Notes under the pieces: model-generated
Told to the model about the DNA's origin: nothing
Databases searched by the model: none
The model's input: the letters and a program-made list of their open reading frames with translations, nothing else
Program-made: the position numbers and the translations under genes
Shown: piece by piece, positions 1 to 64,000 of the stretch
Numbering within the stretch: the first letter of the stretch is position 1
How the letters are laid out: every line of letters begins with the position of its first letter
DNA from: Dicyema japonicum
Taxonomy: Eukaryota > Animalia > Dicyemida
Reading direction: 5' to 3'
Assembly (NCBI GenBank): GCA_011109175.1
Contig: RDEW01000060.1
Location: forward strand, 59,206 to 123,205
DNA length: 64,000 nt

Positions 1-241
1 TGAAATTGAATGACTTGAATTATTAAAGAATGGAGTGACTGATGAATGTGGTTTCTTTTTCTTAAATAATAAATAATGTTACGGAAGTCTGTGGAAGCAA
101 ATGTTAGTATACGGACTAAAGATCTTCGTATCATTNACGATTAGTTAAAATTAACTGTTCTTTACTTGAATAAAGTGTGTGTCCTGCCTATGTGGAGCTA
201 TAGATATTATGGCTCTCGTGAATAGTCTATTATTATTATGG

Positions 242-840
242 GTTCTGAAATTGAATGACTTGAATTATTATAGAATGGAGTGACTGATGGATGTGGTTTC
301 TTTTTCTTAAATAATAAAGAATGTTAGGGAAGTCTGTGGAAGCAAATGTTAGTATACGGACTAAAGATCTTCGTATCATTCTTCATACGCGAACAGAGCC
401 GTTGATTATATAATACATAATAATTATGTATTCGTCAGCTAAAAACATGCTTCTTTCACCACTTTCAGTGATTTTGGTAAATAATATCAAAGAAAACTGA
501 TAAAATTAAGGCGACTATTCAAGCCGATAAAAATATGCTTTCTAATGTAAAACAGGAAATATCTGACAAAATCGTTATATTTAGAGGGAAGCATCAAGTC
601 AACAAGTTACAGTAACAGCTATAGGACTATAGTTAATATATTTATACATATTGGTAACAATGCATTAACATTCCTTGTGTATAGAGTTTGTTAGCGATTT
701 AATGGTTATTTTCTTAGTAATCAGCAGAGTTTTTCATTTAATCGACCGGGAGTTAATAGGTAATAATTTTTGTTACTTATAAGTGGAGTTTACAAGAATT
801 CATCGCTAAAAAAATAAAAAAAATATAGACCGATTTAATT
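242..840. repeat. Segmental duplication module; second direct copy at ~27188-27838
   Basis: Near-identical sequence GGTTCTGAAATTGAATGACTTG...GACCGATTTAATTTT at both places; bases 1-136 repeat it again across the single N at 137. Confidence 0.9.
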
Positions 841-843
841 TTA

Positions 844-942
844 TGTCATTAAAGTATTTAAATCAATAAATTTTTTTAAAAATTTAATAAATAATTATTT
901 TAATTTTTAAAAAAATTTATTGATTTAAATACTTTAATGACA
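844..942. repeat. Perfect 41-bp inverted repeat with 17-nt spacer, overlapping the SERF start codon
   Basis: 844-884 TGTCATTAAAGTATTTAAATCAATAAATTTTTTTAAAAATT is the exact reverse complement of 902-942. Confidence 0.95.
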
Positions 943-1139
943 AGTATGTTGTAGTAAATTAGGTTTGAGGGGGCAACCAAAGAGATCTTGCACGAGAAAA
1001 AAATCAAAAAAAGAAGCAAACTACGACTCGTCCTGCAAATCAACAAGAAAATAATAAAGGACTTTCTTACCAAGAACGACTCATTAGAGACTCCAAAATA
1101 ATGCAAGAAAAGCAAGCTAAAAAATTGAATGACAAATGA
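937..1139 (+). CDS. SERF: Small EDRK-rich factor (4F5 family), 58 aa; exons 937-943 and 970-1139, 26-nt intron
   Basis: Spliced translation MTRGNQRDLAREKNQKKKQTTTRPANQQENNKGLSYQERLIRDSKIMQEKQAKKLNDK* has the SERF signature MTRGNQRxLAR...RDxxIMQxKQ; 7-nt first coding exon. Confidence 0.93.
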
Positions 1140-1624
1140 TTGCTGTAAAATTTTTTGACTCAATAATTGACTTTGTTAATTGCGGAGATATTTCTTTCTG
1201 TAATGTGAATTAGCTTATTTTGTATCACATCAGATCCTCAGATTGAATCATGTGAAGTAAATTTTTATGAATGACCAGTGAGATTTGTGGCAACATGTAA
1301 CTACGTGATTGAATATTTCCCTTTTGCTTTCAGGTAACGTGTTTTTGGTTTACCTACATAGATGAGGCCATACTGGAGCGAGTCAGGATCTCAGGATTAC
1401 TAAGTTTGATTTACCCAAAGACTCACATAAGAGTTGTAAAGTTGTATGAGGTAAATCCTCCAAGATAACATCAAAGGATCATCTGTTGAAGCTGCACACA
1501 TGGGATGATAGATAATGTGATTGTGTTTAATACTAGTATAAACCCTACAAAATAATAATAACACCAGAGACCACGGTTACACAAACCTACTAATCACGTG
1601 ATCCCAGCATGCTATAACAGGGAC

Positions 1625-1815
1625 CTCATTTTGGCGATGCTCTTCCTTCGACCCCACACAAGCACGTATCGGTTAAGTAATTGGATCTTTGCAGTCACGA
1701 CAGCGCGTTCCATGATTCATTCATTTCATGGCTTCAAGAAGCATTGGAGTTGGAACTCTTCAGAATCCAGAGTTCCATGATTTTGGAGGCTTTTTTCGGA
1801 TAGCCTCGCTCCCCA
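1625..1815 (+). pseudogene. Fragment of an unidentified coding sequence, homologous to ~59985-60155
   Basis: RPHTSTYRLSNWIFAVTTARSMIHSFHGFKKHW vs RPHTITYRQDDWIFIFTTARSTVHAYHGF*KHW, with several synonymous differences. Confidence 0.55.
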
Positions 1816-2122
1816 TACATTTGTCCAAAAGATTAAAGGCTCCAGATATCACATGCGTAAGAGATGCATGGTTCAATTAATTAAAGACATATCCAGCTTA
1901 ATTTAGAATAACAATTCAGAATATCTCTCATATTTTGTGTGAATTATTATTTAACAACATGTTTTCTACTAAAATTCGGAACTCATTAAATTCTCTTTAT
2001 CTCTGTATTGAGAATGTATTTGGAAGCCTCAGCTAACATGGACATAAAAGATTTTTTTCCTACAACTCTCCTATTAACTTGGAAGTTCATGGATCGCCCG
2101 ATCAATTTTTAATAGATTAGAG

Positions 2123-2275
2123 CAGTGTTTTCCCACCTAGGTTCCGCGGAACTTAGGCGTTCTTTTTTTATATGATTAAAATTCTGATAATTGTTAAATA
2201 CTATATTTAGGAGTTCCGTATAAAATGAAAAATGTAGATAGGGTTCCGTGTTCTCAAAAAGGTAGGGAATTACTG
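2123..2275. mobile_element. 153-bp hAT (Charlie/Buster-type) MITE
   Basis: Imperfect TIRs CAGTGTTTTCCCACCT / AGGTAGGGAATTACTG; perfect 8-bp TSD GATTAGAG (2115-2122, 2276-2283) with central TA. Confidence 0.9.
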
Positions 2276-3159
2276 GATTAGAGTGTTAATCATCGTTTCT
2301 AATTTACTGTCTTACTGATCAGAAATAAATATCTCGATCGCATGTAACATGTAAATTTAATGGTCTATTTTACAATTGCATGGATTGCTCTTTTATCAAT
2401 ATAGGCACAGAGCAAACTGTAGGTTTTACAAAATCGATGTCTCAGGATTCTATTGAAATAGTCGAAAAAGACGTCTATCTCGTTACTGCGGAGAAGACTA
2501 ATCGTCCCCCNGTGTTAATCATTGTTTCTAATTTACTGTCTTACTGATCAGAAATAAATATCTCGATCGCATGTAACATGTAAGTTTAATGGTCAATTTC
2601 ACAATTGTTTGGTTACCATAGTGGATTAATGGCTTCAATGAGAATAACCATTTCTAAGAATATAAAATTCTCAGTTAAAGACTAGCTGCGATATATCGGG
2701 ACAGTTAAAAAACTTCATTGTTGAAGATCCTAATAGGAATCCTTATTTATCCGCAGGGATTTAAAACTAATAAAGAATCTATGTGTTGGGATGTAAAGAT
2801 TGAAAGAACCTTGATGCAACATAGTCTTTACAACAATGTATTTTATTTTTAAGTTTTAGATTTTGATTAAATTTATTATTTTAGAAAGTTTGTTGTATTT
2901 TAAAATTTCAGCAAAATTATTTAAAAGACATTATTCGGTAGAATATTTGTGTCAATTTCGACGACTTCACAAGGAAGGAGTGTCCTAATGAAAAAGTCCT
3001 TGAAATAGGAATTCTATGTGGAACTTGATATTTTGAATGGAATTGAATTTTTTGTTTAAAGCAAGGATTAGGAACAAATTTGGAAAACAAATTGAGTTTT
3101 GTTACAAATCATCAGCTCAGTAAATCTTTTGTACTGTAAAGGGGGTTAATCTTTCAACT

Positions 3160-3480
3160 TTTAGTAAAATCTAAACAAGCTCGTGCAATTAGATTTTTGC
3201 AAGACGTGAGACATCAGAAACGAGAAATCACTCGAATGCTAAAAAGTTGAAAATGAGGGACCACTTCGTCAACTATCGGTACAACTACTTGTTCAACTAA
3301 AAGCGGCCCAACAACGAGGAAGACAACTTCATTCACTGAGTTTGAGTGACGGTGATGTTTTTAATTATGGTTATCTACTGTTTTAACGGAAATGAGATTT
3401 TGTGTACTCACGTCTGATAAACGCAGAAAAGTTTTTTTTATCGTGAGCGTGGGAAATACATTTCATCTAGTCCTATGGAT
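3160..3480 (+). mobile_element. Possible decayed Tc1-like transposase remnant
   Basis: Broken frames KQARAIRFLQD..REITRMLKS (HTH-like) and FCVLTSDKRRKVFFYRERG; weak similarity. Confidence 0.3.
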
Positions 3481-3884
3481 TAGAGCCTACGAAGCACAGT
3501 AAAACTTCTACATTGAGTAACAGACTACTAAAAATAATTGCGAAGATAATACTGAATCGGGTTTTACTGTAATAATGTTATTTATACAGAACAACATGAA
3601 AGTTGTATATTGCATAAGCTTAAAGTATCCTAATTCGTTTTCTTGGTTCAGTTTACTATTTACATTTTTTTCAATTATAATAGCAATTTAAAAAAAATTT
3701 GAAAATATAAAATAAATATTTAAAAATTTACTCATTTTTATTTTATCCGAAAAGCGAAGAATAAAGTGAGGCGACATGGTCCGTGCAAAATCTACTAAAC
3801 CTGATGGGTCTTTGGTTACTGAAGAACCGTCTGAATGTATCATCAGAAAAGTTGCATGAAATGACGTTTACCTCAGCACAAAAA

Positions 3885-4320
3885 AGAATTATACAAACAA
3901 TGTGTTCTACCTAGTATCGAGTACGCCTGTACTGCATGGATTGCTCTTTTATCAATATAGACAAAGAGCAAAATGAAGGTTTTACAAAATCGATGTCTCA
4001 GGATTCTATTGAAATAGTCAAAAAAGACGTCTACCTCGTTACTGCGGAGAACACTAATCGTCCCCCAATCATGAAATACTTTAAGGAACGTCGCCGGGAC
4101 TTCCTCAAAATGGGAAAAACTATCCCCTCAGTTCGCACTTCAGACTATATATGGACGCCTGCCCAAGATATCAAAAGAAACCTTTCCCACTGTGGAGATT
4201 AATTTAGGACTCCTAAACTAACTGCGAGAAAAGGACTAGTATGAACATCGAGATTACTTAATTAGACGATAACTTTATCCTCTTTCTCGTAATTTCGGGG
4301 TTAATAAAATTAATTAATAA
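3885..4320 (+). mobile_element. 3' fragment of a Jockey-like LINE; related copies at 2380-2510 (+), ~39040-39450 (-), ~55400-55830 (+)
   Basis: LYKQCVLPSIEYACTAW...KVLQNRCLRILL (RT C-terminal region), then a 3' UTR ending CGGGGTTAATAAAATTAATT. Confidence 0.75.
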
Positions 4321-4752
4321 ATTGAAAGAAAAGCGGAAAATAAATACTGTTTATACTTATAAATGTGATTGAATAGTAACTCTAATCTGAACCTTGAAGT
4401 ATTTAAAAGAAATTTAGTCTACTTAACCATACGATGAGTAAGAAAGTAATAATTTGAGTATCTCGAATGAACAGAGTTTATCAGACGGAGCATTCATCAG
4501 AGGAACAGACTTCATCAGAGGTAGTTTTCCGAATGTTAGGGATCAGATTAACAATTTTTAATAAGATGCTGATTCGATCACAAAAAATTATTGAACTGAA
4601 TAAAAATCATAGATAGGAATTAATTATTTTAATATAAAACTATTAATTTATCAACTTTATATATTTGTGAATTAAATATTAATCTTTTGATACATTATAA
4701 AATTACAAATAGTTTTTAATAAAGTCAGTTAATTTATACCCAGTAAATCATA

Positions 4753-5021
4753 TTTAAAACTGCCATCCATCCAAAGTGGACCCCGCAGACATTATCGATG
4801 TTGCGTTGCCTCTCACTATTGCAACAGAGATCAACTGGAGTAGCGTCGTGGCTTTTTAGTGTAGCTAAGCGTCCAAGTTTCTTTAGGAAGCGAAGCGATT
4901 TTCCACTTATTCCTCCAGTTGTCTCGACCACTATCAGATAAAACGCGAATCGGTCGCGTAGCGCTTCGTATTTCTTCTCCTTTGCCATCATTGTTTTTTC
5001 CGCGGAATACAGTGTGTCTAC
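4753..5021 (-). CDS. C-terminal part of the CRE restriction-like endonuclease (one frameshift)
   Basis: [50 protein letters not shown].../ISVAIVRGNATSIMSAG..F*; it continues exactly where the + strand ORF ends ([10 protein letters not shown]). Confidence 0.88.
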
Positions 5022-5122
5022 CGGATTTTTGTGGATTCTCTGCACGTTGTGTCGTCTGTTCTCGTTGTGTTGCTAAAAGAAGAGGATAAGTAGAGAATAA
5101 GAAAGGAAAATCAGAAAAGAAC

Positions 5123-5386
5123 ATGCAGAAAACTGTAAAAGAATATGAGATCTGCACAAAGTGCAACATAATGAACAAAAGAAAGCGGATGATCCATTGC
5201 ACAGCATGTTCGTATGGCTTCCACATGTCCTGTGCCGGAATGACTAAAAGAGCCCTGGCTGCCATTTCCGATTGGCACTGTCGATCTAGTCTCTCACCAG
5301 ATAATACGACAAACTCTTCCCTACGCTACCCTTCTGAACATGTTCCACTAGACCATCAGGAAATACTTGAATTGATCTCCATTTGA
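5123..5386 (+). CDS. N-terminal PHD-finger segment of the CRE ORF (frameshifted from the RT part)
   Basis: CTKC-x9-CTAC-x4-HMSC...WHCRS C4HC3-like spacing; also present in the decayed copy at 54112. Confidence 0.75.
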   Translation: MQKTVKEYEICTKCNIMNKRKRMIHCTACSYGFHMSCAGMTKRALAAISDWHCRSSLSPDNTTNSSLRYPSEHVPLDHQEILELISI

Positions 5387-7395
5387 CACACACACGAAGA
5401 CTCCTGATTAGGATCCTTAAATCTGCCCGTATATCTGTCGCGGACTGCCTATGTGAGTGTATTGAAAGGGCAGTTTCTTTGGACGACTCTGATGATTGGG
5501 TACGGTTATTTTGTTTTGCTCCATTCACACTATGCATACCCCATAGGAGAGGGAAAGAAGAGAAATCACTTACGTCATTAGTAAAGGAGAATGTTCACAC
5601 ATTCTTCTCAAAAAACCTATTGGCAGACTCAGAAAAGCTCACTTACAAATTTCAAAACCATGAGAAGCCAACATCGACTATCTCGGACACTCAGAGATTA
5701 AGAAGCGCGATCCGTCGAAAACTTTCGGAAGGTGGTATCCGTGCTGCGGTGAGGATCCTTGCAGATCAACAATGTATAATTGAGCCGTCCGAACAGTCAT
5801 ACGTATCACTTGTTGAGCGACACCCAAGTCTTCCCAACGACCACCGGGTTCCCCCTTGCCCAGGACAATTACCCAATCTGCTTGTCTCTGAAGAGGACGT
5901 AAAAGATGGGATCCTCTCTTTCGTCCCGAGTAGCAGTGGAGGACTAGATGGGCTCCGTCCGGGTCACATCAAAGATCTCATTGCTCATAACACGGGCAAC
6001 TCTGGGGTCCGGCTCGTGTTGGCTATCACCAAACTAATGAACAGGATGCTAACAGGGGCACTACCAGAAACAATTCGACACGTAATGTTCTCCGCAAAGT
6101 TAATCGCATTCGACAAGAAGGGAGGTGGAATACGCCCTATTGCAGTCGGAATGGTCTTCCGTCGGTTGGCATCAAAGCTTGTATGCGGAGCAATCCTACC
6201 TACGCTAATAACACAGCTGCAACCAACCCAAATAGCAGTCGGCACACCGGGGGGTTGTGAAGCGGCAGTTCATGCTGTCCGAACATTCACCGATAAGAAC
6301 GTGAACATTCCTCACGTAATCGTCAAAATTGACATTAAAAATGCTTTCAACTCGATACGACGTGATACAATTCTGGAGGATTCCTTCACATACTACCCAT
6401 CAATGTACAGCTATATTCATAGCTCGTACGGAAAACCATCCAGTCTGGTACATGGCCAATATTACATTCCATCGTCTTCTGGAGTCCAACAAGGAGACCC
6501 ACTAGGGCCCGCCTTGTTCAGCCTGGGAATTGCCCGTATCACAGGATACTGCTCCACTCCTCTAAGAGTATGGTATTTGGATGATTGCACCATGGGCGGC
6601 CATCCGAAGGATGTACTAGATTGTTTGAAAAGTCTGATAGTACAATTGGAATCCCTATGCCTAACTCTAAACACCAATAAGTGTGAAGTAACCAATTTTG
6701 GATTTCCACAGTCTGAATGGGATCTGATCCTTGGTATGTTCAGAGAGATCATTCCGAAAGCCACAGAAACCAAATCAGAACAACTGGAAATACTTGGATG
6801 CCCTCTTACTGATGCTGGAATCAGTAACACTCTAAGAACAAAAGAACATCAACTAAAAACAACATTCAGACGTCTGGAGATGCTGGACGCACACACCTCC
6901 CTATTCCTCATGAGAAACGCCTTATCAGCACAGAAACTAAACTACGTTCTTCGGGGGGCACCCTGCTACTTGAAAATGCAACAGCTCGATGCTATCGATT
7001 CCCTCTTCCGGAGTACTATTGAACATATCACAAATGTGAAATTTGACGATCAAGGGTGGGACCAAGCGACCCTACCCGTTAGGCTGGGCGGACTGGGAAT
7101 CCCTTCAACGAAAGATCTGGCTTGCCCTGCTTATCTATCCTCTTTGGGCACCAGCCGACTGCTGGTCAGGATGATTCTCCAACTCCAAACAGAATCATCT
7201 GAAATCACAGAGATGGAGCATTTGAAGGGGATGATGCCTGAGCAGAAAGATCGTTACAGGACCATCTGCGAGGATAAATATGAGAGGCTTCTGAACCAAT
7301 CAAACCAACACAGACGTGCATGTCTAGTCACTGGAAGAATCGAGTGGCGCATGGATCAATGCACTCCCTGTTGGCAGTGTCGGGACCCATCTTGA
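5383..7395 (+). CDS. CRE reverse transcriptase region
   Basis: [71 protein letters not shown] motifs. Confidence 0.95.
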
Positions 7396-7399
7396 CGAC

Positions 7400-7759
7400 A
7401 ATACTGTCCGCATCGGCATCTCCACCAGAGATTTGCCGGATCCACAAATGCCGATGTGGCCCAACCGTCGATTGTTATGGACTCCATGCCCTCTCTTGTC
7501 GAAGGAGTGCAGGACGATTCCCAAGACACAAGGCGATCAACGGAATTGTTAAGCGAGCCCTGGAGTCTGCGGGATACCCAGCCATACTAGAACCTGTTGG
7601 TCTGGACAGAGGAGACGGAAAACGTCCCGACGGGATCACAATTTTCCCATTCGAAGAGGGGAAACCTTTGATCTGGGACGCTACTTGTGTCGACAAGCTT
7701 TGCCCGTCCAACATTGTCGGGAGCGCTGTAGACACACTGTATTCCGCTGAAAAAACAAT
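7400..7759 (+). CDS. CRE CCHC zinc finger and start of restriction-like endonuclease (frameshifted from RT)
   Basis: [34 protein letters not shown]. Confidence 0.9.
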
Positions 7760-7847
7760 ATTAATCTTAAATTAAATTTTTGATTGAGCTGGTGACGTGG
7801 CTCTAATAAAGTATTAACATGTCTGAAAAGTATGAACCTTATCTTNG

Positions 7848-7910
7848 GACGCTACTTGTGTCGATAATGTCGGCGGGGTCCACTTTGGATGGATGGCAGT
7901 TTTAATAAAA
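7848..7910 (+). mobile_element. Internally deleted CRE 3' fragment next to a single-N join
   Basis: GGACGCTACTTGTGTCGA (=7676-7693) fused to TAATGTCGGCGGGGTCCACTTTGGATGGATGGCAGTTTTAA (matches the element 3' end, rc of ~4753-4793). Confidence 0.8.
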
Positions 7911-8407
7911 GAATAAATTTGTGTTGTTTTATAATAGTTACACTTAGGAATCGTCCCCTCCCTTGTCGGTCTGGGATCATTTAGTTAGTTGAGAACATAT
8001 TATTTCTTTTCTTTGACCCAGTGATCCTAGAGGTAATAATAATAGTTACAAGAAAGTCATATTATGTAGTATCTCTTTGGTTACCATGGAAACACGTAAA
8101 AAAACATGTTGCCCATAGGCTTAGGTTGCACATGTGAGATAGTATTACGTGGAAACGTATTAAATTTAACAAAAGTTGTTTGTCAATTTTTATACTTTTA
8201 ATGGAAAATTAACATTTATAATTCAAATTAGATTGTTGAGGAAAATTTCAGGAAAACTTTTTTATTTATGAATTTGTTTATGCAGGAATTTTTTTATTGA
8301 TAAATTAATTTCAGTATTTTTTATCAAAAAAATACTATTGATTTTTTACGTCATATATAAGGCGAAATTTCGGACAAATATATTTTCTGTAAGTCACAAC
8401 ATTGTCC

Positions 8408-8764
8408 ATGAATGAAACTTCTAGAAATAAATCTACATTACAAAGAGCAACGTGGTCATCACGCTTTGATTTTTTAATATCTACCGTGGGTCTTTCGATT
8501 GGTTTTGGAAACGTTTGGAGATTTCCGTATTTGTGCTATAAACATGGCGGAGGTAAAATTTTAGATAAATTTTCTTAGGAGCCTTCTTAATACCCTATTT
8601 TCTAGCAGCAATATTTTGCGGAATTCCTCTAGTGTATACTGAAAGTCTAATTGGACAACTTACAAAGAGATCAGCCATAAAATGTTGGAATTTTTGCCCG
8701 TTGTTAAGCGGTACTTATAATTTTAATCTGCAATGAAAATTCAAGGAATCGGAGTAGCATGCGC
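8408..8764 (+). CDS. SLC6 sodium:neurotransmitter symporter family gene, 5' partial; exons 8408-8552, 8579-8710, 8746-8764; ends at N 8765
   Basis: [48 protein letters not shown]|[29 protein letters not shown]...WNFCPLLS|GIGVAC; introns of 26 and 35 nt. Confidence 0.93.
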
Positions 8765-9989
8765 NCACGCAGTGAGGGCACCAACTAAATAATATAAACC
8801 CATTATTTTCAATTTTTGAACCATAAAATAAATAGATTATTGATACCTAACAATTTTGGATACAAATAGCATGGAAAACAAATATANTATGATGCAGCTC
8901 TCAATTCTGAGAAGGAACAGCCACGCAGTGAGGGCAGCAACTAAATAATATAAACCCATTATTTTTAATTTTTGAACCATAAAATAAATAGATTATTGAT
9001 ACCTAACAATTTTGGATACAAATAGCATGGAAAACTAATGTAACCAAAATAATCCTGACATGATGCAGACAACATAACAATTTGAATTACAAAAAACTGG
9101 AAGAGAAATATAGCCAAAAGATATATACGGAAAATCTTAAATTATATCCAAAAAATACAATTAGTTTCACCAAAGGCCTTCAGGCATTTCACCAAAAAAT
9201 ACAAATCCTAAATTATATCCAAAAAATATAATTGTTTATGGTGGACAGATGGGTTTATGAAAAAAAAAGAAATTAAAATCCTCATATTGTAGCCAAATTT
9301 ACAAAACTGGAAAAGCACTTCGAATAAATCCCTAGAGCTAGTTCTGGAATCTATCTCAACACCGCAGACAAAGTCCCACAAATCACTATTCTAGTGTGAA
9401 AGATTTGCTAGAAAGCATAAGGATCAAGGAATTGTTAGTTTGATAATACCATTGATCAATAAGACTTTCTTAGGGTAGCTGAGAATATTCCAGAACGTGT
9501 TAGCATGGAACGAAATTGTCTGCTTGTGGAATAATTAGTTTGACCCTTTAAAATCCCATCAAGGCAATGGGCGTAACTGAATAAGGAAAAAAAGAAATTT
9601 TAAACTAATTAGCAATAACAGAACATGGCGCCTCGTGTCAAGTTATGGCTAAATAGTTTAGGAGAGAAATTAGTCATGCAGACATTTTTAGTTTCATTAG
9701 TTAGTGAAAAGCTACTTTTCGTAACCCTAAAAGGGTTTCGATTGAACCATGCTATACAGCCATCATCGCCACACCAACTTGTTTCTGGTAATCATTAGAA
9801 CGTCATCCAGGTTATATGCTGTTACCAAGTTTAGACCGATTGTTTCTTAATCATCTTTTAAGCAAATTGGTAGTGTATTTCTGGGTCTGCTTCGAAATAC
9901 GTTACTTTCGGCACAGTAGAAATATTCTTCCATTATCCTGTTACACGTCGTAGTCGGGTCCAGACAAAAAAATGTCCGGATAGTTGTAG

Positions 9990-12900
9990 TCTCGATAGAA
10001 TGACGTACATGCTAATTGGAGCAGATTTACATGGAACAGATTATAGCTAGTTTGAGATTTTTCACGGACAGAAGGTTCCAGTCAGTATACGCAGTTGGCT
10101 TCTGTGGCAAGTATATAGTCTCTCTAAATCGTTTTTGAGGTTCCCTGTGTTCCGGAATTGTATACTAGTATTGGCTGGATAAACGTGTTTTTTGGTGAGG
10201 TGGTGAAGATTCTCTGTGACGATCTGGAGAGATACGATGCATCTATTGGGTGCCTACAAGAGACGAAAGTTACTTGTAGCCTTGATGATAACTATGGCGA
10301 ATGTCGAATTATATGTAATTCGAGCGACTTGAAACATTATGAATTTGTCATCCACTCAAAGTTGACAAGTGTAGTCAACCGTTTATGGAGTGTGAATGAA
10401 AGGATCTGTGTTATACAAATCCGACTAAACGACTTACCTCCTTCGAAGTGCTTTCTGACAATTGTAAATGTTTATGCATCACACTGCTGGAGAGTAGCAA
10501 AAGATCCGACAGAACTTGACGACTTCTATTCAACACTGTTACGGACGTACAACGAATATGATTCGTCATCACTAATACTCATTGCTGGGGATTTGAATAC
10601 AAAAATCGGGATGAAGAATAACCCGGATGATGTTTTCTTGGGAGAAGATGGACGTGGAATAAGAAACCTATCCGCGACAATACTTGGTCACTTTTGTATG
10701 CCAAACAACCTTTTCCTATGCAATACTGCATTTACGCATCCATCCACAAAACTACGTGGATGAGGAAGAGAAGGAACTCAGAGGGAAAGCTGGTCCCAAT
10801 ATACAACCGAATAGATTATGTCATTTGCCGGGCTAAAGACAAACACTTTCTAGTAAACGCTCATTCATATGAAGGCTCGACGACTATCAGCGACCACAAG
10901 ATGGTTGTTGCAACCTTTACCCTGAATAAACATGCCAGCAAATACATGAATTTCAAAAATCACGAATTTGAGAAAATCAGAGGCGACTACGCGACTGAAA
11001 GGCTGATTTTATGAAGGCTCGACGACTGTCAACGACCACAAGATGGTTATTGCAACCATTACCCTGAATAAACATGCCAGCAAATACATGAATTTCAAAA
11101 ATCACGAATTTGAGAAAATCAGAGGCGACTACGCGACTGAAAGGCTGATTTCCCAGCCGGAGAATACTGAGAGATATCAACAATACATTCAGACTAATCT
11201 GGAGGACGTATTGGTGGATACCACGTTAAAAGACGCCTGGAAATGCACAAAGGACACCATCAACGAAGCTGCTGAAGCATGTCTTGGCAAAAGGGAGATT
11301 AGTAAAATGCACCTAAAGGATATTCATCCAGATGTTCCTGAACTTACGATAAGTCTAAAAAAAATAAATGAGAAAATCAAATGCCTCTGACTCTAATAAG
11401 ATAAAAGCCCTTCAAGGCGAATGCAACGTGCCAGAAGAAAAATAAAGGGTCTGAACAAGAAGCTTTTCATAGAAGAAATAGCTTCCTGTATAGAAGAAGT
11501 GAACAAAGTGAAAGACAACGCACAGGTGTACGTCGCTGCCCGTTTGCTGCGGCGAACAAACCGAAGTAGACTACCAATAAAAGACGAGAACGGTAAGCTG
11601 ATACTGAACACCAAAGAACAAAATGAAGCCATCGCTGCCCACTTTGAGAAGCTTTTCAACATCGAAACCATATAAATCCACCCATTTGATGGAAGACCCC
11701 AAGACCGATGGAAATACCAATCACGGCCGAGGAATTAAAACGGCCTGCCGAAAACTCAAGAATAACAGAACCCCCGGACCAGATGTGATTAACCCAGAAT
11801 TACTGAAATACGGCACTGACCCCCTTTTTTAAAAAATCGCTACTCTACTAATTGAAATGTTTTCAACTAACTTAACTCCACCTCTGGGTACGGAACAACT
11901 AATCCCCATACAAAAAACCAACAAAAACAGAGGACAGCTTGAAAATTAGCGACCCATCATACTACTAAATTCATTACGCAAAGTCTTGGCAAACATTGTG
12001 CTTTAACGAATAAAAGGATCTGCTTACAAATACCTACCAAATAGTCAAAGTGGTTTTCGAGAAAAAATATCTACAGCTGATGCAGTCTGGAGTCACAGAT
12101 GGAGGTGTGCAACATATCAAAGATTCCGTAACGCCACCAATATCCTCGGAATTGACCTATCAAGTGCTTTTGATACGGTTAACAGGAACAAATTAATGGG
12201 GGTTCTGAGCGGATTTCTTGATGAGTCGAGTATAAGGATGACTCGAATCTACTTTCTAACACTGAGCTCTTTGTGAGAGTCGGAAAGACCTATTGAAGAA
12301 AAAAAGAAACAAACACGGGCACTTTACAAGAAGACTTTTTTTCCTCTACTATTCACAATTTATTTGGAAGCTGCTATGAGGGAACTAGGAGAGCGCTATA
12401 CAAAGGAAAGACGGAAGAAGTAATCTTAGACCTAATTTCTGAAGACAATTTCTGAAGACAGAGGTCCTGGAAAACCTATTAGAAAAAGCACTAGATGTAT
12501 AGGGAAATGGTTTCTACTGTGAACAGAGAGAAAACAGAAATCACAGAGATAAGAAGGATGAGCAACGTCCTAGAAGAGAAGTGGCGACAAGTAAAGAAAC
12601 TCGGTTCACTTTTGGGAAATAGCTTAGATACTAGCCAATGCTGTGTTATATAAACTGAAGAATCTATGGCTCAATCAAAAAGGCATCGACACGAAAATGA
12701 GAATCCTATTATACGACTCATTCATAAAACCCGTACTTTTATATAAAGCTGGAACTTGGGTGACCTCATCAGCGGATGTGGAAAAACTCGACTCATTCCA
12801 CGAAGTCAGCTGAGAAAAATAACAGGAACTACTTAGCCTACGAGAATATTGAGGAATGCTTTATATAAGAGATGCAGCACTAGACCTATCAGCTTAGAAG

Positions 12901-13222
12901 TACTGGAATCCCGATGGAAGCTCTTCGGACAGGTGCTGAGGATTGAATTAACATCCCCATCTAACATATCGATGGAAACATACCATGTTAGTCAACAAGG
13001 CCGCTATCGTGGAAGACCAAGAACAATACTGCAAAAAGTCTTACAAAATGATATGGTCAATATCAAAAAAAATCTAATAAATGACGACGATCTGGACATC
13101 ATGAGAGCCTTGGCTAAAAACAGGTGAACATCGAGAAGGATGACATCTAACCTTGTTTCTTTTAATGAACATGCGAAGCTATAATTAGTATGACTCTCGT
13201 GAAGTGCTTAAATACATAATAA
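9990..13222 (+). mobile_element. RTE-clade LINE family 1, copy 1 (APE + RT, many frameshifts; ~142-bp internal tandem duplication at ~10868-11150)
   Basis: CLQETK, GDLNTKIG, IDYVI, SDH (APE); PGPD, RPI, QSGFR, AFD (RT); RWKLFG..GRPRT C-terminus. Confidence 0.9.
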
Positions 13223-13533
13223 GCGTGTCGTATAGTTAGACAAGAAAGTTTCATTGATAAATTACTCTTTCTTATCCAGATATTGTACATTTTTGAAGTA
13301 TATAGTAGCCAAGATTTTCCTTGGACTAATATCCTCAGCGTCACCTACTGAGCCGAGTTTTTTTGTATGTCTACAGAGTTCGTCAATCTTGATTTGGGTC
13401 GTTCAAATCATGTGTAGTCAGTTTTTGTAAACGTCTGACTATATATTATTATAGATATTAAATATAAAAATTAAAAAAAGTCATGTTACAAATTTAAATA
13501 AAATAAAAATTGACCTAATAAAATTTAGATTAC

Positions 13534-14732
13534 ATGAACAGAACTATTAATTTTATCATATATTCTGTTAAGCAAAATCGTCAAAATAAAATGCAATCGG
13601 AATTATTTATTGATTCATATGTAATTTATAAGAATCCTTCTAAAGTATATATTTCATTAACTTTAGGAATATCCGTTATTTTGGTTAAATTGGAATACAC
13701 ATGTAGATGACTGGAAAACTTATAGAACGTATAATTTTTTTCAATATAATATAAATTTTACACTTATTCCACACTTTTACAGTGAGTTTTATACTATTGA
13801 CTTTATAACAGAAATTGATTATGGTACGCTTTTTGTTATACTAAGGTGGTAAACGTTATACAAATATTACAAAGATTCCTAAAACTAGATTTGGAGACGA
13901 CTATCGATGTGGTTATACTCATATTAGTTTTTCGGATAATATATCTGTTACATTTTATTCAATCAAGTTGCAATATCACGATAATGATAGATTGTATTAT
14001 TTTACTGGAAAAGGTTTTTATTAAAATTTTTTTAGCTAACGACTGTAACCCAAATAATGACCCAAATACGCCGATTTGGTTTTTATTAACAAAAATAGAA
14101 TCCGAGCAGTAATAAGTGGAAATATCAAAATATCATATATTGACAATAACAAAATTGTACACGTTTGCATTGATTCTTAGATAACAGATGAGCATTTCAG
14201 TTATCATTACGATAATTTTATAACACGTGTTGTTAATCGAATCCATAAATATCTTTTGATTGGTGCAAATTCTAAAATATATATTACGTGGAAAAACTAG
14301 ATAAAAAATATATTATTTATAACTTTTATGTTTGTGTTGGACATGAAAAATCTAAATGTGTTTTATTTGAAAAGCAATTTAAACAAATTAAAATGGGAGG
14401 ATATTATCAATGTGGACTCATCTCACAAAACTATAAAAATTTGTCTATCGAAATTTCATCTCTTAAATTACAATTCTTCCGCAATGATCTGAGTTTTGAA
14501 TTTATTGGAAATTGTAAATAAAACTGACTAAATTTTAGATGAAATAAGTTTTGAAGAACTAATATCTTCTGAAAGTACATTTTTAAAAAAATTGACGAAA
14601 CATCAAATAATTGGAATCGTATGTGGAGTTGTTGAAATAATATTTACGTGTGTCATTGTCCATATTTATTTCAAACCAAAATCACATGTTGAAATACAGG
14701 AAAACATTCCATTAAACTTTGTAACTAACTGA
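13534..14732 (+). pseudogene. LAMP-like membrane glycoprotein copy 1 (type-A tail; frameshifted; lacks exon 6)
   Basis: Colinear with 35594-36887; 1-nt deletions near 14085 and 14288. Confidence 0.8.
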
Positions 14733-15749
14733 TACTAATTTGTCAAACCGTCTACAATTTATTTGAATTTATATAATTATTAATTATTTGAATTACAGTC
14801 GACATTCTAAAATCTAAAAAATTTTTAATTTTGTTTAAATCCCTGATGTTTTCGAAATTATGATATAGGGAAAATGAAAAAAACGATATAGGGAAAATGA
14901 TAAAAAAAATAGAAAAGTTATAATCTCATTAAAACTACAACAGGACGTGGTGTAGTGCAAAATTACGGAACAAAAGGCGGCATGTTAGCATCTAAAGAGA
15001 TATTTCGCTGAGTTTTAATGACCGATTTGCTTGATCTGTTTTATTTCGAAAGTTATAGAAAACCGTCGGAATCAAAGCACAGGAGATTGTTTTAGAGAAC
15101 TGACGAAGGCGATTCAAAATTCACAAGTAAAAAAGAATATCATTGGAAAAAAATGGCTGAAACCCTAAAGAAAAGAGATGTGAGTGTTACCGTGGACAGT
15201 TTATTTTCTAACCATTTGCAGTGGAAATATCAGGACTCATAGGAAGCAGATCCCTGACGTTCCTGAATTGGATCTCAAAAACGATATAGGGAAAATGATA
15301 AAAAAGAAAAAAACTGGTCCATTGACCGCACTTCTATATAGGTCGTATTGGACAGTTCTTGTTATTTGGTTTCCAAGGATGGTATGGAACTGTGGAAGGA
15401 GATAAATTTTTGGATCTACTGGATAAACCTGAAGCTTTACAATAAAATGACAGATTGAATTTAAAATCCAACATATTATCAGCATATGAGAGGGATCAGG
15501 GTGGATATGAAATATTTTGTGTCACATGTGGTCACGTGAGAGGTAAGTGAGGTTTCTCAACCGAGACATATGGTGACTCACTATAATAACCCCGACTGAA
15601 GATCCAAATCTTATTAATTAGTTTTTCATCTCTTTCTACCTTTAACACACACTTAAGGAGTAATTAACTGACGTTTAAATTAATCGTTAGAAAGGGGCAA
15701 AAATACTCTCAATTTCTTTCTTTTGGTTGCAAGTGAGAAAATCCGTTCT

Positions 15750-16680
15750 GTAGTGAGGGATCACTAATATCTATATAAATCGTCAATTAAGGAAGCCTGT
15801 AGATGCATGGAACCTTAAGCGGAGTGATTAGCTGCTGAGATGAACCGGAAAGAATCTGATTTTCTGATGTAATTATGAATTATGAGATCGACCAAACGGA
15901 ATATCTTGAAAAATGTATTTATTTAATTCCAAGAATCATCACCGAATTAAGGAAATGGAAACGTATCCATTAAGTGATCTTGGCCATTATCAGGAATCAT
16001 CTGATCTTCGCTCTATGTTCTTCACGGTATCCCACGAATCATGTAGGTTCGCACTACTAATAGGGCTTCACGTAAGATTAAAAACATTCCTATTATCCTC
16101 ACTGTGATCTCGAAAAGAGTAAAGTTAACAAAAGGTGACGAAAACTTATTAAGAGTTCAAATTAGTGACGAGTAGAAGTTTTCAATTATCTTACATATTT
16201 GCTAAATTTGATGGATCACCAGCGCTTTTTTGTTATCTAAAGCTATTTGAATATTATAGGTGATGCTACAAAATAGGAAAAAATAAAAAAAAAAGTCAAT
16301 AAATCATATTAATTCACCATAGCATGTCCAACAAGAGCATAGGAATTTAGTGATTGACTTAGAAGTTCTTGACACAACTCTCTCTTCGGCCTCTGAGAGA
16401 CATAGCAATCCATGTTTAGAGTTTGCTTGTGTTATCCAATGTATCAAAAATCTTTTGTATGTCAGTTAAGAATACAACGGACTTTTGATGCCCTTATTTG
16501 AATTTCAGGCCATCCGAGATAAAATTTGAAAACGAGTGAGTTGAATTGGAGAAGCACTTCTTGAATCTGTGTTGAATTGTGTCGCTGGAAGGTACTGACG
16601 AATAAGATCTAGATCAAGTTTGTCCAGTATTTTTGCATCAGAACAAAAAAGTAATACAGGTCTGTAAGATGATGGGATGC
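15750..16680 (-). mobile_element. Heavily decayed CR1/L2/Jockey-type RT remnant
   Basis: PSSYRPVLLFCSDAKILDK and DIQKIFDTLD remnants on the minus strand. Confidence 0.55.
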
Positions 16681-16711
16681 CCTATGGTCTTATAGGTTTT
16701 TAATTAAATTA

Positions 16712-17012
16712 AATTTATTTTCCCCGGATACACCGAGAAAAAAGTTAAAGTAATCAACTTAAGTGTATCCAGATCCACTTCTACAGAAACATAGTCCATC
16801 CTGAATCAGTATAAAAGGAAAAGACGCACATCCTTGCATTTGTGGAAACCCCTTCAGTCAGTGGTGGTGAGCTAATGATTCTTTTCGTGCTGGCCAGGTA
16901 CTGGGACACCTGGACAGGTGGATCACATGACACTATTCTAATAGGAAGAGAGAAGAGAAAGAGACAAACAAACATAAAACTTAAACTAATTAGTCACGCA
17001 GCACCACATGGC
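16712..17012 (-). repeat. Dispersed ~300-bp repeat, probably a LINE 3' UTR; copies at ~24285-24585 and ~59110-59308
   Basis: Shared CCGGATACACCGAGAA...GGACAGGTGGATCACATGAC...CACGCAGCACCA; on the - strand it ends in a hairpin plus AATAAA. Confidence 0.75.
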
Positions 17013-17599
17013 GTAATTTTTCATAGTAAAATGGTTATGTCACAAAAGAGGTTTTATTTGTATGATTATAACTTAATGTTTTTTTTAATTAAAAAATAAA
17101 TAATAAATTTATAAATTAAAAAAATTAATTATATGTATGGTTGTATGTGTAGGACGTGTAGTTTGATTCTTAAATTCACAACGAAAGCTTATCTACATCA
17201 AGGATTGTAAATTTGTGTGATAAATAATACTAAATGGAGGGATTGAATAGATTTACTTAAAGGGTATTAGTTTTTATTATTTTTAGATATTTAAAAAATT
17301 CGGAGTTCATGACTTTTTAGTTGACTCACGAGATTAACACGTCCGTCTTAAATTCGGCTTCTACTTTATTAAGAGTTTACTGAGAACAATAGTGAGGACT
17401 TAAGAACTGTGGAAATTTACAATCCTAGTCTTCTAGAAGAGAATGTACTAAATGAAACGAAAATTTATGATAAATACATAAAATCCTAATTCAAATGGTC
17501 CATATCACTTTGCTAATGGACATACTTTTCACTTGGGACAAAAATCCAATGTATGCCTTTTAAATTAAAATTTAGCCTAACTTTCCATCTAAAATTATT

Positions 17600-18240
17600 G
17601 AAATTTGTTACTGGTTTGTTATCTGCCTGCTAGAGCAATTGCTTTCCATTTTAAACTCCCTCTATTAGTTACTGGATAACAGACCTCCTTGTTGGACTTC
17701 TGTATTTGGGTTTGGATAACGACAAGTATTATTTTTAAATAACTAAGTAAACTCTTTGTTTTAAATGTCACAAACTATGGAAGTTTGTCCTTAGTCCTTT
17801 ACATTCTATTAACTAATGATGGCTGTAAACTTGTCGCCGGCATCTTTAATGGGAATTTTATGCTTGGAAATGTCCTCGTGAATCTTTGATTGAAAACTAT
17901 ATATTAAGAAGAAACAAAAATTAGGATATTTGCACACATTTTGATGTTGTATGGAAAACTTGTGTGATTTCTTTTATATTGTGATATCCATGTTGCTGAA
18001 TGTTGTATCAAATGACCAACTTGACCATGTTGTGCCTTGATAATTTATTGATGGAGGTATTACAATTATGAATTCAAAGACAGGAAAGCGGATTCGATGA
18101 GTATGACTGATGGATGCTAGGATATAACAGATTGACTGTTGAAATAATGTCAATGGATACGTTGTTTTCGTGTTGAAATTATGTATTTTAAGATTTTAAT
18201 TAAAAGGTTACTCCGTTTGTGATATCATTTCTAACAAATT
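17600..18240 (-). pseudogene. Possible decayed gene with TSP1-like remnants
   Basis: YQGTTWSSWSFDTT and TCRYPNPNTEVQQGG in broken frames; weak. Confidence 0.2.
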
Positions 18241-18961
18241 CTTTCCTATTCACTTTTATAGGGGTTTCCTATCAGTAACGACAATAGTCAATCGAAACTG
18301 TGAGCTCACCATTGAGATACGACTACTCTTCGAAATATGGCAAAAAGTAAAATCATTCAATGAATTAATAAAAGAATGTAAATAATTTTTATGCTGTTCC
18401 ACTATAGCTGTTTTAAAAATATAAAAATTAATTTTTTTTGTTGTTATGATTGACCAAGTGTCGTTGTTGAAAGAAAACCTTATATAAATCGAGTTTTTTA
18501 TTTTGAATATCTTAGAGACTCAAAAGATTAAAGCATACAATTGTTCAATTATATTAGCAGTGTTGGATGGTTGTAGACTTCAGTTTGTTGGAAGTTATTT
18601 ATTGTAAGAAAATAATGGTATTAATTTGACTATAGAATCCACTTGATTTTGTAGGTCCCGTTTCTGGCAGATTCGGGTGGTTATAATGTATCATATTTTT
18701 AATCAGACTGTACCTACTTGGTCGTAGGACTTCTTACTCCTTTGTTCACCAAACATTTCTTCAATTCCTAATAGGCGTCATAAAATCTACCTAACACATG
18801 AAATGCCCTGTGACTGGCCAGCACCCAGAAGGGATTTTTCTCTTCACTAATATAGTAGTGAAGTCCCCAAAATGGTAAATATGGAAGGGGATAATGCTTG
18901 GAATTTTGACGGGGGAACTGAATAAAACCTTCAGGTATACTGGGGGTTATTAAAAATAACT

Positions 18962-19300
18962 GTAAATATTCTTGAAATCAATCCCATTATCCATATCCAG
19001 GAATATATTCATTCTAAATTGGTAAATCAGCAATAAGAGACTCAAATTGGCTTAAAACTAGTCTTCAAATAACAAATTAACTCAGTACCCACGATGTGAG
19101 TGAGAGCATTCTCTTGAATAATCTATTACATCCATATCCGCTACTCTTGGAACCTCTCTTGTGAGGTAAAGAGTCAGCCACTGACCGTCTTCTTGGATAA
19201 GATGATTACATGATAAATTTATTTCGCTTTGAGGGCCACATTTGTAATTACATCTTTTTTGGATACAATTTTTGATATGTTGGGCTCAGCTATTCGTGTA
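18962..19300. repeat. Inverted duplication of ~25915-26480
   Basis: Reverse-complement identity, e.g. CATCCATATCCGCTACTCTTGGAACCTCTCTTGTGAGG. Confidence 0.85.
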
Positions 19301-19338
19301 ATTCCGAGTTTATTAAAGTGACAAAAATTCATATGCTT

Positions 19339-19617
19339 TCATCTGCCTTTGAACATTAGTATAAAAAGTGATGTGAATAAGGAAAATTGATGTTCAAAAA
19401 ACGAGAAATCATTAAATCTCACTTGAAATTCTTTTAAAAACGATTCTAGTTGTTTTTCATAGTGTGGAAAATTCATTACAGTATGTGCTCCAATAGTACT
19501 CCTGAGGTCTTTGAAAGTCACATTTGATACCTGAGAATTAAATAATTTAATTCTCAAAATAAACCTCTTAATGTGACTAGACAACTGAGTTATGAGCATG
19601 TCTTTGCCCGAAAACAC
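19339..19617 (-). mobile_element. hAT (GTF2IRD2/Charlie-like) transposase fragment
   Basis: GKDMLITQLSSHIKRFILRIKLF...LKEFQVRFNDF, typical of that family. Confidence 0.65.
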
Positions 19618-19619
19618 AA

Positions 19620-20045
19620 ATTAGGGTCGTTCACATGTGATGTAGTAACCACTGAAAATGCCAAATCACATTTTCCATCCTGCTTTGTTGTAACACATTT
19701 ATAATCAACATGTTTTGCGTTCATGTCCCCAACCAAAATTGGATTCACATTTTCGTTAAAAAATTTCTCAATGATCCAAGGGTACTCACGTAAGCTTTTA
19801 GAATAAATTCCTCCAACTGTCATTCATCCAATATTCATTTGTATTTGCACACTGACTAATTCACATACATCTTCTTTAATAATTCTTGGTCTCTTCATAT
19901 TCAAATTAGATTTATAATAAATCGAAGTTCAGAAATAGAACCCTTCTTCCACGGAATATCAATTGATGAAAATCCATTAAGTTTAAAAGAACTTCCCTTC
20001 TTGATCTTCGTCTCATTTACTATCAAAACATCCTATATCGCTATA
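19620..20045 (-). mobile_element. LINE AP-endonuclease fragment (Jockey-like)
   Basis: DVLIVNETKI, GGIYS, ILVGDMNAKH. Confidence 0.75.
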
Positions 20046-20054
20046 TCGGGGCCA

Positions 20055-22090
20055 AACCAAACCAAAACCAAACCAAATTTATTCCAAAGTAAGTAAGTAA
20101 GGAGTTAGTTTAAGGATATTTAAACGTGTCCGCCTATGCAACCTGAACACTTCCGATGTATCCACACTCCATTTAGTTATCTTCTATCGTCGGATCCCAT
20201 TGATTCTTTTCTCTACGATGTTTTTAACAGGAGTTAGAATCATGTTTTTTTCAGTGCTGAGAGCATCCCAGAGCCTTTTCCCTAAAGCCAACTTTATTGC
20301 CGACCTTCTTGTTTTTTTTCCATAAGAAACATTATTCTTTCTCTTTGGCAATAGAAAAACTATGCTTCGCATCCATATAGCAGTTCCGGTAGGATGATCC
20401 TCATGAAGATGAACAAGAAGGTTTCCAGGCTTACAAGCAACTTTTTCGTACATAAGAGTGCTTGAAGCGCCTTCTTCCTTCTTCGTTTTATGTCCTTCAT
20501 AAAGGAACCATTTCCATCGATTGCTATCCCGAGGTAGCGCATTGAGTTTACATTAGCAAACTCTAATGAGTAAGGCTTCTTCTGATGCCTCCTTAGGCGA
20601 CTTACTCGTAGAGAGCTGGATTTCTCCGTAGATAATCTCATCAATCTTTTTGTGCATCAGTCCTGAACTTGTCTAATGAATGACACGATCCTTTTCTCCG
20701 AAAGAGTTGATTTGCCAGATGTATCTGTGATCAGAGTATCATCGGCGTATATCAATAGTTTTGTGTTTATATCCGGTGGAGTTAGAAAATCTGATAGGAA
20801 TATGTTGAATAGCAGAGGGCTCAGGACGGAACAATGTGGAACTCCCCTCTTCAGTATGATGTCTTTCGACATATGTGCTCCAACACGTACTTGGGAATTC
20901 CGTCCTGTTAGGAAATCCCTTTCCATATGAGAAGTTTCTTTTGGATCTGAGCAGCTGCTAGCCTTGATAGAAGTGCTTCATGCCACACACTATCGAAATC
21001 CTTGGATAGATCCAAACATACCAGGTTGACTAGTCTTTTGACTTCCAGACCTCTCAATACCGTTGAATGCATCTGGTAGATAAAGTCCGTGCATGATTTT
21101 ACTGGTTTGAAGCCCCATTGTTCTGCAAGGAGAAAACCACTCTTTTCTATGTGGTCGTTAAGCCTTCTGAAAATAATTCGTTCCATAATCTTGGAGATCG
21201 AACAGATGAGGCTTATTGGCCTATAGCTGAGAGGGTCCCTCCTCGATTTTCCCGGTTTCAGTATCATTCTGACAATGGAAGATTTCCAGCGTCTTGGGAC
21301 ATGACCATGATGAATGCTTGCATTGAATAAATTCTTCAGTATGGGAAATAGAGCCTCTGGGGCTTCCTTGAACAATCTCATGCTTAGATGGTCAAGTCCA
21401 GGAATGTTAGCCTTGCATTTCATGATTGCAGTCATGACTTCATGCGTAGTTATTTTCATTTCAGTGTCTTTAAGATCGTCCAAACAGTAGGTTAAAATTT
21501 CACGTGAAAAATCTAACGTCTCCCTTGGAATGAGCTCCGTCGGGTTGACCCCCTGAATACGGTCAAGTTGTTTCTTAAAAATATCTGGGGCTTCTTCCAT
21601 AGAACACAGTCCACTTTCTGGCTTGGTCAAGGAGATTTTTATGTCATTCCTTTTCTGGCTAGTTATTCTTTTGTAGAACTTCCAGAACGAGGGGTCTTTG
21701 GTGTTTAGTTTGCTTGCCTCTACCCTCAAACATTGTTCTTAAGATAGTCTTATTCCTTCTTCAATGGCTTTCTTGGTTATCTTCAATTGTCCGGTTAGTG
21801 CAATCCGGTCTATCCAGTCCACACATCTTCTGAGTTTAGTTATCAGGCGATTCCTTGCATTGATCAAAGATAATGTATAAATCGAAAGACTGATGCTCTT
21901 TCCATGATTAGTACTCGAGGATCTTTTTCTTGCGTAAAGCATTAAGTATGTCTCCATCATGATAGAGAGTTCATTGTCTATGATGTCGATATCACTTCGG
22001 GAATAATCTTTAATCTTTCAGTGTTTTATATTTATTGATATGTACCTTCTGTAGTGTTCCCAGTTTATTCTTCTTAGGTCGTAACCTAAA
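20055..22090 (-). mobile_element. Jockey/I-type LINE RT, 5'-truncated and frameshifted, with (TTAC)n/(GGTTT)n tail
   Basis: PGLD, KPGK, SYRPISL, EQWGFK, LDLSKDFDSVWH, GVPHCSVLSPLLFNIF, IYADD, RYLG; simple repeats at 20053-20100. Confidence 0.9.
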
Positions 22091-22399
22091 ACAATTCTAA
22101 ACGCTTCTGCCAAAGTTTTAACGCTAACTTAACTAAATAACTCGAGATTAATCTGGCCGTTTTAGAATAAAATTGTTTCCCAGAGCTGCAAACGCTTCGT
22201 AAAAAGATATTGGGAAAAAGTGTTTTTTTATTAATTTAAAAATAAGATCTTGTAAAAATTATTCATCTCTAATTATCTTTTTTGATTCGTTTCATATATG
22301 TTTTTTTATTTCCATCGGTCATCTGTATTCAGACAATATTGTGAGTTCCATAATCATTCAAGATGGATTAGAAAAAAGATGGATTAGTTCCATAATCTT

Positions 22400-23600
22400 T
22401 CATAACTCTGACCTTTTTACAAAAATTAATAGAAATACCTTATCACCAGTTTTAAATAAATATTTGCATTGATGTACACCCATTTTTTATTCATTTTCTT
22501 AAAATATGGTGAATCCAATTTTTGTGGATTGGATTGAAATTAAAACGACGTTTCTTCAAATCCATATTATCTAAAAGAAACCCTTTTTGGGTGAAATAAC
22601 ACGGGCTGAAAGCATGACTTTCTTGATTGGAAGCATGACTATCATCGCAATTTTCATCAATTAATGATCCTTCACAATCTGAAAAATTAAATAAATCTCA
22701 TTGAAACCAAACCTATATCTGTAATAATCTTATCGACTACTGTGTTTTCTCATAAGATGTTGTTGAATCCATTAATTCCTCGATACTTCTAAAATGGAGT
22801 ATTGCCTCAAAAATAATTTAATAAAAAGTTACCTGTTGATGTATGGGTATACAGATTATAAAAATAAACTGCTTCTTTTATGTGTTCAGTCCAACAATTA
22901 TCTTCGGACATCATCTTAGATAGTGATCTTGTGATTGTTTGCTTAAAACGTTTGATAATCGCTTGACTCCTTGGATTGTTAGGCCTACTATGAATTTGTT
23001 GGACTTTGAAGCGGTCACATAATGCTTTTACATTGGAATTTTCAAATTCTGTCCCATTATCCGATTGTAAGAATCGGCATGGTCCATAATCCAAAAAGAT
23101 TTCTTTGAGGTTTTCGGCCACTTCATATCCACTCTTACATTTCATATTTCTTGTGAAGGCATATTTAGAATGTATATTAATTACAGTAAGAAGCCATTTG
23201 AAAGAATCATTGTTTTTATTAAACCTTGAATTTATTTAATAACAAAGTCTTACCTTTTTAGATCAACCATGTCTTTGAAATCTTTCATTCGGCTGAGTAG
23301 CTATAATTTGATTTTCAGGATCCATTTGCTTCAGTGGAGTCGGAAAACGACGAATATCACATTCTGACACCATTTTTCGAATAATTTCTCGTTTCACGAA
23401 AAAATATCTTTCATTGCAATATTGCTCCAATGTGTTGTGTCCACAATGGGTCAATTGATAAATTTGCGTGGAAACTAATTCCATCTCTTAATAATTATCT
23501 AGGAGATGACAATTTTGTGGTTTCCATTAGTGTCTTCGAGGTATTACCTCCCATTGATAGATAAAAAATTTTTTGCCTTTTGAGTTAATCGAAATTTTTT
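22400..23600 (-). mobile_element. Decayed DDE integrase, Ginger/KRBA2-like or Gypsy-derived
   Basis: HCGHNT...ECD (Zn-binding), LQSDNGTEF, HSRPNNPRSQA, FKTGDKV; no adjacent LTR-type RT or RNase H. Confidence 0.75.
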
Positions 23601-23799
23601 TTGTCTCTTATTAGATCGATCCCTTTCTGTTCCAATAATTTCATTATATCATGATATTCCTGGGTTGTTTTAACAAAACACAGCGTCATCAGATTAACTT
23701 AATTAAACACGTTTGTATTATGTTATTTAAATTTTAAAAACTGTTTCACCTTCCAAAAATATTTAAACAGTTTCTTAGTTCCAGAAGAACCACATAAAA

Positions 23800-24330
23800 T
23801 TTTAATTATATGAAAAAAAACAAAATGATTTTTTGTATTTTATAGGTATTAAATCGAACCTCAATTATGTTTTTAGCGGGCCGTATGTTTGACACTCCTG
23901 TGATAGGGGATTTCAAAAGGAAAATAACTGATAGGAATCCTACCACCAAGTAGCTCATGCAAGTTGACAGTTCATCCATCACCATAGGAAGCTGAGAAAT
24001 GGCCAGGGTTTCTTACGTTTCTTCAAGGGGGTAGGATAGCGATTCATAAATGAGTGAGTCATAGAAGAATTGGGCATAAAGATAGGCAATGCAAAGAATT
24101 CCTCTGCAGACATGAAAGAATGCACTTCTGTAAGGCAGATCATTCGCTGGTGGAACATTTAAGTAGAGTCGGGTGCTATTTTGAGACAGGGATGACATAA
24201 AAGTAGGTTTAACTATTCTTCTATGTGGTCAAGGGGTTTCAAATAAATAACATAAAAACTCTGAAAGTTTCACAAAAATTAATTTATTAACTCCGGATAC
24301 ACCGAGAATGAAGTAAAGCAAACAACAAAT
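23800..24330. repeat. hAT terminus (GCGGGCCGTATGTTTGACACTCCTG, 23876-23900) plus flank; inverted duplicate at ~50300-50810
   Basis: Charlie-type end followed by TGATAGGG; the same junction recurs in reverse near 50700-50740. Confidence 0.7.
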
Positions 24331-24841
24331 TATGTGTATACAGTTTCCACTTCTACAGAAAGAGTCCAGCTGGAATCAGCATAAAAAGTAAAAGACGTCC
24401 ATATTTGCAGTTGTGAAAACTCCTCCAGTGGAGTGGGGAACAGCAAATTATCTTTTTTCGTGCCAGCCAGAAACTAGGCGCCACCTAGACAGGTGGATCA
24501 CATGACGCACTATAATAGAAGCAAGAGGAGGAACAGAAAAACAAACAGAAAACTTCAAACAGTTAGCCACGCAGCACCAGAAAGTGCCACGCAGCGAAAT
24601 GATAACTCATCTTCTTGAATATAAGAAATATTAGGGAAGAACCATAAGACGCACAAAAATAGAATTTTTAGAAACCAACCTTACTCAAAAAGTATAAAAT
24701 AAATATAAAAATAATCATAAAAAATAGAAACCAACCTTACTCAAAAAGTATAAAATAAATAACAAAAAATATAAAAAAGAATAAACATAAAAAAATAAAT
24801 AAATAAGTAAAATAATGTAATAGTAGTACAGTTACGAAGAG

Positions 24842-25436
24842 ATATTTAATGGTGTAAAATCAAAAATATTTATTACGGCGGATAAACTAAATGAAGGAAA
24901 ATATATTATTTATAATTTTTATGTTTGTGTTGGACATGAAGGAGATAAATGTGTTTTACTTGAAAAGCAATTTAAACAAATTAAAATGGGAGGATATTAT
25001 CAATGTGCATTCATCTCACAAAACTATAAAAATGTGACTATCGAAATTTCATCTCTTAAATTACAATTTTTCCGCAATGATCTGAGTTTTGAATTTATTG
25101 GAGATGGTAAATAAATCCGGCTGAATTTTAGATGAAGGATGCTTTGAAGAACCAACATCGAATGAAATTAAAGACAAAAAAACCATATTTAAACATCGTA
25201 ATAAAACCGACTAAATTTTAGATGAAATAAGTTTTGAAGAATTAATATCTTCTGAAAGTATATTTGTAAAAAAACTGACGAAACATCAAATAATTGGAAT
25301 CGTATGTGGAGTTGTCGGACTACTGTTGTCATTGATTCTATTTATAATACTTACTGCAATCATTGCCAATATTTATATCAAAATGAAATCCCGTAAAGAA
25401 TCACTCTTCACTGAGCCATTCCTTAAGTTAAGCTAA
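24842..25436 (+). pseudogene. LAMP-like 3' fragment (type-B TM/tail)
   Basis: Exon 5 (part) to exon 7, ending IIGIVCGVVGLLLSLILFIILTAIIANIYIKMKSRKESLFTEPFLKLS*. Confidence 0.8.
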
Positions 25437-28399
25437 TTATGATTCTCTTTCGGTTAAATTGGGTTAATGGTTTAATTTATTTAAATAATCACTTATCAAT
25501 TCTTATGATGGCAGCTGAGATTAATCAATTATCGTGGTCCACGGCCAGATATTTTCTTTAACTTGATTCCTGTTCCCTTACTTGATTCGATTTCATAAAA
25601 TTTTTTTTACATTAATATACAAAATTAAAATTAGACTTTATAAATTTCATAGGACGTTATTCTCTTTTAATCTACTATTTTTAAGATAATATTTCAAATG
25701 AAACGAATGGTTATTTAGTAGCTTGATAGAGCTGCTAATAATATAGGCTTAGTAGACTTTTTCATGCTGCACACTTGGCGTAAATAAGATTTCCAGCTGC
25801 AAACCTTAAAATTTATTTTTAAGAAGTTGAAATTATTTAGAAGTAATGTGCTGAATTGGTTGAAGTGGTGACGATATCTCTATATGAATTTTTGTCACTT
25901 TAATAAACTCAGAAATACACGAATAGCTGAGCCCAACATATCAAAAATTGATCCAAAAAAGATGTAATTACAAATGTGGCCCTCAAAGCGAAATAAATTT
26001 GACACCCATACCCTATCATGTAATCATCTTATCCAAGGAGACGGTCAGTGGCTAACTCTTTACCTCACAAGAGAGGTTCCAAGAGTAGCGGATATGGATG
26101 TAATAGATTATTCAAAAGATTGCTCTCATTCACATCGTGAATACTGAGTTAATTTGTTATTTGATGACTAGATAAAGCCGATTTGAGTTTCTAATTGCTG
26201 ATTTACCNAAATTTGACACCCATACCCTATCATGTAATCATCTTATCCAAGGAGACGGTCATTGCCTGACGCTTTACCTCACAAGAGAGGTTCCAAGAGT
26301 AGCGGATATGGATGTAATAGATTATTCAAAAGATTGCTCTCATTCACATCGTGAATACTGAGTTAATTTGTTATTTGATGAATAGATAAAGCCGATTTGA
26401 GTCTCTTATTGCTGATTTACCAATTTAGAATGAATATATTCCTTGGATATGGATAATGGGATTGATTCCAAGAATATTTATGATTATAGATTTAATTCAC
26501 TCAGATTGATAAAAACCGAACAATCAATAGCGACAAGGAATAGATGAACGCTTCAATCAAACTGTTGCTATAAGTCTATATAAAATGAGGCTTTTGGAAG
26601 ATGCGAATAATGGATAAAATGGTATGGAACCATATTTGCTGAAAGTAATCAGAGCGTCTGCAATTGCTATGCGACATCACTTCATATTACAAACAATTGA
26701 CCTCTGCTCCTTTTTTTGTCTGTCATTCAAAAAGCGGCAAAAAAGTTCAAAGTTGTTATTCAAATTCGTCCGCTTACCTACCTAGTGAACATCGAACTTA
26801 TAATTACCTTTTATTGTGGATATAAAAATGAATATCCGGTTTCGTTGGTCTCAATTTTTCTACAAAATATTTTAATGCATTCTGATGAGACGGATGTTGA
26901 TGAACTAACCCTTCCTGGCTTAACCGTTTAAGTAACACAAAACTCACAGGTCAGACCATACGTTGTTAGATCTCTAACCGTTCACAAGATCCAGTAACCA
27001 GAATTGTCATGTAATTGATGGTAATGTCTGCTTTATCTACTTGTTTGTGGTAATATGACCCCAATAGTACAGTTAGACTTACTGTGTTAGAATCAATGTC
27101 TATTAGCTAAACCAAAGTCTTGGTAGTTGTGGATGAAACTCCAGATCGCAGTAATGTAGTAAAAAAAGTCATCATTTAACTTGATTGGGTTCTGAAATTG
27201 AATGACTTGATTTATTAAAGCATGGAGTGACTGATGGATGTGGTTTCTTTTTCTTACATAATAAAAATGTTAGGGAAGTCTGTGGAAGCAAATGTTAGTA
27301 GACGGACTAAAGCTCTTCGTATCATTTAATGTTCTCTATCTCAGCTTTCGCGATGAGGCAAAAACATGATGTTTCTTCACACGCGAACAGAGCCGTTGAT
27401 TATATTTTGAAGATCCATAATTATGTATTCGTCAGCTAAAAACATGCTTCTTTACCACTTTCAGTGATTTTGGTAAATTTTATCCAAGAAAACTGATAAA
27501 ATTAAGGCGACTATTCAAGCCGATAAAAATATGCTTTCTAATGTAAAACAGGAAATATCTGACAAAATCGTTATATTCAGAGGGAAGCATCAAGTCAACA
27601 AGTTACAGTAACAGCTATAGGACTATAGTTAATATATTTATGTATATTGGTAACAATGCATTAATCATTCCTTGTGTATAGGGTTGTTAGCGATTTAATG
27701 GTTATTTTCTTAGTAATCAGCAGAGTTTTTCATTTAATTGACCGGGAGTTAATAGGTAATAATTTTTGTTACTTATAAGTGGAGTTTACAAGAATTCATC
27801 GCTAAAAAAATAAAAAAATTATAGACCGATTTAATTTTTTCAAACCATAAGCGTACACTCCCAGAGATCTGTCATGTGGACCTGATGTGATGCAGAACTT
27901 GAAAACAGCACGAGTTTCCTGGTCTCGTCTATTATTATTAATGCAACACACGTTAACCATAACACCCATAGTATTACCAATTCGCCTAAAAAATGATCAA
28001 ATTAACTATGGGTTACTCCTTTCACCGTCGTGTGGAACCACTCTCAAACCCCCTTGGTGTTCTCGCGTCTTAATTTTCTTTTGATGTACTTGAAGACTGA
28101 TAGTTATCCCGTCCTCACTAACACGTAGGATGCCGCATGAAATCAAGCGAGAGTGTTTGGCCCCCTCGTGAAATTTCGCAGTCCTTCGGATAGGAATGGT
28201 TCAAAAATCATAGACTCAAAAATAAGGCCGATAATCCTGTTGGCGGCTTCCTGGAGTTCGGTCAACTTCTTCATCAACCTCCCACGCCTTATGGGAACAT
28301 TAAATCCAGCGTTATTCAAACATATTTTTAGTTTAATATTAAAAAATTAAAATAATTATTAATAAATTTTTAAAAAAATTTATTGATTTAAATACTTTA

Positions 28400-28602
28400 A
28401 TGACAAGTATGTTGTAGTAAATTAGGTTTGAGGGGGCAACCAAAGAGATCTTGCACGAGAAAAAAACCAAAAAAAGAAGCAAACTGCGACTCGTCCTGCA
28501 AATCAACAAGAAAATAATAAAGGACTTTCTTACCAAGAACGACTCATTAGAAACTCCAAAATAATGCAAGAAAAGCAAGCTAAAAAATTGAATGACAAAT
28601 GA
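28400..28602 (+). CDS. SERF: SERF copy 2, 58 aa; exons 28400-28406 and 28433-28602
   Basis: Same structure as 937-1139; open frame with T21A and D43N substitutions. Confidence 0.92.
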
Positions 28603-29429
28603 TTGCTGTAAAATTTTTTGACTCAATAATTGACTTTGTTAATTGCGGAGATATTTCTTTCTGTAATGTGAATTAGCTTATTTTGCTTCACATCAGATCC
28701 TCAGATTGAATCATGTGAAGTAAATTTTTAATGATTGACCAGTGAGATTTGTGGCAACGTTTAACTACGTGATTGAATATTTCCCTTTTGCTTTCAGGTA
28801 ACGAGTTTTTGCTTGACCTACATAGATGAGGCCATACTGGAACGAGTCAGGATCTCAGGATTACTAAGTTTGATTTACCCAAAGACTCACATAAGAGTTG
28901 TAGAGTTGTATGAGGTTAAATTCTCCCAGATAACGTCTTATGGATCAGTGTTTAATTGTCGGCTCCCCCATGATAGTAATTAGTAATGTTTATTAAAAGA
29001 CATTTTACGTTGGTGGAGATTTGCCAGATGCTCTATATTTGAGATTATTTTATTGTGAGCATGTCTGATGTGTCCTCTTTTACAGATACTCAAATTAATA
29101 CGTTTCTTCCATATCAATGTTCTCTCTGTTCAATGCAATATTCATGCAAAAGACGATTGCAATTGCTATTTCGTTTAATGAAGTTTTGTATTCTTTTATC
29201 ATAGTTTTGTTTTTTATTCAACATATGTTCCTTATGATTGAGGATGCTTCCATTGCGCGTGCTCTAATGAACGAGATAGAATAATGGCTAAAAATCAACA
29301 CCAGATTGCACACAGGGACTCAATTCGATAGTTGAATTTTAAATAAAACAAAAAGATAAATAGTTCTCTATTTTATTTTTTAACAGGTTACATCAAAAAA
29401 TTGGATGATAGATTATTTAATTATTTAAA

Positions 29430-30748
29430 TAATTACAAGAATAAATAATTCATAATTTAAAAAAATCAAAGTGAAGATAAAAGTGAAGAATCCTGCCTCC
29501 TTTTCATAACCTAGGGCATATCCATGTTAATTCGAAAGTACGTAGGTTGCGATTAGACTGCAGTAGTAACCGTGATTGAGGAGAATATGATTGTGCAAAA
29601 ATAAAAAACCAGTCTGGGATGACAGCTAGTAAAACTCGAATTGTTGATAAACTGTTTGCGTATATGAAAATGGGAATGAAAGCAATCCTCTGTATTGCAG
29701 GAATAAATGCTAATATATGAGGGAATGAGAGACATAACAAAGGTTGAAATATTGAAGATAACGAATGAGCATATAGTAAGGTGTATTCGGGTTTTGTGAA
29801 GCAAAAGTCTTCATAACTATACGGAAAAAGTGACAACTTAAACAAGTATGAGGAAAATATTGTGGGATAACTCTATTGTTATATTAAATACCATTTATAA
29901 GAAATAATCAGTCTCTTGAGATCTTCGATGACTTTTACTTTTAATGAAATTTTAACCTCATCAGAGAATTTAGTATTTGGGTAGAAAGGCTAAATTACTT
30001 GATGACCACCACATACTTTATATTTTTACACACAGTCCCAGGAGACCTAATAGGCCAGCGACTGAATATTATATGGCAGCCAGTCTCCACGTGCCAATTA
30101 ACTATTTATTAATAATTAAAACTCACTATCTCAACAGAAAAAACAAAGTGGGTTTTACTCGACATAAATTCCACCAATAAAGTACTTTTAACTACCATTC
30201 CTGTAAGCAATGAAGGGAAGTGGTTATCTTTCCCCTGAAATGCTTCAGCCAGGGAGAGAGATACTTCCATCATCCAGAAGCCACTAAAATACTTTTATGT
30301 ACCGTAGACTTCCATAGCAGACATCATTAAGTAGTAAAGATAAATTAACTGTATTTTCCTTAAAATATGGCAAAATAAAAACTACATTTAGTGGTATTAG
30401 TATTCAAAGATGGTTAATATGACAAATCCAATGAATAAGGCAATTACAGTCACGGAGATATGATGTAGTTCTGTACCCCTGTTTTAGATTAATCTGATAC
30501 TTTTTGGAACGAAGAAAAAACTGCCGACAGCTATAACGAACATCATAACTTTGGAGATGATCAGAATGTAATTAAAGAATGAACTTCGCATTTAGAGTTA
30601 GTGTCTGAGTTGAGTATGTATTCAATATAGTACTAATAATGTAATATTTGTAATACCTCTGAGGCTATGTTGATGGAGATGTTCCACAGTAAGAAATTTC
30701 CAAGAACTATAAAAAGATTCCTCCACTTTCTTTGTTGACAATTTCCAT
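29430..30748 (-). pseudogene. Equilibrative nucleoside transporter (SLC29/ENT)-like pseudogene with micro-introns
   Basis: LGNFLLWNISINIASE|YY (TM1-like), LSLFP (TM7-like), RIAFIPIF..DWFFIF, NHGYYCSL, EKEAGF; introns 30633-30656 and 30479-30500; frameshifts. Confidence 0.72.
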
Positions 30749-30765
30749 GAACCACTTCTTATCTA

Positions 30766-30962
30766 TTATTATTATTATAAGCACTTATCGCAATGTCAAA
30801 GGACTTGACAAAGCATGTGCAACACGAGTTAGAAAATCACTGATTAGTTTCATCCACTTCCTCCTATTCAAAGCCCCGGTGCGCAACCAATCAAGATCCT
30901 CTCCTCTTCCAAGATGCCGTCCTATTTCTAGAGTTCCTCGTCGAGAACGATTGCCAGTGTCA
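30766..30962 (-). mobile_element. Short 3' fragment of RTE family 2 with (TAA)n tail and 9-bp TSD TCTTATCTA
   Basis: Matches ~39495-39695; TSD at 30757-30765 and 30963-30971. Confidence 0.8.
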
Positions 30963-32083
30963 TCTTATCTACTTAAGTTAAATTAAATTATATTTTTAAA
31001 TGTTTTTTATTTAATTAAATAATTTTTAATAATTTATGAACATTTCAAAAATTATCAACTTACTTATATTTCCACGGTATACTGCAATAAGGTTAATTGG
31101 ACCAGATCACAACATCCAACCTATTGAAAATTTTTTAATTGAAATACAACGAAAACTATTAGAGGAGGCTGTTCTACCGAGCTGCTCTCTATTCCAAATA
31201 TTATCGAATTATCTACAATCATACAGAAATTGTGAGCCGATGGCATGTCCTATGAGAAGAGTTGTTTAGGATTCTCGACCCCGCCGGAATCGTACTCACC
31301 TTTGTCTGTCTGGGATCACTTAGTTAGATGAGAACTTTTATTTCTTTCTCTTTGACCCAGTGATCCTGGGCGTAATAATAATAATAATAGACAAATAGGA
31401 TTAAAATTATCCTAAAATGTGATATAATTATATTAATTATTTTTTTTAATTTTGTTAGTATTTTTTATTTTTTTAAATTACATGTTATAAATTGTTTTTG
31501 TTTACTAGCAGGTTTCACATAAAAGCAGGTTTTTACTTGCTCAATTATTAAAACTATTAGAACTCGGAGGCAAAATAAGGAATAAATTTAAAAGCAATTT
31601 CCAAAAACTCATACATAGTTACAAGAACACCTAAAGGAGATTTATTCCGCCAAGTGTTCTAAGATAGTAAAATCATCTACCAATACTACACCGATCTACA
31701 TTTTAATGGAAAAGAAATCAGACTGAATGCTACAAGTATAGAAACCACTCAACTTTTTCTTACTTAAGATAACGAAGAAAACTTGATATTTTTTTGATTT
31801 TATCATTTTTAAATGCAATATTTCACTTCATAAATTAGAGAATTTTTAAATTACCATGTCCCTTTAATTTATATTATTGAACTATAAAAAAAATTTATTT
31901 AATTATAGATGAATGTAACATTAACGGGATAGTAATTTTAAATATAATTGTCGGGACAATTTGAATGCTGAAAAGTTTCAATGAAAACAATATTGAAAAA
32001 ATATTTCATGCTAAATTTTAATTTTCTAACAATGGATAGTTTTGTTAATTTCCATGTTAATTGTCGTAAAATGTTAAATTTCA

Positions 32084-32888
32084 TTACAAAAATCCCAATA
32101 ACAAGTCCGTCGAAGTGAAGATAAAAGTCAAGAATCCTGCCTCCTTTTCATAACCTGGGCATATCCATGTTAATTCGAAAGTACGTAGGTTGCGAGTAGA
32201 CTGCAGTAGTAACCGTGATTGAGGAGAATATGATTGTGCAAAAATAAAAAACCAGTCTGGGATGACAGCTGATAAAACACGAATTGTTGATAAACTGTTT
32301 GCGTATATGAAAATGGGAATGAAAGCAATCCTCAGTACTGCAGGAATAAATGCTAATATATGAGGGAATGAGAGACATAACAAAGGTTGAAATATTGATG
32401 ATAACGAATGAGCATATAGTAAGGTGTATTCGGGATTTTGTGAAGCAAAAGTCCTCATAACTATACGGAAAAAGTGACAACCTAAACAAGTATGTGGAAA
32501 ATATTGTGGGATGACACTATTGTTATATTAAATACCATTTATAAGAAATGATCAGTCTCTTGAGATCTTCGATGACTTTTACTTTTAATGAAATTTTAAC
32601 CTCATCAGAGAATTTAGTATTTGGGTAGAAAGGCTAAATTACTTGATGACCACCACAGACTTTATCTTTTTACACACAGTCCCAGGAGACCTAATAGGCC
32701 AGCGACTGAATAGTATATAGCAGCCAGTCTCCACGTGCCAATTAACTATTTATTAATAATTAAAACTCACTATCTCAACAGAAAAAACAAAGTGGGTTTT
32801 ACTCGACATAAATTCCACCAATAAAGTACTTGTAACTATCATTCCTATAAGAAATAAAGGGAAGAGTCTATCTTTTCCCTGAAATGCT
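32084..32888 (-). pseudogene. ENT-like pseudogene copy 2, 5' end replaced by RTE sequence
   Basis: Direct duplicate of ~29470-30245. Confidence 0.75.
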
Positions 32889-32889
32889 T

Positions 32890-35285
32890 GAAGAATAACC
32901 CTGATCATGCTTTTTCTGGGAGAAGATGGACGTGGAATAAGAAACCTATCCGCGACAATATTTGGTCACTTTTGTAGCCAAACAACCTTTTCTTATGCAA
33001 TACTGAATTTACGCATCCATCCACAAAACTACGTGGATGAGGAAGAGAAGGAACTCAGAGGCAACGCTGGTCCCAATACACATCCAAATAGATTATGTCA
33101 TTTGCCGGGCTAAAGACAAACACTTTCTAGTATACGCTCATTCATATGAAAGCTCGACGACTGTCTGCGACCACAAGATGGTTATTGCAACCTTTACCCT
33201 GAATAAACATGCCATCAAATACATGAATTTCAAAAATCACGAATTTGAGAAAATCAGAGGCGACTACGCGACTGAAAGGCAGATTTCCCAACCGGAGAAT
33301 ACTGAGAGATATCAACAATACATTCAGACTCATTTGCAGGACATATAGGTGATACCACGTTATAAGACGCCTGGAAACGCACAAAGGACACCATCAACGA
33401 AACTGCTGAAGCTTGTCTGGCATATGAGAAAATAGTAAAATGCACCTGAAGGATATTCATCCAGGTATTCCTGAGCTTACGAAAAGTCTAAAAGAAATAA
33501 ATATGAAAAAATCAAATGCCACTGACACTAATAAGATAAAAGCCCTTCAAGGCGAATGCAACGTGCCAGAAGAAAAATAAAGGGTCTGAACAAGAAGCTT
33601 TCTTAGAAGAAATAGCTTACTGTATAGAAGTGAACAAAGTGAAAGACAACGCACAGGTGAACGTCGCTGCCCGTTTGCTGCGGCGAACAAACCGAAGTAG
33701 ACTACCCATAAAAGACGAGAACGGAAGCTGATACTGAACACCAAAGAACAAACTGAAGCCATAGAAATCCACTCATTTGATGGAAGACCAAGACCTCTGG
33801 AAATACCTATCACGGCCGAGGAAATTAGAACGGCATCCGAAAACTCAAGAATAACATAACCCCCGGATCAGATGCAATAAACCCAGAATTACTGAAATAC
33901 GGCCGTGACCTCCTTTTTAAAAAATTGCTACACTACAAAATGAAATGTTTTCAACTAACTTAACTCCACCTCAGGGTAAGGGACAACTAATCCCAATACA
34001 AAATACCAACAAAAACAGAGGACAGCTCGAAAATTTGCGACCCATCATACTACTAAATTCATCACGCAAAGTCTTGGCAAACATTGTGCCTTAACGAATA
34101 AAAGGATCTGCTTACAAATACCTACCAGATAGTCAAATTGGTTTTCGAGAAGGGAGATCTACAGCTGATGCGGTCTGGAGTCACAGATGTAGGTGTGCAA
34201 CATATCAAAGATTCCGTAACGCCACCAATATCTTGGGAATTGACCGATCAACTGCTTTTGATTCGGTTAACAGGAACAAATTAATGGGGGTACTAAGCGG
34301 ATTTCTTGATGAGTCGAGTATAAGGATGACTCGAATTCTACTTTTTAACACTGAACTTTTCGTGAGAGTCGGAAAGACCTATTGAAGAAAAAAAGAAACA
34401 AACACGGCGCACTTTACAAGAAGACTCTTTTTTCCTCTACTATTCACAATTTATTTGGAAGCCGCTATGAGGAAACTTAGAACGCTATACAAAGGAAAGA
34501 CGGAAGAAATAATCTACGCAGACGATGTAGACCTAATTTCTAAAGACAGATGAACTGGATAACCTATTAGAAAAAGCACTAGATGTACTAGGGAAATGGT
34601 TTTTGTGAACAGAGAGAAAACAGAAATCACAGAGATAAGAAAGATGAACAACGTCCTAGAAAAGAAGTGGCGACAAGTATAGAAACTCGGTTCACTTTTG
34701 AGAGAAAGCGGAAATATTTTACGTAGGAAAACTCTAGCCAATGATATGTTATATAAACTGAAGAATCTATGGCTCAATCAAAAAAGCATTGACACGAAAA
34801 TGAGAATCCTATTATACGACTCATTCATAAAACCCGTACTTTCATATAAAGCTGGAACTTTGCGACCTCATCAGCGGATATGTAAAAACTCGACTCGTTC
34901 CACGAGGTCAGCTGAGAAAAATAACAGTATATAAGAGATGCACCACTAGACCTATCAGCTTAGAAGTACTGGAATCCCGATGAAGCTCTTCGGACACGTG
35001 CTGAGGATTGAATTAACATCCCCACCTAACATATCGTTGGAAACATACCATGTTAGTCAACAAGGCCGCTATCGTGGAAGACCAATAACAATACTGCAAA
35101 TAGTCTTACAAAAAGACATGGTTAATATCAAAAAATGTAATAAATGCCGACGATCTGGACATCATGCGAGCCTTGGCTAGGAACAGGTGAGCATGGAGAA
35201 GGATGACATATAACCTTGTTTCTTTTGTGAACATGCGGGGCTATAATTAGTATGGCTCTCGTGAAGTGCTTAAATACATAATAAG
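32890..35285 (+). mobile_element. RTE family 1, copy 2 (5'-truncated, decayed)
   Basis: Colinear with 10615-13222; IYADD at ~34512. Confidence 0.9.
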
Positions 35286-35593
35286 TGTGTCGTATAGTTT
35301 GACAAGAAAGTTTCAGTGATAAATTACTTTTTCTTATCCAGATATTGTACATTTTTGAAGTATATAGTGGCCAAGATTTTCCTTGGACTATTATCCTCTG
35401 CGTCATCTACTGAGCCGAGTTTTTTGGTATGTCTACAGAGTTCGTCAATCTTGATTTGGGTCGTTCAAATCGTGTGTAGTCAGTTTTTGTAAAGTTTGAC
35501 TATATATTATTATAAATATTAAATAAAAATAATAAAAAAATCATGTTAAAAATTTAAATAAAATAAAAATTGACCTAATAAAATTTAGATTAC

Positions 35594-36887
35594 ATGAACA
35601 GAACTATTAATTTTATCATATTTATTCTGTTAAGCAAAATCGTCAAAATAAAATGCAATCGGAATTATTTTTTAATTGATACATATGTAATATATAAGAA
35701 TCCTTCTAAAGTATATATTTCATTAACTTAAGGAATATCCGTTATTTTGGTTAAATTGGAATATACATGTAGATAACTGGGAAACTTATAGAACGTATTT
35801 TTTTCAATATAATATAAATTTTGCAGTTATTCCACACTTCAACAGTGAGTTTTATACTATTGACATTATAACAGAAATTGATTATGGTACGCTTTTTGTT
35901 ATACTAAGGTGGTAAACGTTATACAAATATTACAAAGATTCCTAAAACTAGATTTGGAGACTACTATCGATGTGGTTATACTCATCTTAGTTTTTCGGAT
36001 AATATATCTGTTACATTTTATTCAATCAAGTTGCAATATAACGACAAAGGTATTTTGTATTATTTTAATGGAAAAGGTTTTTATTTAAATTTATTTAGCT
36101 AACGACTGTAACCCAAATAATGACCCAAATACGCCTATTTGGTTTATATTTAACAAAAATAGAATCGGAGGAGTAATAAGTGGAATTATCAAAATATCAT
36201 ATATTGACAATAACATAACTGTACACGTTTTCATTGATTCTTAGATAACAGATGAGCATTTCAGTTATCATCACGGTCGTAGTTTAACAAGTATTGTTAA
36301 TGGAATCTATAAATATCTTTTGATTGGTGCAAATACTAAAATATTTATTACGGTGGAAAAACTAGATAAAAAATATATTATTTATAACTTTTATGTTTGT
36401 GTTGGGCATAAAAAATCTAAATGCGTTTTACTTAAAAAGCAATTTAAACAAATTAAAATGGGAGGATATTATCAATGTGGACTCATCTCACAAAACTATA
36501 AAAATGTGTCTATCGAAATTTCATCTCTTAAATTACAATTCTTCCGCAATGATCTGAGTTTTGAATTTATTGGAAATGGTAAATAAATTCAGCTGAATTT
36601 TAGATGAAGGATGCTTTGAAGAACAAATATCGAATGAAATTAAAGACAAAAAAAACATTTTTAAACATCGTAATAAAACCGACTAAATTTTAGATAAAAT
36701 AAGTTTTGAAAATCTAATATCGTCTGAAAGTAAACCCGTAAAAAAATTGACGAAACATCAAATAATTGGAATCGTGTGTGGAGTTGTTGCAATAATATTT
36801 TCGTGTGTCATTGTCCATATTTATTTCAAACCGAAATCACATGTTGATATACAGGAAAGCATTCCATTAAACTTTGTAACTAACTGA
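35594..36887 (+). CDS. Intact 384-aa type-I membrane glycoprotein with two LAMP-like repeats; exons 35594-35710, 35733-35886, 35909-36076, 36099-36220, 36245-36578, 36604-36669, 36694-36887
   Basis: Six GT-AG introns (22,22,22,24,25,24 nt) give a 1155-nt open frame: signal-like MNRTINFIIFILLSKIVKIKC, repeats GDYYRC..SIKLQ..NDC and GGYYQC..SLKLQF..EGC, four N-X-S/T sites, TM IIGIVCGVVAIIFSCVIVHIYF. Confidence 0.8.
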
Positions 36888-37689
36888 TATTAATTTGTCA
36901 AACGGTCTTCAATTTATTTAAATTTATATAATTATTAATTATTTGAATTACAGTCAATATTCTATAATCTAACAAAATTTTTAAGTTTGTCAATTTTAAC
37001 GAAAGTATACTAAAAATCCCTGATGTTTTCGAAATTATCACTAAGATGCTCCTAAAAAGCCCCCCTCAAGTGGATACGGACTAGCCTTGGATACTATGCC
37101 GCTGTTCATTAAATTAGAATATTCCAAAACAGAAATCAACAAATGTAAACTTAAAAGAAAGTATTCACAAGTTGTGTCATCGATCGGGAATTCACTGCCA
37201 GGACATCATGTGCTTTTATAAGAGAACAACAATCAAAGACAACGTTCAAATGACAGAAAATGTTGGACTTACGAACGTCCTCCTTTTTCTGAAGAGTGTA
37301 CTGAATCTAAATTGAACTACCATTTTCCTGAGAATACTAAAGTTCTAGTAAATAAATTCACTTTTCCGTTATCGTACCAAACATCTTGTCAACGTCAAGT
37401 TTGACGATCAAGAATAGATCCAGGTCATCCTAACTGTCCCTTCAGACGATTTGGAATTCATTCCTCGAAGATATAGCCTCGTAAGGCATCTCTTTGTCCA
37501 GTTTAAACGTTTCTTGAAGTGGCCGAATGTTGGCAGTTAAAGCATTTCCCTAGTAGCTTTCTGGCTCATTCTCATATAATTTCAGAGTGAAAATTAAGAA
37601 CCCTAAACTTATCACTGATAAGTGGGCCCCAACGCTCCTCTTTCAGCAGAATTTGAAGAGTCGTGGGGTTTATCTCTATTGAACTATGT

Positions 37690-40600
37690 CTTATTCGTAT
37701 TTTTTGGGAACACTCAATTGCAGAGGACTTTAACAACCTCACAAGAATCACCAACTGATATGCGACCTAGCCACAAGAAAAGGATAGAACCTGGCCTATG
37801 AAGATCTCTGATGTAAACCTTCATAATAACTAAAAATCGACGTGAGGTCAGATGATATTTTTAATTAAGACGTCCCAATGACCAGGTCCTTTAAATTTCG
37901 TAATGGTCAACTTCTTTGCACACAAAGGAGACGGATTTCCAGGAAGACCAAGAACTACACTTCCGACTATCTTGAACAAGACCTATCGACGGTTGGGATG
38001 AGACTAATTTCGGCGACGATATGGACTACCGTAGAGAACTAATTTTGATTTTAATAAGGATGAATTTTTGAATCTTTTTACATTAATCTTTTGTCAAATC
38101 ACTACGACAATATCCACCCCCAAAATCCTAAAATCACTCTTGTATCGTTGACACAAGGCACATATCCACCAGTGGGACCAAACAGCATCTGCAATCGAGC
38201 TTCCCTTTCTGAACCCACTCTGTCCAGGCGACTAAAATTCATAAACATAAAAAGATATCAGACTAAGAAATATCAAAAATTGTATCTTCTTCAATATTCC
38301 CATAATGTCACAGGTTTTAGATTTTTTATCGCTCCCTTGTTTTTTCTGGTTTATGTCGAAGAATCAAAATTCCATCAGCAAGTTTCAAGGGAGAACGTGT
38401 CTCAAATACTTTATTGAAAATCTCTGTAATGAGAATCGTCGCCTGGTGCATACTTGATGATTGTCTGGTCCTGCTGCCCTGTTGTCGATTAATAAAATGA
38501 TTGCCAGATTAGTTTCCTCTGTTATCAGGATAAATGTAATTAAAATTCTCAGTTCTTTCTTTATTATTCAATACATAATAAAGTATTGATATTAGGTCTA
38601 TTATTATTAAGACCGGATACACTGAGAAAAATGTGATTATTAATACTCCACAGGATCACAAAATTAAGATCTAATAATGTGTATCAAATATTCTATAGGC
38701 TGATGATCGAAGTAGGTCAAGAGTATTGTAATTCTCTCCGAAAAAAACAGGTTTTGATCAACTAGTGCTGTCTGTGTCTCATGGAAACTTACTTTTGTGA
38801 GTCGATGTTAATAGGTTTATGATTTAATTGATCATTCTTTCTTTGTTGTGTGACTATACAAGCTGTGTATGCCTGTGTAGTTGATCAGCTTTGTGTTAGA
38901 TGTAATAAAACGAAGATCATTCCTTGGTTCTACGATTAGTTAAAATTAACTGTTCTTTACTTAAATAAAGTGTGTGTCCTGCCAATGCGGAGCTATAAAT
39001 ATGCTGGCTCTCATGAAAAAGCTGTTATTATTATTTTATTAACAACAAAATTACGAGAAAAATGATAAAGTTATCGTTGAATTAAGTGATCCCGGTGACC
39101 ATACCAGTCCTTTTCCTGCGGTTAGTTTTGAATTCTTGGATTTATCTGATCGGGTTTATTCTAATATCTCGAGCAAGGTTTTATATATAGTTTGATGTCG
39201 CAATTGTCGCAATTGTCGGGTGACTTTCCCATTTTGAGAAAGTCCAGGTGACGGTATACCTTGATTGAATGACGTTCAGTGTACTCCGTAGAAACTAAGT
39301 GGACGTCTTTTTAGACGATCTCAGTAGTAATCTGAGAAATCGATTTTGTAAAACCGCCAGCGTGCTCTGTCCGATATTGACAAGGTGGCACTCCATGCAG
39401 TACTGGCAGACTCGATACTAGGTACAACAAATTGTTTGCATAAAAGCTCTAAAGATAGGTGGGAAGATTTGAGAGTGAGTAAATGCCTTATTATTTATTA
39501 TTATTATAAGCACTTATCGCTGTGTCATAGGACTTGACAAAGCATGTGCAACACGAGTTTGCAAATCACTGATTAGTTTCATCCACTTCCTCCTATTCAA
39601 AGCCGCAGTGCGTAACCAGTCCAGATCCTCTCCACTTGCAAGTTGCCGTCCCATTTCTTTGAGTTCCTCGTCGTGAACGACTGCCAGTGTCATCCTTGGG
39701 CGACGACGGAAACGGGGGGCCTCCAACATGAAGTAATCCTCCATGGCTACGTTCGCGGAGGCATCTAGGTCCAGTCGCAGAATATGGCCGAAAAGCCTCC
39801 ATCGTGTATCCAGAATCTCATTAGAAATTTCTAAGTTCTTCGTCCTCTTATAGAGAAGATTAGATGACATCCTCGTATCAGTTCTTTCAAACATCAAATG
39901 CCGTAGTTAGTCTCTATGAAATGCATTAAGCCTCTTCAGTTCTTTTCTTGAGCAGGCCCAGGTACCAGCGTTATATAGTAGTATGGGTTCCACTAGCGAG
40001 CTGTATAATCGAGTAAATGCCTTGAGAATTCCAATTTTGTTTGGATCCTTGGGCTTACTAGGTACACCTAATGAGTGATTTATATATTAATCAGAATAAT
40101 TCAAAAATATAATTATTTATTAATTTTTGTATTCAATTGTGTTCCAATGGTGCTGTATATGTCTGTTTTTACCAGTTTGCTAACAAATCCTGAGGGCCGT
40201 CCTACAGAGAAAATAGAAGATAGAAAACAATTACAAGTGTGTCTTCAGGACTACAAGATGTCAATGGAACTAGCAAACGATCTCCTGTGGGAAATGCTAC
40301 TGCACAACTCCTGTCTTTCATCATTAATCACTGAGATTCAATCTGATAATAAGATCAAGTAGATCTCAATGGTTGTCAATTCTGCGAAATGGAGATTCGT
40401 GAAAATGCATCGGTGTTGATGGATTATCATCGCCCAGCAATTCAATACTCGTTTCTTCACTCATAAATGTGTACTCTTCTTTAGAAAACGAGAATTTTAA
40501 GAAGTGAATCAGACAAATAAGCAACTAATATAATGCTTTTGAAAGATAACGCGGAGAAGAGAATTGCCAAATTTAAAAAAATTTCTGCATTCATGAATTT

Positions 40601-41000
40601 ACTAAGAAGCAGTCAAAGAAAGAAAACGAGAATACTTTTTATGTTTTATGCTCGTTTGAATTCACGAAATCAAAGAAGGGTGAATTGAGAAGACTCTCTA
40701 CCCTAATTGAATACAAAATCAAGATCATGGAGAAAAAAAGTTTTAGCCGGCTCAATAATACTGTGTTTATCTGCAGGATCCTCACTGCAAAAGCAATTTA
40801 CCGTCGGAAAGCTTTCGAAGGATTGCACCTCTCACTCGCTAAGTGTCCGAGAGTGTCTGTGTCGGCTTCACATGGTTTTAGAAGTTGTAGGTGATCTCTT
40901 TGGAGTCTAGAATAAGTTCCGTTAGAAGAATGTGTGGACCTTCTCTCTACTAATGAAATAAGTGATTCTCTTCGTTCCACCTCCTACGGGGTATGTATAG
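37690..41000. repeat. ~3.3-kb block duplicated in inverted orientation at ~54400-57350; partial third inverted copy at ~42833-44065
   Basis: Colinear reverse-complement matches; the block is built of RTE (GRPRT at ~37945; QSGFRKG on - at ~38215), Jockey and CRE fragments. Confidence 0.85.
39490..40010 (-). mobile_element. 5'-truncated RTE family 2 insertion with 13-bp TSD GAGTAAATGCCTT
   Basis: RWRLFGHILR..RPRMT; (TAA)n tail; TSD at 39477-39489 and 40011-40023; empty site at 55361-55372. Confidence 0.9.
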
Positions 41001-41070
41001 CGTTAATGGGGGATAAAATAATCGTACCCATTTCTTAGAATCGTCCGAATCGAATGCCTTTTCAATGCAC
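40760..41070 (-). mobile_element. Decayed CRE 5'-region fragment
   Basis: CSCIEKAFDSDDSKKWVRLF resembles [20 protein letters not shown] of the 5383 ORF. Confidence 0.75.
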
Positions 41071-42034
41071 GAACATAGACTTAGGGCGGTTGAAATGAAG
41101 AAAAACATTGCTGTCATTATCTTCCGTACTCTAATGTGGCTTTGCACAATTCACTCACTCATAGATGATTTAACAGCTTCGTATGGGTAAAATCCATTTG
41201 TAAAAAAGGGTGATTTCAGGATGAGGAATTTTTCCTGACTTCATGGTACCCACACAGTATTGATGTTGGCCAGTAAGAGCAAGGGTCATCTCACGTTTAA
41301 TCTGATCAGTGACGGAAGTATTAAGGATTTCTTTAATATTGGTGGAATTTTGTATTTGCATATCGAGTGGCTTAAAATTGGGTTATTGACTCAATTGTGT
41401 GGTCCCGAATGCTTCAACTCTGCTATAAAGATATTATCTTCCCGGGATAACGTGCATTTTATAAAATTGGTCGTTGATAATGCATACTCAGTCTATGGAA
41501 CTACTTGTCCTGCTATTTCTCAATTATCCAAATCTTATAGTAAGGTTTTTGGATTATACTCTCTAGTCTGTTCTCTAATTAGTATGGAGTATTGTTTCAG
41601 AGCCGAATTTCTTGAAAAATAAACATATTGAGCGCTGCAGAATAACTTAAGCTCAAAATCAAACGGCCACGTCCTATAGGGGGTGAGTTTATCCATCCTG
41701 ACCAGTAGAGGCAACCTTCAATGAAGTACAAGTTTCACTTCAAATCTCAAAAGGTATAACTCAGATATACCAAAATTCTTGAACGAGTTTTAATAAAATT
41801 AATTTAAGAAAATCTTTCTTTTTTGTGCCAAGGAATATGACAGAACGTCAAAAAAATTTCTTAGTAACAAAGTCTAATTTCGTGTTGAAGTTCTTTTTAA
41901 TCATAATGTTTCTTAATGTATAGTTGATTCTTAACATATGTGGTCATTGATTTATCTACTATAAATTGAGAATGTAGAATATTATTTTTATTCAAAAATA
42001 GGATTTTTTAACAAGAAATCAAATGTCAGTTGAG

Positions 42035-42240
42035 GAAGCCGGCTGCGTGGATGGCGAACGAGTTTCCTCGGAGTATGGGCATTCCAATCTTCTGTCTCAG
42101 CCATAATCCTTCTCTTTAATGCCTTTTCTTTCTGGCAAGAATTCCTTCTAGTTCTCGGAAGAACTCAGCCGTCATTGGACTAACGGCTCCCGATGATTCG
42201 ATGGAAACAGGAGTAATCGGTAGCGTTCCCAGATGTAAAT
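42035..42240 (-). mobile_element. 3' end of a second CRE-like family
   Basis: PVSIESSGAVSPMTAEFFREL...WLRQKIGMPILRGNSFAI. Confidence 0.7.
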
Positions 42241-42269
42241 ATATTTCTTAATTTTTAGGACCTTGTGGA

Positions 42270-42810
42270 ATATCAAATGTCTACCGATTCATGATTAAGT
42301 GTCACCTTACAATGGAGACTATAGATGGTACATATGTAAGAGACAATATCCATAATGTTTTTAGTCGCTCGGCTGACATATAATTCGATATTTGCCATAG
42401 TGCTCATTAAGGGTACAAATAACTTTCGTCTCTTGTAGGCACTTAACAGATAGGTCGTATCGCTCCAGGTCGTCACAGAGAATCTTCCTCGACCTAGTCG
42501 TAGATAAGCATCTGGAATTGAACGTAAGAACCTTTAGACGAAATCCATCTTTTTGTGTCCATTGCCTTTTAGAGATTTTTCACAATTGAGATTCAATCAA
42601 GAAACGAGGCGCGTCACCACCTCACCTAAAAACACGTTTATCGAGCCAATACTAATATACAATTCCGGAACACGGAGAACCTCAAAAACGATTTAGAGAG
42701 GCGATATACTTGTCACAGAAGCCAACTGCGTTTACTCACTGAAACCTTCTGTCTGAGAAAAATCTCAAACGAGTAACAATCAACTCCATGTAAATCAACT
42801 CCAATTAGTA
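42270..42810 (-). mobile_element. RTE family 1 5' fragment (UTR and APE start)
   Basis: Reverse-complement match to ~10010-10330 and direct match to ~49630-49905. Confidence 0.8.
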
Positions 42811-44502
42811 TGGACGTAACAATCTGAACAGCAACTCACAAAAGTAAGTTTCCATAAGACACAGAAAGTCGCTAGTTTATCAAAACCTGCTCTTTCGGAG
42901 AGAATTCCATTGACCTCTAAAATGCTCCTGACCTACTTTGGTCATCAGCTTATAGAATATTGGATACACATTATTAGATTTTAACTTCGTGATCCAGTGG
43001 AGTATATATAATCACATTTTTCTCGGTCATCCGGAATTAAAAATAATAATAGACATAATATCAATACTTATTATGTATTGGATAATGAAGAAAAAACTGA
43101 GATTATTGGCGAACATTTATCAGGAATTTTGAATGTAAATGAAACCTCATATATGGAGCTATTTGAGAATAACCAGAAAGCCTGAATCTACCATATTTAT
43201 CATATCTACAGAGGAAACTAATCTGTCAATCATTATATTATCGACAACGTAGCAGCAGGACCAGACAATGATCAATTATGCACCAGGCGAAGATTTTCAT
43301 GACAAAGATTTTCAATAAAGTATTTGAGATACATTCTCCCTTGAAATTTGCTGATGGAATTTTGATTTTTAGCATAAACTAAAAAAAACAAGGGAGCGAT
43401 AAAAAATCTAAGACCTGTGACATTAATGGAATATTGAGGAAGATATAATCTCTGATTTTCTTAGTCTGATATATTCTAATGTATATGAATTTTTGTCGCC
43501 GGGACAGAGTGGGTTAGAAAGGGACGCTCGATTGCAGATGCTGTTTAATCCCACTGGTGGATATGTGCCGTGTGTCAACGATACAAGAGTGATTTTAGGA
43601 TTTTGGGAGTGGACATTGTCGTATTGATTTGACAAAAGATTAATGTAAAAAGATTCAAAGATTAATCTTTATTAAAATCAAAATTTGTTCTCTACGATAG
43701 TCCATATCGTAGTCTCATCCCAACCGTCGATAGGTCTTGTTCAAGATAGTCGGAAGTGTTGTTCTTGGTCATCCGGAAGTATTGTTCTTGGTCATCCGGG
43801 AAATTAGTCTCCTTTGTGTGCAAAGTAGTTGACCATTACGAAATTTGAAGGACTGGTCATTGGGACGTTTTAATTAAAAATATCATCTGACCTCACGTCG
43901 ATTTTGATTTATTATGAAGGTTTACATCAGAGATCTTCATAGTCATGTTCTATCCTTTTCTTGTGGCTAGTTCGCATATCAGTTGGTGGTTCTTGTGAGG
44001 TTGTTTAAGTCCTCTGCAATTGAAAGTTCCCAAAGAATACGAATAAGACATAGTTCAATAGAGATATTGTCACCACTTCAACCAATTCAGCACAATACTT
44101 CTAAATAATTTCAACTTCTTAAAAATAAATTTAAGGTTTGCAGCTAGAAATCTTATTTACGTCAAGTGTCAAGCATGAAAAAGTTTACTAAGCCTATATT
44201 ATTAGCAGCTCTATCAAGCTACTAAATAACCATTCGTTTCATTTGAAATATTTTCTTAAAAATAGTAGATTAAAAGAGAATAACGTCCTATGAAATTTAT
44301 CAGGTCTAATTTTAATTTGTATATTAATGTAAAAAAAATTTTATGAAATTGAATCAAGTAAGAAAACAGGAATCAAGTTAAAGAAAATATCTGTCAAGGA
44401 ACCACGATAATTGATTAATCTCATTTGCCATCATAAGGGTTGATAAGTGATTGTTTAAGTAAATTAAACAATTAACCCAATTTAACCGAAAGAGAATCAT
44501 AA

Positions 44503-46826
44503 TTAGTTTAACTTAAAGAATGGCTTAGCGAAGAGTGATTAATTCAGGGATTTCATTTTGATATAAATATTGTCAATGACTGCAGTACGTATTATAAATA
44601 TAATCAATGACAACAGTAGTCCGACAACTCCACATACGATTCCAATTATTTGATGTTTCGTCAGTTTTTTTACAAATATACTTTCAGAAGATATTAATTC
44701 TTCAAAACTTATTTCATTTAAAATTTAGTCGGTTTTATTACGATGTTTAAATATGGTTTTTTGTCTTTAATTTCATTCGATGTTGGTTCTTCAAAGCATC
44801 CTTTATCTAAAATTCTGCCGGATTTATTTACCATCTCCAATAAATTCAAAACTCAGATCATTGCGGAAAAATTGTAATTTAAGAGATGAAATTTCGATAG
44901 TCACATTTTTATAGTTTTGTGAGATGAATGCACATTGATAATATCCTCCCATTTTAATTTGTTTAAATTGCTTTTCAAGTAAAACACATTTATCTCTTTC
45001 ATGTCCAACACAAACATAAAAATTATTAATAATATATTTTCCTTCATTTAGTTTATCCGCCGTAATAAATATTTTTGATTTTACACCATTCAATATNTTG
45101 TGAGATGAATGCACATTGATAATATCCTCCCATTTTAATTTGTTTAAATTGCTTTTCTAGTAAAACACATTTATCTCTTTCATGTACAACACAAACATAA
45201 AAATTATTAATAATATATTTTCCTTCATTTAGTTTATCCACCGTAATAAATATTTTTGATTTTACACCATTCAATATCTCCTCATAACCGTGGGGTTTCT
45301 AGCCCAATTGGAACCCTTAGATACACGAGAGACGATTGGAAGAGGTCAGTTAGATTCATTATTTCATTACCTTCTGGTAATCACTTGTTGGGAAGACAAA
45401 TATATTTGACACCTTTTCTGGTTCAGATTGCTGACGACGACACACTCACCTGGAAACGTGGAAGACGCAGCGGAGGGTTGGGAAAATTCTAAAGTACGAA
45501 TTTCTCATAGAAAACTACCATTTCATTCTTAATTCATTAAGCCACTTAATGAATCATCTCTCCAATATCGGAGTGAAGATCGCTTAGTAGAGGTGCGAAC
45601 CCCAAGAAGGACTTTGGTTGAGACAGAGACTCGAACTAACGGTGAACAGAATATACACTTGCGCAATCTTTTTATCATATTTTTTCTCTAATGTTCTTTT
45701 TTGGTAATTAAAGTGAGGGTTTCCCATTTATAAATGTGGAAACAACACATACTACACTTTACAGAGAGGAAATTCCATCTGTCCTCAGGTTTTTGAAAAC
45801 TTAAAAAACCAGCCGATTGAGTTTTAATTAAAGATCTGATTCATTGTTTTTATGTATCTGATTCATCTGATTCATCGGTAATAGGGGTTGCAGAATCAAA
45901 TCCTTCGTATCTCTATTCTCCAAATTCCTATCGCTGACGAAGATGAAGTTTTGTAGAACTACATTACTCGTGCGACTATTGAATAAGGATCCCCCACTGT
46001 TACCTACAATCCACCACAACGAATGTTGATGGTCACAAAAAATGCGGCAATATTGAGTTTTAATCAATACTTTAATGACACTGTGACGTCAAACCATTCA
46101 ATATATATTTATGGTTTCTGTACACACGTGTTAACATATTATAGTGATAATCACTGAAATGCTCTTCTTTTATCTAAGAATCAATGCAAACGTGTACAAT
46201 TTTGTTATTGTCAATATATGATATTTTGATATTTCCACTTATTACTGCTCTGATTCTATTTTTGTTAAATAAAAACCAAATCGACGTATTTGGGTCATTT
46301 TTTGGGTTACAGTCATTAGCTAAATAAATTTTAATAAAAACCTTTTCCAGTAAAATAATACAAACCAGGATGATTAAGATTTTGCAACTTGGTTGAATAA
46401 ATTGTGATAGATAAATTATTCGAAAAACTAATATAAGTATAACCACATCGATAGTAATCTCCATATCTAGTTTTGGGAATCTTTGTAATATTTGTATAAC
46501 GTTTACTACCTTAGTACAACAAAAAGCGTACCATAATCAATTTCAGTTATAAAGTCAATAGTATAAAACTCACTGTAAAAATGTGGAATAAGTTTAAAAT
46601 TTATATTATATTGAAAAAAACTATACATTCCATAAGTTTTCCAGCAATCTATATCTGTATTCCAATTTAAAAACCATAACCGATATTCCTTAAGTTAATG
46701 TAATATATACTTTATAAGGATTCTTATAAATTAGATATGAATCAATTAATATTAATTCCGATCGGATTTTATTTTGACGATTTTGCTTAACAGAATAAAT
46801 ATGATAAAATTTATAGTTCTGTTCAT
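44503..46826 (-). pseudogene. LAMP-like copy 3 (type-B tail); stop in exon 1; interrupted by an 815-bp insertion
   Basis: Colinear with the intact copy; in-frame TAA near 46750; N-join duplication at 45098. Confidence 0.8.
45278..46092. mobile_element. 815-bp unclassified insertion with 12-bp TSD ACCATTCAATAT
   Basis: TSD at 45266-45277 and 46093-46104, inside LAMP-like exon 5. Confidence 0.75.
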
Positions 46827-47564
46827 GTAATCTAAATTTTATTAGGTCAATTTTTATTTTATTTAAATTTTTAACATGATTTTTTATTATTTTTATTTAA
46901 TATCTATAATAAATATAGTCAGACGTTTACAAAAACTGATACAACCCAAATCAAGATTTACGAACTCTGTAGACATACAAAAAAACTCGGGTCAAAAGTG
47001 ACGCTGAGGATATTAGTCCAAGGAAAATCGTGGCCACTATATACTTCAAAAAATGTACAATATCTGGATAAGAAAGAGTAATGTATCACTGAAACTTTCT
47101 TGTCAACCAAGGAAAATCGTGGCTACTATATACTTCAAAAAATGTACAATATCTGGATAAGAAAGAGTAATGTATCACTGAAACTTTCTTGTCAAACTAT
47201 ACGACACGCTTATTATGTATTTAAGCACTTCACGAAAGCCATACTAATTATAGCCCCGCATGTTCAGCAAAAGAAACAAGGTTAGATGTCATCCTTCTCC
47301 ATGCTCACCTGTTCCTAGCCAAGGCTCACATGATGTCCAGATCGTCGGCATTTATTACATTTTTTTAATATTGACCAGGTCTTTNACCCAAATCAAGATT
47401 TACGAACTCTGTAGACATACAAAAAAACTCGGCTCAAAAGTGACGCTGAGGATATTAGTCCAAGGAAAATCTTGGCTACTATATACTTCAAAAAATGTAC
47501 AATATCTGGATAAGAAAGAGTAATGTATCACTGAAACTTTCTTGTCAAACTATACGACACGCAT

Positions 47565-49905
47565 ATTATGTATTTAAGCACTTCACGAAAGCCATACTTA
47601 TTATAGCCCCGCATGTTCAGCAAAAGAAACAAGGTTAGATGTCATCCTTTTCCATGCTCACCTGTTCCTAGCCAAGGCTCGCATGATGTCCAGATCGTCG
47701 GCATTTATTACATTTTTTTGATATTGACCAGGTCTTTTTGTAAGACTATTTACAGTATTGTTCTTGGTCTTCCACGATAGCGTCTTTGTTGACTAACATA
47801 GTATGTTTCCATCGATATGTTAGGTGGGGATGTTAATTCAATCCTCAGCACGTGTCCGAAGAATTTCCATCGGGATTCCAGTACTTCTAAGCTGATAGGT
47901 ATAAAGCTGCATCTCTTATATAATGCATTCTTCGATATTCTCGTTGGCTAAGTAGTTCCTGTTATTTTTCTCAGCTGACTTCTGTGGAACGAGTCGAGTT
48001 TTTCCATATCCGCTGATGAGATCGCCCAAGTTCCAGCTTTATATAAAAGTACGGGTTATATGAATGAGTCGTATAATAGGATTCTCATTTTCGTGTCGAT
48101 GCCTTTTTGATTGAGCTATAGATTCTTCAGTTTATATAACTCAGCATTGGCTAGAGTTTTCCTACGTAAGATATCTTCGCTATCTCTCAAAAGTGGACTG
48201 AGTTTCTTTACTTATCTTCTAGGACGTTGCTCATCCTTCTTATCTCTGTGAGTTCTGATTTCTCTCTGTTCACAGTAGAACCCATTTCGCTAGTACATCT
48301 GGTGCTTTTTCTAATAGGTTTTCCAAAACATTTTCGTCTTCAGAAATTAAGTCTACATCGTCAGCGTAGATTACTTCTTCCGTCTCGTAGATTACCGCTC
48401 AGGAACATCTGGATGAATAGCCTTCAGGTGCATTTTACTATTCTCCCTTTTGCCAAGACATGCTTCAGCAGCTTACTTGATGGTGTCCTTTGTTTGTTTC
48501 CATGCGTCTTCTAACGTGGAATACACCAATACGTCCTGTATATGAGTCTGAATGTATTTTTGATATTTCTCAGTAGTCTCCGGTTGGGAAATCAGCCTTT
48601 CAGTCGCGTAGTCGCCTCTGATTTTCTCAAATTCGTGATTTTTTGACATTCATGTATTTGATGGCATGTTTATACACTTTACAGAGAGGAAATTCCATCT
48701 TTCCTCAGGTTTTTGAGAACTTGAAAAACTAGACGATTGAGTTTTAATCAAAGATCTGATTCATTGTTTTTATGTATCTGATTCATCTGATTCATCGGTA
48801 ATAAGGGTTGCAGAATCAAATCCTTCGTATCTCTATTCTCCAAATTCGTATCTCTGACGAAGATGGAGTTTTTGTGAACTACATTACTCGTGCGACTATT
48901 GAATAAGGATCCCCCACTGTTACCTACAATCCACCACAACGAATGTTGATGGTCACAAAAAATGCGGCAATTTCGAGTTTTAATCAATACTGATGGCATG
49001 TTTATTCAGGGTGAAGGTCGCAATAACCATCTTGTGGTCGCTAACAGTCATCGAGCATTCATATGAATGAGCGTTTACTAGAAAGTGTTTGGCTTTAGCC
49101 CGGCAAATGACATAATCTATTTGGTTGTATATTGGGACCAGCTTTCTTTCAGAGATCCTTCGCTTCCCCATTCACATAGTTTTGTGGCAGGCAGAAGGCG
49201 TACATGCAGTATTGCATAGAAAAAGGTTGTTTGCCATACGAAAGTGACCAGGTATTGTCCACGGTAGGTTTCTTATTTTACGCCCATGTTATCACAAGTA
49301 AACGTCATCCGGGATATTCTTCATCCTGATTTTTCTAGCGATGAATATTAGTCAAATCCTTAGCAATGAATATTAGTAATGACGACTCATATTCGTATGT
49401 CGTCCGTAACAGTTTTTATTAGAAGTCGTCTAGTTCTGTCGGATCTATTGCTACTCTCCCGCAGTGTAGTGCATAAACATTTACAATTGTCAGAAAACTC
49501 TTCGATAGAGGTAAGTCGTTTAGTCGGATTTTTATAACACAGATCCTGTCATTCACACTCCATATACAGTGGACTACACTTGTCAACTTTGAGTGGATGA
49601 CAAATCCAAGTCCATAATGTTTTGAGTCGCTCGGCTGACATATAATTCGATATTCGCCATAGTTTTCATCACGGGTACAAGTAACTTTCGTCTCTTTTAG
49701 GCACCCAATAGATACGTCGTATCGCTCCAGGTCGTCACAGAGAATCTTCCTCGACCTGGTCGTAGATAAGCCTCTAGTATTGAACGTAAGAACCTTTAGA
49801 CGAAATGCATCCCTTTGTGTCCATTGCCTTTTAGAGATTTTTCTCAATTGAGATTCTATCATAAACGAGGCGCGTCACCACCTTACCAAAAAACACGTTT
49901 ATCAC
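47565..49905 (-). mobile_element. RTE family 1, copy 3 (internally deleted)
   Basis: LKVLTFNTRGL, CLKETK, NQIDYV, SDH; 3' region matches rc of ~12400-13222. Confidence 0.9.
48674..48990. mobile_element. 317-bp insertion (a sub-segment of the 815-bp insert) with 15-bp TSD TGATGGCATGTTTAT
   Basis: TSD at 48659-48673 and 48991-49005; matches ~45753-46070. Confidence 0.8.
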
Positions 49906-50834
49906 CAAAATCTTTGTACGTTAACAACCACCTCACCAAAATCTTTGTACGTTAACAAACTAAATGATAGACTATCCTACAATGTATTGACGAAAAATTT
50001 AAGTAAAAAAGAATGATAGTGACTTAAGATGGTCGGCAATGCATCATTTGAAATTCATCAAATAAATTAGATAATAACAAAATTTATAATTTAGTATCAA
50101 TATATAAAATCCAAATAATTGACATGAATGGTTTTACTCGAAAATGTAAGAAATTGATCGATGATAATTCTTGCATTTGTAGTAAACCCTCCAATGAAAT
50201 GAGGATTTATTTGATAATTTTTGAGTAACGTCTTTTGCACTTTATGCTGTTTCCTGATGGACTTTTTTCTTTAGAAGTGGAAACAAAATTCACTTAATTA
50301 GTTGTTTACTTTACTTCATATTCGGTGTATCCGGGGGTAATAAATTAATTTTTTTGAAACTTTTAAGTTTTTACTTTATTTTTTGAAAACCCTAGACCAC
50401 AAAAAAAGAATGGCTAAACCCACTAATTGGGCCATCTCTGTCTCCAATAGCACCCGACGTACACTTGAATGTTCCACCAGCGACTGATCTGTCATACGCA
50501 AGTGCATTCTTTTATGTCTGCAGAAGAATTCTATCCGGGTGCACTTCTTTATTGTCAATTCCTGCATGAGTCACCCTTTCTCTGAATCAGTATCCTAACT
50601 CTTGAAAAAACGTTGGAGACCCAAGCCATTTCTCGGATGGGAGAACTGTCAACATGCATGAGCTAACTGGTGGTAGGATTTCTTTAAGTTATTTTTCTTT
50701 TGAAATCTTCTATCAAAGGTGTGTCAAACATGCGGTTCTCGAAAAGCATAGGTAAGGATTTAATGGTTATAAAAAACAAAAAAAATCATTTTTTACTTTT
50801 AATTAAATTTTTTCAACAGTGTTGGATGACAATG

Positions 50835-50925
50835 GGGTCGATGCACGTGGCATCCAAAACCAATGGCTTCCCCTCCTCGAACGTTAAAATTGTAATTCCG
50901 ACCGGCCGTTTTCCGTCTCCTCTGT
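50835..50925 (-). mobile_element. CRE endonuclease fragment
   Basis: RGDGKRPVGITILTFEEGKPLVLDATC. Confidence 0.75.
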
Positions 50926-52009
50926 TAAAGTTAGGTTAAGGATAGGCAACACCATGAAGTTGATCACTTCGGCGCAGGCATCACGGCTCAGCTAAAAAGC
51001 CCTCATAACACTCAATCTTTGCAAAGTCCGTTTCTTAACAAGGACAGTGTGCTCCTGGAAATTACACTTGCTACAGTTGAAAGTTACTCCAAGGTACCTC
51101 ATCCGCCCATAGAATGTCACTTTGATCGAAGGTTTCCACACTTTTTCAAACGCCTTCTTTAGAAAAAATGTACAGTTTTGCGCATCCTTTTATATTCCAA
51201 ATGTATTTTTGGCAGAAACAATTTCTAGCAAAAAAAAAGTTAGTAAATAAACTGCTTTTGTCTTTGGAGTCGAATTGATTATATTCAAATTATTTTGACT
51301 ATTTGAGCTACCATCTTCATTATTCGTCAATTTTCTTTTACAACCACTCGAAAAATTTATCCATGCTATTGTGCCAATTTAAATTAAATTTATTTAAAAA
51401 AAAATATAATTTTTAAATTAATAACTATTATTATTTCATATAATCACGATTTTTATGTAAATTTAATTTTACAAAAAAATATTTCTGATAAGCTTTTAGC
51501 GGCTGAGTTGAGTCCTCTGGTTATAGACCTCTGGTTAGTTGAGACCTCTGACCTCTGGAATTCATTGATTAGCACAAGCTAATCACACTAGCTTATAATT
51601 TCATCAACTGCGCCTTGCATCCTTGACAAGCCACATCTGGACTCTACTAGTGATCCCAGAGTACTATGTCAGCAGCATAGACTAGTCATTTTTTTACATT
51701 GACTTGGTCAGGGTGCGTTGACATGCATAAATTAAAAAGAGTAATGCGCATCATCGCCCTTGTCGAACTCCAAGTTAGATCTTAACTTCTAGATCGACAT
51801 TGCCTAAATGTAGTCATCTGGTCTTCCAAAAAGGTGGAGATCCAACTTTTCAACTTCAAGGGAATTCCTCTTCGACCGTTGTGTCAGACCGAATCGAACG
51901 CCCTTTCCAAATCAAATACAGTACAAGTGTCACTTATTCATCTTCGGATCTGAGAGATCAACTTCCAAAGGCAACCACAGAATCGCCCCTAATGAAATCT
52001 CAACTGAAA

Positions 52010-52370
52010 ATCCGAGAGGATGTCTTTTATGATACATTTTTAGGCTAACCTCTGGTTCTTCAATCTTAGATTTTAGCAAAGGCCGGTAGCAGGCTAATAG
52101 GGCGATAGCTACTAGGGTTTTCTGTATTTTTTCCTGGTTTTCTCAAAAAACGCGAACGGCCTCTTTCCAACGTCTAGGAACGAAACCCATCCTGATGCTA
52201 CCGTTATACAGTTTTATCAGTTTTTCAGAATACTTACAGGCATGTGTTTGAATGGCCATGGAGATCTTGTCTTGGCCTGAAGAGTTGTTCTTAGAAATGC
52301 GACTAGCAGATAGGGCCTCTTCCATTGCTATCATCTGGAAAGGAGCGCTCGAGGCTTTTAAAAGCATCTA
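52010..52370 (-). mobile_element. Jockey-like RT fragment
   Basis: SSGQDKIS, GFVPRRWKEA, SSYRPISLL. Confidence 0.7.
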
Positions 52371-52853
52371 TCGATTATTATATTGTTTTTGATTTAGAAA
52401 ATAAAAAATAAAAACGCACAGTCTGTGTCTCTCCGAAGAGATAACATCCTGCACGCACGGAAGGGCAAACCTCTTGAAAAATTCACTTGAACGAACTATC
52501 TAGATGAAACTTATACCTGAGCGAATGTCTCCACGATTTCGCCTGGGTCCGATGTTTTAGAGTCATCCAACACGGATCTTAACCTTTACCCGACAGGCAC
52601 TTCAGATGCTTTCAAAAGTCTTGCCATGTGTCTTCACCCTCTTAGGCCCTCTTCACCTATCACTATCAAGCTCCACAAAACCCTTATTTATTTCCAGTTG
52701 GAAATAGTTGATTTTCCTCTTGTTGTAATTAAGATTATCCTCGTACCTACAAATTGACAGCAAGCCTTTTTTAAGTATTAATTTACTCATAATTATGGAT
52801 GAAATCCGCGCGACTTTTTTAGAGTATTCTCTCCATCTTGAAGGACCTGACGT

Positions 52854-53286
52854 NNNNNNNNNNNNNNNNNNNNNNNNNNNNNNNNNNNNNNNNNNNNNNN
52901 NNNNNNNNNNNNNNNNNNNNNNNNNNNNNNNNNNNNNNNNNNNNNNNNNNNNNNNNNNNNNNNNNNNNNNNNNNNNNNNNNNNNNNNNNNNNNNNNNNNN
53001 NNNNNNNNNNNNNNNNNNNNNNNNNNNNNNNNNNNNNNNNNNNNNNNNNNNNNNNNNNNNNNNNNNNNNNNNNNNNNNNNNNNNNNNNNNNNNNNNNNNN
53101 NNNNNNNNNNNNNNNNNNNNNNNNNNNNNNNNNNNNNNNNNNNNNNNNNNNNNNNNNNNNNNNNNNNNNNNNNNNNNNNNNNNNNNNNNNNNNNNNNNNN
53201 NNNNNNNNNNNNNNNNNNNNNNNNNNNNNNNNNNNNNNNNNNNNNNNNNNNNNNNNNNNNNNNNNNNNNNNNNNNNNNNNNNNNNN
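52854..53286. other. Assembly gap (433 N)
   Basis: Run of N. Confidence 1.
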
Positions 53287-53414
53287 GACTCTATAGTAGT
53301 AGTAAGTCATCGAAGTAAAGAAAGTCCAAGAACACGAAAGACTCCGATACAAATTAGACTTTAGTTGATAACCTATAAATAGCTTATGCAATTTCACTAT
53401 TTGCATAGGAAATG

Positions 53415-53948
53415 AATGTTCAATAATCTCATAAATTACACTAGATTATATATAATTTTGTTATTTTTAAAAGTGGTCCTTCAATTTTTTTAACTTCCAA
53501 AATAACAAAAAAATGCCTCTTTGGCTAAAAATTGCTCTGTAATCGTAGACTGAGCAACTGTGCTTTTCACTCGAGCACATCTCAAGCGAAGAATGCGGGA
53601 TAATATCTATAATTTGATGTAAATCTGTTTCGATTGTGAGATTAGTGCGAAAATCAAGTGGAGAAAGACATCAAGGCATTCCTAAAAAAAACGAAAACAT
53701 TTTTAAGTCTGCCTTCAGTCTGACGGACAACGAGAGAGCAGTAGTGAATACATAAACGATGAACGAGCCTGGAAGATGCAGAACGAGGTGGCAAGATTGC
53801 GGTCTCTAGGTTCAATAATTTCATAAATTACAGTAGATTATACATAATTTTGTTATTTTTATAATTTTTAAAAGTGGTCCATCAATTTTTTTAACTTCCA
53901 AAAAAAACAAAAAATGGCTCTTTGGCTAAAAAAATTGCCGACAGCTGG
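53415..53948. mobile_element. hAT-type subterminal sequence present twice (~53415-53535 and ~53810-53948)
   Basis: TGGCTCTTTGGCTAAAAAAATTGCCGACAGCTG resembles Charlie-type ends. Confidence 0.5.
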
Positions 53949-54111
53949 ATTATGTTAAGCAAATAATCAAGATTATTATAGATTAAAGAATTTAGCAAAT
54001 AAATTTTTTTACTAAAGAAATCAGGAGTGCAAATGCGTTCGCTAAAATTTTTGGATATGCGCTCACCATAGAATTATATAATAAATTTTATTTTTAAGTT
54101 TTTTTTTTCTG

Positions 54112-54645
54112 ATGCAGCATACAGCACAAGAAGATGATGTCTGCAAAAAGTGCAAAATTGTAAAAAAATAAAACGAAAGATCCTTTGCACGGTCTGTTTG
54201 TGTGGCTTCCACAATTCCTGTTACGGATTGATTAAATTCTGACAGGCATCGTCATTCATGCCTCCTTCCAGATAATAGACAACTCGACCCTTTTGAACAT
54301 ATTCCACTGGATCATCAGAGAATACTTAATTGAACTCAAATTGAAGACTTCTGATCTGGATCCCCAAATCTCCAATATATCTGTCGCGATCTGCATATCC
54401 GATAGGAGGGAGAAAGTAGAGAAATCACTTACGTCACTAGTATAGAAGGTCCAGAGATTTTTCTAGAGGAACCTATTGGTACACTCCGAAATGTTCACCG
54501 ACAAATCACAAAACTATGCGAAGGCGACACCGACAATATCGGACACTTAGAGATTGTGAGGTGCGATTCATCGAAAGCTTTCTGAATGTGAAATCCCTTC
54601 TGTCGTGAGGATCCTGCAGATCAACACCGTATAATTGAGCCGGCT
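54112..54645 (+). mobile_element. Decayed CRE 5' copy including the PHD
   Basis: MQHTAQEDDVCKKC..LCTVCLCGFHNSC; matches 5123-5790 with deletions. Confidence 0.8.
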
Positions 54646-57409
54646 GAAATTTTTTTCTTCATGATCTTGATTTTGTATTCAATTAGGGTAAGATTCTTTT
54701 CAGTTCACATTTCTTTGATTTCTTGAATTCAAACGAGCAGAAGACATCAAGAGTATTCTTATTTTCTTCCTTTGACTGATTCTTGGTCAACTCATAAAGG
54801 CACAAATTTGTTTAAATGTGGCAATTCTCTTTTCCACGTTATCTTTCAAAAGCATTTTATTAGTTGCTTCCTTGTCTCATTCTCTTTGTCAAATTCTGGT
54901 TTTCAAATGAAGAGTACACTTTTATGAGTGGAGAAACGAGTATTGAATTCTGGGCGATAATAATCAATCAGCTCCGAGGCATTCTCCCAAATCTACTTTT
55001 CGCAGAATTGACAACCATTGAGATTCACTTGATCCTATCACAAGATCGAATCTCAGTGATTAATGCTGAGACAGATGGTGTGCAGTAGCATTTCCTACAG
55101 GAGATCGTTTGCTAGTTCTATTGACATCTTGTAGTCATGAAGACACACTTCTAATTGTTTTCTATATACAATTTTCTCTGTAAGACGGCCCTCAAGATTT
55201 GTTAGCAAACTGGCAAAAAAAGAAATACACACCACCATTGGTACACAATTAAATCAAAAATTTATAAATAATTATATTTTTGAATTATTCAGAGTAAAGT
55301 ATAATTTACTTATCAAGTGACATATAAACCCCAAGGATCCAAAAAGAAATTGGAATTCACAAGGCTTTACTCACTATCCAGTGATCCCACTTATCTTTAG
55401 AGCTTTAATGCAAACAATTTGTTCTACCTAGTATCGAGTACGCCAGTGCTGCATGGATTGCCCCCTTTTCAATATTGTCACAGAGCCTACATGAAGTTTT
55501 TTCAAAATCGATTTCTCAGATTACTAATGAAATCGTCGAAACAGATGTCCACTTCGCAACTGCGGAGTAAACTAAACGTTATTCAATCATGGAGTACTTT
55601 ACAGAAAAAACGTCACCGGGACTTCTTCAAGATAGCACAGTCCTCCAATGATCCCCTCAGTCCAGACATCAAATTATATATAGACCCTCGCTCGATATGT
55701 TAGAAAATACCTGTGGAGATCAATCCAGGACTCCAAAACTAACCGCAAGAAAAGGACTGTATGGTCACCGGGATCACTTAATTAAACGATAACTTTATCC
55801 TTTTCTCGTAATTTTGTTGTTAATAAAATAAAATAATAATAACTGCCTTTTCACGAAAGCCATCATATTTATAGCTTTGCATTGGCAGGACACACACTTT
55901 ATTTAAGTAAAGAACAGTTAAATTTAACTAATCGTAGAACCAAAGAATGATCTTCGTTACATTACATCTAACACAAAGCTGATCAACTACACAGGGTAAA
56001 GAACAGTTAAATTTAACTAATCGTAGAACCAAAGAATGATCTTCGTTACATTACATCTACCACAAAGCTGATGAACTACACAGGCATACACAGCTAGTAT
56101 AGGCACACAACTAAGAAAGAATGATCAACTAAATCATAAACCTCTTAACATCAACTCACAAAAGTAAGTTTCCATAAGACAAAGAAAGTCACTAGTTGAT
56201 CAAAGCCTGCTCTTTTCGAGAGAAGTCAATTGACTTCTACAATGCTTCTTACCTACTGCGGTCATCAGCTTATAGAATGTTGGATACACATTATTAGATT
56301 TTAACTTCGTGATCTTGTGGAGTATTTATAATCACATTTTTCTCTGTTCATCCGGTCTTAATAATAATAGACATAATATCATAACTTATTATGTATTGGA
56401 TAATAAAGAAAGAACTGAGATTATTGGCGAACATTTATCAGGAATTTTGAATTTAATTGAAACCTAATATATGGAGCTATTTGAGAATTACCAGAAAACC
56501 TGAATCTACCATATTTAACATATCTACAGAGGAAACTAATCTGTCAATCATTATATAAACGACAACATAGCAGCAGGACCAGACAATGATCAAGTATGCA
56601 CCAGGCGACGATTTTCATTACAAAGATTTTCAATAAAGTATTTGAGACACATTCTCCCTTGAAACTTGCTGATGGAATTTTGATTTTTCAGCATAAACCA
56701 GAAAAAAATAAGGGAGTGATAAAAAATCTAAGACCTGTGACATTAATGGAATATTGAGGAAGATATAATATCTGATTTTCTTAATCTGATATCTTCCTAT
56801 GTTTATGAATTTTTGTCGCCGGGACAGAGTGGGTTAGAAAGAGACGCTCGATTGCAGATGCTGTTTAATCCCACTGGTGGATATGTGCCGTGTGTCAACG
56901 ATACAAGAGTGATTTTAGGATTTTGGGAGTGGACATTGTCGTATTGATTTGACAAAAGATTAATGTAAAAAGATTCAAAGATTCATCCTTATTAAAATCA
57001 AAATTAGTTCTCTACGGTAGTCCATAACGTGGCCGAAATTAGTCTCATCCCAACCGTCGATAGGTCATGTTCAAGATAGACGGAAGTGTTGTTCTTGGTC
57101 ATCCGGGAAATTAGTCTCCTTTGTGTGCGAAGTAGTTGACCATTACGAAATTTGAAGGACTGGTCATTGGGACGTCTTAATTAAAAATATCATCTGACCT
57201 CACGTCGATTTTGATTTATTATGAAGGTTTACATCAAAGATCTTCATAGTCAGGTTCTTTCCCTTTCTTGTGGCTAGGTCGCATATCAGTTGGTGGTTCT
57301 TGTGAGGTTGTTTAAGTCCTCTGCAATTGAAAGTTCCCAAAGAATACGAATCAGTGATTATTTAATTAAATTAAACCATTAACCCAATTTAACCAAAAGA
57401 GAATCATAA

Positions 57410-57821
57410 TTAGCTTAACTTAAGGAATGGCTCAGTGAAGAGTGATTCATTACGGAATTTCATTTTGATATAAATATTGGCAATGACTGCAGTAAGTATT
57501 ATAAATAGAATCAATGACAACAGTAGTCCGACAACTCCACATACGATTCCAATTATTTGATGTTTCGTCAGTTTTTTTACAAATATACTTTCAGAAGATA
57601 TTTATTCTTCAAAACTTATTTCATCTAAAATTTAGTCGGTTTTATTACGATGTTTAAATATGGTTTTTTTGTCTTTAATTTCATACGATGTTGGTTCTTC
57701 AAAGCATCCTTCATCTAAAATTCAGCCGGATTTATTTACCATCTCCAATAAATTCAAAACTCAGATCATTGCGGAAAAATTGTAATTTAAGAGATGAAAT
57801 TTCGATAGTCACATTTTTATA
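57410..57821 (-). pseudogene. LAMP-like 3' fragment (type-B tail)
   Basis: Reverse-complement match to ~25025-25436. Confidence 0.8.
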
Positions 57822-57824
57822 CAT

Positions 57825-58800
57825 TGGAATTACCAACCGTAAAGAATGGGAAATATAACAATTGCGAACATATACATTTCCCCTACCAGCATCTGCCCGA
57901 TGGAATTTACCTTCTACCTGAATGTGTTATGCCACTTTCAACATTTGTTGATATGTGGCGATTTCAACGCGAAGCACCCGACCTGGTACAAACTTAACGA
58001 CTATTAGATTAACACAAAAAGACCATTTAGAGATTATGAGTCATAGCTATAAGTTATGACAACATGATCTCACCTGATTTGATTTTTGCCACCCATAACA
58101 TTGCTTCTCTTGACATCTGGTCTGTGATTTATGACTTCCAGAGCGACCACAATCCTATTTTCATTTGGGTGATGGGCACGTTCTTTTCGAAAAAAAACGA
58201 AACACTTTCCTGGTTTATAGAAACGTTAATTGGAAAAAAAATTTGCAAAATATGTGGACAGTACGTTTCAACTCACTCGATAATGCAGTCTCTTATATAA
58301 TCTAAAAGATCCAGAAGGCAATGAAGGTATTTATCAGGGAAATATAAATCAAATCCTACATTAAATGTTTTGATCAAAAAACGAAGAAAATTATACATGA
58401 ACGTAATCAAATTAAGAAAGTCCAATGGCCATCACCAGAAATTATATATCGAACTCGAGTTCTTGATAGCTAAATAAGGAAAATTGTAAGAAAAGAGAAA
58501 TGGACGAACGGAAAAAATAACCTCCGTGTTTAACAAACAGGGGTTCCTGCCAATCATGTGGAAGACTCTCCCTGATCACAAACCCTGAGAAGAGAAACAG
58601 TCTTAATTTCTACAAAAAGGAACTTGACAGAATGATGAAATTGAAAAATTCTACGCTCAGAGCAGCTACTTACCCCATAAAAGTACGAGGGTCCTCCCTT
58701 GTCACTGCTGAAACCAAGATGTCGTCATGTTCATATATCTTTTTTACAAGTGGAAGTCGAAAATACCATTAAATTCCAAAAACTAATCTACTCAAGCGGA
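57825..58800 (+). mobile_element. Decayed Jockey-like APE region
   Basis: ICGDFNAKHPTW, SPDLIF, SDHNPI. Confidence 0.7.
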
Positions 58801-59399
58801 GCAGATAATCGGTGATGTGATATAACACGTGTTATTAAATAGACTTCCATCATTAGAAAATACAAATTTAATGCAATGAAGAATCTGAGTGAACGACTAT
58901 CACATTTCTAAGCGCATGTTTACCATAATAATTCAACAAAACCAATCAGTCGCCTACCTTTGTGCTCCATCTATTACTACAATATCCTTAGCTAACTATG
59001 TTGTAATACCAGACCGACTAGATGGAGTTAGAATTTTACGAAAAATTGACAAACCGTTACCTTCTATGGGAGGTGGTGGACCAACACTTTCTAAGCTAAC
59101 TAGTTAATTAATTTATTAACCCCGGATACACCGAGAAAAAGTGAAAGTAAACAACTAGTTAAGTGTATCCAGTTTTCATGTCTAAGGAAACAGAGTGTAT
59201 CCGGAATCAGCATTACTTGCAGTTTTGGAAACCCCTCCAGTGGAGTGGAAGTGAGCAAATGATCTCTTTTCGTGCCATCCTGACATTGGGCGCCACCTAT
59301 GCACATGAACAATCTTCCATGTTGGATTCCTCCACGCTCTACTTGAGAAGGTGATTTTTCGGAGGATATCAAGGTCGTCTGGATTTTCGAGATTCTCAC

Positions 59400-61090
59400 A
59401 GTTCCAAGATCTTTGTGAATTTCAATAGGGAGAAATTAGCTTAGACGTCCCCGGTAAGCACAATTGCACTGGAAGTAAGCTTCCATAGTATCATTTGCCG
59501 GAACTGCCTTGTCCATTCTTAGGATATTTCCTAATAACTTCCACCTCTCCCTTTGGTCGTTTGTTCAATTAACTGTGAATTGCATAATGCGTACAGCTTT
59601 GTTACAAATATTTTTTGGAATCTTGATTTTCATCAGCAATTTATGTATTGGGAGTTTATTTTTTCTCAATATGATTGATGTTCCAGAATTTTACAAAAGT
59701 ACAGGATGTAACTTCCACCTCTCCCTTTGGTCGTTTGTTCAATTAACTGTGAATTGCATAATGCGTACAGCTTTGTTACAAATATTTTTTGGAATCTTGA
59801 TTTTCATCAGCAATTTATGTATTGGGAGTTTATTTTTTCTCAATATGATTGATGTTCCAGAATTTTACAAAAGTACAGGATGAAGCCGAAATTTTGTCCT
59901 GAACGATACATCGAGATTAAGCATCCAATTTGACTCTTTCTTTTCACTGTTGTTATGTCGGTTTTTCGATATTAATAATACCAATACCTCCCTCGACCCC
60001 ACACAATCACGTATCGGCAGGATGATTGGATCTTCATATTCACGACGGCACGATCCACAGTTCATGCGTATCATGGATTCTAGAAGCATTGGCGACTGAG
60101 ACTCTCCAGAAGTCAATTTTCGGTAATTTTGGAAGCTGTTTTTCGGCTAGCCGATATTTTGTATATCGCCCATTTTTTCAAAAAAATAGTCTATGTCGTC
60201 AGCATAGACAAGTTCTAATATTCTTATTTTAAAAATGGTAATGTAAATTAAAGGGTTCCATTATGGGTTGGAAACACTAAGTGCGCAATGGAAGTTCTAC
60301 ACTGTGAGTACCATCCCTCTCTACCGACGTACGTACGTAAACTGGATGATGTAAATTCCTTCTGTTCATTTTGCAATCTCTCCGGGTCGACAGCTCTTCG
60401 AATTTTATGAACTTGTACGTTGTTCTTCTAAAATGTCAAAGGTGACCGCGGCTGGTATTTGCTATTTAATATCCGCTGGTCTCCTACAAGTTATTAGTGT
60501 GGGATTACATAACTAATACAATGGGAGTTGTGCCTCATGGTCGAGAGTACAACTATCTGGATGGGCCATAATGTCATTCTAGGCTCTTCTTTCTGCAAAC
60601 CGATTAACCTGATGAACTTTTACATGCTGTGGCCATGCATGCCATACGTCTCAATGAAACGGTATTTCCTCCTCTTGGAATCTTCAGAGTACTCACTGCG
60701 GACCTTATACACAGCGATAACTTGAGCAGATCCACGTTTGAGAAAGTATGGGAAAGTAATACATCTCAATCTGCTCGATCGCATAATCTTAACGACATCG
60801 GCCTCTTGTCATCACTACTCTCAAGTCCAAAGGGTTCCAGGAAAAGTAAGCAACGATTATGTAACTCGCGAAAATCTTAATGGTGTAGTCAAAGAACTCT
60901 GGATATCACAGTGGATATTGTTGGACAGAGTATTTATCAAGAAAAGGAATTTCCTCTTTTAAGGCTCTTTTGAAAATTTTCATCAGAAATCCGAAAGTCT
61001 TAGAATTCAGGATTATCGTCACTATCCAGATGGCTGAACTCGAAAAAGATGTGGATGATTTGGATGCGTACTATAAAAAAAGATTATAAA
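59400..61090 (+). pseudogene. Decayed, apparently intronless coding region of unknown origin
   Basis: Long coding-like frames with scattered stops; diverged paralogous fragment at 1625-1815. Confidence 0.4.
59535..59882. repeat. Exact 174-bp tandem duplication
   Basis: TAACTTCCACCTCTCCC...AAGTACAGGATG occurs twice. Confidence 0.9.
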
Positions 61091-61779
61091 TGAGACAATA
61101 TCGTTGTTTGTTTGTTAAAATCAGAAAAACTTTTTTTAAACTAAATGAAATAGAATAAGTTTTTTTCAAACAAGATAGATTACAAAATCTCAAGAAAATT
61201 GAGTGCTTTTATTTTTAACGGAACTTAACTCTTACAGTTTGTTTTTAATAACCCCGGATATATCTGGAAAGAATTTTATTTCAGTTCCCCCTGTCGAAAT
61301 AGGACGTATCTTTTCCAAGTATTATGCCTATCCATATTCGCTATTCTGGGAACCGCTCTACTAAATTAGTGAAGAGAAGGATCCTTTTTCGTTCCATTTA
61401 TTGTATTGAACCACTATTATCAGTAAATTAAATTGGATCACACTAACAAGCACGCGATAAAGTCTAACTATCCATGTTTTAAGTCAACTAATCGACAAAC
61501 AACCCGATTCCAATATAATTCCCTTTCAGTTTCGTCACAATTCGATAGAGAAATAATAGGAGCGGGACTGTCTCCAGGCGTGTTCTCTGAGAGATTGAAA
61601 CCACAATCTCGTCATGATCGTAGATTGAGAGTGGCGTTGGTTCCATGAACGCCTCGGGATTATAATCGTTTGTGGACATGTCACCTGTCTCTTGGAAAAA
61701 CTAATCGTAGGGAACCAATGAACGTTCTACACTTCATTTTGTTGCATGTGAGTCCTCATGGAGAATTCTGTTCCGCAGC

Positions 61780-62530
61780 GAAAATCATAAACACATGGAC
61801 AAGAGAGATGGAGAAAGCGACAACAATTTTGAGTAAATGGTCTCTCAAAGTCAATGAAGAAAAAACTGAAAGAACGACAACCCGCTTCGAGGAAAAATGG
61901 AGGAACACCCGAAAACTAGATACTTGGCGATTCAGTGGAATTCACAAGACAAAAGATATTAGCCACAATAGCGCTTTAAAAATTGCAATCAATTTTGATG
62001 AGAAAGTACCAAATTTCTAGTAAGATGGGGTTACACTTATATAATGGTTTTGTCCGACCAGTCCTCATGTACAACGCAGGTATTTGGGAACATCAAAGAA
62101 AGATATGGAACAACTCGACTCATATCAAAGATACCGATTAAGAAAACTCCTTTGATAAAATAAAACCTCAAACAATAAATTATAGACTGACTGATTGTGG
62201 ACCAATAAGTCTGAACATACTTGAAGCTCTTTGGCGCCTTTTTGGACATATTCTACGGTTTGGTAAAGAAACACCATGCAATCCCGCCATGAACAAATTT
62301 TTCGGCCTGACTGAATTTTCTAGATTCTGAGGACGTCCAAGAGGTTATCTTCCCAGGACAATTGTGTAGGATTACGCAGGATCGTGAGCAGACTGATGGA
62401 TGCGGACGATCTGAAAGAAATCAAGAAACGTGCACGTCAAAAAAAGATGGACAAGACTAACTGCAAGAGTTGTAAAAAACATGGCGCAAATGAAACCATA
62501 AAAACTGTTTATTGGCAACGCGGACGTGTA
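61780..62530 (+). mobile_element. Decayed RTE-like RT C-terminal fragment
   Basis: WSLKVNEEKTE, KWRNTRKL, WRLFGHILR, GRPR. Confidence 0.7.
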
Positions 62531-64000
62531 TTAATATAATTATTAATAATTTATAGAGAACATAACTAAATGATTGGAAAGGAACTTAATAATTTGAGTT
62601 TGAACGAGTAAATAGTTACCTCAAATTTGAATTTATATTATTCCTTACATATTCAGGTAATTATTACATTTATATAAATAATACATTTCACAATAATTGT
62701 TGTGTAATCTATATTTATATTTATTTAATATTATTTTGGATTAGAGACGACTTGCATATGGAGAAAGGGATNATAGAGAACATAACCAAATGATTGGAAT
62801 AATTTATAGAGAACATAACCAAATGATTGGAAAGGAACTTAATAATTTGAGTATGAACGAGTAAATAGTTACCTTAATTTGAATTTATAGTATTGCTTAC
62901 ATATTCAGGTAATTATTACATTTATTTAAATAATACATTTCACAATAATTGTTGTGTAATCTATATTTATATTTATTTAATATTATTTTGGATTAGAGAC
63001 GACTTGCATATGGAGAAAGGGATTGGGATTAGCTGACAGTTACTTCTATAAGATGAGAGTTCGTCCATTTATTTGGATGAATATCTGCGATAGCGATTAT
63101 ATCTAAATTTATCTGATTTTTTCTGATTTTGAATATTTCGTGACATTATTTATTTGTAAATCGGAGGTACTATCATTAAACAACTCCATCAACTGATTCT
63201 ATCGATATTTAAAACGTTTTTGGTCAAAAATAAGATGATTGTAAGAGACCAAATCTCCTGGGCCCTTCTCTACAAGAATTTATATTTATTAATCTGCCTT
63301 CCATCTGTTCGTCAAGACACTCAGTGCCTGTTCGACAAACAAAAAGAATTATTTTCTTCCCCACTACATTAGAGGGTTCCCACAATGTCGAATACAGATT
63401 GATGTTATGATTGTAATGGATGAGTCCAACTCTGACCTTGGGAATTGGATCACATAGTTGAGGACTCTTTCTTTCTTTTAAAGCGGTAATCCTTCAATAA
63501 GTAAGACAAAACTTAAACTTGATGCTAAACAAGATTTTGAAATATGAATTTTAAAGCAATAAAAATTGACAGATCACTTGAAGGAGGAACGCCTTATTAT
63601 AAATTCCTCCCAGTCGGCTTGATCTTTCCAACGTGTGTGGACTGGATGAAGAACCTATATCATTTCTATAGGCTTGATCCTTACTGATTTTGAATTCGAC
63701 TCCCGGTCATGTGCATTGGGGGAAAATTAATATTTGTTTGATGCTGTATGTTGTTGTTATTAATAATAAGGATTATTCAACGTTTTTCAATTGCTTGTTT
63801 TTTATGTATAATTTCACTATCTCCTTCTCGATGAGGTCTGTTCTCGAGACAAATCGGAGCTTTTCCTAAACTTTATTATTCTGAGATATCTCCGTTAACT
63901 AACCTGTTCTTATCAGACTTATCCAACGTCCTCTAATTTCGTCTAGATTGGCATGTGATGGTTCTTTGTATAGAGAACCAAGCCATATTGAATTTTTCAC

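Follow-up and report, generated by a model that had tools for sequence, protein, structure and literature searches.

Twin-priming inversions are common among insertions of the LINE-1 (L1) retrotransposon. For these 5' inversions in mammalian L1, both PMC4245944 and PMC6895275 cite Ostertag and Kazazian (2001). Twin priming requires that the second target strand is nicked before the first cDNA is complete, and it is favoured by overhangs of 10-20 nt (PMC4245944). Experimental 5' inversions come almost only from human L1; zebrafish Nimb-2_DR, an APE-type element, gave a single 5'-inverted insert in DT40 cells (PMC4245944). For R2-type enzymes, two related uses of a second primer have been described. 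In the four-way junction model of R2Bm, the top-strand 3'-OH released by second-strand cleavage primes on the cDNA once the first strand has been made and a template jump has occurred (PMC6895275). In the snap-back products of avian R2 proteins, made by PRINT in human cells, antisense element sequence is joined to the upstream target end by DNA-templated synthesis on the cDNA, giving an inverted duplication (PMC11371274). In the literature searched we found no description of twin priming in CRE or other RLE elements, and the term is tied to mammalian L1; the R2 papers found there only cite twin priming or describe the different "snap-back" product.

The locus described here resembles the inversions of mammalian L1 in having a single target-site duplication (TSD) around the unit, a direct 3' segment with an inverted 5' segment, a short duplicated stretch where the orientation changes and microhomology between the second target end and an internal RNA site. 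Its TSD length is also within the range, 10-20 bp, at which inversions are favoured (PMC4245944). Unlike L1, which has an N-terminal APE, the element carries a C-terminal PD-(D/E)XK restriction-like nuclease (RLE); it also lacks a poly(A) tail, has filler at the junction, combines what would be a very long second cDNA (2.7 kb, reaching the 5' end of the RNA) with a very short first one (335 nt), and belongs to a family in which inversion is rare. Like the Nimb-2_DR insert, it is a rare case of 5' inversion in an element other than L1, with a TSD of about 12 bp, here in an RLE-type element and in a copy that arose naturally in a genome rather than in an experimental assay (PMC4245944). It shares with the R2Bm model the use of the second-strand 3'-OH as a primer, but this primer would have copied RNA, with the first strand only about 300 nt along. 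Unlike the snap-back products of avian R2, its inverted part is nearly absent from the direct part. We put the probability at about 80% that the locus records a single event of a dispersed R2-like RLE retrotransposon in which both nicked strands primed on the same RNA, that is, twin priming.

Structure of the insertion

The window, the whole 64-kb stretch of DNA that was analysed, contains a dead non-LTR retrotransposon copy of about 3 kb whose front 2.7 kb is flipped relative to its 3' end (Table 1). Its junctions were read from a single locus in one draft assembly, with ambiguous bases nearby (n at 7847). The first-pass annotation had placed the missing C-terminus of the plus-strand ORF on the opposite strand, and the translations bear this out: the plus-strand ORF passes from the element into the flank after a run of 10 residues, and the minus-strand ORF 5045-4734 repeats these residues before continuing into the C-terminus of the nuclease domain.

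Table 1. Positions of the insertion and its flanks in the window.
Feature	Position	Strand	Description
Host repeat, left half (unrelated interspersed repeat)	4419-4686	+	87-96% identity to paralogs L072-L075
TSD, left copy, AATATTAATCTT	4675-4686	+	12 bp; 3' end ...CTT-3' is the putative first-cDNA primer
3' segment	4687-5021	-	element 2707 to 3' end, 335 nt; holds the last part of the RLE coding sequence, the stop codon and an AT-rich 3' tail
Overlap copy 1	4990-5021	-	element 2707-2738, 32 nt; carries rare CAAT variant
Filler	5022 to about 5040 (end about 5038-5042)		about 17-21 nt between the cDNA ends
Inverted 5' segment	5039-7759	+	native 5' end to element 2738; PHD finger, RT, CCHC, first half of RLE
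Overlap copy 2	7728-7759	+	32 nt; also has the rare CAAT variant; differs from copy 1 by one G-to-T change
TSD, right copy, AATATTAATCTT	7757-7768	+	12 bp; first 3 nt AAT = element 2736-2738
Host repeat, right half	7769-7845	+	93-98% identity to paralogs

The 3' segment can be aligned to about 45 family copies at their 3' ends, with approximately 2.5% substitutions outside the variable tail (a by-eye count on the alignment) and a 17-nt deletion that shifts the frame. The inverted 5' segment shows 2.2% substitutions against its closest copies. A stop at 5384-5386 and two deletions in 7350-7440, which remove 5 and 11 nt (together 16 nt), mark it as a dead copy. It begins at about 5039, and nine full-length family copies begin within a few nucleotides of 5039-5043. 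Because the inverted piece starts at the family 5' end, the template was probably full length. Another fragment, from a sister subfamily, is found 80 bp from the unit.

The filler has no homology to the family 5' end, which starts (T)TCTG/CACGTTG. A search at up to 2 mismatches found no second site for it in the 67.5 Mb of accessible genome, and comparison with the element itself returned a single 9-nt match, which is at chance level. Extra 5'-end nucleotides are present in other full-length family copies too.

The two segments are non-overlapping except for the duplicated breakpoint, which the first reading of the sequence had noted and which the inverted-repeat listing returned as 32-nt arms with one mismatch (97% complementary). 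Both overlap copies have A at element position 2736, where 34/36 other copies have G and only 1/36 has A. Divergence from the family is near equal in the two pieces. The shared variant points to one template behind both overlap copies, as far as sequence comparison can tell; together with the similar divergence, it would also be compatible with two RNAs of one source copy and with parallel CpG decay, as it is a CpG-to-CpA change that could in principle have arisen twice.

Target site and junctions

The direct repeat claimed to flank the whole unit is present at both edges (Table 1), and these are the only two occurrences of AATATTAATCTT in the window. Dinucleotide shuffles gave an expectation of 0.09, and at least two occurrences were seen in 0/100 shuffles. 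The unit interrupts a host repeat, the two halves of which are contiguous in the paralogs; these uninterrupted copies served as proxies for the empty site, where a single 12-mer had been predicted. It was single in 4/4 of them and is double here, which argues for one insertion with a 12-bp TSD into a target opened with a 12-nt stagger. The pre-insertion target reads ...GAATTA-AATATTAATCTT-AAATTA..., and compared with the paralogous sites neither edge gained or lost target bases.

Each target 3'-OH is located exactly at a cDNA start. The plus-strand 3'-OH (...AATCTT-3') is joined directly to the complement of the element 3' tail, and the minus-strand 3'-OH (...TAATATT-3') is joined directly to the complement of the element from position 2735 downwards. 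The AAT described as shared by element and repeat at the internal breakpoint is indeed common to the element and the 12-mer, the other overlap copy continuing CAAT-GATGG. The minus-strand primer end ...ATT-3' could thus pair with AAU at element 2736-2738. At 3 nt this microhomology is short, and its length matches that of the microhomologies usual at 5' ends in the family.

The retrotransposon family

The family was searched with five segment queries, the strands of the matches were cross-compared, and both pieces were analysed by BLAST on 71 loci. The first-pass annotation had expected a colinear family, and the two pieces were in colinear order in 51/51 other copies checked in the accessible genome, in which the 3' piece begins at position 2707. 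None of these 51 is inverted, so that inversion appears to be a rare accident in the family: the present locus is 1/52 (about 2%), in a sample of copies scored from the best 40 matches per query rather than a census. Seven truncated copies have clear TSDs; these measure 8-12 bp, and microhomology at the 5' junction is 0-3 nt, so that staggered cuts of the size seen here are usual for the family.

The family is high-copy, with hundreds of candidate matches. It is dispersed over many contigs and its flanks and TSDs vary between copies, indicating that it is not site-specific; the specificity for spliced-leader genes that characterizes the strict CRE clade (CRE1/CRE2/SLACS/CZAR) is thus absent. 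Three high-identity copies without a colinear 3' match were considered as further inverted copies and rejected. C179 is a fragment truncated at both ends; C335:20800-25300 is a patchwork, interrupted by a gap, of pieces that all lie on one strand; and C334 proved colinear once its sequence was examined.

Nuclease class

The domain order of the element is PHD-RT-CCHC-RLE. Pfam matches in the window copy were obtained for the PHD finger (6e-7) and RVT_1 (1e-18), and the best PDB sequence matches of the RT were R2 proteins (4e-5). For the nuclease piece, a search of the PDB at the sequence level gave no match. We therefore rely for this domain on a model of the C-terminal 292 aa (pLDDT 87.6). A fold search of the PDB with this model was led by seven R2 structures (E 4e-6 to 9e-5, probability 1.00), followed by other PD-(D/E)XK nucleases; in the predicted structure, the nuclease is R2-like at the level of fold. 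All 25 relatives compared share the CCHC, RH, E, PD, D and K motifs without variation. The region upstream of the RT holds a PHD finger and nothing else in both the window copy and an intact one, and no Exo_endo_phos match indicating an APE domain was found at E up to 1. The initial assignment to the RLE type is upheld by this combination of an R2-like modelled fold, a CCHC knuckle, a LINE-type RT and the lack of an APE. The literature searched yielded no paper on a non-LTR element combining a PHD finger with an RLE.

Discussion

Twin priming leaves a 3'-end segment abutting one TSD and an inverted upstream segment whose most 3' base abuts the other. This is the geometry of the locus, which is an unusually clean example of such a scar. 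Geometry and paralogous empty sites together support the original proposal of a staggered cut, with both target ends acting as primers and a second cDNA of approximately 2.7 kb. The first cDNA (4687-5021) would have been made by ordinary target-primed reverse transcription from the RNA 3' end, stopping after 335 nt at position 2707. The second strand would have been nicked early, at the family's normal stagger, and its 3'-OH would have annealed inside the RNA and been extended over about 2.72 kb until it reached the 5' end of the RNA, where about 17-21 extra nt may have been added, as is common at family 5' ends. The 32-nt duplication would arise because the first cDNA had already been extended beyond the point where the second was primed. 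Head-to-head joining of the two cDNA 3' ends and fill-in would have followed, in a way that the filler obscures. The stop codon and the deletions of 5, 11 and 17 nt would represent later decay of the copy.

The timing of the second nick is where this reconstruction departs from the usual account, in which R2 second-strand cleavage is placed after first-strand synthesis; we infer that here it came early. Whether the element's own nuclease made the cut, at a stagger of about 12 nt and within about 300 nt of first-cDNA synthesis, with the RT then using the freed 3'-OH on RNA, we regard as an evenly balanced question. Twin priming could also have proceeded from a second 3'-OH supplied by a host-made or spontaneous nick or break. 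The sequence does not identify the enzyme behind that nick, and for R2 the cut in the second strand is usually said to come after cDNA synthesis (PMC6895275), both of which leave room for such a source; it is nevertheless unlikely, as the 12-nt stagger lies within the family TSD range of 8-12 bp and target bases were neither lost nor added at either edge.

Explanations without twin priming fare worse. At about 2% divergence and with several indels, the copy is old enough for a full-length minus-orientation insertion to have undergone a later 2.7-kb DNA inversion through break repair or replication template switching. One breakpoint would then have had to hit the TSD boundary exactly, with 3 nt of microhomology, and the other to create a 32-nt duplication plus filler, without inverted repeats to drive the inversion, which makes this course of events highly improbable. 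We give slightly less credence still to an assembly chimera or to two independent insertions, a short 5'-truncated copy and a second copy. A high-copy family, a draft assembly and the nearby sister-subfamily fragment would be conducive to either, but the right junction sets sense position 2738 directly on the TSD and host repeat, which no simple LINE insertion yields; moreover, one TSD serves the whole unit, the target is intact and both halves share a rare variant. Snap-back synthesis, in which the cDNA 3' end folds into a hairpin and copies the cDNA itself, has a documented precedent in the antisense-transgene 5' junctions formed at the upstream target by avian R2 proteins (PMC11371274). Here the two parts barely overlap, which already contradicts this reading and leaves it the smallest chance of being correct: the inverted part should duplicate the direct part, but they share 32/2,738 nt, and it spans RNA that the first cDNA never reached. 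As almost all of its sequence is absent from the direct part, the inverted part was in all likelihood copied from RNA.

RLE second-strand cutting and priming are debated, and R2-like enzymes are being engineered for gene insertion. A twin-priming scar in an RLE element implies that, with this class of enzyme as well, RNA copying can start from both cut target ends. The second nick could then precede completion of the first cDNA in at least one RLE family, and the freed second target end would be a competent RT primer. This would extend 5' inversions to another nuclease class and to an invertebrate. If the element's own nuclease did make that early cut and its RT used the freed end on RNA, twin priming would be a general property of target-primed reverse transcription, independent of nuclease type, and inverted copies would offer a natural read-out of the timing of second-strand cleavage in R2-like elements, a disputed step. 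For annotation, such copies should be counted as one event, not two.

Structure of the inverted insertion

When the sequence between 4400 and 8100 was read together with the ORF list, the + strand reading frame of the element was found to stop at 7759 and to give way to AT-rich flank. An ORF on the - strand repeats the last residues of this frame and then continues for ~85 further residues. A repeat finder returned a 32-nt inverted repeat with one mismatch, and a direct repeat that brackets the whole unit. No third AATATTAATCTT occurs in the 64-kb window; shuffles gave an expected 0.09 occurrences, and two copies arose in 0 of 100. Each of the sequence features described in the first-pass annotation (frame end, antisense C-terminus, 32-nt breakpoint duplication and 12-bp direct repeat) was confirmed.

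Features of the insertion and its right-hand flank (window coordinates)
Feature	Position	Strand	Basis or remark
Direct repeat D9, AATATTAATCTT	4675-4686 and 7757-7768		repeat finder
Piece B (reverse complement of)	4687-5021	-	
C-terminal ORF	5045-4734	-	ORF list
Inverted repeat I2	4990-5021 / 7728-7759		repeat finder
Filler between cDNA ends	5022 to ~5040		upstream of family 5' end
Piece A	5022-7759	+	
PHD finger	within 5123-5386		Pfam, 6e-7
RVT_1	within 5383-7395		Pfam, 1e-18
End of host-repeat homology	7845	+	just before 'n' at 7847; does not resume within the window
Sister-subfamily fragment of the same retrotransposon	7846-7935	+	element ~2655-2673 joined to last coding bases
~100-nt repeat	7947-8044		>35 genome matches at 88-95% identity
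ORF fragment, sodium:neurotransmitter (SLC6) transporter exon signature	8402-8578	+	640 bp downstream of insertion

The element is an R2-group LINE

In addition to the PHD and RT domains, Pfam detected no APE-type domain in the window copy. A PDB sequence search with the RT placed R2 proteins at the top, as weak matches (4e-5). A sequence search with the C-terminal part gave no match; we therefore aligned this part with 24 public relatives and modelled it. The invariant columns of the alignment comprise a C..H.C.C...H...C knuckle, RH, E, PD, D and K/Y, which by sequence is the RLE motif set. The model (mean pLDDT 87.6) matched seven R2 retrotransposon structures from Bombyx, zebra finch and turtle (E 4e-6 to 9e-5, probability 1.00), followed after a ~300-fold E-value gap by other PD-(D/E)XK nucleases and Prp8. 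Given these matches, the motif columns and the lack of an APE domain, the element is an R2-group LINE carrying an RLE.

A copy on contig C316 (G000 C316:201190-204111, spanning L070:1559-3355 and L002:1-2226) retains a single unbroken frame of ~974 codons and is 98% identical to the window copy. It has the same PHD, RT, CCHC, RLE architecture, with the PHD finger alone upstream of the RT; members of the family may be active to this day. Named relatives in public databases comprise uncharacterised proteins of Octopus sinensis (53–59% identity) and proteins from a barnacle, a sea spider and a moth. The N-terminal modules of CCHC-RLE relatives (public proteins P0040, P0052, P0072, P0092 and others) vary between a PHD finger (PF00628), a USP/UCH ubiquitin hydrolase (PF00443; for example in the barnacle Amphibalanus) and a nuclear-receptor zinc finger (PF00105), a pattern that points to module swapping in this LINE group.

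The family is colinear and dispersed

Pieces A and B were compared with 71 loci from the same genome. As expected of a colinear family, 48 other copies carry A then B on one strand, with B position 1 at A position 2707, which is exactly the 32-nt overlap; three further copies, fetched later, were also not inverted. Opposite-strand pieces occur in the window copy alone, one of 52 sampled copies among the genome matches listed. Judged by this sample, inversion happens to the family now and then by accident and is not part of its design.

As is usual for a LINE, 5' truncation affects most copies. In nine full-length copies the sequence starts at (T)TCTG/CACGTTGTG..., corresponding to window 5039-5043; piece A therefore begins at the native 5' end, and the nucleotides preceding it are filler. 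At up to 2 mismatches this filler occurs nowhere else in the 67.5 Mb of accessible genome, and it has only a chance-level 9-mer match to the element interior. Odd extra 5'-end nucleotides are also present on other full-length copies, some of them repeating nearby element sequence. At the 5' junctions of loci L065, L067 and L071 the extra nucleotides repeat the element's first bases (e.g. TGTGTCGTCTG twice), a sign that reverse transcription slipped or jumped templates at the 5' end of the RNA. The 3' tails fall into three subfamilies and are AT-rich and variable in length, so it is the direct repeat, not homology, that fixes the 3' boundary at 4687.

Copies lie on many contigs with unrelated flanks; the family, for which the CRE label of the first-pass annotation is tentative, thus lacks the site specificity seen in classic CRE elements. 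Among RLE elements, dispersal is typical of the HERO clade (PMC4640811). At G000 C83:10154-12708 (L007 / L051 / L055) a long copy and, 4 nt beyond its 3' end, a second copy in the same orientation that is 5'-truncated (from position 2670) form a head-to-tail pair, which suggests that one site was used repeatedly or that a template jump occurred. Two internally deleted copies keep both ends (G000 C1:2238403-2239323, positions 22-443 joined to 2522 onwards; G000 C310:564631-566012, positions 325-660 joined to 1943 onwards) and may be non-autonomous derivatives.

Empty sites carry a single target sequence

The insertion is flanked by another interspersed repeat, and the genome was searched with the left (4440-4686) and right (7757-8060) flanks. 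Four loci match both, the two matches overlapping by exactly 12 nt in each. Their alignment (L072-L075) reads unbroken through ...GAATTA AATATTAATCTT AAATTA..., with one 12-mer each, as predicted for the empty site. These uninterrupted sites are paralogs, not alleles; one lies on the same contig as the insertion and is 96–98% identical. Even so, this comparison shows that the pre-insertion sequence held a single 12-mer and that the target neither lost nor gained bases. Piece B, filler and piece A thus entered one staggered break and share one 12-bp TSD, rather than each half having its own. Seven other 5'-truncated copies have clear TSDs of 8–12 bp, with 5'-junction microhomology of 0–3 nt, so a 12-bp stagger is normal for the family.

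Both target ends as probable primers

The target + strand ends ...AATCTT-3' at 4686, and the complement of the RNA 3' tail begins directly after it; from this end ordinary TPRT would have produced a first cDNA of 335 nt, reaching element position 2707. The target - strand ends ...TAATATT-3' (the reverse complement of 7757-7768) and continues into the complement of element positions 2735, 2734 and onwards to the 5' end. Its three terminal bases pair with AAU at element 2736-2738, where it would have primed a second cDNA on the same RNA, copied to the RNA 5' end. Since RNA cannot template sense-strand DNA, an RNA-templated origin needs both target 3'-OH ends as primers, and such use of the two ends defines twin priming. 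The 32-nt duplication indicates that the first cDNA overran the second priming site by that length. Ostertag and Kazazian reportedly described, in 2001, L1 inversions in which a short stretch was duplicated or deleted at the inversion point, and the window copy resembles mammalian L1 inversions in its small duplication.

Both copies of the overlap have A (CAAT) at position 2736, where the six closest copies have G (CGAT) and 36 distinct other copies have G in 34, A in one and T in one. Substitutions relative to the closest copies amount to 2.2% in piece A and, without the non-homologous tail, to ~2.5% in piece B (counted by eye on the same alignment). The shared rare variant and similar divergence make the pieces look like products of one source and age, with the reservation that CG-to-CA is a fast change that could occur twice.

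The proposal of twin priming is supported by the single TSD, empty sites, microhomology, overlap, full-length second cDNA and shared variant, and we put its probability at roughly 0.8, from one locus in one assembly. The second nick could instead have come from a host enzyme, which we consider unlikely, as a stagger typical of the family points to the nuclease of the element itself. Inversion of a full insertion at the DNA level is improbable: it would need one breakpoint precisely at the edge of the TSD, and the second would have to gain both a duplication and filler. The right-hand junction, at which sense position 2738 adjoins the TSD and host repeat, cannot arise from an assembly chimera or from two independent insertions, and either is very improbable. 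Snap-back synthesis, in which a cDNA copies itself, has been recorded in human cells with avian R2 proteins (PMC11371274) but must yield an inverted duplication, whereas the pieces here share just 32 of 2,738 nt; it is barely credible.

The twin-priming literature, among the matches listed, concerns mammalian L1 or L1-driven copies. PMC2718515, from the R1/R2 field, has twin priming only as a listed reference, and PMC11371274 brings it up in connection with snap-back junctions. In PMC4245944, human L1 in human cells and a single Nimb-2_DR insert were the sole sources of 5' inversions; the paper ties inversions to TSDs of 10–20 bp and a second nick before the first cDNA is completed. A literature search, with sparse coverage of subscription journals, turned up no RLE element for which twin priming had been reported. 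Twin priming here would extend a known mechanism to a new enzyme class, in an unusually complete example.

Neighborhood of the insertion

The sister-subfamily fragment is joined at a GTCGA microhomology and then carries a different 3' tail (AAATAAAAGAATAAATTTGTG...); it lies 80 bp from the inverted copy and looks to be an independent insertion with an internal deletion. The ~100-nt repeat is probably a small SINE or MITE. Judging from the SLC6 exon signature, the insertion may lie within or just upstream of an SLC6-like gene.
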